This document shows, in pieces, positions 1 to 64,000 of a stretch of DNA of 64,000 bases (position 1 is the first letter of the stretch; each line of letters begins with the position of its first letter). Origin of the DNA: Mesorhizobium sp. (GTDB lineage: Bacteria > Pseudomonadota > Alphaproteobacteria > Rhizobiales > Rhizobiaceae). The stretch lies in NCBI GenBank assembly GCA_004020315.1, contig SAQG01000025.1, positions 13,919 to 77,918 on the forward strand. The letters are read 5' to 3'. Under the pieces are notes generated by a model that saw nothing but the letters and a program-made list of their open reading frames with translations, did no database searches and was not told where the DNA came from. Made by a program: the position numbers and the translations under genes.

Positions 1-1834
1 GATCGATCGCCGGACGAACGCCGGTCACCGAGGTGTTGAGGTTGACCAGGTTGGCGCGGATTTCCGGCAGCTCGACCTTGAAGCGGGCAAAATAGGCCTT
101 TTCGAACAGTTGCTGCAGTACCTCCCGCGTCACTGAAGACGACGGCAACGGCACGTTGATGATGTGGGTTTGGCCGACGAACTGCATGTCGGCGGAATGC
201 GTGACGCGGATCGTCTCCGGCTTTACCGCTTCCTTGCCGATCAGCTCTTTGCCCTCGTTTCGGTGCCGTTCCAATATCGCATGCAGCTGGGTTTCATCGA
301 GCCCCGCCACCGGCTGGTTGACCGTGTTGACGAAATCATGCCTGAGATCGGCGACGACGCAGCCGAGCGCATTGGTGATGCCCGGCCGCGCCGGCACCAG
401 CACTTTGGGAAGGCCGAGCTCGCGCGCCAGTGCTGTCGCATGCAGCGGCCCGGCGCCGCCGAAAGCGAACAGCGCGAAATCGCGTGGGTCGTGGCCGCGT
501 GACACCGAGACCATGCGGATTGCACCGGCCATCTTCATGTTGCCGAGCCGCAGCACGGCTCCCGCCGCCTCGACGCCGGACAAGCCGGTGGGGCGGCCGA
601 TCCTGTCCTCGAAGATGCCGGTGACATGCTCGACGGTGACCGGATTTTCGACCGCGAGCAGCTTTTTCGGCGCCAGCCGGCCGAGCACCAGATTGGCATC
701 GGTGATGGTCGGCTCGCTGCCGCCGCGCCCGTAGCAGATCGGCCCGGGATTGGCGCCGGCGCTTTCCGGGCCGATCTGGATCAGGCCGGCCGCGTCGACG
801 CGGGCGATCGAGCCGCCGCCGGCGCCGACCGTGTGCACCGCCACCATCGGCACATGGATCGGCATCGCATATTCGATCTCGATCTCGTTCGACACCGCCG
901 GCTCGGCATTGCGGATCAGCGCCACATCGGTCGAGGTGCCGCCCATGTCATAAGTGACCAGGTTTTCGAAGCCGGCGCGCTTGCCGGTATAGGCGGCGGC
1001 GATGACGCCGGAGGCCGGACCGGACATGACGGTCTTGGCCGACTCACGTGTGACAAAGCGGGCCGAGATCATGCCGCCATTGCCGTTCATGATCAGGAAG
1101 TCGCGAGCGTAGCCTTGCGATCCCAATTCCTTGCGCAGCCGCTCGACATAGCGCTCGAGGATCGGCTGCACCGAGGCGTTGACCGAAGCCGTCACGCCGC
1201 GCTCGAATTCGCGCGCCTCCGACAGCAGCGCATGGCCTGTCGTGATGTAGCTATTCGGCCAAAGCTCGGCGGCAATCTTGGCGGCGCGCTGCTCATGTGC
1301 CGGATTGGCATAGGAATGCAGGAAATGGATGACGAGGGATTCGCAGCCGGTATCGATCAATTGTGAAACCGCCGCCCGCATCTCCGCCTCGTCAAGCGGG
1401 ATACGCACCGCGCCCGAGGCTTCGACGCGCTCCGACACTTCGAGCCGCAGATTGCGCGGAATGATCGGGACGAAGGTGCCGGTCATGCCATACGCCTGCG
1501 GCCGTGTCCGCCGGCCAAGCTCGATCACGTCGCGAAAGCCTCGCGTTGTGATCATGCCGGTTTTCGCCAGCCGGCGTTCGAGCACGGCGTTGGTGGTGGT
1601 CGTCGTGCCGTGGACGATGAGGTCGATGCCGTCAACCGGAAATCCGGTGGCACTGAGCGCCGAGACGACGCCGAACGCCTGGTTGTCGATAGTGGTCGGG
1701 GTCTTGGCGATATGCACCTTGCCGCCGTGACGGCCGTCGATCAGAAGCAGGTCGGTAAAGGTTCCGCCAACATCGATGCCGGCGACCACGCTGCCCGAGG
1801 AATCCAGCGTCTGCGCCGAAAAATTCTCTTTCAT
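1..1834 (-). CDS. Hydantoinase/oxoprolinase family protein, HyuA-like (N-methylhydantoinase A type); C-terminus lies beyond the window edge
   Basis: Hand translation of the reverse strand from ATG 1834-1832 gives MKENFSAQTLDSSGSVVAGIDVGGTFTDLLL, the GIDxGGTFTD actin-fold N-terminus of hydantoinase A/oxoprolinase. The track lists no stop-terminated minus ORF ending at 1834, so this frame stays open to position 1 (open-ended ORFs are evidently not listed). Confidence 0.75.
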   Translation of the reverse strand, partial: MKENFSAQTLDSSGSVVAGIDVGGTFTDLLLIDGRHGGKVHIAKTPTTIDNQAFGVVSALSATGFPVDGIDLIVHGTTTTTNAVLERRLAKTGMITTRGFRDVIELGRRTRPQAYGMTGTFVPIIPRNLRLEVSERVEASGAVRIPLDEAEMRAAVSQLIDTGCESLVIHFLHSYANPAHEQRAAKIAAELWPNSYITTGHALLSEAREFERGVTASVNASVQPILERYVERLRKELGSQGYARDFLIMNGNGGMISARFVTRESAKTVMSGPASGVIAAAYTGKRAGFENLVTYDMGGTSTDVALIRNAEPAVSNEIEIEYAMPIHVPMVAVHTVGAGGGSIARVDAAGLIQIGPESAGANPGPICYGRGGSEPTITDANLVLGRLAPKKLLAVENPVTVEHVTGIFEDRIGRPTGLSGVEAAGAVLRLGNMKMAGAIRMVSVSRGHDPRDFALFAFGGAGPLHATALARELGLPKVLVPARPGITNALGCVVADLRHDFVNTVNQPVAGLDETQLHAILERHRNEGKELIGKEAVKPETIRVTHSADMQFVGQTHIINVPLPSSSVTREVLQQLFEKAYFARFKVELPEIRANLVNLNTSVTGVRPAID

Positions 1835-2054
1835 TGTCGAAACCCGAAATGCCCGGACTACTTATACATCTCAGTTTGGAAAGGCGTTTTACGCTAGTAC
1901 CTTGACGCAAATATCATTTGTATACTAATAAATTCGGGACACAAGAGCTTACCGCGTCGCAGTGTGCAAACGGCACGCCGGAACCTGATCGGTTCGGGCG
2001 CGCAGGAGAAAGTTTGGCATCAGCACCTCGGGTTGGGCCAGAAGGTTAGGTTTG

Positions 2055-2882
2055 ATGAACACCACATCCGCGCTCAACACCGCCGGCGCCCGGCCGCTGC
2101 AGTTTCCTATACCGGCCAATGTTTACGCCGAAACCGTCGTCTCGGTGAAGCACTACACCGACCGGCTGTTTTCGTTCCGCATCACCCGGCCGCAGTCGCT
2201 GCGTTTCCGCTCCGGCGAGTTCGTCATGATCGGCCTGCCCAACGCCGAGAAGCCGGTGTTCCGCGCCTATTCGATCGCCAGCCCTGCCTGGGACGACGAA
2301 CTGGAATTCTTCTCGATCAAGGTGCCGGACGGCCCGCTGACTTCTCATCTACAGAAAATCCAGATCGGCGACACCGTCATCATGCGGCAGAAGTCGACCG
2401 GCACGCTGGTGGTCGATGCGCTGACACCGGCCAAGCGCCTGTTCATGATCTCGACCGGCACCGGCATCGCGCCCTTCGCCAGCCTGCTGCGCGACCCCGA
2501 TACCTATGAGAAGTTCGAGCAGGTCGTCCTGACCCACACCTGCCGCGACAATGCCGAACTCACCTACGGCCAGGAGCTGGTCGCGGCGCTGGAGAACGAT
2601 CCGCTGATCGGCGAGCTGACCGGCGGCCGCGTCACACTCTACAATTCGACGACGCGCGAGACCTCCGAGCGCATGGGTCGCATCACCGCTCTGATCGGCT
2701 CGGGCAAATTCTATACCGACCTCGGCATCGACAAGCTTGACCCGGAGACCGACCGCATCATGATCTGCGGCTCGATGCATATGTTGAAGGACGTCAAGGA
2801 ATTGGCCGAAAGCCTCGGCTTCCAGGAGGGCTCGCTGCATCATCCGGCAAGCTTCGTTGTCGAGCGCGCCTTCGTCGGCTGA
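2055..2882 (+). CDS. fpr: Ferredoxin--NADP(+) reductase, bacterial Fpr type
   Basis: ORF 2052..2882, with ATG at 2055 just after the TTG the track uses. Motifs RAYSIAS (FAD binding) and MISTGTGIAPF (NADP binding), plus the C-terminal VVERAFVG end typical of this family. Confidence 0.85.
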   Translation: MNTTSALNTAGARPLQFPIPANVYAETVVSVKHYTDRLFSFRITRPQSLRFRSGEFVMIGLPNAEKPVFRAYSIASPAWDDELEFFSIKVPDGPLTSHLQKIQIGDTVIMRQKSTGTLVVDALTPAKRLFMISTGTGIAPFASLLRDPDTYEKFEQVVLTHTCRDNAELTYGQELVAALENDPLIGELTGGRVTLYNSTTRETSERMGRITALIGSGKFYTDLGIDKLDPETDRIMICGSMHMLKDVKELAESLGFQEGSLHHPASFVVERAFVG

Positions 2883-2916
2883 TACGCCAGCAGTCCAGCA
2901 TTCGCTGCATTCAGAC

Positions 2917-2946
2917 GCTGATTTTGACCATGCGGTCAAAATCAGC
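2917..2946 (+). terminator. Perfect 13-bp hairpin (GCTGATTTTGACC-atgc-GGTCAAAATCAGC) 35 nt after the fpr stop
   Basis: Read directly. It is followed by TGCTTTCGCAGGCTTTTTCC, which is T-rich but not a clean U-tract. Confidence 0.5.
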
Positions 2947-3046
2947 TGCTTTCGCAGGCTTTTTCCGCTATGACCTCTTGAAGGACTCGTGAAGCGCTGC
3001 TTCACGGGCTATCTTCGGCACAAGTCGTCGAACGAAAGGGCAGGAG

Positions 3047-4102
3047 ATGAGCAGCACAATCCGCGAAGCCGATCTCGGTGCCGGGCCTTCCAAGATCACG
3101 CCGCTGCCGGCGCGCACCGCCGCCAACGCGCCGGCGCCGCAAGCGCACGGCATTGCCCGCAACCCAGGCATGAAGCTCGATCTCGGCTTCATGGAATCGG
3201 TGCGCAGCGTCAACCGCTCGGCGCTGGAACGACGTGTCGCCAGCCTGACCAAACGGCGCTCGATCAAGGCCGACAACCAGGCCGCCTGGCTGCTGCGCGC
3301 CGTTGCCTGCATGGACCTGACCACGCTGAATTCGAACGACACCGACGAGCGCGTGCGCCGGCTCTGCGCCAAGGCGGTTAATCCGTTCCGCCGCGACATC
3401 GTCGAAGGCCTCGGCATATCAGGTGAAAAGATCCGCCCGGCGGCGGTCTGCGTCTATCATCCCTTCGTCGCCACCGCTGTCGAGGCGCTGCGCGGTACCG
3501 GCACCCATGTCGCCGCTGTTTCCACGGCCTTCCCGCATGGCCTCACCCCGCTTTCAACGCGCCTGCAGGAGATCGAAGCTTCGGTGAGGGATGGCGCTGA
3601 CGAGATCGACGTCGTCATTCCGCGCGGGCTGGTATTTGGGGCGAAGTGGCAGGAACTCTATAACGAGATCGTTTCGATGCGCGCCGCCTGCGGCGAGGCG
3701 CACCTGAAGGTCATTCTCGGCACCGGCGACCTCGCCACGCTGCGCAACGTCATGCTCGCCTCGATGGTGGCGATGATGGCGGGCGCCGATTTCATCAAGA
3801 CCTCGACCGGCAAGGAAAGCGTCAACGCGACGCTGCCGGTCGGCCTCGCCATGGTGCGCGCCATCCGCGCCTACTACGAAGAAACCGGCTATCTCATCGG
3901 CTTCAAGCCGGCCGGCGGCATTTCGACCGCCAAGGCCTCTCTCGACTGGCTGGTGCTGATAAAGGAAGAGCTTGGCCGCCGGTGGCTGGAACCCGATCTG
4001 TTCCGCTTCGGCGCGTCGAGCCTTTTGACCGACATCGAGCGCCAGCTCGAACATCATCTGACCGGCCACTATTCGGCCAATCATCGCCACGCGATGGCAT
4101 GA
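3047..4102 (+). CDS. deoC: Deoxyribose-phosphate aldolase, long form
   Basis: ORF 3047..4102 with AGGAGA just before the ATG. Class I aldolase features: CMDLTTLN, AAVCVY, DEIDVVI and the Schiff-base lysine context FIKTSTGK. Confidence 0.85.
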   Translation: MSSTIREADLGAGPSKITPLPARTAANAPAPQAHGIARNPGMKLDLGFMESVRSVNRSALERRVASLTKRRSIKADNQAAWLLRAVACMDLTTLNSNDTDERVRRLCAKAVNPFRRDIVEGLGISGEKIRPAAVCVYHPFVATAVEALRGTGTHVAAVSTAFPHGLTPLSTRLQEIEASVRDGADEIDVVIPRGLVFGAKWQELYNEIVSMRAACGEAHLKVILGTGDLATLRNVMLASMVAMMAGADFIKTSTGKESVNATLPVGLAMVRAIRAYYEETGYLIGFKPAGGISTAKASLDWLVLIKEELGRRWLEPDLFRFGASSLLTDIERQLEHHLTGHYSANHRHAMA

Positions 4103-4118
4103 TTTCCGGGAGCGCCTT

Positions 4119-6485
4119 GTGAATATTCTCGAACGCTATCACGCCATGGAATACGGCCCGGCGCCGGAAGCCCGCAGCGAGGCCGATGCGTGGCTTGCTG
4201 CGCGCGATTTCTCCAAAGCCTTGTTCATCGGCGGCGAGTGGAAGGCAGGCGGCAAGACCTTCGACACCAGCGACCCGTCTTCGGGAAAACTGCTGGCCAA
4301 GGTGTCGGATGCCGGTGCTGCCGATATCGACGCCGCGGTTTCGGCCGCGACAAAGGCGCTGCCGAGATGGAGCGCCAGTTCCGGCTACAGCCGTGCCAAA
4401 GTGCTCTACGCCATCGGCCGCGCCATGCAGCGCCACCAGCGGCTGTTCGCGGTGCTGGAATCGATCGACAACGGCAAGCCGATCCGCGAAAGCCGCGACA
4501 TCGACGTGCCGCTGGCCATCCGCCATTTCATCCACCACGCCGGCTGGGCGCAGGCGCTGGACAAGGATTTCCCTGGTCATAAGGGCGTCGGCGTCGTTGG
4601 CCAGATCATCCCGTGGAACTTCCCGCTTTTGATGCTGGCCTGGAAGATCGCGCCGGCGCTCGCCGCCGGCTGCACCGTGGTGCTCAAACCGGCCGAGTTC
4701 ACGCCGCTCACCGCCATCCTGTTTGCCGAGATCTGCGAACGATCAGGCGTGCCGAAGGGCGTCGTCAACATCGTCCAGGGCGGGCCGGAGGCGGGCGCGG
4801 CCATCGTCAACCACCCCGGCGTCCAGAAGATCGCCTTCACCGGCTCTTCCGAGGTCGGCAAGATCATCCGCAAGGCCACTGCCGGGTCGGGCAAGAAACT
4901 ATCGTTGGAACTTGGCGGCAAATCGGCCTTCGTCGTCTTCGAGGATGCCGATCTCGACAGCGCCGTCGAAGGACTGGTCGACGGCATCTGGTTCAACCAG
5001 GGCCAGGTCTGCTGCGCCGGCTCGCGCCTTTTGGTGCAGGAAGGCATCGCCGAAGCCTTCATCGCCAAGGTCAAGACGCGGATGAGTCGGCTGCGCGTCG
5101 GCAGCCCGCTCGACAAGAACACCGATATCGGACCGCTGGTCGACTCGACCCAGCTCGATCGCGTCAAGGGTCTGGTCGCCGAAGGCGCCAAACAGGGCGC
5201 CGTCTGCTGGCAGCCGGATGTGGCGCTGCCGTCCTCCGGCTATTACCATCTGCCGACGCTGGCAACAGGCGTTTCGCCGGCTAACATCCTGGCGCAGGAG
5301 GAGGTGTTCGGGCCGGTGCTCGCCACCATGACGTTCCGCAACACCGAGGAAGCGATCGAGCTAGCCAACAACACGCGCTACGGCTTGGCCGCCTCGGTGT
5401 GGAGCGAGAACGTCAACCTTGCACTGCACGTCGCGCCGCAATTGAAGGCCGGCGTCGTCTGGGTCAACGGCACCAACATGTTCGACGCCGCCTGCGGCTT
5501 CGGCGGCTACCGCGAGAGCGGTTTTGGCCGCGAAGGCGGGCGCGAGGGCATGTTCGAATATCTCTCGGCAAGACTGCCGCTCGGCCCGGCCATCAAGCCG
5601 GTGCCGGCTGGGGCCCAGCCCGTCGAGCAGACGGAAGGCGACGCCATCGACCGCACGGCAAAGCTGTTCATCGGCGGCAAGCAGGTCAGGCCGGACGGCA
5701 ATTATTCGCTTGCCGTCGCCACCGCCAAGGGCAAGCTCGCCGGCGAGGTCGGTCTGGGCAGCCGCAAGGATATCCGCGACGCCGTCGCGGCTGCACGTGT
5801 CTGCAAGGGCTGGCCGGAAGCGACCGCCTATAACCGCAGCCAGGTGCTCTACTATCTGGCCGAGAACCTTTCTGGCCGTGCCGACGAGTTTGCGGCGCGC
5901 CTCAGCCAGCTTACCGGCGCCGCCGCCAAGGCGGCGCGCGAAGAGGTCGAGCTGTCGATCGAGCGGCTGTTCCTCTATGCCGGCGTGGCCGACAAGTTCG
6001 AGGGCCGCGTCCACCAGCCGCCGGCCCGCGCCGTCACGTTGGCGCTGCATGAGCCGGTCGGCGTCGTCGGCATCATAGCGCCCGATAATGCGCCCCTGCT
6101 CGGCTTGATCTCGCTGGTTGCGCCGGCGCTCGCCATGGGCAACACGGTCGTCGCTGTGCCTTCCGAACGATACCCGCTGCTTGCCACCGATCTCTATCAG
6201 GTCATCGAATATTCCGACGTTCCGGCCGGCGCCATCAACATCGTCACCGGCCGCAGCGCCGAGCTCGCCGGCGTGCTGGCCAAGCACGACGATGTCGACG
6301 GGCTCTGGGTGTTCGCCGATGCCGAGACCTGCGCCAGGGCCGAAGCCGACTCTGTCGGCAATCTCAAGCGCGTCTGGACCGGTAACGGCCGCAGCCTCGA
6401 CTGGGCGTCGATTGAGGCCGCCGGCGACGCCTTCCTGCGCCGTGCCGTCGAGGTCAAGAACGTCTGGGTGCCCTATGGCGATTGA
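4119..6485 (+). CDS. Two-module aldehyde dehydrogenase family protein (complete ALDH plus a C-terminal truncated ALDH-like module)
   Basis: ORF 4119..6485 (GTG start). Module 1 has the catalytic Glu context LELGGKS and the Cys context GQVCCAGSR. Module 2 (about 5646..6482) keeps the NAD-binding half (GAINIVTG, NLKRVW) but ends before any catalytic Cys region. Confidence 0.85.
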   Translation: MNILERYHAMEYGPAPEARSEADAWLAARDFSKALFIGGEWKAGGKTFDTSDPSSGKLLAKVSDAGAADIDAAVSAATKALPRWSASSGYSRAKVLYAIGRAMQRHQRLFAVLESIDNGKPIRESRDIDVPLAIRHFIHHAGWAQALDKDFPGHKGVGVVGQIIPWNFPLLMLAWKIAPALAAGCTVVLKPAEFTPLTAILFAEICERSGVPKGVVNIVQGGPEAGAAIVNHPGVQKIAFTGSSEVGKIIRKATAGSGKKLSLELGGKSAFVVFEDADLDSAVEGLVDGIWFNQGQVCCAGSRLLVQEGIAEAFIAKVKTRMSRLRVGSPLDKNTDIGPLVDSTQLDRVKGLVAEGAKQGAVCWQPDVALPSSGYYHLPTLATGVSPANILAQEEVFGPVLATMTFRNTEEAIELANNTRYGLAASVWSENVNLALHVAPQLKAGVVWVNGTNMFDAACGFGGYRESGFGREGGREGMFEYLSARLPLGPAIKPVPAGAQPVEQTEGDAIDRTAKLFIGGKQVRPDGNYSLAVATAKGKLAGEVGLGSRKDIRDAVAAARVCKGWPEATAYNRSQVLYYLAENLSGRADEFAARLSQLTGAAAKAAREEVELSIERLFLYAGVADKFEGRVHQPPARAVTLALHEPVGVVGIIAPDNAPLLGLISLVAPALAMGNTVVAVPSERYPLLATDLYQVIEYSDVPAGAINIVTGRSAELAGVLAKHDDVDGLWVFADAETCARAEADSVGNLKRVWTGNGRSLDWASIEAAGDAFLRRAVEVKNVWVPYGD

Positions 6486-6669
6486 TCGCCTTGCGCGCTG
6501 CGTTCGGACGAGAAGCGTTCGGACTTGACGGCAGAAATGATGTTCTTTACCGAGAAAAAACATTTGGCCCTAAGCGGACAGTGATACAGGCGGCATGATA
6601 GTGCCTACCTGGCACATTGCGCCTTGGCCGCGTGCCGGTAAAAGCCGGGCGGCGACAGAGGAGAAAAGC

Positions 6670-7401
6670 ATGGCGGATCTGGCAGGCAAGATCGTTGTCG
6701 TCACAGCGGCGGCACAAGGCATCGGCCGGGCGAGTGCGCTGGCTTTCGCCAAGGCGGGCGCCGTCGTCCATGCCACCGACATCAACGAGGTGCTGCTCGC
6801 CGAGTTAGGCAAGACGGCAGATATCAAGACCCGCAAGCTCGACGTGCTGAACGATGAGGCCGTGACGTCGGCCTTCGCCGAGATCGGCGCTGTCGACGTG
6901 CTGTTCAACTGCGCCGGCTTCGTCCACTCCGGCTCGATCCTCGAGATGAAGGACGCCGATCTGGACTTTGCTTTGGATCTTAACGTTCGCTCGATGATCC
7001 GCACCATCCGCGCCGTGCTGCCCGGCATGCTGGAGCGCGGCGACGGCTCGATCATCAACATGGCGTCTCTGGCCAGCTCGACCAAGGGCGTGCCCAACCG
7101 CTTCGTCTATGGGCTGACCAAGGCGGCTGTCATCGGCCTGACCAAATCGGTCGCCGCCGACTATGTCGGCAAGGGCATACGCTGCAATGCCATCTGCCCG
7201 GGCACGGTCGAAAGCCCGTCGCTGCAGGACCGCATGCATGCGCAGGGCGACTACGAGGCAGCCCGCGCCGCCTTCGTCGCCCGCCAGCCAATGGGCCGCC
7301 TCGGCACGCCCGAGGAAATCGCCGATCTCGCCGTCTATCTGGCCGGAGCCACCTATACGTCGGGGCAGGCTTATAATATCGACGGTGGCTGGTCGATCTA
7401 A
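6670..7401 (+). CDS. SDR family oxidoreductase (2-keto-3-deoxy-sugar-acid dehydrogenase-like)
   Basis: The internal ATG at 6670 of ORF 6595..7401 is preceded by AGGAGA. Glycine-rich TAAAQGIGRA motif and catalytic YGLTK (YxxxK). Confidence 0.8.
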   Translation: MADLAGKIVVVTAAAQGIGRASALAFAKAGAVVHATDINEVLLAELGKTADIKTRKLDVLNDEAVTSAFAEIGAVDVLFNCAGFVHSGSILEMKDADLDFALDLNVRSMIRTIRAVLPGMLERGDGSIINMASLASSTKGVPNRFVYGLTKAAVIGLTKSVAADYVGKGIRCNAICPGTVESPSLQDRMHAQGDYEAARAAFVARQPMGRLGTPEEIADLAVYLAGATYTSGQAYNIDGGWSI

Positions 7402-7429
7402 GCTCATCTCAATCAAGGAGAGGAATTCT

Positions 7430-8275
7430 ATGAAACTGCTGCGCTATGGCGAAGCGGGGAGCGAACGCCCCGGCCTGCTCGATGCGGATGGAACGATCCG
7501 CGACCTCTCCGCCCATGTCACCGACATTGCCGGCAAGGCGCTCGACCCGGCATCGCTCGAAACATTGTCGAAGCTCGATCCGAAATCGCTGCCGGCGGTT
7601 TCCGGCAATCCCCGCATCGGCGCCTGCGTTGCCGGCACCGGCAAATTCATCTGCATCGGCCTGAACTATTCCGACCATGCCGCCGAGACCGGCGCCACCG
7701 TGCCGCCGGAGCCGATCATCTTCATGAAGGCAAGCTCGGCCATCGTCGGGCCAAACGATGACGTGCTGATCCCGCGGGGCTCGGTGAAGACCGACTGGGA
7801 GGTCGAGCTTGGCGTGGTCATCGGCAAAACCGCGAAATATGTCACCGAGGCCGAGGCGCTGGATTATGTCGCCGGCTACTGCGTCGCGCACGACGTGTCC
7901 GAGCGCGCCTTCCAGGCGGAGCGTCAGGGCCAGTGGACCAAGGGCAAGTCCTGCGACACGTTCGGGCCGATCGGCCCGTGGCTGGTCACCAAGGACGAGG
8001 TCAAGGACCCGCAGAACATCCCGATGTGGCTGAAGGTCAACGGCAAGACGATGCAGAACGGCTCGACCAAGACCATGGTCTATGGCGTCGCCTACCTCGT
8101 TTCCTATCTCAGCCAGTTCATGTCGCTGCATCCGGGCGACATCATCTCGACCGGCACGCCGCCCGGCGTCGGCCTCGGCATGAAGCCGCCGGTGTTCCTG
8201 AAGCCCGGCGACGTCGTCGAGCTCGGCATCGAAGGGCTGGGCATCCAGAAGCAGACGTTCAAGGCGGATTTGTAG
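7430..8275 (+). CDS. Fumarylacetoacetate hydrolase (FAH) family protein
   Basis: ATG at 7430 inside ORF 7163..8275, preceded by AAGGAGAGG. MKLLRYGEAGSERPGLLDADGTIRDLS N-terminus and the C-terminal GDIISTGTPPGVG motif typical of FAH-family hydrolases. Pairing with the upstream SDR resembles the lower part of non-phosphorylative deoxy-sugar-acid pathways (inference). Confidence 0.8.
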   Translation: MKLLRYGEAGSERPGLLDADGTIRDLSAHVTDIAGKALDPASLETLSKLDPKSLPAVSGNPRIGACVAGTGKFICIGLNYSDHAAETGATVPPEPIIFMKASSAIVGPNDDVLIPRGSVKTDWEVELGVVIGKTAKYVTEAEALDYVAGYCVAHDVSERAFQAERQGQWTKGKSCDTFGPIGPWLVTKDEVKDPQNIPMWLKVNGKTMQNGSTKTMVYGVAYLVSYLSQFMSLHPGDIISTGTPPGVGLGMKPPVFLKPGDVVELGIEGLGIQKQTFKADL

Positions 8276-8285
8276 AGGCGCTCTG

Positions 8286-8430
8286 CCTTCTCCCCTTGTG
8301 GGAGAAGGTGGCCGAGCGAAGCTCGGTCGGATGAGGGGTGCTCCAGCTTGGCACCACAGCACTCCGTCCAACACCCCTCTTCCGTCTCTGCGCTGCGCGC
8401 CGATCCACCTTCTCCCACAGAGGGAGGAGG
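8286..8430. repeat. REP/REPIN-like inverted doublet D1 (units 8286-8340 and 8372-8430)
   Basis: Left unit: CTTCTCCC-cttgtg-GGAGAAG hairpin, CCGAGC-gaa-GCTCGG hairpin, GATGAGGGGTG tail. The right unit is a diverged reverse complement (CACCCCTC ... CCTTCTCCCACAGAGGGAGG). It sits between convergent gene ends. Confidence 0.8.
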
Positions 8431-8441
8431 AAAAAGAGGCG

Positions 8442-9440
<999 letters not shown>

Positions 9441-9471
9441 GGCTTCGTCCCTGTTCTAGAGTTTGACTGGT

Positions 9472-10533
9472 CTAGAGTCTGATTGGGGCGCCGCTGCGAA
9501 CGCTCTCGTCGGCGGCAAGGCAGACGGCGAGCGACTTCACCGCGTCGTCCATATGGCGGGAGAGATCCAGATCTTCGCGGACCGCCTTGAGCAGAAAAGC
9601 CTGTTCGAGGTCACAGAGATCCTGATGGCCGGGCTCACCCTCCATCGACAGAATCTCGTCAGGCTTGGCGAACTTGCCGTCTGCGCCGGTCGCCGCGCTG
9701 TGCAGGCGGATGGTCGAGGTCTTGGTGTGGGTGTCGATGTCGTCGGATTTGACGCCCTCTTTCATGACGATCGACACGCAGCCCTTGGGCGAGATCACGT
9801 CCTTCACGAAGAACGCCGTCTCTGAGATCATCGGCCCCCAGCCGGCCTCGTACCAGCCGACCGAGCCGTCGTCGAACAGCACCTGCAAATGACCGTAATT
9901 GTACATCGTTGGCGCAATCTCGTCGGTCAGCCTCAGCCCCATGCCGCGCACCTCGACCGGCCTGGCATCGGTGATCTGCAGCATCACGTCGAGATAATGC
10001 ACGCCGCAGTCTACGATCGGCGACGTCGTCTGCATCAACTGCTTGTGCGTCCCCCAGCTATGGCCGGAGGATTGCTGGTTGAGGTTCATGCGGAACACGT
10101 AAGGGCCGCCCAGCTTCCGCGCCTCGGCGATCAGCCTGATCCAGGACGGGTGATGGCGCAGGATGTAGCCGATCACCAGTTTTTTGCCGTTGGCCTTGGC
10201 AGCCACGACGACGCGTTTGGCATCCGCCACCGTCGTCGCCAGCGGCTTTTCGACGAAGACATGGCAGCCGGCCTCGAACGCCTTGACCGCATAGTCGGCG
10301 TGGCTGTCGGAATAGGTGGCAATGCAGGCGATATCTGGCTTTTCGTCGCGCAGCGCCTCGTCGAAGGATCGCCTGACGTCATAGCCGGAAAGCCCGCCCG
10401 GCAGCGGCACATCCGAACGGTTGACCAGTGCCGCGATCTGGAAGCCTGGGTTGGTATGATAGGCCAGCGCGTGGCTGCGGCCCATATTGCCCAAACCGGC
10501 GACGACGACGCGAAGGGGTTTTTCGGCGCTCAC
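9472..10533 (-). CDS. Gfo/Idh/MocA family oxidoreductase
   Basis: GTG at 10533 overlaps the upstream permease stop (GTGA) and is in frame with ORF 9472..10728. Rossmann N-terminus LRVVVAGLGNMGRSHA. Confidence 0.8.
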   Translation of the reverse strand: MSAEKPLRVVVAGLGNMGRSHALAYHTNPGFQIAALVNRSDVPLPGGLSGYDVRRSFDEALRDEKPDIACIATYSDSHADYAVKAFEAGCHVFVEKPLATTVADAKRVVVAAKANGKKLVIGYILRHHPSWIRLIAEARKLGGPYVFRMNLNQQSSGHSWGTHKQLMQTTSPIVDCGVHYLDVMLQITDARPVEVRGMGLRLTDEIAPTMYNYGHLQVLFDDGSVGWYEAGWGPMISETAFFVKDVISPKGCVSIVMKEGVKSDDIDTHTKTSTIRLHSAATGADGKFAKPDEILSMEGEPGHQDLCDLEQAFLLKAVREDLDLSRHMDDAVKSLAVCLAADESVRSGAPIRL

Positions 10534-11369
10534 TTGACCGCTCCCGAGGTGATGCCGCGGATCAGTTGCCGCGAGAAGATGACGTAGAGGATCAGCACCG
10601 GCATGATCGCCAGCGAAAGTGCCGCCAGGATGGCGTTCCAGTTGGTAACGAACTGGCCAAGGAACAGCTGCGCGCCGAGCGTCACCGTCTTGGTCTCCTC
10701 CGACGGCGCCAGGATCAGCGGAAACCACAGATCGTTCCAGATCGGGATCATGGTGAAGACGGCGACAGTCGCCATCGATGGCCTGACCAACGGCAGCACC
10801 AGCCGGAAGAAGATGGTGTATTCGGACAGGCCGTCGATGCGCCCGGCATTCTTCAGATCGTCGGATACCTGCTTCATGAATTCCGACAGGATGAAGACGG
10901 CGAGCGGCAAGCCTTGCGCCGTGTAGACCAGGATCAGTGCCGTCAGTGTGTTGACCAGCCCGCTCATCACCATCAATTGCAGGATGGCGACGGTGGCGAG
11001 GCGGATCGGGATCATGATGCCGAGCGCCAGGTAAAGCCCCATCAGCGAATTGCCGCGGAAGCGGTATTCCGACAGTGCGAAAGCCGCCATCGCGCCGAAC
11101 AGGAGTACGAAGAACAGCGAGGCGACGGTGACGACAAGGCTGTTCTGGAAATAGTGGATGAAATCGCCCTGCCCGATCACGGTGGTGTAGCCGATCAGGT
11201 CGAAAGTGTTCGGGGTCGGCGGCGCCAGCGGCGCGCCGAAGATCGCCGCGCGGGATTTAAACGAATTCATGATGACGATGATCACCGGAAACAGTGCGAT
11301 CACCGTGTAGGTCAACAGCACCACATGGGCGCCGATGGTGCGGGGCAGGGAGTGGGTAGCCGTGCTCAT
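10530..11369 (-). CDS. Carbohydrate ABC transporter permease
   Basis: The ATG at 11369 (MSTATHSLPRTIG) inside ORF 10530..11897 starts a hydrophobic multi-span protein. The longer N-terminal extension in the track is Arg/His-rich noise. Confidence 0.85.
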   Translation of the reverse strand: MSTATHSLPRTIGAHVVLLTYTVIALFPVIIVIMNSFKSRAAIFGAPLAPPTPNTFDLIGYTTVIGQGDFIHYFQNSLVVTVASLFFVLLFGAMAAFALSEYRFRGNSLMGLYLALGIMIPIRLATVAILQLMVMSGLVNTLTALILVYTAQGLPLAVFILSEFMKQVSDDLKNAGRIDGLSEYTIFFRLVLPLVRPSMATVAVFTMIPIWNDLWFPLILAPSEETKTVTLGAQLFLGQFVTNWNAILAALSLAIMPVLILYVIFSRQLIRGITSGAVK

Positions 11370-11377
11370 CTTACGCC

Positions 11378-12301
11378 TCAGAACTGGTAGCGACGCAGGC
11401 GCGTCTGAACGAGGAAGAGGTAGACGCAGACGCCGCCAAGGATGATCAGGAACATCATCGTGGCAATCGCCGCGCCCATATTGGGATCGCCGATCTGCAA
11501 CTGGAACCCGAAGAAGGCGCGGTAAAGGAAGGTGCCGAGGATGTCGGTTGAATAGTTCGGCCCGGCCAGCGCGCCTTGCGCGGTATAGATCAGGTCGAAA
11601 GCGTTGAAATTGCCGACGAAGGTGAGGATCGAGATGATGCCGATCGACGGCAGGATCAGCGGCAGCTTGATCTTCCAGAATTGCGACATGCCGGTGATGC
11701 CGTCGCATTCGGCCGCTTCGATCACCTCCTCGGGGATCGACAGCAATGCCGCATAGATCAGCATCATCGGGATGCCGACGAACTGCCATACCGAGATCAG
11801 GCTGAGCGTGGTCAGCGCATATTGCTCCTTGCCGAGCCACGGCGTGAACAGGCTTTTCAGACCGACCAGGTCCATCAGATTCGGCGCCACGCCCCACAGC
11901 GGCGACAGGATCAGCTTCCAGGCGAAGCCGACAATGACGAAGGACAGGATCGTCGGCACGAAGATGGCTGTGCGGTAGAAGGCGGAGAATCTCAGCCGCG
12001 GGCTGGACAGCAGTGCGGCCAGCAGGACGCCGATCGGGTTCTGCACCAGCATGTGGATGATGAAGAACCAGACATTGTTCCGCAGTGCATTCCAGAAGCC
12101 CACGGACCAGTTAGGATCGCCGAACAGCCTGCGGAAATTTTCGAACCCGACGAAGACCTGAGCCTGGTCGATGTTGCGAAACAGCGAGAGCTGAAGCGTG
12201 CCGGCCAGCGGCAGGATCATGATCGCCGTATAGACCAGCACCGCCGGCGCCAGGAAGACGACGATATGCCAGCGGAATGGTCGTTTCGGTGCTGCGGCCA
12301 T
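11378..12301 (-). CDS. Carbohydrate ABC transporter permease
   Basis: ORF 11378..12301. Multi-span membrane protein of the MalF/UgpA type, adjacent to its partner permease. Confidence 0.85.
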   Translation of the reverse strand: MAAAPKRPFRWHIVVFLAPAVLVYTAIMILPLAGTLQLSLFRNIDQAQVFVGFENFRRLFGDPNWSVGFWNALRNNVWFFIIHMLVQNPIGVLLAALLSSPRLRFSAFYRTAIFVPTILSFVIVGFAWKLILSPLWGVAPNLMDLVGLKSLFTPWLGKEQYALTTLSLISVWQFVGIPMMLIYAALLSIPEEVIEAAECDGITGMSQFWKIKLPLILPSIGIISILTFVGNFNAFDLIYTAQGALAGPNYSTDILGTFLYRAFFGFQLQIGDPNMGAAIATMMFLIILGGVCVYLFLVQTRLRRYQF

Positions 12302-12353
12302 GAGTTCGGTCCCCGCCGATCAGGTTCTTGCAATTGCCGCCAAAGGCGCGGCG

Positions 12354-12524
12354 CCTCCTCCCCCTCGAGGGGAGGGTGCCTCGCGAAGCGAGGCGGGTGG
12401 GGTCGGTCAAGGCAGCGCGCCATCGCGGTTTCGACCGCGCCTTCCGGCAACGATAATGTCGCAGCCTGAATCGACCGACCCCCTCTGTCGCCTCCGGCGA
12501 CATCTCCCCCTCGAGGGGGGAGAT
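12354..12524. repeat. REP/REPIN-like inverted doublet D2 (units 12354-12407 and 12477-12524), inside the operon between the binding-protein and permease genes
   Basis: Unit 1: CCTCCCC-ctcgag-GGGAGG, GCCTCGC-gaa-GCGAGGC, GGGTGGGGTC tail. Unit 2 in the opposite orientation: GACCCCCTCT, GTCGCC-tcc-GGCGAC, CTCCCCC-tcgag-GGGGGAG. Confidence 0.85.
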
Positions 12525-12535
12525 AGCGCTCGTTC

Positions 12536-13795
12536 TTACTTCGCCGGCTTATACCAGCTGTCGAGGCCGTCCTGCAGCTTCTTGGCGGCAGCTTCCGGCG
12601 TGACGGTGCCGTTGATGACGTTGGCGGATTCGACCCATGTCTCGTTTTCGAGGTTTGGCGTACCGCGGCCCAGGATCTGGTAAGTCGAGCGGATCGTCGG
12701 CTTGCACTTGTCGCGCCAGGAGACGAATTCCTGTGCCAGCGGGTCTTCCATCTTTACCGGGGTCGAATTCAGGCTGAAGAAGCCCGGCAACGCGTTGGCG
12801 TAAATGGTGGCGAACTCCGGCGAAGCAACCCAGGACAGGAAGGTCTTGGCCGCATCCGCGTTCTTCGAGGCCGCATTGAGGCCCATGCCGATATCGGTAT
12901 GGTCGGAGATATAGCAGGTGTCGCCGGCCTTCTGCACCGGCGGCGGGAACGCGCCCATCTTGAACTGCGCCTGGGTGTTGAACAGCGCGATTTCCCACGA
13001 TCCGGCCGGGTAGATGGCGGCGCGGCCGAGGGTGAACAGGTTCTGGCTGTCCGGATAGGTCTGCGCCTCGAAGCCGTCGCCGAGATACGGCTTCCATTTG
13101 GCCAGTTCCTTGAAGGGGGCCACCCACTGCGGATCGGTCAGCTTCTGCTCGCCCTTGATCAGCGCCAGACGGCCTTCTTCGCCTTTCCAGTAGTTCGGGC
13201 CGATGTTCTGGTAGCCCATGGTCGCGGCTTCCCAGAGGTCCTTGGTGCCCATCGCCATCGGAATGTAGGTGCCGTCGGCCTTGATCTTGTCGAGCGCGGC
13301 GTAGAACTCCTCATTCGTCGTCGGCACCTTGATGCCGAGCTGGTCGAAGGCGTCCTTGTTGTAGATGAAGCCGTGGATGACGGAAGCCATCGGCACGCAA
13401 AAGCTCGATTTGCCGTCGTCGGTCTGCCAGGCGGCCTTGGCGACATCGGAAAAATTCTCCATGCCGGGCAGCGTCGAGATATCGGCGAGGTTGCCCTTCT
13501 TGAACAGTTCCAGCGACTTGTCGAACGGGCGGCAGGTGATCAGGTCGCCCGCCGAGCCGGCGGCGAGCTTGGCGCCGAGTGCGGCGTCATATTCGGTCGG
13601 TGCCGACGGCGCGAACACCACCTTGATGCCGGGGTTCTTGGCTTCAAAAGCCGGGATCAGCTTGTCCTTCCAGATGGCAAGGTCGTCGCCGCGCCAGCTT
13701 TCGATGTTGAGCGTTACGTCCTGGGCATAGGCCATTCCGGCTGAGCCGAGAACGCTGGTGCCGAGAAGAAGTGCCGTCAGTAGTTTCGTTGTCAT
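12536..13795 (-). CDS. ABC transporter substrate-binding protein (extracellular solute-binding family 1, sugar type)
   Basis: ORF 12536..13795. Signal peptide MTTKLLTALLLGTSVLGSAGMAYA, size and composition typical of sugar-binding proteins, first transporter gene of the operon. Confidence 0.85.
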   Translation of the reverse strand: MTTKLLTALLLGTSVLGSAGMAYAQDVTLNIESWRGDDLAIWKDKLIPAFEAKNPGIKVVFAPSAPTEYDAALGAKLAAGSAGDLITCRPFDKSLELFKKGNLADISTLPGMENFSDVAKAAWQTDDGKSSFCVPMASVIHGFIYNKDAFDQLGIKVPTTNEEFYAALDKIKADGTYIPMAMGTKDLWEAATMGYQNIGPNYWKGEEGRLALIKGEQKLTDPQWVAPFKELAKWKPYLGDGFEAQTYPDSQNLFTLGRAAIYPAGSWEIALFNTQAQFKMGAFPPPVQKAGDTCYISDHTDIGMGLNAASKNADAAKTFLSWVASPEFATIYANALPGFFSLNSTPVKMEDPLAQEFVSWRDKCKPTIRSTYQILGRGTPNLENETWVESANVINGTVTPEAAAKKLQDGLDSWYKPAK

Positions 13796-13797
13796 GC

Positions 13798-14754
13798 TCA
13801 GTCTCCCTGTTGACCTTTTTCAGGTTCGGTTTTGAGAACAGAGGGTTTCTGCCTCATGCTCCCCTCGATCGCGGAAAGGGCCGGTCGCAGCTTCTGGCCG
13901 GTCCCTTCCAGTATCTTCTCGGCCGCATCGGCGCTGGCGGCGCCGGCGGCGAGCAGAATGGCGGTCTTGACGACGCCGCCGCTCTTCTCGAGCAGGCGCG
14001 CCGCATCGTCCTTGTCGCGTCCGCTGATGGCCGCGACGATGCGCGCCGCACGGTCGCGCAGCTTGATGTTGTCGGCCATGAGATTGACCATATAGCCGTC
14101 ATGGACGTGGCCGAGATGGATGGCGGCCAGCGTCGACAGCATGTTGAGCGCGATTTTCTGGGCGGTGCCGGCGCCCATGCGCGTCGAGCCGGCGATCAGC
14201 TCCGGCGGCGTTTCGAGCAGGATGGCAATGTCGGCCAGCCGAAGCAGCGGCGCGTCCTTGTTGTTGGCGATGGCGATGGTCGCAGCGCCCCGGCGCCTGG
14301 CGTCCTCGATCGCCCTGACCGCATAGGGCGTCGAGCCGCTGGCCGAGACCGCGATCAGGCAGTCGCCCTCGCCTATACCGGCGCCGGCGACCGCTGCCGA
14401 GGCTTCGTCGGCATCGTCCTCCGGCCCACCGGCCAGCGTCTTGAAGGCGTCGTCGCCGCCGGCGATCAGGATGGCGATGCGGTCGCGCTGAATGCCGAAG
14501 GTACCCGGCAGTTCCAGCGCATCGGCCAGCGCCATCAGGCCCGAGCTGCCGGCCGCCGCGTAAGCGAGCTTGCCGCCGCTCTTCAGCCGGCTGGCGATGA
14601 TTTCGGCTGCTTTGGCGATGGCGGGAATGGCGCCGTGCACCGCCTTGGCGGCCTCGATCTGCGCGTTGGCCAAAGAGGAAAGGATGGCGTCCGGAGCCTG
14701 GATGTCCAGCCCCTCGGCATTCTGGTGAAGCGCTTCGGTGCGCGTTTCGGCCAT
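13798..14754 (-). CDS. murQ: N-acetylmuramic acid 6-phosphate etherase
   Basis: ATG at 14754 (MAETRTEALHQNAEGLD) inside ORF 13798..14808. SIS domain with GSTRMGAGTAQKIALNMLST and the YMVNLMADNIKLRDRA tail, characteristic of MurQ. Confidence 0.85.
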   Translation of the reverse strand: MAETRTEALHQNAEGLDIQAPDAILSSLANAQIEAAKAVHGAIPAIAKAAEIIASRLKSGGKLAYAAAGSSGLMALADALELPGTFGIQRDRIAILIAGGDDAFKTLAGGPEDDADEASAAVAGAGIGEGDCLIAVSASGSTPYAVRAIEDARRRGAATIAIANNKDAPLLRLADIAILLETPPELIAGSTRMGAGTAQKIALNMLSTLAAIHLGHVHDGYMVNLMADNIKLRDRAARIVAAISGRDKDDAARLLEKSGGVVKTAILLAAGAASADAAEKILEGTGQKLRPALSAIEGSMRQKPSVLKTEPEKGQQGD

Positions 14755-14779
14755 CCGCTTTCCCTCCAATCCAGAAAAC

Positions 14780-14797
14780 AATACCAAAAAAATACCA
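14780..14797 (-). promoter_or_regulatory. Candidate GntR (NagQ-type) operator, TGGTATT-TTTT-TGGTATT read on the minus strand
   Basis: Exact tandem heptamers with a 4-nt spacer, 26 nt upstream of the murQ start in the AT-rich divergent spacer. Confidence 0.6.
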
Positions 14798-14914
14798 CTT
14801 GTCCACACGCATTAGCGATTTCCCTGCCCGGAAATCGCTGTACTGACAAAATGCGCAGGTTTTTCAATGAAATACGCCTTAATCTTTTTGAAACGGAAAT
14901 TAATCCTTGGCTAT

Positions 14915-14932
14915 TGGTATTTTATTGGTATT
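14915..14932 (+). promoter_or_regulatory. Candidate GntR (NagQ-type) operator, TGGTATT-TTAT-TGGTATT
   Basis: Same architecture as the 14780-14797 site but on the other strand, 23 nt upstream of the kinase GTG start. Confidence 0.6.
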
Positions 14933-14954
14933 ATCCGCCAGGAGGAGAAATCGC

Positions 14955-15836
14955 GTGAATTTCGTGCTTGGCATCGATGGCGGCGGCACCAGCTGCAGGG
15001 CGGCCCTTGCAACAGTGGAAGGCACCGTCCTTGGCCGCGCCAAGAGCGGTGCGGCCAATATCCGCACCGATCTCACCGGCGCCAGGGCCAACATCGTCGA
15101 GGCGGCGAAGCAGGCCTTTATCGCCGCCGGACAAAACCCCGAATTGATCCCGCAGACCCCCGCCGTCCTCGGCCTCGCCGGCGCCAATGTCGGCACTTAC
15201 AGGCAGCAGCTCGAAGCGGTCCTGCCGTTCAGCATCAGTCGCGTCGAGACCGACGCCGAGATCGCCCTGGAAGGCGCGGTCGGTTCCGGTGACGGGGCCA
15301 TGGCCATTCTCGGCACCGGCACCGCCTACATGGCGCGTAAAAACGGCAAGTCGCGCGCCATCGGCGGCTGGGGATTCCAGGTCGGCGACCAGGGCAGCGG
15401 CGCCCGAATCGGCCGCGACCTGCTCGAACAGACGCTGCTTGCCTATGACGGCATCCGCCAGGCATCGCCGCTGACCCAAGCCATGCTCGCCATCTTCCGC
15501 GACAATCCCGAGGATTTGGTCGAGTTCACCACCAATGCCAAGCCCGGCGACTTCGGCGGCTTCGCGCCCAAGGTCTTCGACCATGCCGCCAAGGGTGACG
15601 TCGTCGCCAACTGGATCCTCGACAAGGCGGTCGCCGATGTCGAGGCCGCACTTGGCGTGCTCGATCTCGGCGACGACGATCCGCTCTGCCTGCTCGGCGG
15701 GCTGGCGCCGCTTTACGCGCCGCGCCTGTCGGCGCGTTACCGAGCGCTGCTGAAGCCGCCGCTCGACGATGCGCTGGGCGGTGCGGTGCAGATGGCGGTG
15801 CGTGTTTTCTCGAGTCCTGCGGAGGCGGCGCGATGA
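14955..15836 (+). CDS. N-acetylglucosamine kinase, BadF/BadG/BcrA/BcrD ATPase family
   Basis: GTG at 14955 preceded by GGAGGAG, in frame with ORF 14907..15836. N-terminus VNFVLGIDGGGTSCRAAL. Confidence 0.8.
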   Translation: MNFVLGIDGGGTSCRAALATVEGTVLGRAKSGAANIRTDLTGARANIVEAAKQAFIAAGQNPELIPQTPAVLGLAGANVGTYRQQLEAVLPFSISRVETDAEIALEGAVGSGDGAMAILGTGTAYMARKNGKSRAIGGWGFQVGDQGSGARIGRDLLEQTLLAYDGIRQASPLTQAMLAIFRDNPEDLVEFTTNAKPGDFGGFAPKVFDHAAKGDVVANWILDKAVADVEAALGVLDLGDDDPLCLLGGLAPLYAPRLSARYRALLKPPLDDALGGAVQMAVRVFSSPAEAAR

Positions 15837-16615
15837 ACGAAGCCGCCGACCAGATTTTCGCCACGCTGAAACAGTCGTCGCAGAGCGGCACGCCGCTCTA
15901 TCTGCAGCTTAGGAAGAGCATCGAGGATGCGGTCAATCGCGGCCTGATCGGGCCGGGTGATGCGCTGCCGTCCGAACGCGACATCGCCAGCAAGGCCGAC
16001 ATTTCGCGCGTCACCGTGCGCAAGGCGGTGCAGGACCTGGTCAAGGGCGGCATCCTCGTCCAGCGCCACGGCTCCGGCACCTTCGTTGCACCGCGCATGG
16101 AGCGCGTCGAGCAGTCGCTGTCGCGGCTGACATCCTTCACCGAGGACATGGCCCGGCGCGGCATGGCTGTCCGCTCCGCCTGGCTCGATCGCGGCCTCTA
16201 TGCGCCCTCGCCGGACGAGATGATGGTGCTTGGTCTGTCGTCGAATGAATTGGTGGCGCGAGTGGCGCGCCTGCGCATCGCCAACGACACACCGCTGGCG
16301 ATCGAGCGCGCTGCATTGTCGGCCAGTGTGCTGCCCGACCCGGCAGGAATTGGGTCGTCGCTCTACGTGGCGCTGGAAACCACTGGCCATCGACCGGTGC
16401 GGGCGGTGCAGCGCATTTCCGCCGCCAATCTCGGCGACGACGACGCGCGCCTGCTCGAAGTGCCGCCAGGCATTGCCGGTCTGCACATCGAGCGTATTTC
16501 CTATCTGGCGAGCGGCAAGGTGATCGAATTCACCCGCTCCATCTACAGGGGCGACGCCTATGATTTCGTCGCCGAACTCCGGCTGAGCGGGCCGGGTGAA
16601 GAGGGCCGGCCATGA
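15833..16615 (+). CDS. GntR/HutC family transcriptional regulator (NagQ/NagR-like)
   Basis: The ATG overlaps the kinase stop (ATGA). Winged HTH LPSERDIASKADISRVTVRKAVQDL followed by a UTRA-type effector domain. Confidence 0.85.
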   Translation: MNEAADQIFATLKQSSQSGTPLYLQLRKSIEDAVNRGLIGPGDALPSERDIASKADISRVTVRKAVQDLVKGGILVQRHGSGTFVAPRMERVEQSLSRLTSFTEDMARRGMAVRSAWLDRGLYAPSPDEMMVLGLSSNELVARVARLRIANDTPLAIERAALSASVLPDPAGIGSSLYVALETTGHRPVRAVQRISAANLGDDDARLLEVPPGIAGLHIERISYLASGKVIEFTRSIYRGDAYDFVAELRLSGPGEEGRP

Positions 16616-17658
16616 GGGCGACGAGCAGCCAAAACGGTGGCACCCATATGCGGCGCGAGATCGAGGAGATCCCGGAGGCCACCGCGCGCCTGCTAGACGG
16701 CTCGGCAGCGGTGCTGACCGAAGCCGGGCGCGGCATCCGCGAGCGCGATCCGCAGTTCATCGTCACCGTCGCGCGCGGCTCGTCCGACCATGCCGCGACG
16801 TTCATGAAATATGCGGTGGAACTGACCGCCGGCCTCGCCGTCGCTTCAGTCGGCCCGTCGATCGCTTCGATCTATGGCGCCAAGCTCAAGCTGGGCGGCT
16901 CGGCCTGCCTGGCGATCTCGCAGTCGGGCAAGAGCCCGGACATCGTCGCCATGGCGCAAGCCGCGCGAGCCGGTGGTTCGCTGACCGTCGCCATCACCAA
17001 CACAGCCGATTCGCCGCTGGCGCGGGCCTCCGATTATGCGATCGACATCCTGGCCGGGCCGGAACGCAGCGTTGCGGCGACAAAGACCTTCGTCAATTCG
17101 GCCGTCGCCGGCCTCGCCTTGATGGCGCATTGCACCGGCGACGATAAGCTTCTGGCAGCACTTGCCCGTTTGCCCGAGCATTTTCGCAAGGCGATCGCTT
17201 GCGACTGGATGGCGCTGGCCAGCGCCCTTGAGATGCAGAAATCGCTGTTCATCCTCGGCCGTGGTCCGTCCGCTGCGATCGCCAATGAGGCGGCGCTGAA
17301 ATTCAAGGAAACCTGCGCCATGCACGCCGAGGCCTATAGTGCCGCAGAGGTCATGCATGGCCCGCTGGCGCTGGTCGGGCCTGATTTCCCGGTGCTGGCG
17401 CTCGCCGCTCGTGACGCTTCCGAACCGTCGGTTGCCGAGGCCGCCGACAGCCTTGCGGCCAAGGGCGCGGCCGTTTTTGTGACCTCGGACAAGGCGAAAA
17501 GCGCTGCGCGCCTGCCGCATGTCGCCACCGGCCATCCGCTGACGGACCCGCTGGCGCTGATCGTGTCGTTCTATGGCTTTGTCGAGGCCTTTGCCCGCCA
17601 TCGCGGGCTCGATCCCGATACGCCGCCCAATCTGCGCAAGGTGACGGAAACCATATGA
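16612..17658 (+). CDS. SIS-domain glucosamine-6-phosphate deaminase/isomerase (AgaS/NagB-II type)
   Basis: ORF 16612..17658 (alternative start at M13, position 16648). Two SIS modules, with motif LAISQSGKSPDIV. Confidence 0.8.
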   Translation: MRATSSQNGGTHMRREIEEIPEATARLLDGSAAVLTEAGRGIRERDPQFIVTVARGSSDHAATFMKYAVELTAGLAVASVGPSIASIYGAKLKLGGSACLAISQSGKSPDIVAMAQAARAGGSLTVAITNTADSPLARASDYAIDILAGPERSVAATKTFVNSAVAGLALMAHCTGDDKLLAALARLPEHFRKAIACDWMALASALEMQKSLFILGRGPSAAIANEAALKFKETCAMHAEAYSAAEVMHGPLALVGPDFPVLALAARDASEPSVAEAADSLAAKGAAVFVTSDKAKSAARLPHVATGHPLTDPLALIVSFYGFVEAFARHRGLDPDTPPNLRKVTETI

Positions 17659-18824
17659 GCGACCGTTTTGCCCTGACTGGCGCCCGGATATTCGACGGCG
17701 ACGACTGGCACGACAACGCCGCCCTTGTCGTGCGTGACGGGCTCGTCGAGGCTATCGTTGCCCCCGGCGCCATTCCATCCGGGGTTGCGCGTGTCGAAAC
17801 CGGTGGCGGCATGCTTGCACCGGGCTTCGTCGACCTGCAGGTCAATGGCGGTGGCGGCGTCATGCTCAACGACCATCCCGATGTCGCTTCGATCGAAACC
17901 ATCTGCCGGGCGCACGCGCCTTTCGGCACGACCGCGCTGCTGCCGACGCTGATCACCGACACGCCTGCCATCACCGCAGCGGCGGTTGCCGCCGGAGCGG
18001 AGGCCGCACGGCAAAAGGTGCCTGGCTTTTTGGGCCTGCATCTCGAAGGCCCGCATCTGTCGATCGCCCGCAAGGGCGCGCATGACCCGGCGCTGATCCG
18101 GCCGATGCTGGACGCCGACCAGGCGATGCTGGTAGCGGCGCGGAAAACTCTGCCAGTGCTGCTGACCACGATCGCGCCGGAATCCGTCGACACCGTGCGC
18201 GTTTCGGCGCTGGTCGAGGCCGGCCTCGTCGTCAGCCTCGGCCATTCCGACACCGGCTATGCCAAGGCGCGCGCCTTCGCTAGTGCCGGCGCAACAGTGG
18301 TCACCCATCTGTTCAACGCCATGAGCCAGATCGGCAATCGTGAGCCGGGCTTGGCGGGTGCTGCCATCGACACAGGCACATTGTTTGCCGGCATCATCGC
18401 CGACGGCATTCATGTCGATCCCGCCACCATGGCCATCGCGCTGCGCGCCAAGCAGGGCCCGGCAAGAATTTTCCTGGTCACCGACGCGATGGCAACGATC
18501 GGCACCGACATGACGTCATTCACGCTGAACGGCCGCACCGTTTACCGCAAGGACGGCAGTCTGCGGCTTGCTGACGGGACGCTGGCGGGCGCCGACCTCG
18601 ACATGATCTCCGCCGTGCGCTTCGTCCACCGCATCGTCGGACTGGACCTGTCGGAGGCGCTGCGCATGGCTTCGCTCTATCCGGCGCAGGCGATCGGCCA
18701 GTCGCACCGGCTCGGGCGCTTCGCCAACGGCACCGCCGCCGATATTGTTTCGCTGTCGGACGACCTGGAGGTGAAAAGCGTCTGGATCGGCGGGGACAGG
18801 GTTTTCGGAGCCGGCACCAACTGA
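17655..18824 (+). CDS. nagA: N-acetylglucosamine-6-phosphate deacetylase
   Basis: ATGA overlap with the upstream gene. Amidohydrolase motifs GFVDLQVNGGGG, GLHLEGPHLS and VTHLFNAMS. Confidence 0.9.
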   Translation: MSDRFALTGARIFDGDDWHDNAALVVRDGLVEAIVAPGAIPSGVARVETGGGMLAPGFVDLQVNGGGGVMLNDHPDVASIETICRAHAPFGTTALLPTLITDTPAITAAAVAAGAEAARQKVPGFLGLHLEGPHLSIARKGAHDPALIRPMLDADQAMLVAARKTLPVLLTTIAPESVDTVRVSALVEAGLVVSLGHSDTGYAKARAFASAGATVVTHLFNAMSQIGNREPGLAGAAIDTGTLFAGIIADGIHVDPATMAIALRAKQGPARIFLVTDAMATIGTDMTSFTLNGRTVYRKDGSLRLADGTLAGADLDMISAVRFVHRIVGLDLSEALRMASLYPAQAIGQSHRLGRFANGTAADIVSLSDDLEVKSVWIGGDRVFGAGTN

Positions 18825-18837
18825 GTGCAAACCTTCG

Positions 18838-20364
18838 TCAGCCGGCTTTGGCCGGCGCATAGAGATCCTTGTAAGTCTCGCGCAGCAGGTTCTTCTGCAC
18901 CTTGCCCATCGTGTTGCGCGGCAGTTCGTCGACGAAGATCACCCGCTTCGGGTGCTTGTATTTCGCCAGCCGCCCGGCGATGGCGCCGACGATCTCGGCC
19001 GCGGTGATGGTCGAGGCCGGCGTCCGCACCACGATCGCGGTGACGCCTTCGCCGAAATCCGCATGGGCAACGCCGATCACAGCGCTTTCGGCGACGCCGG
19101 GCAGCGCGTCGATCTCGCTCTCGACCTCCTTCGGATAGATGTTGTAGCCGCCGGAGATGATCAGATCCTTGCCGCGCCCGACGATGTGGACATAGCCGTC
19201 GGCGTCGATCAGGCCGAGATCGCCGGTGATGAAGAAACCGTCGTCGCGGAATTCCGCTTTGGTCTTTTCCGGCATGCGCCAATAGCCGGAAAACACATTC
19301 GGACCCTTCACCTCGATCATGCCGACCTCGCCCTGGGCAAGTGTTTCGCCGCTCTCGGGATCGGCGATGCGCAGCGAGACGCCGGGCAAGGGAAAACCGA
19401 CCGTGCCGGCGCGCCGCTCGCCATCATAGGGATTCGACGTGTTCATGTTGGTCTCGGTCATGCCGTAGCGCTCGAGGATGGCGTGGCCGGTGCGCTCGCG
19501 CCAAGCCTGGTGCGTCTCGGCCAGCAGCGGCGCCGAGCCGGAAACGAACAGGCGGATGTTTCTTGCCGACTGCCGGTTCAAGCCGTCCTGCTGCAGCAGG
19601 CGCACATAGAAGGTCGGCACACCCATCAGGGTGGTGGCGCGCGGCAGCAGCGAGACGATGCGGGCCGGCTCGAATTTGGTTTCGAACAGCATCGAGGCGC
19701 CGGCCATCAGGACGACGTTGGTGGCGACGAAGAGGCCATGCGTGTGGAAAATCGGCAGCGCGTGGATCAAGACGTCTGCGGCGGTGAAGCGCCACTGATC
19801 GACCAGCACCCGCGCATTCGAGGCAAGGTTTTCATGGCTGAGCATGGCGCCTTTCGAGCGGCCGGTCGTCCCCGACGTGTAGAGGATCGCCGCAAGATCG
19901 TCCGGTCCGCGCACCACATCGTGAAAGTCCGAAGACTGCCGCGACGCCTGATCCATCAACGAGCCTTCGCCATTGCCGCCGAGCGTGACTGTGATAGCGC
20001 CCGATGCCTCCGCCAAGGCTCCGATCCCGTGTTCCCTTGTTGGGTCGCAAACGACAAGGCGCGGCTCGGCGTCGTGGAAAAAATAATCGAGCTCGGTCAG
20101 CGTGTAAGCAGTATTGAGCGGCAGGAAGACCGCACCGGCGCGCAGGCAAGCGAGATAGAGGAAAATGGCCTCCGGGCTCTTCTCCACCTGGACGGCGACG
20201 CGGTCGCCAGGTTCGACGCCCAATTGCAGTAGCGCATGCGCCAGTTTCGCGGACCGCGCCAGCATATCGCCATAGGTGATCGAGCGCCCGTCATCCGTCT
20301 CCATCAAAAGACGCTCGGGCGCCGGCATCCGGGCGCGGAAAGCGTCGAACAAATGGTTGCTCAT
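18838..20364 (-). CDS. matB: Malonyl-CoA synthetase (AMP-forming)
   Basis: The N-terminus MSNHLFDAFR...GDRVAVQVEKSPEAIFLYLACLRAGAVFLPLNTAYTLTELDYF closely matches rhizobial MatB as I recall it. AMP-binding motif YTSGTTGRSKGA. Confidence 0.85.
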   Translation of the reverse strand: MSNHLFDAFRARMPAPERLLMETDDGRSITYGDMLARSAKLAHALLQLGVEPGDRVAVQVEKSPEAIFLYLACLRAGAVFLPLNTAYTLTELDYFFHDAEPRLVVCDPTREHGIGALAEASGAITVTLGGNGEGSLMDQASRQSSDFHDVVRGPDDLAAILYTSGTTGRSKGAMLSHENLASNARVLVDQWRFTAADVLIHALPIFHTHGLFVATNVVLMAGASMLFETKFEPARIVSLLPRATTLMGVPTFYVRLLQQDGLNRQSARNIRLFVSGSAPLLAETHQAWRERTGHAILERYGMTETNMNTSNPYDGERRAGTVGFPLPGVSLRIADPESGETLAQGEVGMIEVKGPNVFSGYWRMPEKTKAEFRDDGFFITGDLGLIDADGYVHIVGRGKDLIISGGYNIYPKEVESEIDALPGVAESAVIGVAHADFGEGVTAIVVRTPASTITAAEIVGAIAGRLAKYKHPKRVIFVDELPRNTMGKVQKNLLRETYKDLYAPAKAG

Positions 20365-21730
20365 GCATCCCTCTGAGTCTGGGCAGGCGCCGGAAGCCGC
20401 GGCGCGGCCGGTCTCGCCGGTTTCGGCAGCAGGCGGCGCACAGCGGGGGCGGCCGCCACATCGTTCCTGGCGGCGAACAGCTCGTGGTTCTTCTCGATGT
20501 CGTCGAGCTTGTAACGATAATTGACCATCAAGCCATGCGCCTGACGCAAGGCGCGGGGCGACAGGTCGCCGAAAAGATCGATGCGCTCCAGCCGCGCGCC
20601 ATTGCCGAGATGGAACCGGGCGACCGGGTCGATCACCTTGCCGGAGGCGGTGCGGGCGTCGAGGAAATACTGTGCCGCAAGCGGAAGCAGGGCCTGACCC
20701 GCGCGGTCGCGCACGGCAGCGTCAGCGTGCCAGCCCTCGTTGGCGACGAGGTCCTGCACTTCGGCGGCGGAGGGCATGGTTTCGGCCTGTTCGGCCAGCC
20801 AGCGGGCAAAGCCCGGCACCGGGGATAGCGTGACGAAATCGGTCAGGCCGGGAAGATCGCGGCGCAGATCCTCGACCACCTGCTTGATCAGAAAGTTGCC
20901 GAAGGAGATGCCGCGCAACCCCTCCTGGCAATTCGAGATGGAATAGAACACCGCCGTCGTGGCCTGTCGCGGCTGCACCGGCTGCCGCTCGTCGGCAAGC
21001 ACCTCGGCGATCGTCGTCGGCATCGTCCGGGTGAGCGCGACCTCGACGAAGATCAGCGGCTCGTCGCCGAGCTGCGGATGAAAGAACGCATAGCAGAGCC
21101 GGTCGGCGGGCTCGATCCGGCGGCGCAAGTCGTCCCAGGTGTGGATGGCGTGCACCGCCTCGTAGCGGATGATTTTTTCCAGAATGTTGGCAGGCGTCGA
21201 CCAGTCGATCCGGCGCAGCACCAGGAAGCCGCGGTTGAACCACGACGACAAAAGGTGCGTGAAGTCGGCATCGACGATGGCGAGATCGGGTGATGTGGGC
21301 AGCCGGGCCAGCAGATCCTCGCGCATGCGCACCAGCGTCTGATGCCGCCGGGCGCCAGGTTCAGGCGGCGCAGAAGCTCCTGCCTGGCCGGCTCGGCGGC
21401 GTCGTGCAGGGCAAGTGCCGAGCGGTCGTCGGGCGCGGCGCGATAGGCGTCCACCGCGGCGGCAAGTCTGACATGATCGGTGCCGAAACGATCGCGCAGC
21501 ACATGCAGGAAAGCCAGCCTTCCGTCGGCGCCGAGGGTGCGCCAGCGCTCGAGTATTTCCCTTGCATAGGCAACGCCCGACGCCTCGCCCTGGCTGGAAA
21601 GCAGACGGGCGCACAGACGCGCCAGGCTGTCGGCCGAAACCGGTTCGTCACCGCGAACGAGGTTCAGCATCATCCGGCCGCGATCGGCGATGGTGTTCAG
21701 CAGGTCAGCGAAGAAAGGGCTGCGGTTCAT
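20361..21730 (-). pseudogene. matA: Malonyl-CoA decarboxylase, reading frame broken by an apparent 1-nt deletion near 21335-21350 (or a sequencing error)
   Basis: The N-terminal half (MNRSPFFADLLNTIADRGR...LRRLNLAPGG) is in the frame of ORF 21053..22006. The C-terminal half (TLVRMREDLLARLP...FHLGNGARLERI) is in the frame of ORF 20361..21614. The span is 1370 nt, which is 3n+2. Confidence 0.8.
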
Positions 21731-21911
21731 CGATCCCAACCGTCGAAGAGGAGCCTGCGGGAGGGTCCGGAGAGGCATTAGGGTGAGACAGAGAATATGG
21801 GACGGCATGTCATAAGCACAAGCGCATCGGCGTCGGCCAACGAATTCCTGACCGGCTGGGGAGAACTGCGCGTGCCGGTGACGGCGCGCTGGTGCGCCGG
21901 CAGCCGCAGCG

Positions 21912-22589
21912 TCAGCCGGCCGCCCGGTCGGCCGCTGTCCTGATCGCCTCGATGTTTGCCCGATAGGCTTCGACGCTGCCGCCTTTGAAGATGGCTGCAC
22001 CGGCAACCAGCACGCTGGCGCCGGCGGCAGTCACCAAAGGTGCTGTTTGCGGCGAGATGCCGCCGTCGATCTCGATCCGGATCGGCCGGTCGCCGATCAG
22101 CGCCTTCACCCGCTTGACCTTGTCGACGATCCCCGGGATGAAGGCCTGGCCGCCAAAACCCGGATTGACGGTCATGATCAGGATCAGATCGAGCCGGTCG
22201 AGCACATATTCGATCGCCGTTTCCGGCGTTGCCGGGTTGAGCGATACGCCCGCCTTCTTGCCGAGATTCCTGATCGTCTGCAGCGAACGGTCGAGATGCG
22301 GCCCGGCTTCGGCATGCACCGTCATGCCGTCGCAGCCGGCTTCAGCGAAGGCCTCCAGATAGGGGTCGGCCGGCGCGATCATCAGATGGCAGTCGAAGAA
22401 GGCCTTGGTGCGGTTGCGGATCGCCTTGATCACCGGCGGGCCGAAAGTGATATTGGGCACGAAATGGCCGTCCATGACGTCGAGATGGATCCAGTCGGCG
22501 CCGGCCGCGGCCACCGCCTCGACCTCGTCGCCCAGCTTCGAAAAATCCGACGCCAGCACCGATGGCGCGATCAGGGTCTTGTGAGCCAT
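21912..22589 (-). CDS. rpe: Ribulose-phosphate 3-epimerase
   Basis: [33 protein letters not shown] and [12 protein letters not shown] motifs. Confidence 0.92.
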
Positions 22590-22801
22590 GTCCGCTTCCC
22601 GTTCCTGAGCCCGCTCCCGCCCTACCGCATCGGCCCGAAAATGGCCAGCCGTCGTGGCAGGAAGACCTTGCTGCCTGGCGTCAGTCGCGAACGGACGCGG
22701 AAAGCTTCATTGGGAGGAGCTGGACGGTTGGGCGCACCGTGCCATGGCCGGAGAACCCCGGCCGGCCCGAGAAAAGGATGTTGGTTGCCTTGCGCAGAAT
22801 G

Positions 22802-22832
22802 CTTGCGCGTCGCGCAGCCTGTTCTTATATAC
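22802..22832 (+). promoter_or_regulatory. Candidate RpoH (sigma-32) heat-shock promoter for dnaK
   Basis: CTTG (22802-22805), an 18-nt spacer, then CTTATATAC (22824-22832). This is close to the alpha-proteobacterial CTTG-N17/18-CYTATNTNNG consensus, about 120 nt upstream of the dnaK ATG. Confidence 0.5.
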
Positions 22833-22951
22833 CCGCCAAGCCGTTCGACGCCGGAATGCCGGCTGCCGAAGCGGAATTTCTTGTGAACAGGGGCTTTCGT
22901 CGGAATGCCTGTACGGGTCCTGAGAGCCTGCTTAGCGGAGAGATTAAAAAA

Positions 22952-24868
22952 ATGGCAAAAGTAATCGGTATCGATCTGGGGACCACCAACTCCTGTGTCG
23001 CCATCATGGACGGCAAGGAATCGAAGGTCATCGAGAATGCGGAAGGCGCGCGCACGACCCCTTCCATCGTCGCCATCAACAGCGATGGCGAGCGCCTCGT
23101 CGGCCAGCCGGCCAAGCGCCAGGCGGTCACCAATCCTGAAAACACCATCTTCGCGGTCAAGCGCCTGATCGGCCGCCGCTATGACGATCCGGTGACGGAG
23201 AAGGACAAGAAGCTTGTCCCCTACAAGATCGTCAAGGGCGACAATGGCGACGCCTGGGTCGAGGCCGGCGGCAAGAAACAGTCGCCCAGCCAGATCTCGG
23301 CGATGATCCTGCAGAAGATGAAGGAAACGGCGGAAGCCTATCTCGGCGAAAAGGTCGAGAAGGCGGTCATCACCGTTCCGGCCTATTTCAACGACGCCCA
23401 GCGCCAGGCCACCAAGGATGCCGGCAAGATCGCCGGCCTCGAAGTGCTGCGCATCATCAACGAGCCGACCGCGGCCGCACTTGCCTACGGCCTCGACAAG
23501 AAGGAAGGCAAGACCATTGCCGTCTATGACCTTGGCGGCGGCACGTTCGACATTTCGGTGCTCGAAATCGGCGACGGCGTGTTCGAGGTGAAGTCGACCA
23601 ATGGCGACACCTTCCTCGGCGGCGAGGATTTCGACATGCGTCTGGTCGAATATCTGGCGGCCGAGTTCAAGAAGGAACAGGGCATCGACCTGCGCAGCGA
23701 CAAGCTCGCCCTTCAGCGCCTCAAGGAAGCGGCCGAAAAGGCCAAGATCGAGCTGTCGTCCACCACGCAGACCGAGATCAACCTGCCCTTCATCACCGCC
23801 GATGCCACCGGTCCCAAGCACCTGACGCTGAAGCTGACGCGGGCGAAGTTCGAGAGCCTGGTCGAGGATCTAGTCCAGCGCACGATCGACCCCTGCAAGG
23901 CGGCGCTCAAGGATGCCGGCCTGAAGGCGGGCGAAATCGACGAGGTCGTCCTGGTCGGCGGCATGACCCGCATGCCCAAGATCCAGGAGATCGTGAAGCA
24001 GTTCTTCGGCAAGGAGCCGCACAAGGGCGTCAATCCGGACGAGGTCGTCGCATTGGGTGCCGCCATCCAGGCCGGCGTGCTGCAGGGTGACGTCAAGGAC
24101 GTGCTGTTGCTCGACGTGACGCCGCTGTCGCTCGGCATCGAGACGCTGGGCGGCGTGTTCACGCGCCTGATCGAGCGCAACACGACGATCCCGACCAAGA
24201 AGAGCCAGGTGTTCTCGACGGCCGAGGATTCACAGTCGGCCGTGACCATCCGCGTCTTCCAGGGCGAGCGTGAAATGGCCGCCGACAACAAGGCGCTCGG
24301 CCAGTTCGACCTGGTCGGCATTCCGCCGGCGCCGCGTGGCGTGCCGCAGATCGAGGTCACGTTCGACATCGACGCCAACGGTATCGTCAACGTTTCGGCC
24401 AAGGACAAGGGCACCGGCAAGGAGCACCAGATCCGCATCCAGGCGTCTGGCGGCCTTTCGGACGCCGACATCGAGAAGATGGTGAAGGACGCCGAGGCCA
24501 ATGCCGAGGCCGACAAGAAGCGGCGCGCGCTGGTCGAGGCCCGCAACCAGGCCGAGGCGCTGGTCCATTCCTCGGAGAAGTCGCTGAAGGAATATGGCGA
24601 GAAGGTTTCCGAGGCCGACCGCACGGCGATCGCCGATGCGATCGCGGCGCTGAAGACCGCTGCCGAAGGCGACGACGCGGCCGAGATCGAAGCCAAGACG
24701 CAGGCGCTCGCCGAAACCTCGATGAAGCTCGGCCAGGCCATGTACGAGGCTTCGCAGAAGGAAGCCGCGGAGGCTGACGCCAAGGCGGACGCCGCCAAGG
24801 ACAGCGACGTGGTCGATGCCGACTTCGAGGAAATCAACGAGGACGACGACAAGAAGAAGTCGGCCTGA
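22952..24868 (+). CDS. dnaK: Molecular chaperone DnaK (Hsp70)
   Basis: ATG at 22952 ([17 protein letters not shown]) inside ORF 22562..24868. DLGGGTFD motif and an acidic C-terminal tail. Confidence 0.97.
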
Positions 24869-24895
24869 GCGGCCTGACGGCAGATCAAGGCAGAA

Positions 24896-24921
24896 AGCCC
24901 GGCGCAAAGCCGGGCTTTTTT
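24896..24921 (+). terminator. Rho-independent terminator after dnaK
   Basis: AGCCCGGC-gcaaa-GCCGGGCT stem-loop followed by TTTTTT, 28 nt after the dnaK stop. Confidence 0.8.
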
Positions 24922-25079
24922 GCAACCCTTCCTGAAAAAATGCGAGCCTGATCGAAAAAATGCGAGCAAGCCCGTGTCAACACTGGCATCCCGGCCCCAT
25001 CGCACCTAAATCGGAACAGCGTGCCGGCGAACGACGCAAAAATGCTTCAAGACGTTGAATATCCGGACTGCGGGAAAAG

Positions 25080-26210
25080 ATGAAAGCTGATTTCTACGAA
25101 ACGCTGGGCGTGCAAAAGGGGGCCGACGAGAAGGAGCTCAAGAGCGCTTTCCGCAAGCTGGCCATGCAGTTCCATCCTGATCGCAATCCGGGCGATCATG
25201 CCTGCGAGCACAAGTTCAAGGAAATCAACGAAGCCTACGAAACGCTGAAGGATCCGCAGAAGCGCGCGGCCTACGACCGTTTCGGCCACGCCGCCTTCGA
25301 ACAGGGCGGCATGAACGGCGGCGCGCACGGCTTCGGCGCCGGCGGCTTCGCCGACATCTTTGAAGATATTTTTGGCGACATGATGGGCGGGCGCCAGCGA
25401 CGCTCGTCAGGCGGCCGCGAGCGCGGCGCAGACCTGCGCTACAATATGGAAATCACCCTGGAGGAGGCGTTTGCCGGCAAGACAGCGCAAATCCGCGTGC
25501 CGGCCTCGATCTCCTGCACGGAATGCTCCGGCAGCGGTGCCAAGCCCGGCACCCAGCCCGTCACCTGCTCGATGTGCAACGGCCACGGCAAGGTGCGTGC
25601 CACGCAAGGGTTCTTCTCGATCGAGCGCACCTGCCCGCAATGCCAGGGGCGTGGCCAGACCATCAAGGAGCCGTGCCCGAAATGCGCCGGCCAGGGCCGC
25701 GTCACCGAGGAGCGCTCGCTTTCGGTCAACATCCCGGCCGGCATCGAGGACGGCACCCGCATCCGCCTTGCCAATGAGGGCGAGGCCGGCCTGCGCGGCG
25801 GCCCGTCGGGCGATCTCTATATTTTCCTGGCGGTCAAGCCGCACGAATTCTTCCAGCGCGACGGCGCCGATCTCTACTGCAAGGTGCCGATCTCGATGAC
25901 GACGGCTGCCCTTGGCGGTTCCTTCGAGGTGACGACGCTGGACGGCACCCAGACGAAGGTGAAGGTGCCGGAAGGCACCCAGAACGGCCGCCAGTTCCGC
26001 CTCAAGGGCAAAGGCATGCCGGTGCTGCGCCAACACAACGTCGGCGACCTCTATATCCAGACCGCAGTCGAGACGCCGCAGAACCTTTCCCGCCGCCAGC
26101 GCGAGCTGCTGGAGGAGTTCGAGCAGCTTTCCTCGAAGGATAATTCGCCCCAGTCGAGCGGCTTTTTCGCCCGTATGAAGGACTTTTTCGAAACCTTCGG
26201 CGAGCGCTGA
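25080..26210 (+). CDS. dnaJ: Molecular chaperone DnaJ (Hsp40)
   Basis: J domain with the HPD motif (FHPDRNPGD), a G/F-rich linker and four CxxCxGxG zinc-finger repeats. Confidence 0.95.
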
Positions 26211-26352
26211 TGGCGACTCTCGCCAATCGGGTGTAGGGTACGATCAAGCGGAAGCTTCCCTAGCGTCATCAACATCTTATACCGGCATCCGCCTTGCCTT
26301 GGACCCCGTAGCTGCTAAGTAGCCACTCGGGGGAGCGTTCAGGAGAACTTGC

Positions 26353-26958
26353 ATGGCACATGGTCCCGGACTGCGAAAAGTGCTGGCGGAGAAGTTCGAC
26401 GACGAACTGAAGTTCTTCAAGGGCTGGATCGACAAGCCGAAGGCGGTCGGTTCGATCGTGCCGACCAGTTCCATCACGGCCCGCAAGATGGCCTCCGTCG
26501 TCGACCCGGACTCGGGCCTGCCGGTGCTCGAAGTCGGGCCCGGCACGGGCGTCATCACCCGAGCCATCCTCGCCCAGGGCGTAAAGCCTGAAAATCTTTA
26601 TGCGGTCGAATATTCCACCGATTTCGTACGCCATCTGCGCCAGCTCTACCCCGGCGTCAACGTCATCGAGGGCGACGCCTTCAATCTCGATGCGACGCTC
26701 GGCGACAGGAGCGGCCTGATCTTCGATTCGGTCATCTCCGGCGTGCCATTGCTCAATTTCCCGGTCGCCCAGCGCGTTGCCTATGTCGAAAGCCTTCTCG
26801 ATCGCATCCCGACAGGCCGCCCGGTCGTGCAGCTGACCTACGGCCCGCTGTCGCCGATCCCGCCCGGCCGCGGCGATTACACGGTCGAGCATTTCCATTT
26901 CGTCATCCGCAACATCCCGCCAACGCAGCTGTGGATCTACCGACGCGGGGCGCACTAG
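26353..26958 (+). CDS. Class I SAM-dependent methyltransferase, phospholipid N-methyltransferase (PmtA)-like
   Basis: SAM motif VLEVGPGTGVITRAIL. A PmtA gene downstream of dnaKJ is known from Bradyrhizobium (recalled, not checked), so the PmtA assignment is tentative. Confidence 0.6.
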   Translation: MAHGPGLRKVLAEKFDDELKFFKGWIDKPKAVGSIVPTSSITARKMASVVDPDSGLPVLEVGPGTGVITRAILAQGVKPENLYAVEYSTDFVRHLRQLYPGVNVIEGDAFNLDATLGDRSGLIFDSVISGVPLLNFPVAQRVAYVESLLDRIPTGRPVVQLTYGPLSPIPPGRGDYTVEHFHFVIRNIPPTQLWIYRRGAH

Positions 26959-27052
26959 TCAAAACCGTTCCGGTTGAACGACCGAGTTCGATTGTTGCGG
27001 TAAGCACAGCTGTCCGCCACATCGACCGCCTACCTATCGGAAGAGAACGAAG

Positions 27053-27406
27053 ATGTGGGTAATCTGGAGCGGGGTGACAGTAGCGTGGGAGCTGGAGTGG
27101 TTTGACAAAAAGGGTGAGAGACTGAGCGGCAGTATCTTGCTGAAGAACTTCGGTGAAGAAGACATGCGTCCGGTTCTGGTTGTTGATGATCAGTCCCTTT
27201 GCGGCGGCTACTACCCGATAGATGAGGCTCGTGCCGCACGCTTGCTCGAATTGACCGATATTGCGATTGATCTTGGTAAATATGACTATTTTCTGGGAGC
27301 GGCCGACACCGGGTTGACCGAAGCAGACAGGTCCATCGATCCGAGCGATTTTCCCGAGCAAGAGGTGTGGTATCCGACTCCGCGCGCTCTCCCGGGGGGC
27401 GTTTAG
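27053..27406 (+). CDS. Orphan hypothetical protein in an AT-rich patch
   Basis: ORF 27053..27406. It has a natural-looking acidic/hydrophobic composition, unlike the overlapping antisense ORFs, and GAAGAG lies upstream of the ATG. I cannot assign a family with confidence. Confidence 0.5.
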   Translation: MWVIWSGVTVAWELEWFDKKGERLSGSILLKNFGEEDMRPVLVVDDQSLCGGYYPIDEARAARLLELTDIAIDLGKYDYFLGAADTGLTEADRSIDPSDFPEQEVWYPTPRALPGGV

Positions 27407-27529
27407 GGAAGCCGTGGAAGTCACCCCCAAACGTAGAGCCAAATGAATTGCCCATCAGTTTCGATTTTTGGGCCGGTGCGTTGATTTGAGCGATCCTTGG
27501 CTGTACCTGTCCGGGAACAAGGGTGGCCG

Positions 27530-28126
27530 ATGGCAGTGATCCCGAAAATTCTCGTCTTCGCGGGCTCGATTCGCACTGGCGCCTTTAGCGGCAGGACCGC
27601 TGACGTGGCGCAGAAGGAACTCGCTCTGCAGGGCGCCGAGGTGACCCGCATCTCGCTTGCCGACTATCCGCTGCCGATCCTCGACGAGGACCTGGAGAAG
27701 GAGAAGGGCGTTCCCGAAAACGCCATCAAGCTTGCCCGGCAGATCGCCGCCCATGACGGGCTGCTGATCGCGACGCCCGAATATAACGGCTCCATCCCGC
27801 CGCTGCTCAAGAACACCATCGACTGGGTGAGCCGGGTGCGCACGGATGGCGGGCGGTCGTTCAGGCCGTTCACCGGCAAGCCCGCCGGCCTTTGTTCGTC
27901 TTCCAAAGGGCACTTCGCCGGGGTACGCTGCATCAACCATCTGCGCGCCGTGCTGGTACGCTGCCAGATGGAGGTGGTGACGCCGGAGTGCTCGGTGCCG
28001 GAGGGCGGCAACGCCTTCGACGACGACGGGAATTTCAGGGACGAGAGACTGCACAGATCGATGGAGCACCTATGCCGCACGCTGATCGAAACCTCGCGCA
28101 TGCTGTCGACGCGGATCGAGGTGTGA
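27530..28126 (+). CDS. NADPH-dependent FMN reductase family protein
   Basis: ATG at 27530 ([20 protein letters not shown]) inside ORF 27497..28126. Motif [19 protein letters not shown]. Confidence 0.8.
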
Positions 28127-28146
28127 TCCAGGAGCGCGCCATCACC

Positions 28147-28830
28147 ATGCAAGACAGGCTGATCGTCGGCCTTGACGTGCCCACGCTGAAGGACGCCGAG
28201 AAGGTGGTGCGCGAGCTCGACGGGGTCGTCTCCTTCTACAAGATCGGCTATCAGCTCGCCTTCGCCGGCGGCCTCGATTTCGCCCGCGAGCTCGCCAGCG
28301 GCGGCACCAGGATCTTCCTCGACATGAAGCTGCTCGACATCGACAACACGGTGGCCAAGGGCGTCGAAGCCATCGCCAGGATGGGCATGACCATGCTGAC
28401 GCTGCACGCCTATCCGAAGACGATGAAGGCAGCGGTCGAGGCCGCCAGGGGCAGCGATCTCTGCCTGCTTGGCGTCACCGTGCTGACTTCGATGGACGAG
28501 CAGGACGTGATCGACGCCGGCTATGAACACGACCCGCATACGCTGGTGCTGAGGCGCTCCGAACAGGCGCTGCACGCCGGCATGGGCGGCATCGTCTGCT
28601 CGGCCGAGGAAGCGGAAGCGGTGCGCCGGATCGTCGGCCCCAACATGGCCGTCGTCACGCCGGGGATACGCCCCAAGGGCAGCGACCATGGCGACCAGAA
28701 ACGCGTGGTGACGCCGGCGCAGGCGATCCGCAACGGCTCCAGCCATCTCGTCGTCGGCCGGCCGATCGTCGGCGCGCCAGACAGGCGGGCGGTCGCGGAA
28801 GCCATTCTCGATGAAATGCGCTCGGCATAG
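28147..28830 (+). CDS. pyrF: Orotidine 5'-phosphate decarboxylase
   Basis: ATG at 28147 ([12 protein letters not shown]) inside ORF 27892..28830. FYKIGYQL and [13 protein letters not shown] motifs. Confidence 0.9.
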
Positions 28831-28859
28831 CGGCCCAGAAACAACTTCGGAGAAAAAGC

Positions 28860-29147
28860 ATGCCCAAGGGATATTGGATTGCCCGCGTCGATGTGCGCGA
28901 TGCGGAAGGCTACAAGGACTATGTCGCCGCCGCCAAGCTTGCCTTCGACCGTTTCGATGTAAAATTCCTGGCACGCGGCGGTGCGCATGAAAAGGCCGAG
29001 GGGCCGGGTCGCGACCGCAACGTCATCATCGAGTTTCCGTCATTGGCTGCGGCGCACGATTGCTATCACTCGCCGGAGTATCAGCGGGCGGTCGCGATCC
29101 GCCAGAAAGTAGCCGACGGCGAGATTGTGCTGGTCGAAGGGCTTTAG
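28860..29147 (+). CDS. DUF1330 domain-containing protein
   Basis: 95 aa. MPKGYWIARVDVRDAEGYKDY ... EYQRAVAIRQ, the typical DUF1330 pattern. Confidence 0.8.
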   Translation: MPKGYWIARVDVRDAEGYKDYVAAAKLAFDRFDVKFLARGGAHEKAEGPGRDRNVIIEFPSLAAAHDCYHSPEYQRAVAIRQKVADGEIVLVEGL

Positions 29148-29148
29148 T

Positions 29149-29523
29149 TCAGCGGCAACCGCTGCGTCGGTCAGGCCGAATGCAGGATGTAAAGCTTGCG
29201 CGTTTCTCGTGGATGGTCCATTCGCCCTCCCAGCCAAGCGGCAGGACGAGCAATTCGCCGGGTCCGACGTCTTTGGCCGCGCCGTCGGGACCGTGCAGCG
29301 TCACGCGGCCGGAGACGATGTGGCAAATCTCGGAATTAGTGTCTCGGCGCGCGGTGAACCGGCCCTGAGAACATTCCCAGACACCGACCTCGATCTTGCC
29401 ATCCTCCGAAGTCCAAAGGGTGTTGGCTGCTTCCAGCTGATCGCCCTCCACCGAGGTCGGTTTCGGCTGGGGCTCGCCGAGGTCGATATGCGCAAGGTGG
29501 GCGAAGGTCTTGAAGTCGATCAT
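29149..29523 (-). CDS. Cupin (DUF861/cupin_3-like) protein; C-terminal ~12 residues possibly out of frame
   Basis: ATG at 29523 (MIDFKTFAHL) preceded by GGAGG. The cupin core is GVWECSQGRF ... ICHIVSGRVTL. After ...EWTIHEK the alternative frame reads TRKLYILHSA-stop (stop at 29171-29173), which looks more like the family C-terminus as I recall it. Confidence 0.7.
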   Translation of the reverse strand: MIDFKTFAHLAHIDLGEPQPKPTSVEGDQLEAANTLWTSEDGKIEVGVWECSQGRFTARRDTNSEICHIVSGRVTLHGPDGAAKDVGPGELLVLPLGWEGEWTIHEKRASFTSCIRPDRRSGCR

Positions 29524-29549
29524 GCCGAAAATCCTCCAGGTGATGCGGT

Positions 29550-30935
29550 TCAGTGCCCGGTGATGCGATCGGCCAGGGCCGCCAGCCGCGATGTGCGCGG
29601 CAGGCCCTTTGCTTCCCGCTCGTCGGCAATTCGATAGAGCTGATACATGGAATGGACGCCCAGCCAGCGCAGCGGCTCTGGCTCCCATTTGCGCACGGTT
29701 CGATTGACCCAGGGAAGCCGCGTCAGCTCGGTGTCGTTGTCCAGCAGAAGATCCCTCAGCGTGCGTCCCGAGAGGTTCGAGGTGGACACGCCGAGGCCGA
29801 CATAGCCGCCTGCCCAGCCTATTCCGGTCTGCTTGTCAAAGCCCACCGTCGTGCACCAGTCACGCGGTACGCCCAGCGTTCCACACCAGGCATGGTCGAG
29901 ACTGAGCCCCTTGGTCTGCGGCAGAAGCATCGTCAGGATCTTGTGCAGCTTGTCGATCGTCGCGTGCTGGGTGACGCCCCGGACGTCGGTCTTCGAGCCA
30001 AACCGATAGGGTACCCCGCGCCCGCCCATGGCAATGCGTCCTTCCCGGGTGCGCTGGGCGTAACAGTATGTGTGTGCGGCGTCGCCGAGCACCTCATAGC
30101 CGTCCCAGCCGATTTCACTCCACAGCTTTTCGGACAATGGCTCGGTGACCACGATGGCGCTGTTGAGCGCCAACCAAAGCCTTTCATGACCGGCAATTCC
30201 GGCGGTGAAGCCCTCGGTCGCCCGCACGATCTTTTCGGCCCGCACCACGCCCCGGTTGGTTGCGACCTTACCCTTTTCGATCGACAGCACGGTCGTCTGT
30301 TCGTAGATCGGGACACCGAGGCGCTCCACTGCCCTGGCGAGCCCCTGCACCAGCTTTGCGGGCTGAACCCGCGCAACTTTCTTGATGACGAAGGCACTGC
30401 GCGCGTTGTGTACCGCTATGCGCCGGCGCATCTCCGCAGCGTCGATATACCCCACGCGTTCATCAGTCAGTTCCCAGGATCTGGCATGGGCATACATCGC
30501 CTTGGCGCGCTGCTCCTGCGCCTCGTTGGTTGCGACCAGCAATTCGTCGGTACGGCGAATGTCGGCGTCGATGCCTTCGGTTTCCGCGACAGATATGACC
30601 TCGTTCACCGTACCGGTCATTGCCGCCTGCATGGCGATGACTCCAGCGCGCGAAGTTGCCCTCTCATATTTCTCGCGCGACCATGAGAACCCGCCGGACA
30701 GCCAGCCGCCATTGCGTCCCGAAGCACCGAAGCCGGCGAACTCCTTCTCGACGATTACAATGTTGAGGTGGGGCGCTGCCTGCTTCAGATAATAGGCGGT
30801 CCAAAGGCCGGTGTAGCCAGCCCCGACGATGCATACGTCGGCCACGATATCGCCCTGCAGCGGCGGTCGATAGTCGGGTAAGCCGCCGATGTCGGCATAC
30901 CAGAATGAAACGTCGCCGTTCTTCTTCACGTCCAT
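29550..30935 (-). CDS. FAD-dependent oxidoreductase (DAO family, gamma-glutamylputrescine oxidase PuuB/OrdL-like)
   Basis: ATG at 30935 (MDVKKNGDVSFWY) in frame with ORF 29550..31538. Dinucleotide-binding motif DVCIVGAGYTGLWTAY. Confidence 0.8.
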   Translation of the reverse strand: MDVKKNGDVSFWYADIGGLPDYRPPLQGDIVADVCIVGAGYTGLWTAYYLKQAAPHLNIVIVEKEFAGFGASGRNGGWLSGGFSWSREKYERATSRAGVIAMQAAMTGTVNEVISVAETEGIDADIRRTDELLVATNEAQEQRAKAMYAHARSWELTDERVGYIDAAEMRRRIAVHNARSAFVIKKVARVQPAKLVQGLARAVERLGVPIYEQTTVLSIEKGKVATNRGVVRAEKIVRATEGFTAGIAGHERLWLALNSAIVVTEPLSEKLWSEIGWDGYEVLGDAAHTYCYAQRTREGRIAMGGRGVPYRFGSKTDVRGVTQHATIDKLHKILTMLLPQTKGLSLDHAWCGTLGVPRDWCTTVGFDKQTGIGWAGGYVGLGVSTSNLSGRTLRDLLLDNDTELTRLPWVNRTVRKWEPEPLRWLGVHSMYQLYRIADEREAKGLPRTSRLAALADRITGH

Positions 30936-30958
30936 TGTCGCGATTTCCCAGATAGGAT

Positions 30959-32068
30959 TCAGGTCAGCGTGAAATCGGCATTTTCGTCGTCCGCCAACAG
31001 CTTCACGTCGCTGCCCGCGAATATGAGGTCGACCTCGTCGCCGATGGCGAAGGTCTCGGCGTCCAGCGTCGAGCGCACGATCGCCTTGGAGCTGTCGGCC
31101 AGCACGACCTCGTATTTGGAGCCAGATCCGAGGTAGATGGCCTCGCCGATGCGCCCGGGCAAGGTGTTTCGATCCTGTCCGCCCTTCCCCCGCCTGGCGA
31201 GGCTCAGCTTCTCCGGCCGCAGCAGCATCACCGGTTTGGCGCCGTCGGAAAGGCGTTTGGCGGCAGCCACTTTCCGTCCGGCTACGTCGATGGCGGTCTC
31301 GTTCCCGGAGGTGGAGGCCGCGCCGCGCAGGATCGTCGAGTCGCCGACGAACTTTCCGACAAACAAGGTCTCGGGCTCGTCGTAGAGTTGGCGGCCGGTG
31401 CCGATCTGCTCGATGCGTCCCTGGTTGAACACGGCGATGCGGTCCGAGAGAACCAGCGCCTCCTCCTGGTCGTGCGTGACGTAAACGAAGGTGGTGCCCA
31501 ATTCCCTGTGAATCCGTTTGATCTCGAGCTGCAGCCATTCGCGCAGCTTCTTGTCGAGCGCGCCGAGCGGCTCGTCCATCAGGAGCAGCGGCGGGTCGAA
31601 CACGATGGCACGCGCCAGCGCGACGCGCTGCTGCTGCCCGCCGGAGAGCTCGCTGGGGAAGCGGTGGCCGAAATCCGCCATCTTCACCATGTCCAGCGCC
31701 TTGCGCACCCGGGACTCGCGATCGGGATTGGCGATGCCGCGCAAGGTCAGCGGATATGCGACGTTCCTGCTGACCGTCATGTGCGGGAACAGCGCGTAGT
31801 GCTGAAACACCACGCCGATGTTGCGTTTGTGCGCCGGTACGCCGATGACGCTCTTGCCGCCGACATCAAGCGAACCCGAGCTGACCTCGGTGAAGCCGGC
31901 GATGACGTTGAGCGTGGTTGTCTTGCCCGAACCGCTGGGTCCGAGCAGCGTCATGAACTCCCCCGGCTCGATGCGCAGCGAAACCTTATCGAGAGCGATG
32001 AAGCTGCCATAGTGTTTGCTGACGGATTTGAGATCGATGGCTGCGCCGCGGGTCGATGATGAAGCCAT
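30959..32068 (-). CDS. ABC transporter ATP-binding protein (PotA/PotG-like)
   Basis: Walker A GPSGSGKTT, signature [14 protein letters not shown], Walker B LLLMDEPLGALD. Confidence 0.9.
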   Translation of the reverse strand: MASSSTRGAAIDLKSVSKHYGSFIALDKVSLRIEPGEFMTLLGPSGSGKTTTLNVIAGFTEVSSGSLDVGGKSVIGVPAHKRNIGVVFQHYALFPHMTVSRNVAYPLTLRGIANPDRESRVRKALDMVKMADFGHRFPSELSGGQQQRVALARAIVFDPPLLLMDEPLGALDKKLREWLQLEIKRIHRELGTTFVYVTHDQEEALVLSDRIAVFNQGRIEQIGTGRQLYDEPETLFVGKFVGDSTILRGAASTSGNETAIDVAGRKVAAAKRLSDGAKPVMLLRPEKLSLARRGKGGQDRNTLPGRIGEAIYLGSGSKYEVVLADSSKAIVRSTLDAETFAIGDEVDLIFAGSDVKLLADDENADFTLT

Positions 32069-32069
32069 G

Positions 32070-32855
32070 TCAACGTTTTCCCTGTCTCGAACCGATCACC
32101 AGCCCTGCCCCGATCACCAGCGACGTCGTGATGAAGAGCAGCGTGCCCACCGCCGCAACAGTGGGGTCGGCGTCCCGGGTAATGCTCGAGAATATCTGGA
32201 CCGGCAGTGTCTTCAGATAGGGGCTGGTGATGAACAGCGCGACGATGATCTCGTCGAATGAGGTTACGAACGCAAACAGCAGGCCCGACAAAATGCCCGG
32301 CGCGATCAGCGGCAACGTCACCGTCCTGAACGCCGTCAGCCGGGTCGCGCCGAGGCTGGCCGCGGCAGTCTCCAGCCGCTTGTCGAAGACTTCCAGGCTG
32401 GCGGAGACGGCGATGATGACGAAAGGGACGGCGAGCATCGTGTGGGCCAGCACGAAGCCGGTCATGGTGCCGACCAAACGCGTATCGAGATAGACCGCGT
32501 AGATCCCGACGGCGAGCACCACCCCCGGCACGACCATTGGCGTGATCAGCAGTGCCCGCAGCACGCCGCTGACGCGGCTTTTCATGCGATCGAGGCCGAA
32601 TGCCGCCAGCGTGCCGATGACGGTGGCGAACACCGCCGTGACGACGGCAACTTTGAGCGAGCCGACCAGGCTCGCCGACCATTCGGGGCTGGTGAAAAAG
32701 TTCTGGTACCACTGCCAGGAAAAGCCGGATGGCGCAAAGGCCAGCGACTTCTTGTCGTTGAACGACATCGGCACGACGACGATTGTCGGTGCGACCAGCC
32801 AGACCGCGACCAGCAGGCAGTACAGACCGAGCAGGATTCGACCGGGCTGTTTCAT
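32070..32855 (-). CDS. ABC transporter permease (PotC/PotI-like)
   Basis: ATG at 32855 (MKQPGRILLGLYCLLVAVW) in frame with ORF 32070..33680. It overlaps the upstream permease stop (ATGA). Confidence 0.85.
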   Translation of the reverse strand: MKQPGRILLGLYCLLVAVWLVAPTIVVVPMSFNDKKSLAFAPSGFSWQWYQNFFTSPEWSASLVGSLKVAVVTAVFATVIGTLAAFGLDRMKSRVSGVLRALLITPMVVPGVVLAVGIYAVYLDTRLVGTMTGFVLAHTMLAVPFVIIAVSASLEVFDKRLETAAASLGATRLTAFRTVTLPLIAPGILSGLLFAFVTSFDEIIVALFITSPYLKTLPVQIFSSITRDADPTVAAVGTLLFITTSLVIGAGLVIGSRQGKR

Positions 32856-33745
32856 CAGCGTCTCGAGCCCGTCTTGTGCGGTTGGCGCGACAGCGGCGCT
32901 GCAAGCGCGAGCAGAACGAAGGTCGCGATCAACAGCACCACACCCATCGCACCGCCGCGGCCCCAGTTGAGCAGGCTGAGCACCTGGTTCTGGATCAGGG
33001 TCGAGAGCATGGTCGAACGCGGACCGCCGAGCAGCGCGGGCGTGATGTAGAAGCCGAGCGCAAGAATGAACACGATGATGGCGCCCGCGTAGACGCCCGG
33101 AAGCGAGAGCGGCAGATAGACCTGGGCAAAGGCGCGCGCCGGGCTTGCGCCGAGGCTTCGTGCTGCCTGCATGAGCCGCAGGTCGATCGTCTTCATCACC
33201 GAATAGAGCGGCAGGATCATGAACGGCAACAGCACCTGCGCCATGCCGATCACCACGCCTGTCTGCGTGCGGATCAGCTTGACCGGGCTGAGCCCGACTG
33301 CCCGGATGACGGAGTTGATCACGCCGGAATCCTGCAACAGGATGACCCATGCCAGGGTGCGCACCACGCCGCTCACCCAGAACGGCACCAGCACGCACAG
33401 GATCAGGATGAGCCGCAACTTGGGTCCGACTGCCGTCATCACATAGGCATAGGGATAGCCGGCAACGAGACATACCAGCGTCACCCAGGCGGAGATCGCG
33501 AAGGTCCGCTGAAGCACGGTCAGGTTGACCGGCGTGCCGAAGAACCAGGCATAGTTCTGCCATCCCCATCGCGGTTCGGAAAAGCTGCGCAAGGTCACGA
33601 TGGCGAGCGGCAGGCCCAGACAGATGACGAGCAGCAGCAGCGCCGGCGCGACGAGCCAGAAAGCCTGTCCACGAAACCACCGCCGCCGGTCGTCTGCCGT
33701 GACAGCCGGAACAGTGTCCCGGCTGTCGATTGCTCTCGTTGCCAC
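32855..33745 (-). CDS. ABC transporter permease (PotB/PotH-like)
   Basis: ORF 32855..33745. Multi-span hydrophobic protein between the binding-protein and second permease genes. Confidence 0.85.
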   Translation of the reverse strand: MATRAIDSRDTVPAVTADDRRRWFRGQAFWLVAPALLLLVICLGLPLAIVTLRSFSEPRWGWQNYAWFFGTPVNLTVLQRTFAISAWVTLVCLVAGYPYAYVMTAVGPKLRLILILCVLVPFWVSGVVRTLAWVILLQDSGVINSVIRAVGLSPVKLIRTQTGVVIGMAQVLLPFMILPLYSVMKTIDLRLMQAARSLGASPARAFAQVYLPLSLPGVYAGAIIVFILALGFYITPALLGGPRSTMLSTLIQNQVLSLLNWGRGGAMGVVLLIATFVLLALAAPLSRQPHKTGSRR

Positions 33746-33755
33746 CGTGGCGGAC

Positions 33756-34826
33756 CTAGTTGCCCGCCATCAACGCGTTCCACTTTTCGTTCGCCACCTC
33801 GAAGTTCTCCACCCAGAACTTGATGTTCTGCTGATAGCCAAGCTTCAGCTTGTCCGGCGTGTTGGTCATGAACGCCGCGGTGATCTCGTCCACTTCGGGC
33901 TTCGCATCCTTGTGGATCGGGGTATACGAGGTGGTTTTTGCAAGGATCTCCTGCGCGCTCTTGCCGACATAGGCGTTGATCAGCGCATGCGCCGCGTCGG
34001 GGTCCTTGACGCCCATCGGAATGGTCATCTGGTCCATCACGACCAGCCAGTCCTGCCACGCCGGCGTGTACTTGGCGCCGTTCTTCACCGCAGTCATGGC
34101 ACGTCCGGTCCACATCGCGATCATGTCGGCTTCGCCGGATTCGGCGAGCTGCTGGGAATCGGCTCCGGTCTTCCAGAAGATCGTGTCCGGACCGAGCGAC
34201 CTCACCTTCTCGATAGCCTTGTCGATATCGGCGACCGTCATGTTTTCGACCGACCCGCCGGCTGCGAGCAGCGCCTGCTCGATCATTCCGCCGGAGAGAT
34301 CGCCGCTGCCCTCCAGAGCGCGCGAGCCCGGGAATTTCTCGATGTCGAAGAAATCCTTCCAGCTCTTGGGCGGGTTATCCTTGTACTTTTCGGTGTTGTA
34401 CATCAGCACCACGCCATAGTTCATGGCCGGCACACTGCATTCGCTGATCTGGCCTTCTGGAATGTTGGACGTGTCGATCTTCGAGAAGTCAAGCTTCTGG
34501 AACAGCTTGCCGCAATAGACGTAGGGCGGGAAATCGCCGGTATCGACAACGTCCCAGGTCACATTGCCGGACTCGACCTGCGCCTGCAATTTCGAGATTT
34601 CGGTTGGCCCGTCGCTGAGCAGCGTCACTCCGGACTTGTCGACGAACTCCTTCAGCGCGGCGATCTGACCATCCTGATAAATGCCTCCATACGAAACGAA
34701 GGTAAGCGTCTTGCCCTTCAGCGAGCCCTCGGCCACCTCGCCTGCCACGGGCTTGCTCTGCGCAAGCGCTGCGGTCGTGACCATCAGCAGCCCGAGTGCG
34801 GCCATCTGTCCGATGTTGGTCTTCAT
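33756..34826 (-). CDS. ABC transporter substrate-binding protein (PotD/PotF-like, polyamine/amine type)
   Basis: Signal peptide MKTNIGQMAALGLLMVTTAALA, about 350 aa, in an operon with Pot-like permeases. Confidence 0.8.
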   Translation of the reverse strand: MKTNIGQMAALGLLMVTTAALAQSKPVAGEVAEGSLKGKTLTFVSYGGIYQDGQIAALKEFVDKSGVTLLSDGPTEISKLQAQVESGNVTWDVVDTGDFPPYVYCGKLFQKLDFSKIDTSNIPEGQISECSVPAMNYGVVLMYNTEKYKDNPPKSWKDFFDIEKFPGSRALEGSGDLSGGMIEQALLAAGGSVENMTVADIDKAIEKVRSLGPDTIFWKTGADSQQLAESGEADMIAMWTGRAMTAVKNGAKYTPAWQDWLVVMDQMTIPMGVKDPDAAHALINAYVGKSAQEILAKTTSYTPIHKDAKPEVDEITAAFMTNTPDKLKLGYQQNIKFWVENFEVANEKWNALMAGN

Positions 34827-34855
34827 GTTCTATCTCCCATTTATGTGCACCCGCA

Positions 34856-35524
34856 TCACTTCGGTTCGCCCGGCTGCGAGCCTTGTCCGGGCGTGTATTG
34901 ATTGAGTTCCGCCGCGCCGCTGGTCGGGGGTGCGATGATCCACAGCACCTGCGCCGGCGTCTTGCCGACGTTCACCGTGCGATGCGGCGTCGAAGTTCCG
35001 TATTCGATGCTGTCGCCCTCGTTCATGACGAAGCGCTCGTCTGCCAGCGTCAGCTCGACCGTCCCCTTCAGGACGACGAACATCTCGTGCTTGCCGCCAT
35101 GCGTGTAAGCGTCGTCGCCGGTCGAACCGCCGACGTCGAAATCCCCCGAATAAACCTCGAACTCATGGATCGGCCGCCGCGACAGCAACGTCTTTCGGCA
35201 ACCGTGGCTGATCGGCAGCAGGGGGCGGTCGGCTCTGGTGAGCACCTTGTGGAACCCACCTTCGGTCTGCTCGAACAGATCGTTGATGCCGAGGTCCAAC
35301 GCAGCCGCGATCCGCATCAAGGTGCTGGCGCTGGCGCCGCTCAGATTGCGCTCGAGCTGGCTGATGAAGCTCGCCGTCGTGCCGACCATGTCGGCCAGCT
35401 GGCGAAGCGAAATGCGTCGGGCCGTACGAATGGCCTTGATCCGCCCGCCGACATGCTTCGCCTTGCCGGCTTCCGTCGCCGTCAGCGCGGCTACCTCCGG
35501 GGATGTCGCAGGGTCGACTTTCAC
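34856..35524 (-). CDS. XRE-family HTH plus cupin transcriptional regulator (PuuR-like architecture)
   Basis: GTG start at 35524 with GGAGG upstream. HTH ISLRQLADMVGTTASFISQLERN followed by a cupin_2-like C-domain. Confidence 0.8.
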   Translation of the reverse strand: MKVDPATSPEVAALTATEAGKAKHVGGRIKAIRTARRISLRQLADMVGTTASFISQLERNLSGASASTLMRIAAALDLGINDLFEQTEGGFHKVLTRADRPLLPISHGCRKTLLSRRPIHEFEVYSGDFDVGGSTGDDAYTHGGKHEMFVVLKGTVELTLADERFVMNEGDSIEYGTSTPHRTVNVGKTPAQVLWIIAPPTSGAAELNQYTPGQGSQPGEPK

Positions 35525-35537
35525 CGAGTGCCTCCTT

Positions 35538-35556
35538 ACTTAACACCTTATTAAGT
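35538..35556. promoter_or_regulatory. AT-rich palindrome ACTTAA-N7-TTAAGT just upstream of the regulator gene (candidate auto-operator)
   Basis: Read directly. It lies 14-32 nt upstream of the GTG start, in an otherwise GC-rich context. Confidence 0.3.
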
Positions 35557-35630
35557 GGGTTCTCGGAACGCAAGTCATTTGTCGAGAAACGATCCTGGGC
35601 CGTCGGCGAAGCTGCGTACACGGACGTTGC

Positions 35631-36701
35631 TCATCTCGCTGGCGAGGCAAAAAAACGGCTCGCGGCGGATTCGGCCACCGCATTGGCGAGGTCCATCCCC
35701 CATTGCGTGCGGCAATAGGCGCGGAAATCGAAGCAGGGCAGGCCGGGGCAGACCTCGAACTCGATGAGATGGACGCTGTTGTCGGCTTCGACCCGGAAGT
35801 CGATGGAAAACACGTCCCGCAGGCCGAGCCCGACCATCAGCCTCTGCGCGATTTGGCGGATGGTTGAATCGGCTCGCGGCTGGCTCGTAGCCACCGGCAG
35901 CAACACAGGCTCGGTATATGTCCCCGCCGCCCTGGCAGCCTCGCCGGTGTCGCCGTAAAGCGCCAGGCTGTCCGCCATGGTCTGGAAATCACCGCCCGAA
36001 TCGACAAAGGCGATGCCGAGCGCCTCGACGCCGGTCTCCGGCTTCAGACCGAGAAAACTGGCGCGCGCATTGCGCCCGGCGACATAGGGCTGCACGACGA
36101 CGTCGTCGCGGTAGGCGGCGAAGACGCGCCGGCTAAGCTCCAGCGCGTGGCCGAGATCACTGCTGCGCGAATCCGGCCAGATGCCGATCTTGGCGCCGAG
36201 CCGGTTCGGCTTGACGAACCAGCCGGTTGGCGAAGCGGGTGGCGCGACCAGCCAGCGGCCGTCGCGGGCGAAGCCGGATTGCGGCACCGGCAGGCCGAGC
36301 GCGCCGAGCACGGCGCCCGAGCGGAACTTGTCCTGGCAGAGCGCAAACAGCGCATCGTCGGCGCCGAGCAGCTTCAGACCGTTCAGCCTTGCCAGAGCCG
36401 GTGCTGTACCGCCGCGGAAATAGGCGATGCCGTCGGTCAGCGTCCACACCAGCGTGGTCTGCGGGTCTTCGCCGGCGAGCACGCCTGCGGCATCATCGAG
36501 CGCCACCGGCGCGAAGGACAGGCCGCGCATCTGGCAGGCTGCGGCCAGCGCGTCGAACTCACGGGCGATGTCGGTCGATTGCGCCAGATAGGAGGCGATT
36601 TCGGCGGCGCGCGCCGGCACGTGACCATCGGCGACCAGCCGGTCGAAGCAGGCCTCTTCCGGCTCGTAGACTAGGATCAGCTTCGGCTTGCGGCTCGACA
36701 T
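35631..36701 (-). CDS. ATP-grasp domain protein (D-Ala-D-Ala ligase-like fold), substrate unknown
   Basis: ORF 35631..36701. ATP-grasp-like blocks WFVKPNRLGAKIGI, VVVQPYVAGRN and FSIDFRVEADNSVHLIEFEVCPGL. Confidence 0.65.
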   Translation of the reverse strand: MSSRKPKLILVYEPEEACFDRLVADGHVPARAAEIASYLAQSTDIAREFDALAAACQMRGLSFAPVALDDAAGVLAGEDPQTTLVWTLTDGIAYFRGGTAPALARLNGLKLLGADDALFALCQDKFRSGAVLGALGLPVPQSGFARDGRWLVAPPASPTGWFVKPNRLGAKIGIWPDSRSSDLGHALELSRRVFAAYRDDVVVQPYVAGRNARASFLGLKPETGVEALGIAFVDSGGDFQTMADSLALYGDTGEAARAAGTYTEPVLLPVATSQPRADSTIRQIAQRLMVGLGLRDVFSIDFRVEADNSVHLIEFEVCPGLPCFDFRAYCRTQWGMDLANAVAESAASRFFASPAR

Positions 36702-36863
36702 GAGATGAACGGGTCCTGGCAGCGCGGTTGCCTACCATTGCACGGCAAATGCATTCGGCTTTCGCGGAAAACCGACGTCAGCCGGACGCCTGCACGACAG
36801 TGCTGGCGCGACCTTCTTGTTTGACCGTGATCTTTTCCGAACCAAAGGTTCGGGACTCAGGGT

Positions 36864-37745
36864 CTAGGCAATCAGCACGCGCGGCTCGAAGCGGCCGTTG
36901 ACCGGAATGTCGAGCAGAAACGTCATGCCGGCTTGCGGGTCCAGCAGGCGCTGTTTCTCATCCTTGCCCGACCAGGCGGAGGTCACCGCCAGCCGGTCGG
37001 CATTCCTGCCGAGAAAGGCCGGGCAGGAAGGTTGCGTCACCGGCATCGCGACCGATCGGATGAGCTTGCCGTCCGGCCCGTAAGCCTCAACGACGCTGCC
37101 GCCCCAACCGGCGTTCCACAGGACACCGTCGCGATCGAGCACCGAACCGTCGATATAGCCCTTAGCCTTGCGATGATCGACGAAGATCTTCGGCTCGCCG
37201 GACGGCAGGCCGGTGGCCGGATCGCAGCCGACCCGCATCAACAGCCCGGTGCTGGTATCGGTGTAATAGGCGACCGTTCCATCTTCGGAAAAGCAGATCG
37301 AGTTCGACACCGTGATGTCCGAATAGAGCCGGCGCAGTTCCCCCTTGAAGAACCAGTAGATCGAGCCGGCGGCCTTTTCCTCACCCTTGCCCATCGTGCC
37401 GACCCAGAAGGCCCCGCAGGGGTGGACGCGCGAATCATTCGAGCGCGTCACCGGATTGTCGGCCTCGATCGCTGTGTGCAGCGTCATCTTGCCGGTCGCC
37501 ACGTCGCGGACATGGAGGCCGGTTTCGGTGGCGATCAACTGTCTGTTGTCGTCGATGATGGCGATGGCACTGGCCATCTGGCCAAGCTCGTGGATGTTGA
37601 GCGCACCGCCGGAAAGGGGTTTTTCCAGAAGCTGGCCGTTGAGGATGTCGAACCAGTAGAGCGTATCGGTGGCGGGGTCATAGCTCGGGCCTTCGCCGAG
37701 CTGACAGACATGGTCGGAAAAAACAGAAACGATGGCTTCGTTCAT
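36864..37745 (-). CDS. SMP-30/gluconolactonase/LRE family protein (sugar lactonase)
   Basis: QLGEGPSYDPATDTLYWFDI and SNDSRVHPCGAFWVGTM motifs, typical of regucalcin-like lactonases. Confidence 0.85.
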   Translation of the reverse strand: MNEAIVSVFSDHVCQLGEGPSYDPATDTLYWFDILNGQLLEKPLSGGALNIHELGQMASAIAIIDDNRQLIATETGLHVRDVATGKMTLHTAIEADNPVTRSNDSRVHPCGAFWVGTMGKGEEKAAGSIYWFFKGELRRLYSDITVSNSICFSEDGTVAYYTDTSTGLLMRVGCDPATGLPSGEPKIFVDHRKAKGYIDGSVLDRDGVLWNAGWGGSVVEAYGPDGKLIRSVAMPVTQPSCPAFLGRNADRLAVTSAWSGKDEKQRLLDPQAGMTFLLDIPVNGRFEPRVLIA

Positions 37746-38383
37746 CCTGCCGCTCCAAACGCCGCATCCCAGGCCACAGCGGCAGCCAGGGCCCGCGCGG
37801 CCACCTCGTCGACGCTCATGCCTGGCTTGAACAGGCTGGAGCCAAGGCCGAAGACGCTGACACCTGCCGCCTTGTAGCCGGCAAAGTCCTTCTCCGAAAC
37901 GCCGCCTACCGCGCCGACCAGCGTCTCGGAAGGCAAAACCGCACGCATTGCCGCGATGCCGGCCGCGCCAAGCACGCTGGCCGGGAAGAATTTCAGTGCC
38001 GAGGCGCCGAGCCGAATCGCCTGGAAAGCCTCGGTCGGCGTGAACACGCCGGGCATCGTCACCATGCCGTAGTTCATGGCGCGGCCCATGACCTCGGCAT
38101 CGATGTTAGGGCTGACCAGCAGCCGCCCGCCGGCTTTGTGCAATCCGTCAACATCGGCAGCTGTCAGCACAGTCCCAGCTCCGACCAGAGCTGTCGCCGG
38201 CAGCGCCTGCACGATATTCGCGATCGAGGCAAAAGGGCCCGGCGAATTGAGCGGCACTTCGATCGCTTCGATGCCGGCCTCGAAGATCGCCCGGCCAATG
38301 GCCACCGCCTCGTCCGGCTTGAGGCCGCGCAGGATGGCGACAAGACCGCGCCCGAGCTTCGGAAACGGTGCGGTCTCGGTCAT
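37742..38383 (-). CDS. dgoA: 2-dehydro-3-deoxy-6-phosphogalactonate aldolase
   Basis: KDPG/KDPGal aldolase family: AILRGLKPDEA, IEVPLNSP, ALKFFPA. It sits directly after dgoK. Confidence 0.8.
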   Translation of the reverse strand: MTETAPFPKLGRGLVAILRGLKPDEAVAIGRAIFEAGIEAIEVPLNSPGPFASIANIVQALPATALVGAGTVLTAADVDGLHKAGGRLLVSPNIDAEVMGRAMNYGMVTMPGVFTPTEAFQAIRLGASALKFFPASVLGAAGIAAMRAVLPSETLVGAVGGVSEKDFAGYKAAGVSVFGLGSSLFKPGMSVDEVAARALAAAVAWDAAFGAAG

Positions 38384-39336
38384 GCTACAACTCCGCTTCC
38401 AGCAATCATGCCATTCTCGCGCGCTGCCTCGATCAGGCCGGCACGCACCGCCTCGTCGGCGTCGACAGTCCGAACCGCGAGTCCGGCGAGGCTGAGCGCC
38501 TCAGTGTACAGCGCGCCGAGCCCGCCGGAAGCGACCAGCACGACCGACCCGCCTTTCCCGTAGCGGCGGCTGGCCGAGGCGATCTCACCGCCGATCAGCA
38601 GGCCGGACAGGCAAGCCGCGGCATCGCCGGGGTTCAGGTCCTGCAGCAGGCCCGCGGCGCGGATCGAGAACAGTCGCGAGGTGATATCGCCGCCGTCGGC
38701 CAGCGCCTGCTCGCACCAGCGCCGGAAAAACGGATTGCCTGGTGCAACCGGCTTGGGCTGCTCGCCCAGCGAATGCCGCAGGATCGAATGCGCCGCCAGC
38801 ACCGAAAACAGCTCGCCGGTCGGCCAGGTGCCAAAACCGGCAACAGCGCCGTCCTCGACCAGCACCCATTTCGAATGGGTGCCGGGCATGCAGACGAGAT
38901 GGCGACCCTTTGCCGGCAGACCAGCGCCGGCAAGCTGCGTTTCCTCGCCACGCAAGACGTCGGGCGTGTCGGCCTGGCGCTGGGCAAGCCCCGGCACGAT
39001 GCGGATGTCGCGGCGCTGGCCGGGAATACGCGCAGCACCGGCAAGGATGGCGCCGATCGGCGCCGGCACGGTGACATAGGGCGCCTCGAGCCAGCCCTGG
39101 CGCGAGCCGGCCATGCCGCAGACGATGACGGGCATCGCTTCCGGCGCGCTCATCGCTGCCAGATGTCCTTCGAGAATGGTCGAAAACCCGGCGGCTTGCG
39201 CGGTGATCAGCCCGTCATCGCCGCGGCGCTCGGCGAGAACATTTCCGGCCTCATCGACCAGCCAGACCCTGAGACGGGTGGTGCCCCAATCGACGGCGGC
39301 AACGGCCGGCGCCTTGCTCGGCGATCCTGAGTTCAC
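38380..39336 (-). CDS. dgoK: 2-dehydro-3-deoxygalactonokinase
   Basis: GTG at 39336 overlaps the upstream SDR stop (GTGA) and is in frame with ORF 38380..39450. AAVDWGTTRLRVWL and VCGMAGSRQGW motifs. Confidence 0.8.
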   Translation of the reverse strand: MNSGSPSKAPAVAAVDWGTTRLRVWLVDEAGNVLAERRGDDGLITAQAAGFSTILEGHLAAMSAPEAMPVIVCGMAGSRQGWLEAPYVTVPAPIGAILAGAARIPGQRRDIRIVPGLAQRQADTPDVLRGEETQLAGAGLPAKGRHLVCMPGTHSKWVLVEDGAVAGFGTWPTGELFSVLAAHSILRHSLGEQPKPVAPGNPFFRRWCEQALADGGDITSRLFSIRAAGLLQDLNPGDAAACLSGLLIGGEIASASRRYGKGGSVVLVASGGLGALYTEALSLAGLAVRTVDADEAVRAGLIEAARENGMIAGSGVVA

Positions 39337-40100
39337 AGGAAGCCCCCGTCGACGATCAGCATCTGTGCGGTCAGCATGCGCGAAGCATCCGACGCCAGGA
39401 ACAGCACCGTGCCGACAATGTCTTCCGGTTGCATCACCCGCTTGATGCATTGCTTGGCAACGTGGGCGGCGAGGGCCTGTTCGGTGACCCAGAGTTCCTT
39501 CTGCCGCTCGGTGATCACCCAGCCGGGTGCGATCGCATTGACGCGAATGCCGTCGGCGCCAAGCTTGCCGGCAAGCCCCTTGGTCAGGCCCACGATGCCC
39601 GCTTTGGCGGCGGTATAGGCCGGCATGTCGGGGTGGTTGATCAGGAACGACGTCGACGTGAAGTTGATGATCGAGCCGCCGCCGGCGCGCCTCATGCCCG
39701 GCGCCACCGCCTGGGCGGAGAAGAAATGCGGCCGCAGATTGACCGCCTGGTTGTTGTCCCAGAACTCCACGGTGACATCTTCCACCGCGTGGCGATCATC
39801 AAGTGCTGCATTGTTGACCAGCACGGTGACGTCGCCATGTGCTTCGGCAGCCTTGGCTACCGAAGCCCGCAGCGCCTCGATATCGCGTATGTCCGTCTCG
39901 AGATAGAGAGGCCGCCGGCCGAGATCCGTCTCGATGCGGTCGGCCAGCGCCAGGCTCGGGCCGTCGGCGATGTCGATGAAGGCGACCTTTGCCCCCTGGC
40001 GGGCAAAACCCTCCGTCAGCACCGCGCCGATGCCGGAACCGCCGCCGGTGATAAGCACCGAAGCGCCTTCAAGGTCGGCAAAGCGCGCCGATGGCATCAT
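39333..40100 (-). CDS. SDR family oxidoreductase (first gene of the galactonate block; possible sugar dehydrogenase)
   Basis: ITGGGSGIGAV glycine motif and catalytic YTAAK (YxxxK). Confidence 0.8.
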   Translation of the reverse strand: MMPSARFADLEGASVLITGGGSGIGAVLTEGFARQGAKVAFIDIADGPSLALADRIETDLGRRPLYLETDIRDIEALRASVAKAAEAHGDVTVLVNNAALDDRHAVEDVTVEFWDNNQAVNLRPHFFSAQAVAPGMRRAGGGSIINFTSTSFLINHPDMPAYTAAKAGIVGLTKGLAGKLGADGIRVNAIAPGWVITERQKELWVTEQALAAHVAKQCIKRVMQPEDIVGTVLFLASDASRMLTAQMLIVDGGFL

Positions 40101-40229
40101 TTTTTTCTCCCTGGCTCAGTCGGCGCGCATCCTAGCCAGCCCGGTCGGGGGAGCAAGGAGAAAAGCAAATTCGCGGGCTTATGTCTGACAAAAGGGGCCG
40201 CCGTATCGCAGCGGCAGCGCAATCGCTCG

Positions 40230-40391
40230 TCAGATCGCCTTGGCGCGCAAGGCGCCGCGGAGCGAATTTCTGAGATAGCCGAGCGTGGCATCGGCATCGA
40301 CCGGTCTGCCGAACAGGAATCCTTGCCCGCCGGCGCAGTTGGACAAGCGCCCCGCCTGCGCCCCGCGGACGCCCAGCAGGCAATCCTCAAA
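40230..40391 (-). pseudogene. Remnant of the C-terminal end of an EAL-domain (c-di-GMP phosphodiesterase) gene
   Basis: The last ~53 codons of ORF 40230..40529 read ...[30 protein letters not shown]..., resembling the EAL C-terminal block (GVE..Q...L...GC...QGFLFGRP). Nothing EAL-like lies upstream, where the gshB start is. Confidence 0.4.
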
Positions 40392-40467
40392 ATGTCGCGA
40401 TTGGCAGATGACCGGCGAGGTTGTACAGGCAAGCACAGCTGCCCATCCGATCCGCCGGAGATCCGCC

Positions 40468-41409
40468 ATGCCTCTGAAAATCGCCGTCCAGATGGACCAC
40501 ATCTCCACCGTCTCGATTGCCGGCGACACGTCTTTCGCGCTGTCGCTGGAAGCGCAGCGACGCGGCCATCAGCTGTTCCATTATACGCCCGATCGGCTGT
40601 CGCTGCGCGACGGCAAGGTATTTGCCCGCATCGAGGCAATGCAGATCCGCGACGAAAAGGGTAATCACTATTCGCTCGGCGAAGAAGTCCGCACCGACCT
40701 GTCGGAGATGGATGTCGTCCTGCTCAGGCAGGATCCGCCGTTCGACATGAACTACATCACCACGACGCACATACTCGAGCGCATCCACCCCAAGACACTG
40801 GTGGTCAACGACCCGGCCTGGGTGCGCAACAGTCCGGAAAAGATTTTCGTCACCGAATTTCCCGACCTGATGCCGGAAACGCTGATCACCAAGGACCCGC
40901 TGGAGGTCGCCGCCTTCCGCAAGGAGTTCGGCGACATCATCGTCAAGCCGCTCTACGGCAATGGCGGCGCCGGCATCTTCCACCTGCACGAGGCCGACCG
41001 CAACCTTGCCTCGCTGCTCGAAATGTTCGGCCAGTTGTTCCGCGAACCCTATATCGTGCAGCGTTATCTTAAGGAGGTCCGCGCCGGCGACAAGCGCATC
41101 ATCCTGATCGACGGCGCGCCGGTCGGCGCCATCAACCGGGTGCCGGCCGAGCATGATTCGCGCTCCAACATGCATGTCGGCGGCCGCGCCGAAAAAACCG
41201 AACTGACGGAGCGCGAACGCGAGATCTGCGCCCGCATCGGCCCATCGCTGAAAGAGCGCGGTTTTATCCTCGTCGGCATCGACGTGATCGGCGACTACAT
41301 GACCGAGATCAACGTCACATCGCCGACCGGCGTGCGCGAGGTGAAACGCTTCGGCGGCGCCGACATCGCCAGCCTCTTCTGGGACGCGGTCGAGGACAAA
41401 CGCAAGTAG
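40468..41409 (+). CDS. gshB: Glutathione synthetase
   Basis: ATG at 40468 ([13 protein letters not shown]) inside ORF 40285..41409. [21 protein letters not shown] and [10 protein letters not shown] motifs. Confidence 0.9.
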
Positions 41410-41589
41410 CGTCCATGCTTGACGGAATAGTGTTTTTCGGCGCGTAGCGGCGCACGCGATCAGAGCGCAACGTTTAATTGTTCCCGTAATGTTCTTGCCT
41501 TCGCCCAAAATCCGTGGTTGTCTCCGATGACGCCGTTCGCGGCACGATCGCATGGGCTTCGGGCGAGCCCGTATCTGGGGGCAGAAAAA

Positions 41590-43121
41590 ATGGTTGCGCG
41601 GGTCCGCACGGTCGCTTTCCAGGGGATCGAGGCCGTGCCGGTCGACGTGCAGGTGATGATCGCGCCCGGCAAGGTCAACATGCACATCGTCGGCCTCGGC
41701 GACAAGGCGGTGGCCGAAAGCCGCGAGCGGGTGCAGGCGGCGCTGCATGCGTCGGGCCTGTCGATGCCTTCGAAGAAGGTTACGGTCAATCTGGCGCCCG
41801 CCGACCTGCCCAAGGAAGGCAGCCACTACGATTTGCCGATCGCGCTTGGCCTGATGGCGGCACTTGGCGCCATTCCGGGCGACATGCTGGCTGGCTATGT
41901 CGTGCTTGGCGAGCTGTCGCTCGACGGCACCATCGCCGCGGTGGCCGGCGCGCTGCCGGCGGCGATCGGCGCCAATGCCGAAGGCAAGGGCCTGATCTGC
42001 CCTTTCGCCTGCGGCCGGAAGCGGCGTGGGCCGGCAAGGATTTCGACATCCTGGCGCCACGCAGCCTGATCGCCATCGCCAATCATTTTCGTGGCACGCA
42101 GGTTCTGTCGCGGCCGGAAGCCGGCATCCATGCCTCGGCGCGCGATCTGCCTGATCTTGCCGACATCAAGGGCCAGGAGACCGCCAAGCGGGCACTGGAA
42201 GTGGCGGCGGCCGGCGGCCATAATTTGCTGATGATCGGACCGCCGGGTTCGGGAAAATCGATGCTGGCGCAGCGGCTGCCGTCGATCCTGCCGCCGCTGG
42301 CGCCCAGGGAATTGCTCGAAGTCTCGATGATCGCGTCGGTGGCCGGCGAGCTCGGCGAAGGCAAGCTGACCGACCGGCGGCCGTTCCGCGCCTCGCATCA
42401 TTCGGCCTCGATGGCGGCGATGGTCGGCGGCGGCCTGCGCGTGCGGCCGGGCGAGGCCTCGCTTGCCCATCACGGCGTGCTGTTCCTCGACGAGTTTCCC
42501 GAATTTTCGCCGCAGGCGCTCGACGCGCTGCGCCAGCCGCTGGAGACCGGCGACTGCATGATCGCCCGCGCCAATCACCGCGTCACCTATCCGGCGCGCA
42601 TTCAGCTGGTCGCGGCGATGAATCCATGCCGCTGCGGCATGGCCGGCGAGCCGGGCTATCGCTGCCTGCGCGGCGACCGTTGCCGCACCGACTACCAGGC
42701 GCGTATTTCCGGCCCGCTGCTCGACCGCATCGATCTCCGGATCGAAGTGCCGGCGGTCTCGGCGAGCGATCTGATCCGGCCGGACCGGGCGGAGAAAAGT
42801 GCCGCTGTGGCGCTGCGCGTGGCCCGAGCCCGGACGATCCAGCGTGAGCGTTTCGAGCGGCTCGGCGCGACCTCCGCCACCACCAACGCGCATTGCTCGC
42901 CCTCGGTCATCGAGGAGATCGCGATGCCGGATGCATCAGGCCTGTCGCTGCTCAGGGACGCCAGCGAAAAGCTCGGCTTTTCGGCGCGTGCCTATCATCG
43001 GGTGCTGAAGGTGGCGCGAACATTGGCCGATCTCGAGGCCAGCGAGACGGTCGGCCGTATCCATCTGGCCGAGGCGATTTCCTACCGCATGAGTTCGGAG
43101 CGGATGGCGCAGGCGGCGTAG
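41590..43121 (+). pseudogene. comM: YifB/ComM Mg-chelatase-like AAA+ ATPase, frame broken by an apparent 1-nt deletion at about 42013-42018 (or a sequencing error)
   Basis: The N-terminal 140 codons (MVARVRTVAFQGIEAVPVDVQV...GKGLICPFACG) are in the frame of ORF 41518..42069. The rest (PEAAWAGKDFDILAPRSL...MIGPPGSGKSM...GVLFLDEFPEF) is in the frame of ORF 41514..43121. The span is 1532 nt, which is 3n+2. GGCCGG would need to be GGCCCGG. Confidence 0.8.
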
Positions 43122-43381
43122 AGTGACGACATTCGGGCGCGAACCGCCGAGCCAGTCAGCAAGCTGTGCACCGTTCTTCTGGGCCTGGTCATCTCTAGGA
43201 GTTCGACGCGCAGTTGCTGCCGGTCGGGAAGCGCCATCGTCGCCAGGTCGGCCAACCAGATGCCGTCGGCAGCCGGCCTGACGATTGCGTGGCGCATCTC
43301 GCTATCGGTTGCGTGCCGCTCGAAGCGGGCCTGGAACCAGTTGACCCACAATGCGCGCAGATCGGCGTCGGTCAGCCGACG

Positions 43382-43459
43382 GGCCGGAAGTGCCCCGGCC
43401 CGCAGGACCTCGACCTTCTGATGCTACGCAGCCTGATCGCTATCGCCAATCCTTTCCGC
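43382..43459 (+). pseudogene. Decayed duplicate of an internal comM segment
   Basis: 43426-43451 matches comM 42059-42084 at 25 of 26 nt (ACGCAGCCTGATCGC[C/T]ATCGCCAATC). The flanks are also similar. It translates as GRKCPGPQDLDLLMLRSLIAIANPFR, against comM ...GPEAAWAGKDFDILAPRSLIAIANHFR. Confidence 0.55.
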
Positions 43460-43464
43460 GACAG

Positions 43465-44007
43465 CTACTTAACCGGGATCATCAGATGTGCGTAGGGAGT
43501 GCCCGCCCACATCACATATGGCCTGGACGTGTCAGGCTTGGGGTCCGCCGGATAGCCGTGCATCATATCCATCGCATTGACGATCATCACGTGCGGTCCG
43601 GTCTCCACCCAATTGTTGCCGGGCTCGGGCTTCGTCGCATAAGGATCGGTGTTGCTGCCGTCGGTGCCGCCGGCCAGCATATACATGAAGCCGACCTTGC
43701 CCTTGGGCGGTTCCTTTTTTCCCATCCACGCCACCGCCCATTCCATCGAGTTGGCATCGCCACACATTGGATCCGGGCCAGGCGTGGCCGGATTGTCGGG
43801 CATGCACCAGAAGCCGTTTGTGCCCTCGCGCAATGTGCGCATTCCACCTTTCTCATCCATAGCGTGGATCGTTGCGCCGCTTGCTACGGCGGGCGGTGCG
43901 GCGGATTCAGCGCTCTTGATCAGCGCAGCATCATCGGCGGCTGCGCCTTGCATCGCAAACAAACTGCCCGCCGCCAAAAGGGCAGCGACCGTCAGAAGCC
44001 GTTTCAT
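43465..44007 (-). CDS. Secreted hypothetical protein
   Basis: ATG at 44007 (MKRLLTVAALLAAGSLFAMQGAAA signal peptide) inside ORF 43465..44115. The mature part is rich in G/P/M/W. I recognise no family. Confidence 0.6.
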   Translation of the reverse strand: MKRLLTVAALLAAGSLFAMQGAAADDAALIKSAESAAPPAVASGATIHAMDEKGGMRTLREGTNGFWCMPDNPATPGPDPMCGDANSMEWAVAWMGKKEPPKGKVGFMYMLAGGTDGSNTDPYATKPEPGNNWVETGPHVMIVNAMDMMHGYPADPKPDTSRPYVMWAGTPYAHLMIPVK

Positions 44008-44386
44008 GGCCGTTCTCCGGTTTTTGAGTTGATCTTGTGCATGATGTCGGACGCACGGCCTCCCAGAGCCGTTTGTCAGTGGTAAAATCGTACCAGATCG
44101 CATGCATCGGGACAATGACGTTTTAGCGATGCCTAATATCTCGGGTGATTGATGCTAGAAGTCTGCTCCATCAATCCCGCGCATTCTCTGCGTTGAATAT
44201 CCGGCATGCCAGATGCCCCGGGACGGGCTGCAACGCGCCTTCGGCCCGAGCACGGATAGGCGCACAATTTCTGGAAACATCCGGAGTGAGGTCAGGCGTC
44301 AGCGGCGCCTCTCAAACATGCAGCATCGGACGATCTTCTATTTCGCGCCGCGTATCTTGAGACTGCGCCTTTGCAACGCGGGCTTG

Positions 44387-46561
44387 CTATCCAGCCCGTT
44401 CCTTCGCCTTCAGCTCCAGCCGGCGCGCGTGCAGGACCGGCTCGGTGTAGCCGTTGGGCTGGACGCGGCCCTTGAAGACCAAGTCGCAAGCAGCGAGGAA
44501 GGCGATCGACTTGTCGAAGTCGGGCGCCATCGGCCGGTAGAGCGGATCGCCGGCGTTCTGGCGGTCGACGACGCCAGCCATGCGCTTCATCGTCTCCATC
44601 ACCTGGTCGCTCGTGCAGACGCCATGATGCAGCCAGTTGGCGATATGCTGCGAGGAGATACGCAGCGTAGCGCGGTCCTCCATCAGGCCAACGTCGTTGA
44701 TGTCAGGCACTTTCGAACAGCCGACGCCCTGGTCGATCCAGCGCACGACATAGCCGAGAATGCCTTGCGCATTGTTGTCGAGCTCCTTCTGGATTTCCTC
44801 TTGAGACCAGTTCGGCCGCACCGCTACCGGCACCGACAAGATGTCGTCGAGCTTGGCCTTCGGCCGGCTCTTCAGCGCCACTTGGACGGCATGGACATCG
44901 ATCTTGTGATAATGGGTGGCGTGCAGCGTCGCCGCTGTCGGCGACGGCACCCAGGCGGTGTTGGCGCCGGCCTTGGGATGGGAGATCTTCTCCGCAAGCA
45001 TCGCCGCCATCAGATCGGGCATCGCCCACATGCCCTTGCCGATCTGGGCGCGGCCGGCGAGCCCGCATTCCAGCCCGGTGTCGACGTTCCAGGCTTCGTA
45101 GGCGGCAATCCAAACGGCCTGCTTCATGTCGCCCTTGCGGATCATCGGGCCGGCTTCCATTGAGGTGTGGATCTCGTCGCCGGTGCGGTCGAGGAAGCCG
45201 GTGTTGATGAAGACGACGCGGTCCTTGGCGGCGCGGATCGCCTCCTTGAGGTTGACGGTGGTGCGCCGCTCCTCGTCCATGATGCCCATCTTGATGGTGT
45301 TTTTCGCCATGCCGAGCAGCGCCTCGACGCGGTCGAAGATCTCGACAGCGAAAGCGACTTCCTCCGGCCCGTGCATCTTGGGCTTTACGACGTACATCGA
45401 GCCGGCGCGGGAGTTTTGCCGGCGGCCGTTCGGGCCGACATCGTGCAGCGCGATCAGCGCCGTCATCGCCGCGTCCATGATGCCTTCCGGCACCTCGTTG
45501 CCGTCGCGGTCAGATATCGCCGGATTGGTCATGAGGTGGCCGACGTTCCTGACCAGCATCAGCGAGCGGCCGGGCAGGGTGAGCGCGCCGCCATCAGGCG
45601 CGGTATACGACCGGTCTGGATTGAGTTTTCGCGTAAAGGTCTTGCCGCCCTTGGTGATCTCCTCGGCAAGGTCGCCCTTCATCAGGCCGAGCCAGTTGCG
45701 GTAGACTACGACCTTGTCCTGCGCATCCACCGCGGCGACCGAATCCTCGCAGTCCTGGATGGTGGTCAGCGCCGATTCCAGGATGACATCAGCGATGCCG
45801 GCCGGATCGGTCTTGCCGATCTGGTTGCTACGGTCGATGACGATCTCGATATGCAGGCCATTCCTGGTGAGCAGGACGGCTTCGGGAGTCTCGGCGTCGC
45901 CGCGATAGCCGGCAAACTGATTGGGGTCGGCGAGCGTGGTGGCGCCGGCGCCCTCGCCCAGCCGCAACATGCCGTTGGCGACCGAAAGCCCGTTCACCCC
46001 TGCCCATTTGCCCGTCGTGAGCGGCACCGATTCATCGAGAAAACCCTTCGCCCAGGCAATGACCTTGGCGCCGCGCACGGGATTGAACCTCCCGCCCTTC
46101 TCGGCGCCGTCCGTCTCGGGAATGGCGTCGGTGCCGTAGAGCGCGTCGTAGAGCGAGCCCCAGCGCGCATTGGCGGCATTCAGCGCATAGCGCGCGTTCA
46201 TCACCGGCACCACCAGCTGCGGCCCGGCGACCACCGAAATCTCCGGGTCGACATTTTCGGTCGTCACCGAAAAGGCCGGCCCCTCCGGCACGAGATAGCC
46301 GATCTCCCTCAGGAACCCTTTGTAGACTTCGATGTCGCTGGGCGCACCATTGTCGCGGTACCAGCGGTCGATCTTGTCCTGCAGGGCGTCGCGCTTTGCG
46401 AGCAGCGCCCGGTTCTTCGGCGAAAGGTCGTGCACGATGGCCGAAAAGCCGGTCCAAAAGGCGTTGGCGGCAATGCCGGTGCCCCGCAGCGCCTCGTTCA
46501 CGACGAAATCATAAAGCTCGCGGGCAATCCGCAATCCGGCGATTTCGACGCGATCGGTCAT
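44387..46561 (-). CDS. glcB: Malate synthase G
   Basis: 724 aa. [21 protein letters not shown]-terminus and overall length typical of the G isoform. Confidence 0.92.
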
Positions 46562-46658
46562 CGGGGCTTCTCCAAGATGAAGGCTTTGGCCGGGCCTTTG
46601 GCATGTCAGGGTAGCACGGTCAATTCAGCTTAGGGTAAAGGGGAGGTATTTTGCAGCA

Positions 46659-46810
46659 GATCTCCCCACTTGAGGGGGAGATGGCCGGCAGGCCAGAGGG
46701 GGTCGCCTCGCGTGGACCGCGACCCCTTTTTGCACCCAATCACGTCGTGCCTCATGCGCGGCGACCGCCTCTGTCGCCTTCGGCGACATCTCCCCCTCGA
46801 GGGGGGAGAT
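46659..46810. repeat. REP/REPIN-like inverted doublet D3 (units 46659-46707 and 46763-46810)
   Basis: Unit 1: GATCTCCCC-acttga-GGGGGAGAT, GGCC-ggca-GGCC, AGAGGGGGTCGCC. Unit 2 inverted: GACCGCCTCT, GTCGCC-ttc-GGCGAC, ATCTCCCCC-tcgag-GGGGGGAGAT. Confidence 0.85.
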
Positions 46811-46817
46811 TACGCGC

Positions 46818-48839
46818 TCACACCGCAATCCTTGGCCTGCCCGACGCCACCGCCACCACATGCGCCTCGATGAACATGCGCTGGCCCTCGACGGTCGAGA
46901 CGCGGAATTCGCTGGCGACCTCGATCTCGGCGGCGTCAGTGCCGGCGTCCTTGGCCCGCCCGGCGGCAATGGCGCGGACATCGGTTTCCGCCGCCGCGAT
47001 CGCCGCCGCCTCGTCTTTGAAATCGCGCACGCTTTCGCCTGAGGCGACGCGAAACAGCCCTTCCTTGGGCTGACTGACGCGCGCCTCCGCCGAAACCCTG
47101 ACCTGGCCGACGACGGCGCCGAGCGCATTGGCGACGTCGGTATCCTCGGGCACGACGCAGTCATTGCCGACCAGCTCGGCGAGGCCAGCATAATGCAGCG
47201 GCGCCGAGGCGCCGAGGCCGATGACCGGCCGGTCGAGCGCGACGCTGAGGCGGGCGATGCCGGGATGCGCGTCGACGGCGCGCTGGACCAGCGCGTGCGC
47301 GACGGTCGCCGCGCCGTCGAGCCCGTCCTCGGCAAAGGCGGTCTCGAGGATGACTTCCGCCGACAGGCGGGTCAGCGCGGTCAGCACCCGTTCCGAGATC
47401 GCCTCCGGCGAGGCGGCGATCGCTTGCCCGCGGCCGTCGCGCTTGCGGGCGAACAGCTCCGCACCCAGACGGGCCGAATCGGCATCCCAATTCGCCTGCT
47501 TGCCCAGCACATGGGCGGCATCCGACGGCGTGAAGCCGGCGACATGCACCAGCCCGCGCGATACCAGCCGGTTCAAAGTGGCGTTCTGGGCGTTCGAGGT
47601 CAAAAGCCTGTCGACGGCGAGAGGCGTCGGGCCGATCATCTCGTAAAGCTTGGCCTCGGCGCCGGTCAGGCCGGCCGCCAGCCGCTCCGGCACGCCGGTC
47701 CTGACCGCCAGGCGGCCATCCATGCGGCCGGGGTTAGGCGCCCGCAGCTGGCGTCCCAGTTCGACAGTCACGGCCTCGCCATGCATCATGCCGGCCAGCG
47801 CCAGCGGCACCAGGCGGCGCGGCCCGAGCAGGATCTTTGGGTTGAGCGCGCCGTCCTCCAGCGCCACTTCGGAATCGCCACCGAGCCCAAAAGTGCGCAT
47901 CGCCACCGCCTCGACCATGGTGCGGAAACCGCCGACGGTGGCGCCTTCCGGATCGAGCCGGGGACGGCCCTTGTCGAGCACGGCGACGTCGGTGGTGGTG
48001 CCGCCGATGTCGGAGACGACGGCGTTGTCGAGGCCGGTCATGTGGCGGGCGCCGACCAGGCTGGCGGCCGGGCCGGACAGGATCGTCTCGATCGGCCGCT
48101 GGCGGGCGAAGGCGGCCGAGACCAGGGCGCCGTCACCGCGCACCACCATCAGCGGGGCGGCGATGCCGCGCGCGGCAAGAAAGCCCTCGGTCGCCGCCAC
48201 CAGCCGGTCGATCATCGAGATCAGCCTGGCGTTGAGCAGCGTCGTCAGCGCCCGGCGCGGGCCACCGAGCTTGGCCGAAAGCTCGTGGCTGGCGGTGACC
48301 GGCAGGCCGGTCTTTTCGCGGATCAGGTCGCGGGCGGCGAGTTCATGCGCCGGGTTGCGGGTGGCAAAATAGGCGCAGACGGCAAAGCCCGACACCGAAG
48401 CGCCGAGTTCCGGCAGCGCCGCCTCCAGCCCGGACAGGTCGAGCTTGGCCGCATTGCCGTGGACGTCGTGACCGCCGGGGCAGAACACCACAGGATCGGT
48501 GCCGAGTGCGGCCTTCAGCCCGTCGCGGGCGAGGTCGCCCTCGGAAAAGCCGATCATCACCAGCGCGACGCGGCCGCCCTGGCCCTCGACCAACGCATTG
48601 GTGGCGAGCGTCGTCGACATCGACACCAGTTTTATCGCTGCCGGGTCGGTGCCGGCTTTCTGCAGCACCGCATCGACCGCGCCTGATATGCCGACGGCGA
48701 GGTCGTGGCGGGTGGTGAGCGCCTTGGCCTTGGCCAGCACTTTTCCGCCAGGGCCGCCGGCTTCCGACCACAGCACGGCGTCGGTATAGGTGCCGCCGGT
48801 GTCGATGCCGAGGAACAGGGGTTTGGTCTTGGCGGTCAT
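46818..48839 (-). CDS. Hydantoinase/oxoprolinase family protein
   Basis: 673 aa. N-terminus LFLGIDTGGTYTDAVL and a second actin-fold block VSDIGGTTTDV. Confidence 0.8.
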   Translation of the reverse strand: MTAKTKPLFLGIDTGGTYTDAVLWSEAGGPGGKVLAKAKALTTRHDLAVGISGAVDAVLQKAGTDPAAIKLVSMSTTLATNALVEGQGGRVALVMIGFSEGDLARDGLKAALGTDPVVFCPGGHDVHGNAAKLDLSGLEAALPELGASVSGFAVCAYFATRNPAHELAARDLIREKTGLPVTASHELSAKLGGPRRALTTLLNARLISMIDRLVAATEGFLAARGIAAPLMVVRGDGALVSAAFARQRPIETILSGPAASLVGARHMTGLDNAVVSDIGGTTTDVAVLDKGRPRLDPEGATVGGFRTMVEAVAMRTFGLGGDSEVALEDGALNPKILLGPRRLVPLALAGMMHGEAVTVELGRQLRAPNPGRMDGRLAVRTGVPERLAAGLTGAEAKLYEMIGPTPLAVDRLLTSNAQNATLNRLVSRGLVHVAGFTPSDAAHVLGKQANWDADSARLGAELFARKRDGRGQAIAASPEAISERVLTALTRLSAEVILETAFAEDGLDGAATVAHALVQRAVDAHPGIARLSVALDRPVIGLGASAPLHYAGLAELVGNDCVVPEDTDVANALGAVVGQVRVSAEARVSQPKEGLFRVASGESVRDFKDEAAAIAAAETDVRAIAAGRAKDAGTDAAEIEVASEFRVSTVEGQRMFIEAHVVAVASGRPRIAV

Positions 48840-48925
48840 TGGCGGGTCCGGAGTTTTGCTTCCCCGCCCCTTAACCGATACCGGCCGGCGGATAAAGCCG
48901 CGAGCGCTGGGCCACGATGAAGTTC

Positions 48926-49475
48926 GATCTCCCCCCTTGTGGGGGAGATGTCCGGCAGGACAGAGGGGGGCGCTGTCCCGCCACCCTTGCCGTGGTTACA
49001 TCCCGCTCCGGCCGTTCATTCAGACGCGCGCCCCAGGCCAGCCGCAATCACAATATGCTGGCAGACATTGTCGATGTCGCGGATTATGTCGTCGTTCCAG
49101 AAACGCAGGACGATCCAGCCGTCCTGTTCCAGACGCACTGTCCTTGCTTGGTCGCTGGCGACAGCATCGGTTTCCGTATGATGGCAGCCGTCGGCTTCGA
49201 CAACAAGTTTCTTCTCCGGGCAAGCGAAGTCGACAATGTAACCGGCGATCGGAAATTGTCGCCGGAAGCCAAGCCCCATCAGCCGGTGCGCGCGAAGCTC
49301 GTTCCAGAGCTTCAATTCAGCTGATGTCATGACCTTGCGCATCGATCTGGCGTTTGCGCGATGTTTTGGAGGCAATGGCGTATGAGGCATTGTCAGTGCT
49401 CGATGGCTATTGAAGTTGGCGCTCTACGGCGCCCCCCTCTGTCCTGCCGGACATCTCCCCCACAAGGGGGGAGAT
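48926..49475. mobile_element. REPIN-like cassette D4: 47-bp perfect inverted arms (48927-48973 and 49429-49475) enclosing the DUF559 gene
   Basis: The reverse complement of 48927-48973 is identical to 49429-49475 (GCGCCCCCCTCTGTCCTGCCGGACATCTCCCCCACAAGGGGGGAGAT), compared by hand. The gene ends 42 nt from the left arm and starts 38 nt from the right arm. Mobility is a hypothesis only. Confidence 0.4.
49016..49390 (-). CDS. DUF559 (Vsr-like endonuclease fold) domain protein
   Basis: 124 aa. MTSAELKLWNELRAHRLMGLGFRRQFPIAGYIVDFACPEKKLVVEADGCHH...RFWNDDI, the canonical DUF559 pattern. Confidence 0.85.
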   Translation of the reverse strand: MPHTPLPPKHRANARSMRKVMTSAELKLWNELRAHRLMGLGFRRQFPIAGYIVDFACPEKKLVVEADGCHHTETDAVASDQARTVRLEQDGWIVLRFWNDDIIRDIDNVCQHIVIAAGLGRASE

Positions 49476-49497
49476 TGGCGCTTGGCCGCTGCGCCAG

Positions 49498-50124
49498 CTA
49501 CCCCACAAACCCCACGCTCTTGTGGCTGCCGTCGCAAAACGGCTTGTTCGCCGAATGGCCGCAGCGGCAGAGGAAGGTGCGTTGCGTGCGGTCGACCGTG
49601 TGGCCGGTGCCGGTGACGATTTCGAGATTGCCCTCGAGCTTGAGCGGGCCGTTCTTGGTCGGCGTCACGGTGAGCGGGCCATTCCTCGCGTCCAGCGCCG
49701 GCGTGTCCTTCAGCGCCGGCTCGCCGGTGGCGGTAAAGCCTGATTTGGTGTGGCTGCCATCGCAGAACGGCTTGTTTTCCGAAGCGCCGCAGCGGCACAG
49801 CGTGGCGCGAAAAGACGTCTCGCCATCCAGCACGATCTCGGCATGCAACGCCAGCGGACCGTTTTCCCGGATGCGCACGGTGTTGACCACCGGCGGCTGT
49901 TCCTGCGGCCCGCCATCCTTTCTGATGTAGGTGATGGCGCCCGATGGGCAGCTTTCGGCGATCGCCACGATCTTCTCAACGCTGGCCGCCTCGGGATGGA
50001 TCCACTGACCCTTCGCGTTGGGCACGAAGACACGCGGATCGCCAAGCACGCAATTGCGCGAATGGATGCAGCGTTTTCCTGAAAAGCCGACATCGATCTT
50101 TTCGCCTTCGACCATGCCTGCCAT
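49498..50124 (-). CDS. CDGSH iron-sulfur domain protein with an N-terminal divergent 4Fe-4S-type module
   Basis: Two CDGSH motifs (NKPFCDGSHTKSGF and NKPFCDGSHKSVGF) plus an N-terminal Cys cluster (CIHSRNC ... CPSGAI). Confidence 0.85.
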   Translation of the reverse strand: MAGMVEGEKIDVGFSGKRCIHSRNCVLGDPRVFVPNAKGQWIHPEAASVEKIVAIAESCPSGAITYIRKDGGPQEQPPVVNTVRIRENGPLALHAEIVLDGETSFRATLCRCGASENKPFCDGSHTKSGFTATGEPALKDTPALDARNGPLTVTPTKNGPLKLEGNLEIVTGTGHTVDRTQRTFLCRCGHSANKPFCDGSHKSVGFVG

Positions 50125-50246
50125 GGGTGGGGTCTCCTAGGTTGCAGATAGGCTAGGGCTGCTGCGCGAAGGGCGTCAAGTAGCGCCTTTCTTTCCCTTG
50201 TGGGCAGGACCATGTCAGGGATTATCGAAGGCCCCCAAGGACGGAC

Positions 50247-50388
50247 GATTTCCCCTTGAGGGGGAGATGTCGCCGAAGGCGATAGAGGGGTCGGTACGTC
50301 CTGACACGACCCCATCGCGGACAGAGGATGCCGGTGCTCCACGCGAGGCTTCTGGCCTGCCGGCCTTCTCCCCCTCAAGGGGAGATGG
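50247..50388. repeat. REP/REPIN-like inverted doublet D5 (units 50247-50294 and 50347-50388)
   Basis: Unit 1: GATTTCCCC-ttga-GGGGGAGAT, GTCGCC-gaa-GGCGAT, AGAGGGGTCGG. Unit 2 inverted: GGCC-tgcc-GGCC, TTCTCCCC-ctcaa-GGGGAGAT. As a whole it is the reverse-orientation counterpart of D3. Confidence 0.85.
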
Positions 50389-50404
50389 CCGCGTCAACCC
50401 ACCC

Positions 50405-52150
50405 GACAACATAAAAAAGTATTGGCCGCATGCATGTCGATCACTGCACGTTGACGCGCAAGGACAGGCGTTACAAACTAGCCCAGTTTTAAGAAGAACT
50501 AACCAAAGGCGGCTGGTCGTGATTGAGTTCACCGGGGACGACCCAAACGTTTTTGCCGAAAGGATGCTCGAAAATGGTTACATCCCCGAGAATGTTCCAC
50601 CCCCCTTCAGAATAGAAAATCTACACGAAGCCTATCTGACGTACGCAGCTAGCGGCGAGTACATAACGGGAAAGGTACCGACGGAGAGTACTCGCTACAA
50701 CGCTTCTAAACGAAATCGCCAGCGGCGTATTTTTTCGATGCCGAATCCCGTTTTCATGATCGACTGTGTTAAGTATTTTATCGATCGAGCAGACCAAATT
50801 GACGAGCATTTCTCTTTGTCGAGTGACTCCTGTTCGAAACCAGTTTTTATCCCGTCTGGCTCTCGAGCACTCCAGATCGATAGCTTCAACGACTTTTATC
50901 TGAAAAGACGCCGCACATTTTCTACGTCCAGATACATCGTAAAATGCGACATATCGCGTTTCTATCACTCAATATACACCCACTGCATCCCTTGGGCTCT
51001 TCACGGGAAAGGTAAGGCCAAGGCCGATCGCAAAGTCGACTCCGATTCTATCTTTGGCAATCGACTGGATTTTACAATTCGACAAAGCCAAGACGGGCAG
51101 ACAGTTGGAATTCCAGTCGGGCCGGATTTTTCTCGTCTCATTTCGGAAATTGTGGCAACCAGAATTGACGCTAGTTTCCGGTCGACAGCGGGAGCAGATG
51201 TCCCTGTTTTGCGATTGGTAGACGACATTTATCTGGGAGCCGACAACCTTGATGAGGCCTACGGGCTTCTTGGAGTAATGCGGGATTCAATCCGAGAGCT
51301 AGAACTTGATATAAACGAGGCCAAAACCGTAGTCATCGATGCAAGCAGGGACTTTGAATCGCCTTGGCCAGTACATATTAGACAGTCAATTGACAGATTT
51401 AAGGAGTACAAGCAGTCCCTCGTTCCAGAGTTTATTCATGTTCTAGACGAGATAATATCTATATCGATCGATAAAAATGACGATGGGATTATTAAATACG
51501 CTCTTCGCAAGCTGGATAACGAGCTGGTATGGGTAGACTATTGGGAAGCAATTGAGCCATTTCTGATTAGGTGCTGCATATCGTTCCCGCACAGCTGGGA
51601 CTACGTGGCTCAGATAGTTTCCTTGAGAAATGCTATCTCTGGAATTGATAAATCTACTTGGTCGCGCGCGATCAACAAATCATTAGCACAGAACGTCCGT
51701 ACGGGTCACGACTTCGAGGTAACCTGGAGCCTCTGGCTCGCACGGCAATTGAAGATCGAAATTGACGACAAGATATTTGAGCAGATCTTTGAGAAGTGCG
51801 GGTCCTTTTCAATGCTGGTTGCGCTTGACGTACACAAAAATAGCGGGATGGCATGCAAGGTGCCCAAGCAGACCATCCTGTCAAGGTTAGGAGATAAACC
51901 TTGCCTCGGCCCCTTTTGGTTACTTGCGTTCGAAGCCGACCGGCAGTTCGATCTCAAGATCAAGACTAAGAACCTTCAGGGGCACGACTTTTTTAAGTCT
52001 CTTTATGATGACGATGTGTCATTCTATGATTCAGATTTTGAGTTCTTTGACACCGACGATCTTCTTACGACAGGAAAAACAGCTATTAAGAAAACAACGT
52101 CGTATGACGACTCGGAGATCGACGAAATTGAGGATGATTTTTGATCGAAG
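50405..52150. other. AT-rich islet (probable horizontally acquired insert) containing only the RT gene
   Basis: By eye, base composition drops sharply at about 50405 and recovers at about 52150. The flanks are GC-rich core genes (CDGSH protein, lepA). Exact GC was not computed. Confidence 0.65.
50519..52144 (+). CDS. AbiK/Abi-P2-like (UG/Abi class) reverse transcriptase with a C-terminal helical-repeat domain and an acidic tail; candidate abortive-infection/defense RT
   Basis: Part of ORF 50198..52144. I place the start at GTG 50519 (AAAGG 9-10 nt upstream) because everything upstream is the D5 repeat and a GC-rich spacer; ATG 50564 is an alternative. RT motifs: RRIFSMPNP; VKCDISRFYHSIYTHCIPWALHGKGKAK; GIPVGPDFSRLISEI; LRLVDDIYLG; LDINEAKT. 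These parallel AbiK as I recall it (LDLSNFYHTLYTHSIPW, HGIPTGNLLSRIITE, SRYVDDF). Confidence 0.8.
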   Translation: MIEFTGDDPNVFAERMLENGYIPENVPPPFRIENLHEAYLTYAASGEYITGKVPTESTRYNASKRNRQRRIFSMPNPVFMIDCVKYFIDRADQIDEHFSLSSDSCSKPVFIPSGSRALQIDSFNDFYLKRRRTFSTSRYIVKCDISRFYHSIYTHCIPWALHGKGKAKADRKVDSDSIFGNRLDFTIRQSQDGQTVGIPVGPDFSRLISEIVATRIDASFRSTAGADVPVLRLVDDIYLGADNLDEAYGLLGVMRDSIRELELDINEAKTVVIDASRDFESPWPVHIRQSIDRFKEYKQSLVPEFIHVLDEIISISIDKNDDGIIKYALRKLDNELVWVDYWEAIEPFLIRCCISFPHSWDYVAQIVSLRNAISGIDKSTWSRAINKSLAQNVRTGHDFEVTWSLWLARQLKIEIDDKIFEQIFEKCGSFSMLVALDVHKNSGMACKVPKQTILSRLGDKPCLGPFWLLAFEADRQFDLKIKTKNLQGHDFFKSLYDDDVSFYDSDFEFFDTDDLLTTGKTAIKKTTSYDDSEIDEIEDDF

Positions 52151-52153
52151 CTT

Positions 52154-52178
52154 GCCATCGATCCACCGGATCGATGGC
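52154..52178. terminator. Perfect 11-bp hairpin (GCCATCGATCC-acc-GGATCGATGGC) between the convergent RT and lepA genes
   Basis: Read directly, 10 nt after the RT stop. There is no U-tract on either strand, so it is terminator-like only by position. Confidence 0.4.
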
Positions 52179-52215
52179 TCGGCACCGCGCTGCGCGCGGA
52201 CGCCCGACCGGCGCC

Positions 52216-54021
52216 TCAATCCCCCATCTTCAGCGCCTGGATAAACGCTTCCTGCGGGATATCCACCTTGCCGAACTGGCGCATCCGCTTCTTGCCCTCT
52301 TTCTGCTTGTCGAGCAGCTTGCGCTTGCGTGAGACGTCGCCGCCGTAGCATTTGGCCGTGACGTCCTTGCGCAGCGCCGAGATCGTTTCGCGGGCGATGA
52401 CCTTGCCGCCGATGGCCGCCTGGATCGGGATCTTGAACAGATGGTTCGGGATCAGCTCCTTCAGCTTCTCGCACATCAGCCGGCCGCGCTTTTCCGCCGC
52501 CGTGCGGTGGACCAGCATCGACAGCGCGTCGACCGGCTCCTCATTGACCAGGATCGACATTTTCACCAGGTCGCCCTCGCGGTAGTCGGTCAGGTGATAG
52601 TCGAAGGAGGCGTAGCCCTTGGAGATCGACTTCAGCCGGTCGTAGAAGTCGAAGACGACCTCGTTGAGCGGCAGATCGTAGATCAGCATGGCGCGCTTTC
52701 CTACGTAAGAAAGATCCGATTGGATGCCGCGCCGGTCCTGGCAGAGTTTTAGGATGCCGCCGAGATACTCGTCGGGGGTGAGGATGGTGGCGCGGATCCA
52801 CGGCTCCTCGATGGCCTGGATTTTGACCACGTCGGGCATGTCGGCCGGGTTGTGCAGTTCTTTCGTCGTGCCGTCGTTCAACAGCAGCCGGTAGACGACC
52901 GACGGTGCGGTGGCGATGAGGTCGAGATTGAATTCGCGCTCCAGCCGCTCCTGGATGATTTCCAGATGTAAAAGGCCAAGGAAGCCGCAGCGATAGCCGA
53001 AGCCGAGCGCGGCGCTGGTTTCCATTTCAAAGGAGAAGCTGGCGTCGTTGAGGCGCAATTTGCCGACCGCGGCGCGCAGATCCTCGAAATCGGCGGCGTC
53101 GACCGGGAACAGGCCGCAGAACACCACCGGCTGCGCCGGCTTGAAGCCGGGCAGGGCCTGCGCCGTCTGGCGCTTGTCCTCGGTGATGGTGTCGCCGACA
53201 CGGGTGTCGGCGACTTCCTTGATCGAGCCGGTGAAGAAGCCGAACTCGCCGGGGCCGAGCTCGTCGACATTGATGCGGGCAGGGGTGAAGACACCGGTGC
53301 GCTCGACCAGATACTTGGCGCCGGTGCCCATCATGCGGATGGTCTGGCCCTTCTTCAGCACGCCGTCGATGACGCGGACCAGCACGATGACGCCGAGATA
53401 GGCGTCGTACCAGCTGTCGACCAGCATCGCCTTGAGCGGGGCCGTGATATCGCCCTCGCGCGGCGGCGGCAATTCGTTGACGATCGCCTCCAGCACGTCG
53501 GGAATGCCGAGCCCCGTCTTGGCCGAAATCAGCACGGCGTTGGAGGCGTCGATGCCGATCACCTCCTCGACCTGCTCGCGGATGCGTTCGGGCTCGGCGG
53601 CCGGCAGGTCGACCTTGTTCAGCACCACGACGATCTCGTGGTTGTTGTCGATGGCCTGGTAGACATTGGCCAGCGTCTGCGCCTCGACGCCCTGGCTGGC
53701 ATCGACGACCAACAGCGAGCCCTCGCAGGCGGCAAGCGACCGCGACACCTCGTAAGCGAAGTCGACATGGCCGGGCGTGTCGATCAGGTTGAGGATATAG
53801 TCCTCGCCATTGCTGGCGCGGTATTTCAGCCGCACAGTCTGCGCCTTGATGGTGATGCCGCGCTCGCGCTCGATGTCCATCGAGTCCAGCACCTGCTCCT
53901 TCATGTCGCGCAGCTCCAGCCCGCCGGTGGACTGGATCAGCCGGTCGGCAAGCGTGGATTTGCCATGGTCGATATGGGCGACGATGGAGAAATTGCGGAT
54001 GTTCTTAATCGGCGTTGTCAT
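52216..54021 (-). CDS. lepA: Translation elongation factor 4 (LepA)
   Basis: ATG at 54021 ([27 protein letters not shown]) inside ORF 52216..54078. DTPGHVDF and NKVD GTPase motifs. Confidence 0.95.
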
Positions 54022-54185
54022 GTCGCGCGCTTTAGCAGGGGCAGCTTGCCCGGGCAAGCGGCGGCGGGCGCGGCGCATAAGCCGCCGACGGGCGCAAAGC
54101 CGTTAAACTTTGATCCATCAGATTAGAGCATAGTTCGCGCCCTGCGTGACAGGCTACGACCTGTCACCGTTTGGGGGGCCAAGCA

Positions 54186-55235
54186 ATGCCACAGTCTGAA
54201 AGCCATTTTCTCACGTCCGAGAGCGGCTCCTTAGCGCCGATACTCGCCGTCATGCTTATCCCGATGTGTGCCGCGCTGGGCATTTCGGTCGACTATAACG
54301 CGGCCGTTGCGACCAGGGCATCGATGCAGAATGCGCTCGATGCCGCAACGCTGTCGATCACGACGCTGCCGACAGGTACCACATTGGCAGACCGGCAGGT
54401 GAAGCTGCAGGAGTCGTTTGCGGCCAATAGCGGGCAAGGCACCGCCAAGCTCGACAGCTTCGTCGTCGCCGCCGACGGCACCGCCAGCATCACTGCTTCG
54501 GCCCGGTTTGCGATGCCGACGAACTTCATGCAGATCGCCCATGTCGACACGGTGCAGATCGGGGTTGCGTCGGCAGTGCGCAAGCGGCCAGCGCTGGTGC
54601 AGACCACGTTCAAGGTCGACCTGGTTTCGGGCTATTGGGACAAGATAATGACGCTCTACGGCACGAAGTTCGGCGAGACTGCGGCTAATCCGTTGATGAA
54701 GATCACCTATGTCTATAACAAGTTTGGTGATCCGAAAGGCTACGGCACGTCGACAGTGTATACGGTCAATGGAGCGACGAGCACGAAGGTCCAGGAACAA
54801 AAATGCACAACCAGGACGGTGCTGAGTTTCAGCAACCTGCCCACCGGGGCAATCACACAGGTTAGCGGCGGCAGGAGATACCTGACGACCTGCACCAACA
54901 CCATGTACCCGGCGAACGGCGCCGGCGCGGTGATCGACGTCAGCCAGATGGATGTGCTGTATCTGCAGATGGATGTGCCATCGGCTCAGCAACCCAAGCT
55001 CAAGTCGAATGACGCAAATACGTCGAACCGGTTGTACATCGACGGCGTTGAAGTCGCGAACGGCAAACTGGTGGACATCTTCACCGCGGTGCCGTGCGGC
55101 CAACCCAGCAAGCAGGCCTGGGAAGATGGCGGAACGACTGTACCGGCTCCAGTGTCCAACGCCGACTTTTTCTATACGGTGACCGGCAAGTGCGACTTCA
55201 ATCAGCGGCCTTCGCAAACAGTGCTTACGCAATAG
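54186..55235 (+). CDS. TadE/TadG-like (Flp pilus assembly) N-terminal domain protein, orphan
   Basis: ATG at 54186 inside ORF 54171..55235. The N-terminus GSLAPILAVMLIPMCAALGISVDYNAAVATRASMQNALDAATLS fits the TadG-like membrane-anchor motif. The remaining ~280 aa are T/S/G-rich and unassigned. Confidence 0.65.
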   Translation: MPQSESHFLTSESGSLAPILAVMLIPMCAALGISVDYNAAVATRASMQNALDAATLSITTLPTGTTLADRQVKLQESFAANSGQGTAKLDSFVVAADGTASITASARFAMPTNFMQIAHVDTVQIGVASAVRKRPALVQTTFKVDLVSGYWDKIMTLYGTKFGETAANPLMKITYVYNKFGDPKGYGTSTVYTVNGATSTKVQEQKCTTRTVLSFSNLPTGAITQVSGGRRYLTTCTNTMYPANGAGAVIDVSQMDVLYLQMDVPSAQQPKLKSNDANTSNRLYIDGVEVANGKLVDIFTAVPCGQPSKQAWEDGGTTVPAPVSNADFFYTVTGKCDFNQRPSQTVLTQ

Positions 55236-55301
55236 GCTGACCGCTGCGGCGCGCCCCGAAGGGACGCGGGTCCGCACAGCATCACATCTCAGCGCCGTCC
55301 G

Positions 55302-55325
55302 GTCGCCCCGGGGCGGCGTTTTGTT
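55302..55325 (+). terminator. Candidate intrinsic terminator after the TadG-like gene
   Basis: GTCGCC-ccgg-GGCGGC stem-loop followed by GTTTTGTT. Confidence 0.5.
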
Positions 55326-55509
55326 GCGGGCGACGGTGCGAAATTCGAAGGAGCAGGGGTTGACGCCGTTTGGCTTCCCCCGTGTGGCTTCCCTCTTGTG
55401 CGAAGGGAAGGAGTGATCACGAAGCGGTGATGGCTGTAACGAAGCCCCAGGCGGCGGCGAAGAGCTGATGTGATCGCCAATTCCGGCGCCACCAACCCTG
55501 GAGACCATC

Positions 55510-55728
55510 ATGACCAACCGCCCGACCTTGCCGGCACTTGCCTTCGCGCTTTGCTCGACGGCGCTTTTCGCCGGTGGCATTGCGCGCGCCGAAGATGCGA
55601 TGAAGCCGGCCGATCCGATGGCGGCCGAAAAGATGAAGGACTGCATGGACAAGGCTGCCATGGAAACCGACGCGATGAAAAAGGACGAGGCGACCAAGAC
55701 CTGCGACGCGATGGAGACGGCCAAGTAG
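55510..55728 (+). CDS. Small secreted Met/Lys/Asp-rich protein (MXKDX-repeat-like)
   Basis: 72 aa. Signal peptide MTNRPTLPALAFALCSTALFAGGIARA, then AMKPAD, AEKMKD, CMDKA, AMETD and AMKKDE units. Confidence 0.6.
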   Translation: MTNRPTLPALAFALCSTALFAGGIARAEDAMKPADPMAAEKMKDCMDKAAMETDAMKKDEATKTCDAMETAK

Positions 55729-55837
55729 GCCGCGTCCGGAACGGGGTCGCGGACGATGCACGCGCCCGCACGGCAATGTGAAACCGCGACGGACCCATCT
55801 GTCGTATAGTCGTAAACTCAGGCATGGGAGATCAGAG

Positions 55838-56578
55838 ATGACCGGCATTGAAAAAACCGCCGCAACACGATTGACCAATTTCGTCAGGGGCGCGCGTGCG
55901 GCGCTGGTGCTTGCCGCGGTCGGCGCCGCCTTGTGGCAGACGGCGGCCATCTCGGCCGAGAAGGCGGTGGTGATCCCGCCGCCGGCGATGGACGAGAAAC
56001 CCACCGCCGGCCCCGCCAAGGCGGTCTTCGCCGGCGGTTGCTTCTGGGGCGTGCAAGGCGTGTTCCAGCACGTCAAGGGCGTGACCAGCGCCGTTTCCGG
56101 CTATGCCGGCGGCGACAAGGACACCGCCGACTACGAGACGGTCGGCACCGGCCGGACCGGGCACGCCGAGGCCGTCGAGATCACCTATGAGCCATCCAAA
56201 GTGACTTACGGCCAGTTGCTGCAGGTGTATTTCTCGGTCGCGCACAACCCGACGCAGCTGAACTACCAGGGTCCGGACCGCGGCCCCCAATACCGTTCGA
56301 CGATCTTTGCCGAAAACGACGCGCAGAAGAAGATCGCCGAGAGCTACATCGCCCAGCTCGACAAGGCCAAGGTGTTTTCAGAGCCGATCGTGACCACGCT
56401 GGAGACCGGCAAACCCTTCTACCCGGCCGAGGACTATCACCAGGACTTTTTGACGCTGAACCCGACCTACCCCTATATCGTCTACAACGACCTGCCCAAG
56501 ATCGAGAATTTGAAGCGGCTATTCCCGGATCTTTACAGCGACAAGCCGGTGCTGGTGCTGGCCGCCAACAAGAGCTGA
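55838..56578 (+). CDS. msrA: Peptide-methionine (S)-S-oxide reductase with an N-terminal export signal
   Basis: ATG at 55838 inside ORF 55778..56578. Catalytic GGCFWGVQ motif and a hydrophobic leader ALVLAAVGAALWQTAAISA. Confidence 0.9.
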   Translation: MTGIEKTAATRLTNFVRGARAALVLAAVGAALWQTAAISAEKAVVIPPPAMDEKPTAGPAKAVFAGGCFWGVQGVFQHVKGVTSAVSGYAGGDKDTADYETVGTGRTGHAEAVEITYEPSKVTYGQLLQVYFSVAHNPTQLNYQGPDRGPQYRSTIFAENDAQKKIAESYIAQLDKAKVFSEPIVTTLETGKPFYPAEDYHQDFLTLNPTYPYIVYNDLPKIENLKRLFPDLYSDKPVLVLAANKS

Positions 56579-56726
56579 TCCTTTGCGACGCGCTTAGGGC
56601 AGCGAGCGGGCAGCAATGCCTGCTTAAAGCGCGTCGCGCGTGATGGGATTCATGCGACGCGCTTTAAGTCTTTGTTTTATCCATGTCGTTATCCCAAAAC
56701 CGCTGCGCACTTTTGGGCGACATGGA

Positions 56727-57429
<703 letters not shown>

Positions 57430-57452
<23 letters not shown>

Positions 57453-58089
57453 TGAGCTTCCTTTCCAGGAGCTGGCTGGATTTCGACAGCGGCCAGCACA
57501 AAGCAAAGTAGATGAGCGCGACCAGGCCATAGACGGTGAACGGCTGGAACGTCGCGTTGGTGACGATCGAACCGGCCTTCGACAGTTCGACGAAGCCGAT
57601 GATTGAGGTGAGCGCGGTGCCCTTCACCACCTGCACCGAGAAGCCGACCGTCGGCGGCACCGCCACTTTCAGCGCCTGCGGCAGGATGACGTAGCGCATC
57701 TGCTGGAGATAACCCATGCCGAGGCTGGCGGACGCCTCCCATTGACCCTTGGCGATGCTCTCGACGCAGCCGCGCCAGATTTCGGCGAGGAAGGCAGCGG
57801 TCCACAGGACGAGCGCGACACAAGCGGCAAGCCAGGCAGGAACGTCGATGCCGAACAGGCCAAGGCCGAAGAAAGCGAGAAAAAGCTGCATCAGGAGCGG
57901 CGTGCCCTGGAACAGCTGGATGTAGCCGCGTGACAGAAGCTGTATCCCACGCCGGCCGCCGATGCGCAGGAAAAGCAGGGCCGCACCGACGATGCCGCCA
58001 CCGATAAAGGAGACCAGCGAGAGGACAACGGTCCAACGGGCGGCCAGAAGCAGATTACGCAGGATGTCCCAGAAGCTGAACTCAGTCAT
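57430..58089 (-). CDS. Amino acid ABC transporter permease (His/Glu/Gln/Arg/opine family)
   Basis: ATG at 58089 (MTEFSFWDILRNL) inside ORF 57430..58170. Multi-span protein with a GTPLLMQLFL block. Confidence 0.85.
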
Positions 58090-58099
58090 GGCGCCTGTC

Positions 58100-58771
58100 T
58101 CATCGCGACGCCTTCCTTGGAAACAGCATCCAGCCCAGGCCGGCCAGCAGCTGGCGCAGCAGGATCGCAAGCGCCAGATAGATCAAAGTGGAGACGATGT
58201 AGGTTTCGAAGGCCCTGAAATTGCGCGACTGGATGAAGTTGGCGGCGAAGGTCAGGTCCTCGGCGGCGATCTGCGAAACGACGGCCGAACCCAGCATGAC
58301 GATAACGATCTGCGACGACAGCGCAGGCCAGATACGCTGCAGAGCCGGGACCAGAACCACGTACCAGAAGGTCTGGAACGGGGTCATGGCAAGGCTAGCG
58401 CCGGCTTCGAACTGGCCACGTGGCGTGGCCTGGATGCCGGCGCGGATAATCTCGCAGCTGTAGGCGCCGAGATTGACGATCATGGCGAGATTGGCGGCGG
58501 TCAGTTCCGACATCCTGATGCCAAGCGACGGCAGGCCGAAGAAGATGAAGAACAGCTGGATGAGGAACGGCGTGTTGCGGATCAGCTCGACATAGGTCGC
58601 GACGACGGGTCTTAGCCATTTCGGCCCGAGGGCGCGCACCCAGGCGCAGGCGATGCCCAAGGCGACACCGAACACCGCGCCGATCAGGATGAGCTGCACG
58701 GTGATCCGGATGCCTTTGAGCAGCACCGGCAGGGACTCGATCAGCCAGCCGAAATCGAAGTGATAGGTCAT
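58100..58771 (-). CDS. Amino acid ABC transporter permease
   Basis: ORF 58100..58771. ELIRNTPFLIQLFFIFFGLP block, typical of polar amino acid permeases. Confidence 0.85.
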   Translation of the reverse strand: MTYHFDFGWLIESLPVLLKGIRITVQLILIGAVFGVALGIACAWVRALGPKWLRPVVATYVELIRNTPFLIQLFFIFFGLPSLGIRMSELTAANLAMIVNLGAYSCEIIRAGIQATPRGQFEAGASLAMTPFQTFWYVVLVPALQRIWPALSSQIVIVMLGSAVVSQIAAEDLTFAANFIQSRNFRAFETYIVSTLIYLALAILLRQLLAGLGWMLFPRKASR

Positions 58772-58811
58772 GGCTTGCTATCTGACCTGAACCACACGCG
58801 GCGGGCGGCGA

Positions 58812-59606
58812 TCACAGGTCAGCTGGCAGGTCCACCTTCAGCCATTTCTGCGAAATCGCGTTGAGCGCGCCGTCGGACCTGGCAGCGGCGATGATGCCGT
58901 TGATCTTGGCCATCAATGCCGGCTCCTGCTTGTTCATGCCGATGTAGCAAGGCGAGTTCTTGATCAGGAATTTGAGCTCGGGCCGCTTGGGCGGGTTCTT
59001 TTCGAGGATGGCGGCGGCGACGACATTTCCGGTCGCGATCACCTCGACCTGGCCCGAAAGGAAAGCTGAAATAGTGCCGTTGTTGTCCTCGTAGCGTTTG
59101 ATCTCGACGCTCGCGGGCACGACCTTGGTCAGTTCGAGGTCTTCGATCGCGCCGCGGGTGACGCCAACGGTCTTGCCGGCGAGGTCTTGCGCCTTTGCGA
59201 CCGCGACATCCGCCGGAGCGAACACGCCGTTGTAGAAGGGGGCGTAGGCTTCGGAGAAGTCGATGACCTTCTCGCGATCGGGATTCTTGCCGAGGCTTGA
59301 AATGACCAGGTCGACCTTGTTGGTCTGGAGATAGGGAATGCGGTTGGCGCTGGTGACCGGGACGATCTCGACCTTGGCGCCAAGCTTTTCGCCAATCAGA
59401 TTGGCGATATCGATGTCGTAGCCTTGCGGCGTCATGTCGGCGCCGACACTGCCGAAGGGCGGGAAATCCTGTGGAACGGCGATGCGGATGGTGCCCCGCG
59501 CGCCGATGTCGCTCAAGGCGTCAGCCCGCGCCCGCGGAGACGGAGCCATGGCCATTCCAGCCACGGCGGCGAGGGCCAGCATGCACAGATTGCGACGGTT
59601 CATCAT
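58812..59606 (-). CDS. Amino acid ABC transporter substrate-binding protein
   Basis: ATG at 59606 (MMNRRNLCMLALAAVAGMAMA signal peptide) inside ORF 58812..59660. Family 3 solute-binding protein pattern GTIRIAVPQDFPPFG. Confidence 0.85.
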   Translation of the reverse strand: MMNRRNLCMLALAAVAGMAMAPSPRARADALSDIGARGTIRIAVPQDFPPFGSVGADMTPQGYDIDIANLIGEKLGAKVEIVPVTSANRIPYLQTNKVDLVISSLGKNPDREKVIDFSEAYAPFYNGVFAPADVAVAKAQDLAGKTVGVTRGAIEDLELTKVVPASVEIKRYEDNNGTISAFLSGQVEVIATGNVVAAAILEKNPPKRPELKFLIKNSPCYIGMNKQEPALMAKINGIIAAARSDGALNAISQKWLKVDLPADL

Positions 59607-59782
59607 TTTCCCCTTTGACTGAACAAAACCGATTGGTCGCCAGGGCAAAGCAACAGACATGCCAAGCCATCGAAATCAGCGCGAATCGCGCTTTCCCAGC
59701 AGGATTGGGAAGGCGTTCTTCACGACCCAATGCCGCTCGACTGGCAGGCCGCCTAAATATTGTGCAGTGCGGCGGTTGTCCG

Positions 59783-60793
59783 TCAGTCGTAGGTCAGGTC
59801 GGTCGCCTTGCCGCCGAAGACGCGGTAGGCATAAAACGAATAGAAAATGATGATCGGCAGCACGACCACCGTGCCGGCCAGGATGATGGCAAGGCTCTCG
59901 GGCGCGGACGCCGCCTGCCAGATGGTCAACCGGTCGGGCACGACGAAGGGATAGAACGACCAGGCGAGCCCGGCAAAGCCCAGCGTGAAGATGGCGGCCA
60001 GTGTCAAGAACGGCGTCAGCGAATGGCGATCGTCCGCCTTAGGCAGGTGGAAGGTCTGCCGCCACAGCCACGCGAACAGCACCGCCGACAGGATCGGCAG
60101 CGGCGACAGGTAGAGCATGGCGGGCCAGACGAACCATTTGTCGAAGATGCGCGGACTGGCGAGCGGCGTGGCCAGCGAGACGGCGACCATGCCGAGCGCG
60201 GTCAGCACCAGCGCCCGGCGCAGCCAGAGCACCGCCTTCTTCTGCAATTCGCCTTCCGTCTTGTAGATGACCCAGGCCGCGCCCATCGCCGCATAGGCGG
60301 CGGCAAGGCAGAGCGCCACCAGTGCGCCGAAGGCCATGCCGCCGAGGCCGACATCCAGGCCGAGCACATAGATCCCCAGCATGTAGCCCTGCGCCAGCGA
60401 GGCGATGACCGAGCCCAGGAAGAAAATGCGGTTCCAGCGATGCTTGCGGCCGGCCGGCACCTTGGCACGGAAATCGAAGGCGACGCCGCGCAGGATCAGG
60501 CCGACAAGGAGCAGGAAGACGGGAATGTAGAGCGCGGTGAGAATGGTGCCGTGCGCCAGCGGGAAGGCGACCAGCAGCAGGCCGACGGCCAGCACCAGCC
60601 ACGTCTCGTTGGCGTCCCAGAACGGGCCTATTGCCGCGATCATCGTATCCTGCTCGGCGTCCTCGGCGGCCGCGAACAGGATGCCGATGCCGAGATCAAA
60701 GCCGTCGAGGATGACGTAGATCAGGATGGCAAGGCCCATCAGGCCGGCGAAGATGAGGGGGAGCAATGTCGGCCAGTCGAGGGTCATCAGCAT
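59783..60793 (-). CDS. cydB: Cytochrome bd-type quinol oxidase subunit II
   Basis: N-terminus LIYVILDGFDLGIGILF and FWDANETWLVL, typical of CydB/CioB. Confidence 0.9.
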   Translation of the reverse strand: MLMTLDWPTLLPLIFAGLMGLAILIYVILDGFDLGIGILFAAAEDAEQDTMIAAIGPFWDANETWLVLAVGLLLVAFPLAHGTILTALYIPVFLLLVGLILRGVAFDFRAKVPAGRKHRWNRIFFLGSVIASLAQGYMLGIYVLGLDVGLGGMAFGALVALCLAAAYAAMGAAWVIYKTEGELQKKAVLWLRRALVLTALGMVAVSLATPLASPRIFDKWFVWPAMLYLSPLPILSAVLFAWLWRQTFHLPKADDRHSLTPFLTLAAIFTLGFAGLAWSFYPFVVPDRLTIWQAASAPESLAIILAGTVVVLPIIIFYSFYAYRVFGGKATDLTYD

Positions 60794-60797
60794 GCTC

Positions 60798-62156
60798 CTA
60801 TTTCGCCGCCGGCTGCGACAGCGGCGCGTCGAGAACGCCCGGCAGCGGCGAGGTATCGCCGTCCTTCGCCGCCTTCAGCGCCAGATAGACCAGCACGCCG
60901 AGATAGGCGATCAGAAGCAGCGCATAGAGGATGAGATAGACCGCAAGCGATAGCGCGACCTGGCTGCCGGCGACCGGGCCGACGGCATCGACGGTCTTCA
61001 GCACGCCGGTGACCAGCCAGGGCTGGCGGCCGATCTCGGTGGTGTACCAGCCGGCCAGCGTCGCCAGCCAGCCGGACAGCGCCATCGGCACCATCACCAG
61101 CGCCAGCGGTCTCGGCAGGCTGTGGCGTCGCTTGAGGAAAAAGGCGGCCGACCAGGAGACGACGAGCATCAGGACTCCGGTGCCGACCATGATGCGAAAA
61201 GCCCAGAACACCGGGAAGACCGGCGGGTGGTTGCCGGCATAGTCGTTCAGCCCCGGCACGACGCCGCTGGCGCTGTGCCTGAGGATGAGGCTGGCGCCAT
61301 CGGGGATGGCGAGCTCGAATTTATTCTCCCTCGCCGCCTCGTCGGGAAGCGCGAAAAGGACCAGCGGCACGTTGGGGCCGGTATTCCAGTTGGCCTCCAT
61401 GGCGGCGATCTTCTGCGGCTGATGCTCCAGCGTGTTGAGGCCATGCTGGTCGCCGGCGAAGATCTGGATGGGGATCAGGATCGCCGCGGTGAAGACACCG
61501 GTGCGCAAGGCCTTCCACATCGATTCCGAGCGGTCGCCATAGAGATAGCGCAGCGCCGACAAGCCGGCGATCAGGAACGAAACCGTCAGGCCGGAGGCAA
61601 GCAGCATGTGGACGAGCCGGTAGGGCATGGAGGGGTTGAAGACGATCGCCCACCAGTCGGTAGCGTGCGCTACGCCGTCGCGCATCTCAAAGCCGACCGG
61701 CGTCTGCATCCACGAATTGAGCGCGATGATCCAGAAGGCGGACAGGGTGGTGCCGCCGGCCACCAGCACGGTTGCAAGCGTGTGGATGCGGTTGGAGACG
61801 CGGCGGAAGCCGAACAGCATGATGCCGAGGAACGCCGCCTCGAGGAAGAAGGCGGTGAGTATCTCATAGGCGAGCAGCGGGCCGGCGATGTTGCCGACGG
61901 TTTCCATGTAACCCGGCCAGTTGGTGCCGAACTGGAAGCTCATGGTGACGCCCGAAACCACGCCCATGGCAAAGGACAGCGCGAACACCTTCACCCAGGT
62001 GAAATAGGCGCGCATCCAGGCGGTATCGCCTGTGGCGTTGTAGCGAAGCTTGAAGAACAGCAGCATCCAGCCAAGCGCGATGGTGATAGCCGGAAACAGG
62101 ATATGGAACGAGATGTTCGCGCCGAACTGGATGCGCGAAAGGATGAGCGGGTCCAT
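60798..62156 (-). CDS. cydA: Cytochrome bd-type quinol oxidase subunit I (short form, CIO-like by length)
   Basis: ATG at 62156 (MDPLILSRIQFGANISFHILFP) inside ORF 60798..62192. At 452 aa it is shorter than the long-Q-loop E. coli type. Confidence 0.9.
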   Translation of the reverse strand: MDPLILSRIQFGANISFHILFPAITIALGWMLLFFKLRYNATGDTAWMRAYFTWVKVFALSFAMGVVSGVTMSFQFGTNWPGYMETVGNIAGPLLAYEILTAFFLEAAFLGIMLFGFRRVSNRIHTLATVLVAGGTTLSAFWIIALNSWMQTPVGFEMRDGVAHATDWWAIVFNPSMPYRLVHMLLASGLTVSFLIAGLSALRYLYGDRSESMWKALRTGVFTAAILIPIQIFAGDQHGLNTLEHQPQKIAAMEANWNTGPNVPLVLFALPDEAARENKFELAIPDGASLILRHSASGVVPGLNDYAGNHPPVFPVFWAFRIMVGTGVLMLVVSWSAAFFLKRRHSLPRPLALVMVPMALSGWLATLAGWYTTEIGRQPWLVTGVLKTVDAVGPVAGSQVALSLAVYLILYALLLIAYLGVLVYLALKAAKDGDTSPLPGVLDAPLSQPAAK

Positions 62157-62387
62157 GGCGGGCTCCGGCTGCTGCTTATGGTTGCGGAACATAGGCCGGA
62201 TGCGTCAAACGGTCAAAGCGGCGTGGCGTCACGCGAGGCGGAACGCCGCAGGACTGCGGCAGCGGTGGATGCGTCGTCGCATGCCGATGTCCAGAACTGT
62301 CAGGAGCGCCATTGACTTCCGGCTGCGCGCACCGACATTCAGCGGATTGAATCAACAGACCTCCTTTCAAGCAGCCGTTTTTCAGCC

Positions 62388-63314
62388 ATGCCACCGATCA
62401 TTTCCATTTCCGGGGTCACCAAGACCTACGCCACCGGTTTCAAGGCGCTGAAGGAGATCAACCTCGATATCGAGCGCGGCGAGATTTTTGCGCTGCTCGG
62501 GCCGAACGGCGCCGGCAAGACGACGCTGATCTCGATCGTCTGCGGTATCGTCAACCGCTCGTCGGGCACGGTCACCGTGGACGGCAACGACATCAGCCGG
62601 GATTATCGCGCCGCACGCAGCCTCATCGGGCTGGTGCCGCAGGAACTGACCATCGACGCATTCGAGACCGTGTGGGCGACGGTCAACTACAGCCGCGGCC
62701 TGTTCGGCAAGCCGACCAACCACGCCTTCGTCGAGAAAGTGCTGCGCGACCTGTCGTTGTGGGACAAGAAGGACGCCAAGGCGATCACCCTGTCCGGCGG
62801 CATGAAGCGGCGGCTGATGATCGCCAAGGCGCTGTCGCACGAACCGAGGGTGCTGTTCCTCGACGAGCCGACAGCCGGCGTCGATGTCGAGCTGCGTCAG
62901 GACATGTGGGCGATGGTGCGCCGGCTGCGCGAGGATGGCGTCACCATCATCCTGACCACGCACTATATCGAGGAAGCCGAGGCGATGGCCGATCGCGTCG
63001 GCGTCATCAATCGCGGTGAGATCGTGCTGGTTGAGGACAAGGTCCAACTGATGCGCACGCTCGGCCGCAAACGGCTGTTGCTGGAACTGCGCAGTCCGCT
63101 CGCCACCATACCCGAGACGTTGTCGCGCTACGCACTGGAGCTTTCGCCGGACGGTGATCAACTGACTTACACCTATGACAACCAGAGCGAACGGCCGGGC
63201 GTCGCCTCGCTGCTGCGCGACCTCGAGACGGCCGGCATCCAGTTCCGCGATATCGACACGCAAAACAGCTCGCTTGAGGAGATCTTCGTCAACCTGGTGA
63301 GGAAGGACGCATGA
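62388..63314 (+). CDS. ABC-2 type exporter ATP-binding protein
   Basis: Walker [10 protein letters not shown], signature LSGGMKRRL, Walker [12 protein letters not shown]. Confidence 0.9.
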
Positions 63315-64000
63315 ACCTGCGTGCAGTCTGGGCGATCTACAAGATGGAGATGGCGCGCGCTTTTCGGACCGTGCTGCAGAGCATCGTCTCGCCGGTCATC
63401 TCGACATCGCTCTATTTCGTCGTCTTCGGCTCGGCCATCGGCTCGCGCATCACCGAGATCGACGGCATCAGCTACGGCGCCTTCATCGTGCCGGGGCTGA
63501 TCATGCTGTCGCTGCTGACGCAGTCGATCTCCAACGCCTCCTTCGCCATCTATTTCCCGAAATTCGTCGGCTCGATCTACGAACTGCTGTCGGCGCCGGT
63601 GTCCTATCTGGAGATCATCATTGCCTACGTCGGGGGTGCGGCGACCAAGTCGATCATACTCGGCCTGATCATCCTTGGGACCGCGTCGCTGTTCGTGCCG
63701 CTGACCATCGAGCATCCGTTCTGGATGCTCTCCTTCCTGGTGCTGACGTCGGTGACCTTCAGCCTGTTCGGGTTCATCATCGGCATCTGGGCGAAGAGCT
63801 TCGAGCAGCTGCAGCTGGTGCCGCTGCTGATCATCACACCGCTTACGTTCCTTGGCGGAAGCTTCTATTCGATCGACATGCTGCCCGGCATCTGGCGCAC
63901 GGTGACGCTGTTCAACCCTGTCCTTTATCTGGTCAGCGGCTTTCGCTGGAGTTTCTACGGCAAATCCGACGTCTCGATCGGCATCAGTCTCGGCATGACC
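63311..64000 (+). CDS. ABC-2 type transporter permease, 3' end beyond the window
   Basis: The ATG at 63311 overlaps the ATPase stop (ATGA). Hand translation [40 protein letters not shown] is hydrophobic and multi-span. It is open to the window end, so it is not in the track. Confidence 0.8.

Follow-up and report, generated by a model that had tools for sequence, protein, structure and literature searches.

The 550-bp segment at 48926-49475 of the window, i.e., of the whole 64,000-nt stretch of Mesorhizobium sp. DNA analyzed here (assembly GCA_004020315.1, contig SAQG01000025.1), is one copy of a conserved cassette in which a DUF559 gene is bracketed tail-to-tail by units of an interspersed repeat. 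Comparison with related and distant loci clearly indicates that, in many bacteria, gene and repeat belong together as cognate partners and are inherited jointly. The likeliest explanation, to which we assign a probability of somewhat below one half (approximately 0.45), is that nuclease and repeat make up a cognate system, the action of which would resemble that of RAYT/REPIN or of a homing endonuclease, although it belongs to neither group. From these sequences we infer that DUF559 may cut, maintain or mobilize the repeat.

Organization of the DUF559 cassette

The first-pass annotation of the window had described 48927-48973 and 49429-49475 as exact inverted copies, each consisting of two hairpins and a G tail, which enclose only a 124-aa DUF559 gene with gaps of 42 and 38 nt. 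This description was borne out in full: BLAST of the unit gave 47/47 identity between 49475-49429 and 48927-48973, an inverted-repeat search returned arms of 50 nt (48927-48976 and 49426-49475, 98% complementary, 449 nt apart), and the DUF559 gene was the sole credible open reading frame between them. The cassette contains the following features:

49016-49390, minus strand: DUF559 gene, 124 aa, coordinates including the stop codon
49429-49475, minus strand: repeat unit upstream of DUF559 (in gene orientation), exact reverse complement of 48927-48973
49453-49475, minus strand: hairpin 1 of the upstream unit
49441-49452, minus strand: hairpin 2 of the upstream unit
49432-49440, minus strand: G tail of the upstream unit, directed toward the start codon
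49391-49428, minus strand: 5′ linker from G tail to ATG, holding the conserved motif CGCCGTAGAGCGCC
48974-49015, minus strand: 3′ linker, ending in GGCGGGACAGCG beside the downstream unit
48927-48973, plus strand: repeat unit downstream of DUF559, inverted relative to the upstream unit
48927-48949, plus strand: hairpin 1 of the downstream unit
48950-48961, plus strand: hairpin 2 of the downstream unit
48962-48970, plus strand: G tail of the downstream unit

In each arm, hairpin 1 reads ATCTCCCCCC-TTGT-GGGGGAGAT, hairpin 2 GTCCGGCAGGAC and the G tail AGAGGGGGG. Folding of the window unit as single-stranded DNA with ViennaRNA predicted the two hairpins (z -3.5) and no further structure. A 29-nt core of the unit matched the window three times, with 0.00 matches expected from shuffled sequences. 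Rfam RNA families were found neither in the whole window at the gathering threshold nor in the cassette at E <= 1, and a pattern scan of the cassette yielded no sigma-70 promoter or intrinsic terminator. The motif CGCCGTAGAGCGCC also occurs in cassettes at other loci and in the genes termed cluster A below, and the 3′ junction with GGCGGGACAGCG is repeated at an unrelated locus (L002 type) and in deleted cassettes. Neighbors of the DUF559 gene encode a hydantoinase, a CDGSH protein and a reverse transcriptase; among the open reading frames and Pfam matches of the window, neither a methyltransferase nor a recombinase gene was found beside it. An exact-sequence look-up of the DUF559 protein of the window returned no contig.

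Other doublets of the window, which the earlier reading had likewise reported as tail-to-tail, are gene-less and were recovered at these positions (no strand assigned):

46660-46810: gene-less tail-to-tail doublet of the same family as the cassette arms, located on the downstream side of the hydantoinase gene; its linker measures about 65 nt
50248-50387: another gene-less doublet of this family, degenerate in sequence, with the CDGSH gene on one side and the reverse-transcriptase island on the other
12360-12524: gene-less doublet of the same family, one arm divergent
8286-8430: gene-less doublet of a second repeat subfamily, reading CCTTCTCCCC-TTGT-GGGAGAAGG, hairpin 2, then GGATGAGGGG

The doublet at 46660-46810 is polymorphic in presence, since it is missing from the orthologous 99-nt intergenic region of locus L110; comparison of this empty site with the filled one gave no clear target-site duplication. 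The second repeat subfamily brackets a second DUF559 subfamily in M. atlanticum (L115), in Shinella (L098) and at locus L025. Units that stand head to head are separated by a fixed 66-nt spacer and thus make up a 154-bp element, and units without DUF559 association occur about once per 9-10 kb. In internally deleted cassettes (L038 and L060; 110-174 nt), the two junctions are preserved together with the 3′ terminus of the open reading frame. Only these elements count as clear deletions. In a MAFFT alignment, the linkers of the gene-less doublets share with the 5′ linker and flanks of the cassette only the short motif CGT[AG]GAGCGC; the 59-62-nt gene-less doublets are therefore not claimed as deletion products.

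Occurrence and conservation in Rhizobiales

Whether DUF559 paralogues carry the same flanking repeat, a question raised by the first-pass annotation, was addressed with 6-12-kb loci of 85 related DUF559 genes from Mesorhizobium, Aminobacter and Rhizobium. A unit with its tail toward the start codon was present 4-86 nt upstream of 80 of the 85 genes, and 50 of them also had an inverted unit 13-105 nt past the stop codon. The cassette was found in about 12 unrelated genomic contexts, and some Mesorhizobium genomes carry at least three type-1 DUF559 loci. The search for sites without the gene was successful as well, as the exact site of the window holds a gene-less doublet in some Mesorhizobium genomes, with arm subtypes that differ from those of the cassette. 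Cluster A copies have an upstream unit only, are translationally coupled to a glyoxalase-like or GFA-like gene and keep their synteny across genera; Mesorhizobium genomes carry B, C and other copies besides cluster A. In Rhizobium, the G tail lies 4 nt ahead of the start codon.

With 95% and 91% conservation, the flanking units are the best conserved part of the cassette, compared to 54-59% for the linkers (59% for the 5′ linker outside its motif) and, for the open reading frame, 87% at codon positions 1 and 2 and 66% at position 3. Variation in hairpin 2 consists of compensatory changes. The upstream arm has the subtype GTCCGGCAGGAC in 46 of 49 cassettes, and units away from the gene are more variable. 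A perfect match of both arms was seen in five of the 49 cassettes only, the mean arm identity being 93%; concerted evolution of the two arms of a cassette was rejected, as similarity within a locus (93.4%) hardly differs from that between loci (92.9%). With dS values of 0.6-1.6 and no sign of recent movement in the relatives compared, the cassette is old and mostly inherited vertically at two main loci.

The DUF559 protein

The protein encoded in the window was assigned to DUF559 (Pfam PF04480, E 3.4e-37), with a further, sub-threshold match to MTES_1575; Pfam yielded no Vsr and no Y1_Tnp (HUH) match for it, nor any transposase family in the cassette. On profile and residue comparison, DUF559 is to be regarded as a Vsr-fold PD-(D/E)XK nuclease. 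Its profile matches PDB 3HRL (E 6e-29), and the A1 profile matches 3R3P, the homing endonuclease I-Bth0305I, over residues 48-113 (E 4e-4). The invariant residues D54, E65, D67, G68, H71, R96, W98, and N99 are intact in the window protein, among them the conserved E65-x-D67 and H71, the core common to EDxHD homing endonucleases. PADLOC gave a weak 'HEase' match, and dN/dS values of 0.08-0.12 point to purifying selection. 3HRL is the already solved structure of a DUF559 protein, NGO0050 of N. gonorrhoeae.

Clustering at 50% identity divides this very large family into more than 23,000 groups. The sole functional study of any DUF559 protein found in the literature concerns Caulobacter VsrA, the product of CCNA_02930. 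This protein contains a DUF559 domain, is induced in the SOS response and has a functional tie to the m5C methyltransferase ScmA; the study links it to cytosine methylation and suggests T:G mismatch repair (PMC12907096). Literature searches for DUF559, the repeats, REPIN/RAYT in Rhizobium, Vsr-like homing and intrastrand triplexes returned no paper linking DUF559 to repeats.

Repeat architecture and other bacterial groups

The unit is composed of a C-arm, a G-arm and a G tail that mirrors the purine arm. This mirror relation holds for type 1 (GGGGGAGA / AGAGGGGG) and type 2 (GGGAGAAGG / GGATGAGGG) and for the units of E. coli (GGGAGAGGG / GGGTGAGGG), Neisseria (GGGAGAGAG / GAGAGAGGG), Sphingomonas (GGGGAGG / GGAGGGG), and Azospirillum. 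Judged by this order of its parts, the Mesorhizobium unit has the 'intrastrand triplex' architecture of the BoxC/PIT/TMECO repeats (Bergler, 1992; Hoyne/Maher, 2000; Holder et al., 2015, PMC4666352), i.e., pyrimidine arm, loop, purine arm, second loop and mirror purine strand, with the small hairpin as second loop. Both kinds of element are intergenic and often form inverted pairs. The published pattern CCCTCNCCC-N3-6-GGGNGAGGG-N3-GGGNGAGGG is matched by DUF559-adjacent units in E. coli, E. asburiae (Enterobacter) and S. meliloti pSymB, but not by the Mesorhizobium unit, which has other arm sequences and a structured second loop of 12 nt (12-15-nt hairpins in Mesorhizobium, in contrast to published loops of 1-6 nt). 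That the repeat belongs to a known triplex-motif class, and that its link to DUF559 reaches far beyond Rhizobiales, had been missed in the first reading.

Seventeen DUF559 loci were compared from Deinococcus, cyanobacteria and the alpha, beta and gamma classes of proteobacteria. In 15 of them, species-specific units adjoin the gene, with a unit density near these loci of 2.8 versus 0.57 per kb (Poisson P 3e-10). Some of the genes are located inside operons, namely pntAA-pntAB in Sphingomonas and the hpa operon in Deinococcus. In the published work on BoxC/PIT/TMECO, neither a mobility nor a nuclease gene was found in association with the repeats; mobility functions for TMECO were 'never found', and TMECO 9 was listed beside ycjD without comment (Holder et al., 2015, PMC4666352). 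The link to DUF559 is new here. In E. coli, ycjD has an adjoining unit, but none upstream. The supposition that repeat number co-varies with DUF559 agrees with counts obtained with a chimeric query of open reading frame and TMECO: the mean number of other TMECO copies was 21.6 in genomes with ycjD and 8.3 in those lacking it (P 6e-10), a difference confounded by phylogroup, and ycjD-negative genomes keep up to 17 copies. B2 strains such as IHE3034 are among the E. coli that lost ycjD. No Salmonella name appeared among the top 120 YcjD homologues, which is weak evidence, as few entries carry names.

Possible mechanism and alternative explanations

In the proposed nuclease-repeat system, DUF559 would recognize the folded unit, be it a hairpin, a cruciform or a triplex, and would nick or cut at or near it, after which host recombination repair would copy the unit-bounded DNA from another copy. 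The gene-bearing cassette would represent the autonomous form, gene-less doublets and internally deleted cassettes would be non-autonomous derivatives, and the targets would be dispersed repeats, as for a free-standing homing endonuclease. Such DUF559 activity at the units would also account for the rearrangement hot spots at loci with these motifs. Several observations speak against this explanation. The insertion of doublets at new sites cannot be accounted for by a nuclease of about 120 aa acting alone; cluster A, with its operon coupling and without a downstream unit, looks like an ordinary resident gene; and the cassette is old and mostly vertically inherited, shows neither recent movement nor a target-site duplication in the relatives compared and has arms no more alike within than between loci. 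The tie of VsrA to cytosine methylation and its suggested role in T:G mismatch repair also have to be set against it, as do the missing upstream unit of ycjD, the TMECO copies retained without ycjD and the confounding by phylogroup. A wider reading, in which BoxC/PIT/TMECO repeats throughout bacteria have their missing partner enzymes in the DUF559 proteins, is tentative and in our view rather doubtful; the two would form a further system of the REPIN/RAYT kind, independent of the first, in which a Vsr-fold nuclease reads folded hairpin or triplex DNA, creates, maintains or homogenizes the repeats and causes instability there.

That two independent insertions of an intergenic repeat flank a small gene by chance might be assumed for a family so abundant that several doublets lie within one window. 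However, an oriented unit within 90 nt upstream of a single gene is expected in approximately 0.5% of cases from the background density, and the arrangement recurs in 50 of the 85 related genes and in unrelated taxa; the census thus refutes chance flanking, the probability of which is negligible. Long inverted repeats around a single small gene are also the classic geometry of an invertible segment, whose repeats would serve as recombination sites for flipping DUF559 on or off. This switch is very improbable and was rejected, as DUF559 is never inverted relative to its neighbors in clusters A and B: across about 45 genomes, its orientation is constant and flank matches are always left-to-left or right-to-right on the same strand. 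Moreover, there is no neighboring recombinase gene, and cluster A has one unit only.

More weight has to be given to two further explanations, both of which we nevertheless consider unlikely. DUF559 could be a selfish, free-standing nuclease gene that only homes, with the linker of pre-existing doublets as target and the arms as conversion homology, and plays no role in making or spreading the repeats. Conversion would be expected to produce what is seen at the Mesorhizobium site occupied by either doublet or cassette, the near uniformity of the upstream arm is a prediction of co-conversion, and the similarity to I-Bth0305I, the PADLOC match and the positions within operons fit as well. Left unexplained by homing, however, are the lower TMECO number in ycjD-negative E. 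coli and the pairing of every DUF559 subfamily with a unit subfamily of its own, even in the upstream-only cluster A; ancient cassettes under strong purifying selection are also unlike a homing cycle of gain and decay. Alternatively, DUF559 could be an ordinary Vsr-like gene for mismatch or damage repair, the repeats being cis elements (a 5′ UTR with Shine-Dalgarno sequence, an insulator or mRNA-stabilizing hairpins) or accumulating at a hot spot. The VsrA findings, a dN/dS of about 0.1, the synteny and operon coupling of cluster A, the Rhizobium G tail, which could serve as ribosome-binding site, and the unusual rearrangement of TM loci (Holder et al., PMC4666352) support this, and the window gene may be functionally tied to an unlinked methyltransferase, as in Caulobacter. 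Yet it has no adjacent methyltransferase gene, and passive accumulation predicts neither that the unit keeps one orientation and spacing at 80 of the 85 genes nor that inverted copies lie on both sides. Cognate subfamily pairs, deleted cassettes and the recurrence in five bacterial groups with differing repeats are not predicted either. A regulatory role finds no counterpart in the promoter and terminator scan, and in E. coli, PIT/BoxC acted neither as promoter nor as terminator (work summarized in PMC4666352).

Relation to known systems

The 'RAYT-like arrangement' proposed in the first-pass annotation is a fair analogy as regards flanking by an inverted dispersed repeat; membership does not hold, because the protein is a predicted Vsr-fold PD-(D/E)XK nuclease and not an HUH/Y1 (IS200/IS605-like) tyrosine transposase. 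As in RAYT/REPIN (Nunvar, 2010; Bertels and Rainey, 2011, PMC3116915), a small gene, apparently inherited largely vertically, lies between inverted hairpin repeats that also form many gene-less inverted doublets, gene and repeat form subfamily-specific cognate pairs, repeats are fewer where the gene is absent, and no target-site duplication is seen. In contrast, there are several DUF559 paralogues per genome and one RAYT, the DUF559 repeat has a mirror G tail where REPs are GTAG/CGTC-tagged palindromes, and the DUF559 system is a predicted one. With Vsr-like (EDxHD) homing endonucleases such as I-Bth0305I (PMC2677866, PMC3239194), DUF559 shares the catalytic fold and the small, selfish-looking gene between or within operons. 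Unlike these, it is free-standing and intergenic, outside any intron or intein, is kept long-term under purifying selection and would target dispersed repeats instead of a unique site in a conserved gene. Vsr and Caulobacter VsrA (PMC12907096) resemble the window gene in the DUF559 domain of VsrA and in being solitary nuclease genes without methyltransferase linkage; the Mesorhizobium gene shows no tie to cytosine methylation here, and an association with repeats is outside the Vsr paradigm. Inverted repeats are also a property of IS/MITE pairs, but neither target-site duplication nor transposase family was found. By their descriptions, the RIME, Sm-repeats and BIMEs of rhizobia and enterobacteria are likewise mosaics located between genes, in which palindromic units alternate in orientation and are joined by conserved linkers; for RIME, no protein partner is reported in the literature.

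The first listings of BoxC/PIT/TMECO and of the mosaic repeats of rhizobia date from the 1990s; thousands of copies in hundreds of genomes and a tie to local rearrangement are on record, and triplex-motif repeats are still without an explained origin, spreading mechanism or protein partner. DUF559, which has essentially no assigned function, is a candidate for this partner, and the cognate pairing gives gene and repeat each a testable role. If true, a second nuclease class would join the long-lived, vertically inherited intragenomic replicators of the REPIN/RAYT type. E. coli strains, naturally with or without ycjD, provide a simple experimental setting for the link between DUF559 and the repeat. 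In O157:H7, fabI and the position of ycjD lie on either side of an island.

DUF559 Cassette and Repeat Family

The DUF559 gene of this Mesorhizobium sequence is the sole credible ORF between the arms of a 50-nt inverted repeat (48927-48976 and 49426-49475; 98% complementary, arms 449 nt apart), and the best matches of its protein are 93% identical. The exact complementarity of the arms (47/47) and the gaps of 42 and 38 nt around the gene are as the first-pass annotation had described them. Each arm is a repeat unit composed of hairpin 1 (ATCTCCCCCC-TTGT-GGGGGAGAT), hairpin 2 (GTCCGGCAGGAC) and a tail (AGAGGGGGG), with both hairpins predicted by single-stranded DNA folding; its 29-nt core occurs three times in the window, with 0.00 occurrences expected.

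DUF559 gene and gene-less tail-to-tail doublets of the window
49016-49390, minus strand: DUF559 gene, 124 aa (Pfam DUF559, E 3.4e-37)
46660-46810: doublet of the cassette's repeat family
50248-50387: doublet of the cassette's repeat family
12360-12524: doublet of the cassette's repeat family
8286-8430: doublet of the second repeat subfamily (CCTTCTCCCC...GGATGAGGGG)

No second-subfamily DUF559 gene was found in the window, although it contains that subfamily's doublet. M. atlanticum (L115; L numbers denote loci retrieved from other genomes) has two copies of this second DUF559 subfamily, whose proteins share about 47% identity with that of the window, and both are bracketed tail-to-tail by the unit subfamily that is gene-less at 8286-8430. 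Decayed copies are present in L025 and L051, and in Shinella a second-subfamily unit lies immediately ahead of the DUF559 start codon.

Flanking Repeats in Relatives

With one genome scanned per species, 461 relatives came to light; the best 80 loci were kept, and the flank census covers 85 genes of at least 69% identity. The same flanking repeat, expected by the first-pass annotation if nuclease and repeat are linked, was found upstream of 80 of the 85 genes, 4-86 nt away and with the G tail facing the start codon, while 50 of them also have an inverted downstream unit 13-105 nt past the stop codon. Of the five exceptions, two are at contig ends and three retain unit fragments. The same loci, 963 kb in all, contain only about one gene-unassociated unit every 9-10 kb, so chance is excluded as an explanation for practical purposes.

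Comparison of flanks yielded about 12 genomic contexts. The largest are clusters A (26 entries), B (the window's locus, 24 entries) and C (21 entries); three more clusters are small, and six loci stand alone. In Mesorhizobium sp. AR10 (L001), the orthologue has identical 47-nt arms and adjoins the same hydantoinase gene as in the window. The cluster C type (L002-L011) is a copy of 81% identity whose locus is unrelated and lies between GST and aldo-keto reductase genes; its 135-nt arms are built from the same units. Cluster A, with synteny kept across Mesorhizobium, Aminobacter and Rhizobium, has the upstream unit only, and DUF559 overlaps by its stop codon (ATGA) with the start of the next gene, which is glyoxalase-like or GFA-like; the Rhizobium tail is 4 nt ahead of the start codon of DUF559 and could serve as ribosome-binding site. 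The cassette is a break point in several assemblies, including a 478-bp contig with just the gene, as would be expected of multicopy DNA. In M. marinum (L067, 5362-6408), two full DUF559 genes lie in tandem, the first two-armed and the second of cluster A type.

Gene-Less and Deleted Derivatives

The cassette has gene-less and internally deleted derivatives and its sites are polymorphic. The first-pass annotation had suggested a look for empty sites in relatives. In five Mesorhizobium genomes (L110-L114), the very site of the window's cassette is taken by a gene-less doublet of 150 bp, with the CDGSH stop codon on one side and conserved CGTGGCCCAGCGCTCGCGGCTTTATC on the other. This doublet has arms of subtypes unlike the window's, and its linker has CGTAGAGCGC in common with the cassette 5' flank. 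The 46660-46810 doublet is missing from the orthologous 99-nt spacer of L110, and comparison of the two revealed no target-site duplication. Elements of 110-174 nt in L038 and L060 are internally deleted cassettes in which both junctions, 5' and 3', persist together with the final codons of the ORF; L038 (6001-7017) has a full cassette followed by two deleted ones in tandem, with 66-nt spacers between them. Head-to-head unit pairs have a spacer fixed at 66 nt, giving a discrete 154-bp element.

Tail-to-tail units also surround other cargo of 231-233 nt (L024, 3920-4240; L050, 10871-11188), a long palindrome with GATCCTCGGGTCAAGCCCGAGGATGACG, another repeat common in alphaproteobacteria; units can thus bracket things besides DUF559.

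Conservation

The units are the most conserved part of the cassette.

Mean pairwise identity of cassette parts
Upstream unit: 95%
Downstream unit: 91%
Codon positions 1+2: 87%
Codon position 3: 66%
5' linker: 59%
3' linker: 54%

Hairpin 2 shows compensatory changes (GTCC..GGAC, GGCC..GGCC, GCCC..GGGC, GTCGCC..GGCGAC), and the two arms of one cassette are no more alike than arms from different loci. DUF559 evolves with a dN/dS of 0.08-0.12; dS is 0.56 among the genes of cluster B and about 1.6 when clusters B and C are compared. Residues of catalytic type (D54, E65, D67 and H71) and the RFWN motif are invariant.

Triplex-Motif Architecture and Occurrence in Other Bacteria

Judged by its sequence, the unit has the architecture of the BoxC/PIT/TMECO purine-motif intrastrand triplex repeats. 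In the Mesorhizobium unit the tail AGAGGGGG mirrors the purine arm GGGGGAGA, and corresponding mirror pairs are GGGAGAAGG/GGATGAGGG in the type 2 (second-subfamily) unit, GGGAGAGGG/GGGTGAGGG in E. coli and GGGAGAGAG/GAGAGAGGG in Neisseria; the relation also holds, with different sequences, in Sphingomonas and Azospirillum. TMECO forms a triplex in vitro and has 23 copies in K-12, five as inverted pairs, with 3610 copies counted across 262 genomes (Holder et al., 2015; PMC4666352). The same authors saw a connection between triplex motifs and local rearrangement and report never having come across remnants of a transposase or integrase near them; their Table S2 places TMECO 9 between fabI and ycjD, with no remark added. 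E. coli's DUF559 gene is ycjD.

The pairing of DUF559 genes and triplex-motif units is systematic, oriented, subfamily-specific and cross-phylum. Apart from E. coli ycjD, the 17 loci compared all came from PLSDB records (16 DUF559 loci): Sinorhizobium (two), Neisseria, Azospirillum (two), Shinella, Picosynechococcus, Pseudanabaena, Novosphingobium, Sphingomonas, Sphingobium, Deinococcus (two), Photobacterium, Methylobacterium and Synechocystis. C-arm hairpins flank the gene at 15 of the 17, with a density of 2.8/kb near it vs 0.57/kb over the rest of these loci (Poisson P 3e-10, the loci being non-independent). Inverted arms measure 114 nt in S. meliloti pSymB and 89 nt in Pseudanabaena. Gene and units interrupt operons that are otherwise ordinary: they are inserted between pntAA and pntAB in Sphingomonas (L104, 1501-1896) and, in two Deinococcus plasmids (L103, L109; ~1460-1803), lie in the hpa operon between its hpaB side and hpaE. 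In L092, a homologue of 48% identity that comes from a sequencing run, a G tail precedes the ATG and an inverted unit lies at the 3' end, and among 50%-identity DUF559 representatives over-extended ORFs contain translated units such as SPLVGEMSGRTEGG and LSLKGEG. In Enterobacter asburiae the YcjD homologue is at a locus different from E. coli's, and its ORF terminates within an inverted type B + type A TMECO pair.

Downstream of DUF559, N. gonorrhoeae (L095, 2001-2700) and Photobacterium (L105, 1867-3297) have a further 5-13 regularly spaced units, the Neisseria array being in direct, not inverted, orientation.

ycjD and TMECO Number in E. coli

Of 5426 complete E. coli genomes, 3377 contain ycjD. 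A query that combined the ycjD ORF with a TMECO, evaluated on 59 evenly sampled chromosomes, gave 12-29 other TMECO places in ycjD-positive genomes (n=37; mean 21.6) and 1-17 in ycjD-negative ones (n=22; mean 8.3; Mann-Whitney P 6e-10, a comparison confounded by phylogroup). The co-variation of repeat number with DUF559, which the first-pass annotation proposed to check across Rhizobiales, appears in E. coli, but is suggestive only. Named YcjD homologues occur in Escherichia, Shigella, Kluyvera, Enterobacter, Klebsiella and others; one of the Enterobacter species is E. asburiae, whose genome is the richest in TMECO in Holder et al. (2015; PMC4666352). Salmonella, reported to be without TMECO (PMC4666352), has no entry among the top 120 YcjD homologues, which is weak evidence.

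In K-12 (L093, NC_000913 1351040-1351406, ycjD-fabI), a duplicated ycjD 3'-end remnant (GGAGACGGTGCTGGAGAATATTC...) lies downstream of ycjD, flanked by a degenerate unit and a full TMECO, and a perfect 17-nt inverted repeat overlaps the ycjD start region. In ycjD-negative O157:H7 (L118), in whose genome no ycjD ORF was found at BLAST sensitivity, the DNA upstream of fabI differs and encodes a TetR regulator and an RND efflux adaptor; the sapF-fabI interval thus varies within E. coli.

Possible Role of DUF559

The DUF559 family profile matches PDB 3HRL (E 6e-29), the N. gonorrhoeae 'endonuclease-like protein' encoded in L095, and 3R3P, the Vsr-like homing endonuclease I-Bth0305I (E 4e-4); PADLOC gave a weak 'HEase' match only. 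Taken with the pairing described here, this would fit a nuclease that nicks or cuts folded units, after which recombination repair would copy the unit-bounded DNA, with the cassette as autonomous and the doublets as non-autonomous form. We assign this reading a probability of about 45%. The RAYT-like arrangement proposed by the first-pass annotation would hold as an analogy of working, but membership of RAYT/REPIN fails, as there is no HUH transposase here. A free-standing homing endonuclease may likewise be a functional parallel, but membership fails here too, since the system is not in an intron or intein.

That the gene merely homes, invading doublets that it does not spread, appears rather improbable, and we give similarly low odds to an ordinary repair gene with repeats associated passively or for regulation. 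The sole functional study of a DUF559 protein concerns Caulobacter VsrA, which induces the SOS response in cells lacking the m5C methyltransferase ScmA, and its authors propose T:G repair (PMC12907096). An invertible switch, which the inverted arms might bring to mind, is very improbable, since in clusters A and B the gene always has the same orientation with respect to its flanks. No DUF559-repeat link was found in the openly accessible literature on DUF559, triplex motifs, REPIN/RAYT and Vsr-like homing endonucleases.

Neighbors of the Cassette

A defence-type reverse transcriptase (50444-52144, plus strand; best PADLOC matches Drt6, E 9e-153, and Drt4) lies on an island of low GC (46-49% vs ~65% around) that directly adjoins the CDGSH gene. 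A degenerate repeat doublet precedes it, and a long TTG-started ORF from 50198 runs through this doublet, which makes the early portion of the ORF probably spurious. The CDGSH gene has an internal direct repeat (49521-49581 and 49749-49809, 82% identical) corresponding to two CDGSH domains, which looks like an ordinary internal domain duplication.

Follow-up and report, generated by a model that had tools for sequence, protein, structure and literature searches.

Flanked by lepA and a CDGSH gene, the low-G+C islet in this stretch of Mesorhizobium sp. DNA (64 kb, referred to throughout as the window) holds a single gene, which encodes a class 1 UG/Abi reverse transcriptase (RT) of the DRT6 (UG12) family. 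We consider it highly probable (roughly 85%) that this enzyme is a single-protein abortive-infection system working as published for DRT6. It has the sequence signature, the fold, the intact catalytic core and the single-gene architecture of that family, of which it is a new and divergent member. It is not a new system, because DRT6 enzymes have already been shown to block phages and have already been solved structurally. The first-pass annotation had suspected an undescribed subgroup, a suggestion that gives way to the best full-length PADLOC profile and the match to PDB entry 9wy8, both of which point to the named and validated DRT6 = UG12. The features of the locus are collected in Table 1.

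Table 1. Features of the DRT6 islet and its borders (positions in the 64-kb window; residue numbers refer to the window RT).
Feature	Position	Strand	Remarks
REP-type inverted-repeat doublet (REPIN)	50248..50386	.	Left-edge neighbour and boundary marker, outside the defence system
AT-rich leader upstream of the RT gene	50388..50518	+	From the end of the REP-type doublet (50386) to the start codon; GC drops; presumed promoter and ribosome-binding site
DRT6 (UG12) defence reverse transcriptase gene	50519..52144	+	541 aa, GTG start, TGA stop; from translation
RT fingers/palm domain, ~residues 50–280	50666..51358	+	Pfam RVT_1; motif A Asp144 at 50948–50950; Lys269 in motif LDINEAKT
Catalytic motif C, Val234-Asp235-Asp236 (LVDD)	51218..51226	+	V234, D235 and D236 invariant
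C-terminal alpha-helical repeat domain, ~residues 283–497	51365..52009	+	AlphaFold model: helices only, pLDDT ~95
Conserved tail, residues 520–541	52076..52141	+	A-I-x5-S-Tyr529-D-D, acidic run and Phe541; Tyr529 at 52103–52105
Native lepA-distal intergenic DNA, right islet boundary	52145..52215	.	blastn against M. prunaredense

The extent of the gene is well supported. The N-termini of homologues align with the GTG codon at 50519, and translation from this codon gives a protein identical to a 541-aa database entry ('RNA-directed DNA polymerase [Mesorhizobium sp.]'), in agreement with the first reading of a single ORF of about 541 aa. The ORF list of the window covers the gene with a longer, TTG-extended frame (50198..52144, + strand), and this TTG start was rejected because the frame reads across the REP-type repeat and no homologue supports it. 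The same leader sequence precedes the RT gene in two public assemblies; a promoter scan of the leader recognised no sigma-70 consensus site, and terminator-like matches in a scan around the gene were at chance level. Pfam places a LepA gene on one side of the islet (52216..54078, − strand) and a gene with two zf-CDGSH domains and Fer4_19 on the other (49498..50124, − strand), the two flanks named in the first-pass annotation. The ORF list contains no second credible ORF within the islet, a Pfam scan of the RT protein found no domain besides RVT_1 (and thus neither a maturase nor an endonuclease domain), and an Rfam scan of 48800–52400 at E ≤ 1 returned no RNA, hence no ncRNA partner, intron or retron RNA was seen. 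Together with the profile matches described below, the lack of another ORF bears out the initial view of a stand-alone class 1 UG/Abi RT without a partner gene.

The protein displays the RT motifs in the order RRIFSMPNP, DISRFYHSIYTHCIPWALHGKGKAK, GIPVGPDFSRLISEI, LVDDIY, LDINEAKT, with every string quoted in the first-pass annotation present and in order. Asp144, Lys269 and Tyr153 of 'SIYTH' are invariant in 82 homologues (and conserved in 236–237 of 238 in a larger set), while the equally invariant V234-D235-D236 has the YVDD of Sphingopyxis DRT6 as its alignment partner. The priming residue of DRT4, Tyr125, aligns with Phe123 of the window RT at a position where the family consensus is His. 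Two candidates for a priming role were set aside: Tyr127, close to the DRT4 priming site, is not conserved in the clade (the column holds His, Glu or Thr), and Tyr60 is an unlikely primer in view of the Phe or His found instead in many members.

Profile searches identified the protein as an RT and then as a DRT6 enzyme. Pfam RVT_1 matched residues 132–273 above its gathering score (E 7e-9), and the PADLOC Drt6 (UG12) profile PDLC03748 aligned residues 13–533 with profile positions 4–505 of 511 (E 7.5e-153, 508 bits). This is 121 bits ahead of the next model, the runners-up being a legacy 'Drt4' model (387 bits), UG30 (227), AbiK (146) and Abi-P2 (95). The same Drt6 model also matches other members of the subclade and the validated DRT6, at 483–613 bits. 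PADLOC model names are not clean, as the validated Sphingopyxis DRT6 itself scores 763 bits on the legacy 'Drt4' model against 613 on the Drt6 model, and the DRT6 call therefore rests on the UG12-derived profile together with the PDB sequence and structure matches, rather than on names alone. A PDB sequence search returned 9wy8 at E 9e-66 (residues 14–530) against E 5e-21 for DRT4 and E 2e-13 for AbiK, and a PDB profile search raised the 9wy8 match to E 4e-113. Identity to the validated Sphingopyxis DRT6 is 28.7% over 502 aa, and homologues of the window RT number 581 at E ≤ 1e-10.

The predicted structure leads to the same family. An AlphaFold2 monomer model of high confidence (pLDDT 94.1, pTM 0.92) was compared with the PDB using Foldseek, in which rank 1 was 9wy8, 'Cryo-EM structure of the hexameric DRT6' (E 1e-29, TM 0.86/0.93, rmsd 2.3 over 509 columns), ahead of DRT4/UG15 (TM 0.77), AbiK (0.62–0.70) and Abi-P2 (0.48–0.60). 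Entry 9wy8 is the validated Sphingopyxis DRT6 protein, and its VDD motif maps to D223/D224, the two residues replaced in an inactive D223A/D224A mutant (PMC12783706). The C-terminal half of the window RT is helical, as had been read from its composition, and its repeat domain superposes on those of DRT6, DRT4 and AbiK. In UG15, partial deletion of the C-terminal helical domain abolishes immunity (PMC9226505).

Downstream of lepA lies a variable hotspot, and the islet was acquired there horizontally. The GC content of the RT ORF is 0.465 against 0.634 for the window, the lowest value among all 1.6-kb windows of the 64 kb (z = −5.3), and its GC3 of 0.52 compares with 0.88 for lepA and 0.81 for the CDGSH gene. 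The RT gene is absent from the corresponding loci of all 14 related Mesorhizobium species compared; both this absence and the compositional deficit uphold the claims of a low-G+C islet and a foreign origin. A lepA-to-CDGSH distance of 2.2–5.9 kb is retained in 6 of the 14 species, and 5 of these 6 carry different low-GC cargo there, which therefore defines the site as a variable hotspot. The alternative cargo includes a retron RT-protease (type XI, in Mesorhizobium sp. YC-39) and a HipA-like kinase. Homologue genes are likewise low in GC (0.44–0.49), with higher values in the flanks of their hosts (0.54–0.67). In S. fredii the homologue belongs to a defence island that also encodes SIR2, Mrr, a further RT and a restriction enzyme of Type ISP. 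No neighbouring gene is conserved across the homologue loci of S. fredii, Kaistia and Aureimonas, and the upstream gap at one of them is only 69 bp.

On the right side of the islet, blastn identity with M. prunaredense covers lepA and the DNA beyond it as far as 52145, the base directly after the RT stop codon. Ends of lepA, 135 bp long, occur in duplicate in M. prunaredense and in one other locus compared, and suggest a recombination site. On the left lies the REPIN, the arms of which (50248–50267 and 50367–50386) are 95% complementary and whose DNA fold has a z of −4.6. The REP-type repeat is not specific to the islet, because the window contains nine copies of the family against 0 expected; nor is it the atypical neighbourhood it was first taken for, being common in the genome and its relatives. 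When the flanks were searched for att sites or direct repeats, only short repeats at chance level turned up, and no integrase or transposase is present at the islet.

Sphingopyxis DRT6 protects against T5 and ZL-19, and an RT active-site mutant loses this protection (PMC9226505). The enzyme is an oligomer that defends by abortive infection, and the DNA it synthesises needs no template and is covalently linked to the protein. T5 ORF55 activates the enzyme and an sbcB knockout renders it toxic, both the trigger and the nuclease (ExoI/SbcB) having been defined in E. coli (PMC12783706). By homology to two enzymes, Sphingopyxis DRT6 and the DRT4 characterised in E. coli, we infer that the window RT is oligomeric, carries out template-independent synthesis primed by protein, responds to such a trigger and acts against phages in Mesorhizobium. 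It would assemble as a hexamer and make ssDNA without an RNA template, held covalently on the enzyme and hence protein-primed. In an uninfected cell, a host 3'-5' exonuclease would trim this ssDNA and keep it short and harmless. Once a phage infects, its ssDNA-binding protein, of the kind represented by T5 ORF55, would shield the 3' ends, such that ssDNA would build up and the infected cell would halt growth before the phage cycle is completed.

The first-pass annotation regarded the acidic tail as atypical. As judged from alignments, the tail is instead a hallmark of the DRT6 family, the validated Sphingopyxis protein included, and combines an invariant Tyr with a poly-acidic run and, in most members, a final Phe. 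The family consensus begins A-I-E, Tyr529 is found in 82/82 homologues and in 196/196 sequences across both DRT6 clades (its counterpart in the validated DRT6 being Tyr536), a terminal Phe is present in 72 of 111 homologues, and 43% of the last 25 residues are Asp or Glu. Sixteen relatives end literally in the SSB-tip-like D-D-[IL]-P-F, and ...DDDIPF is the ending in some relatives. We tentatively raise the idea, at well below even odds, that this tail forms a functional module in which the Tyr primes DNA synthesis and the acidic run with its Phe imitates an SSB tip. Under such a scheme, Tyr529 (Tyr536 in the validated DRT6) may take the place of DRT4 Tyr125, which is absent from DRT6, and the Phe-terminated poly-acidic run may be a mimic of the tip found at the C-terminus of bacterial or phage SSBs. 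ExoI is a nuclease that binds the SSB tip, and the DRT6 tip could tether SSB-tip-binding factors such as a 3'-5' exonuclease that restrains the product; alternatively, it could contact the DNA-binding cleft of a phage SSB-like trigger. No description of a tail module in DRT6 was found in the literature searched, which excluded the 2025 DRT6 structure paper. A tail-peptide search of the PDB for the 9wy8 and DRT4 tails gave no useful match because the tail is of low complexity, and the 64-kb window contains no SSB gene for comparison of the tips.

The same tail underlies the strongest of the competing readings, in which the protein is a true DRT6 enzyme that follows a different trigger or effector logic in Mesorhizobium than in the E. 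coli model, for example with the tail directly engaging SSB-binding partners of the host or phage. Its conservation (Tyr, acidic run, terminal Phe and the sixteen D-D-[IL]-P-F relatives) would fit such a role, as would the toxicity of DRT6 without ExoI, but the case is purely sequence-based, the window RT itself ends in EDDF and not DDIPF, residues 532–541 are disordered in the model (pLDDT < 50) and the tail is unmodelled in 9wy8. We regard this as improbable, and retain the published DRT6 logic as the preferred reading.

Assignment to DRT4 (UG15), a sister single-gene system whose chemistry is the same but whose priming residue is defined as Tyr125, is less probable again, and in our view very unlikely. 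Several PADLOC 'Drt4' models match the window RT over its full length (170–387 bits), but the best of these scores the validated DRT6 highest; Drt4 is also the sole substantial NCBIfam match (NF041749), but its 188 bits are far under the cutoff of 450. The PDB comparisons favour DRT6, at 226 bits against 78 for the DRT4 chains and at TM 0.86–0.93 against 0.77, and Tyr125, present in 118/118 DRT4 sequences, faces a Phe in the window RT.

There is little to recommend the view that the gene encodes the RT of a different retroelement (a retron, a group II intron or a DGR) or has decayed into a remnant without a defence role, even though the hotspot in strain YC-39 is occupied by a genuine retron RT-protease. 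The NCBIfam matches on which it would draw are weak, at 28 bits for the group II intron RT (cutoff 300) and 27 for the retron St85 RT (cutoff 235), about ten times too low and in line with the initial exclusion of both classes; maturase, endonuclease, accessory gene and Rfam intron or retron RNA are all lacking; and the ORF is unbroken, retains every catalytic residue and is clearly conserved among its 581 homologues. That the protein belongs to AbiK or Abi-P2 proper can be set aside almost entirely: the domain plan is alike and Foldseek assigns a probability of 1.0, but the profile matches are confined to the RT domain (residues 50–322 and 138–274, respectively) and are three to five times weaker than that of Drt6, with identity at 15–19%. 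The AbiK/Abi-P2 likeness first noted thus survives as kinship in the RT domain, RT fold and domain plan, but only as a distant one (TM 0.48–0.70), the DRT6 structure 9wy8 being closer.

The value of the DRT6 assignment lies mainly in correct annotation, which turns a deposit labelled 'RNA-directed DNA polymerase' into a DRT6 abortive-infection system in a genus of nitrogen-fixing symbionts. The lepA-proximal hotspot exchanges defence and toxin–antitoxin cargo between species, and could serve in mapping phage resistance in rhizobia and in the search for more defence genes at this site. The tail is the only potentially new lead, with its invariant Tyr and SSB-like acidic tip in an enzyme without the DRT4 priming Tyr, and bears on where DRT6 DNA may start and how the product may be coupled to a host exonuclease or to phage SSB-like triggers.

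Among known systems, Abi-P2 (PDB 7r08) and AbiA (PDB 8oz7) are also class 1 Abi RTs and share the general arrangement of domains, although AbiA has an additional HEPN domain and reaches a TM of only ~0.4 with the window RT. Abi-P2 is a trimer and AbiA a dimer (DRT10 preprint). AbiK of Lactococcus (PDB 7r06/7r07) also joins an RT domain to a helical repeat domain, but its priming residue, Tyr44, is N-terminal (7z0z being the Y44F variant) and its sequence match to the window RT covers the RT domain only. AbiK is a protein-primed, template-independent DNA polymerase, hexameric and active in abortive infection. DRT4 (UG15) of E. coli (PDB 9vdo, 9l9s and others) is likewise a class 1 UG/Abi single-gene RT of the same fold and resembles DRT6 in its template-independent, protein-primed ssDNA and its ORF55/ExoI logic (PMC12783706); it differs from the window RT in sequence (~19% identity) and in its tail, where Asp/Glu make up only 20% of residues compared with 43% and a Tyr occurs in at most ~72 of 118 members. 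The closest system is Sphingopyxis DRT6 (PHR10625.1; the 9wy8 hexamer), which shares the RT and alpha-helical repeat domains, the VDD motif, the single-gene organisation and a tail plan in which the invariant Tyr lies among acidic residues and a poly-acidic run comes next. The window RT falls in an alphaproteobacterial subclade, with Leu rather than Tyr before the VDD and a tail of the form 'AIE-x4-5-Y-D-D ... F' as opposed to the 'FDFDxxDEEYFDS ...' of the validated clade.

The islet holds a single long reading frame, and translation from its GTG codon gives the 541-residue protein described in the first-pass annotation, with all five of the reverse transcriptase (RT) motif strings quoted there present and in order. 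The same 541-residue sequence already exists in public records (P0001), under the name 'RNA-directed DNA polymerase [Mesorhizobium sp.]'. A TTG-initiated version, extended through the upstream repeat, is spurious, because the N-termini of approximately 120 homologues align at the GTG. The RT gene has a GC content of 0.465 (0.634 for the window) and is the lowest-GC 1.6-kb stretch in the 64 kb (z = -5.3). Across the islet GC is 0.43-0.50, down from 0.60-0.73 on either side. GC3 is 0.52, where lepA has 0.88 and the CDGSH gene 0.81. These figures, together with Pfam matches for both neighbours, bear out the low-GC islet originally proposed.

Features at the lepA-CDGSH locus in the window (positions without prefix) and in related Mesorhizobium loci (L-numbers)
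Feature	Position	Strand	Basis or remark
Inverted REP-type pair	48932-48950 / 49452-49470	+ / -	brackets the DUF559 gene
DUF559 protein	49016..49390	-	Pfam
zf-CDGSH (x2)/Fer4_19 protein	49498..50124	-	Pfam
L003 homology resumes	50186		
Long frame	50198..52144	+	ORF list; TTG-extended version from 50198
Upstream REP-type hairpin doublet	50248-50386		
Low-GC islet	roughly 50400-52145		
RT gene	50519..52144	+	GTG start
L003 homology through lepA ends	52145		one base beyond RT stop
LepA	52216..54078	-	Pfam
Segment matched by lepA-end copies	52214-52350		
lepA-end copy, L003	L003:6651-6772		80% identical
lepA-end copy, L010	L010:2911-3047		94% identical
Native two-gene block, L003	L003:6872-7901		
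L003 (M. prunaredense) interval			native-GC genes only
L006 (Mesorhizobium sp. YC-39) cargo	L006:5795-7381; L006:4489-5013	-; +	retron type XI RT-trypsin-like protease (PADLOC 539 bits), SocA/Panacea antitoxin-domain protein, one uncharacterised ORF
L008 cargo			HipA-like kinase with weak DUF3037-like neighbour
L009 cargo			HARE-HTH protein and one unknown
L010 cargo			two unknowns
L011 cargo			Ham1/AAA protein and two others

RVT_1 is the sole Pfam match of the protein (E 7e-9, above the gathering score). Among UG/Abi RT profiles, the PADLOC Drt6 model PDLC03748 ranks ahead of all others with a full-length match (508 bits, E 7.5e-153; protein residues 13-533 against profile positions 4-505 of 511), followed by legacy 'Drt4' models (at most 387 bits), UG30 (227 bits) and matches confined to the RT domain for AbiK (146 bits) and Abi-P2 (95 bits). 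DRT6 is not modelled in NCBIfam; on the Drt4 equivalog there the protein reaches 188, well short of the cutoff of 450, and it reaches approximately 27-28 on the models for group II intron RTs (cutoff 300) and retron RTs (cutoff 235). The best PDB sequence match is 9wy8, a hexameric DRT6 (E 9e-66, residues 14-530), then DRT4/UG15 (5e-21) and AbiK (2e-13). An AlphaFold2 model built from an 82-sequence alignment (pLDDT 94.1, pTM 0.92) has a mixed alpha/beta RT domain, an all-helical domain (283-497) and a disordered end (532-541). In Foldseek the top hit is again 9wy8 ('Cryo-EM structure of the hexameric DRT6'; TM 0.86/0.93, rmsd 2.3 Å, E 1e-29). The likeness to AbiK and Abi-P2 suggested earlier is real (TM 0.62-0.70 and 0.48-0.60) but lesser, with DRT4/UG15 at 0.77, AbiA at approximately 0.4, and group II, retron and DGR RTs far down the ranking. 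Once the MBP fusion offset is subtracted, the VDD of 9wy8 falls at D223/D224, and 9wy8 is therefore the Sphingopyxis DRT6 of functional studies, whose full sequence (P0265, 564 aa) is 28.7% identical to the window protein over 502 residues. Catalytic D144, V234-D235-D236 and K269 are invariant family-wide. On the basis of the profile, PDB sequence and fold matches and these invariant residues, we conclude that the window protein is a divergent, mostly alphaproteobacterial type of DRT6 (UG12) member; its family membership, fold and catalytic integrity are shown by this analysis. The original reading thus stands for RT class, architecture and horizontal origin, while the suggestion of an undescribed subgroup gives way to DRT6, given the end-to-end profile match and the first-ranked fold.

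Sphingopyxis DRT6 itself scores 763 bits on a legacy 'Drt4' model (PDLC02179) against 613 on PDLC03748, and PADLOC names alone are therefore unreliable for this pair.

Scanning species-representative genomes with the CDGSH protein gave 14 Mesorhizobium loci (L001-L014), and none of the 14 encodes the RT. lepA lies near the CDGSH gene in six, across an interval of 2.2-5.9 kb with variable content, and in every one of these except L003 a low-GC block sits directly downstream of lepA, carrying different cargo each time. The lepA-proximal site is a hotspot whose cargo varies and includes many defence and toxin-antitoxin functions. Two adjacent membrane-protein genes (approximately 170 aa each) are conserved as a native block in the lepA-CDGSH interval of five related species (L003 and L008-L011), with one of the two also in L004, and neither occurs anywhere in the 64-kb window; the islet therefore replaced resident DNA, and arrival of the RT was accompanied by resident gene loss. 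The ORF list and a repeat search gave no integrase, transposase or flanking direct repeats at the islet.

In L003 and L010, the final 131-137 bp of lepA are duplicated a few hundred bp past the true lepA end, and the copies flank small inserted segments; the window has no such copy. These duplicated ends look like a remnant left by (site-specific) recombination into the 3' end of lepA. The repeat neighbourhood, previously thought atypical, is nothing special to the islet: the REP-type family has nine copies in the window and recurs in related loci. The DUF559 gene, encoding a very-short-patch-repair-like endonuclease, has a lower GC (0.57) and occurs twice in L009, and may move with the repeats of this family, an inverted pair of which brackets it.

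Homologous genes elsewhere have GC contents of 0.44-0.49 within flanks of 0.54-0.67. In Kaistia the homologue is inserted as a lone gene; in S. fredii it belongs to an overt defence island that also holds SIR2, Mrr, a Type ISP restriction enzyme and a further RT. No partner gene is common to the homologue loci compared, these two included. Predicted viral or prophage contigs (L088-L092, IMG/VR) carry distant DRT6-like genes, at 28-30% identity, which fits phage carriage of the family; the L088 protein ends ...DDDDDDDLPF.

The acidic tail, also called atypical at first, proves to be the opposite. Of 111 full-length homologues, 72 have Phe as their final residue (background frequency 5.5%), and Asp/Glu make up 43% of the C-terminal 25 positions, Lys/Arg 4%. 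Tyr529, within 'A-I-E-x4-5-Y-D-D', is invariant (82/82), and Sphingopyxis DRT6 has an analogous '...DEEYFDS' followed by approximately 25 acidic residues. When 114 validated-clade and 82 window-clade proteins are aligned, Tyr is fully conserved across both clades at just two columns, that of the RT 'SIYTH' and that of the tail (196/196). The proven priming residue of DRT4, Tyr125, lies opposite Phe123 of the window protein, where the DRT6 consensus is His. As a control, the identical test on 118 DRT4 proteins gives four invariant tyrosines, Tyr125 among them; the Tyr of their related tail motif 'AExY[CS]' is kept in at most approximately 72. With conservation thus reversed between the two families, the tail Tyr is the leading candidate for the residue that would prime synthesis in DRT6. 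A DRT6-like subgroup (cluster representatives at 50% identity include P0200, P0218, P0248, P0245 and P0193) lacks the acidic run; its tail is short, rich in Gly/Ser and closed by a Tyr (...GGGGY, ...SGY), which may be the conserved tail Tyr shifted to the very end.

Among 264 collected relatives, 16 have the C-terminal pattern [DE]x0-1[DE]-[ILVM]-P-[FYL], as in ELDDDIPF and VEDDIPF. Such an ending typifies the C-terminal tip of bacterial SSB, to which ExoI and other partners bind; in phage T7 gp2.5, too, an acidic tail finishes with Phe. It is plausible that the DRT6 tail recruits factors such as ExoI, or engages an SSB-like phage trigger, because ExoI restrains DRT6 toxicity (PMC12783706); the accessible literature makes no mention of such a role. 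As a whole, this family-level tail hypothesis is speculative and rather unlikely to be correct, and it is this, with the hotspot context, that gives the locus its modest interest.

A known, validated and structurally solved family thus gains a new member at the lepA-CDGSH locus. UG12, named DRT type 6, protects E. coli against T5 and ZL-19, and an RT active-site mutant loses protection (Mestre et al. 2022, PMC9226505). The oligomeric Sphingopyxis enzyme, for which a hexameric cryoEM structure is published (Wang et al. 2025, BBRC), defends by abortive infection and synthesises template-free DNA covalently bound to the protein; it becomes toxic upon sbcB (ExoI) knockout or co-expression of the T5 DNA-binding protein ORF55 (2025 Nature Communications, PMC12783706). 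By homology, the published model most likely applies to the window gene, which would share its chemistry, oligomeric state, trigger and phenotype: the enzyme would make protein-primed ssDNA constitutively, a host 3'-5' exonuclease would clear it, and a phage ssDNA-binding protein would shield the 3' ends, such that ssDNA would build up to a toxic level and the infection abort.
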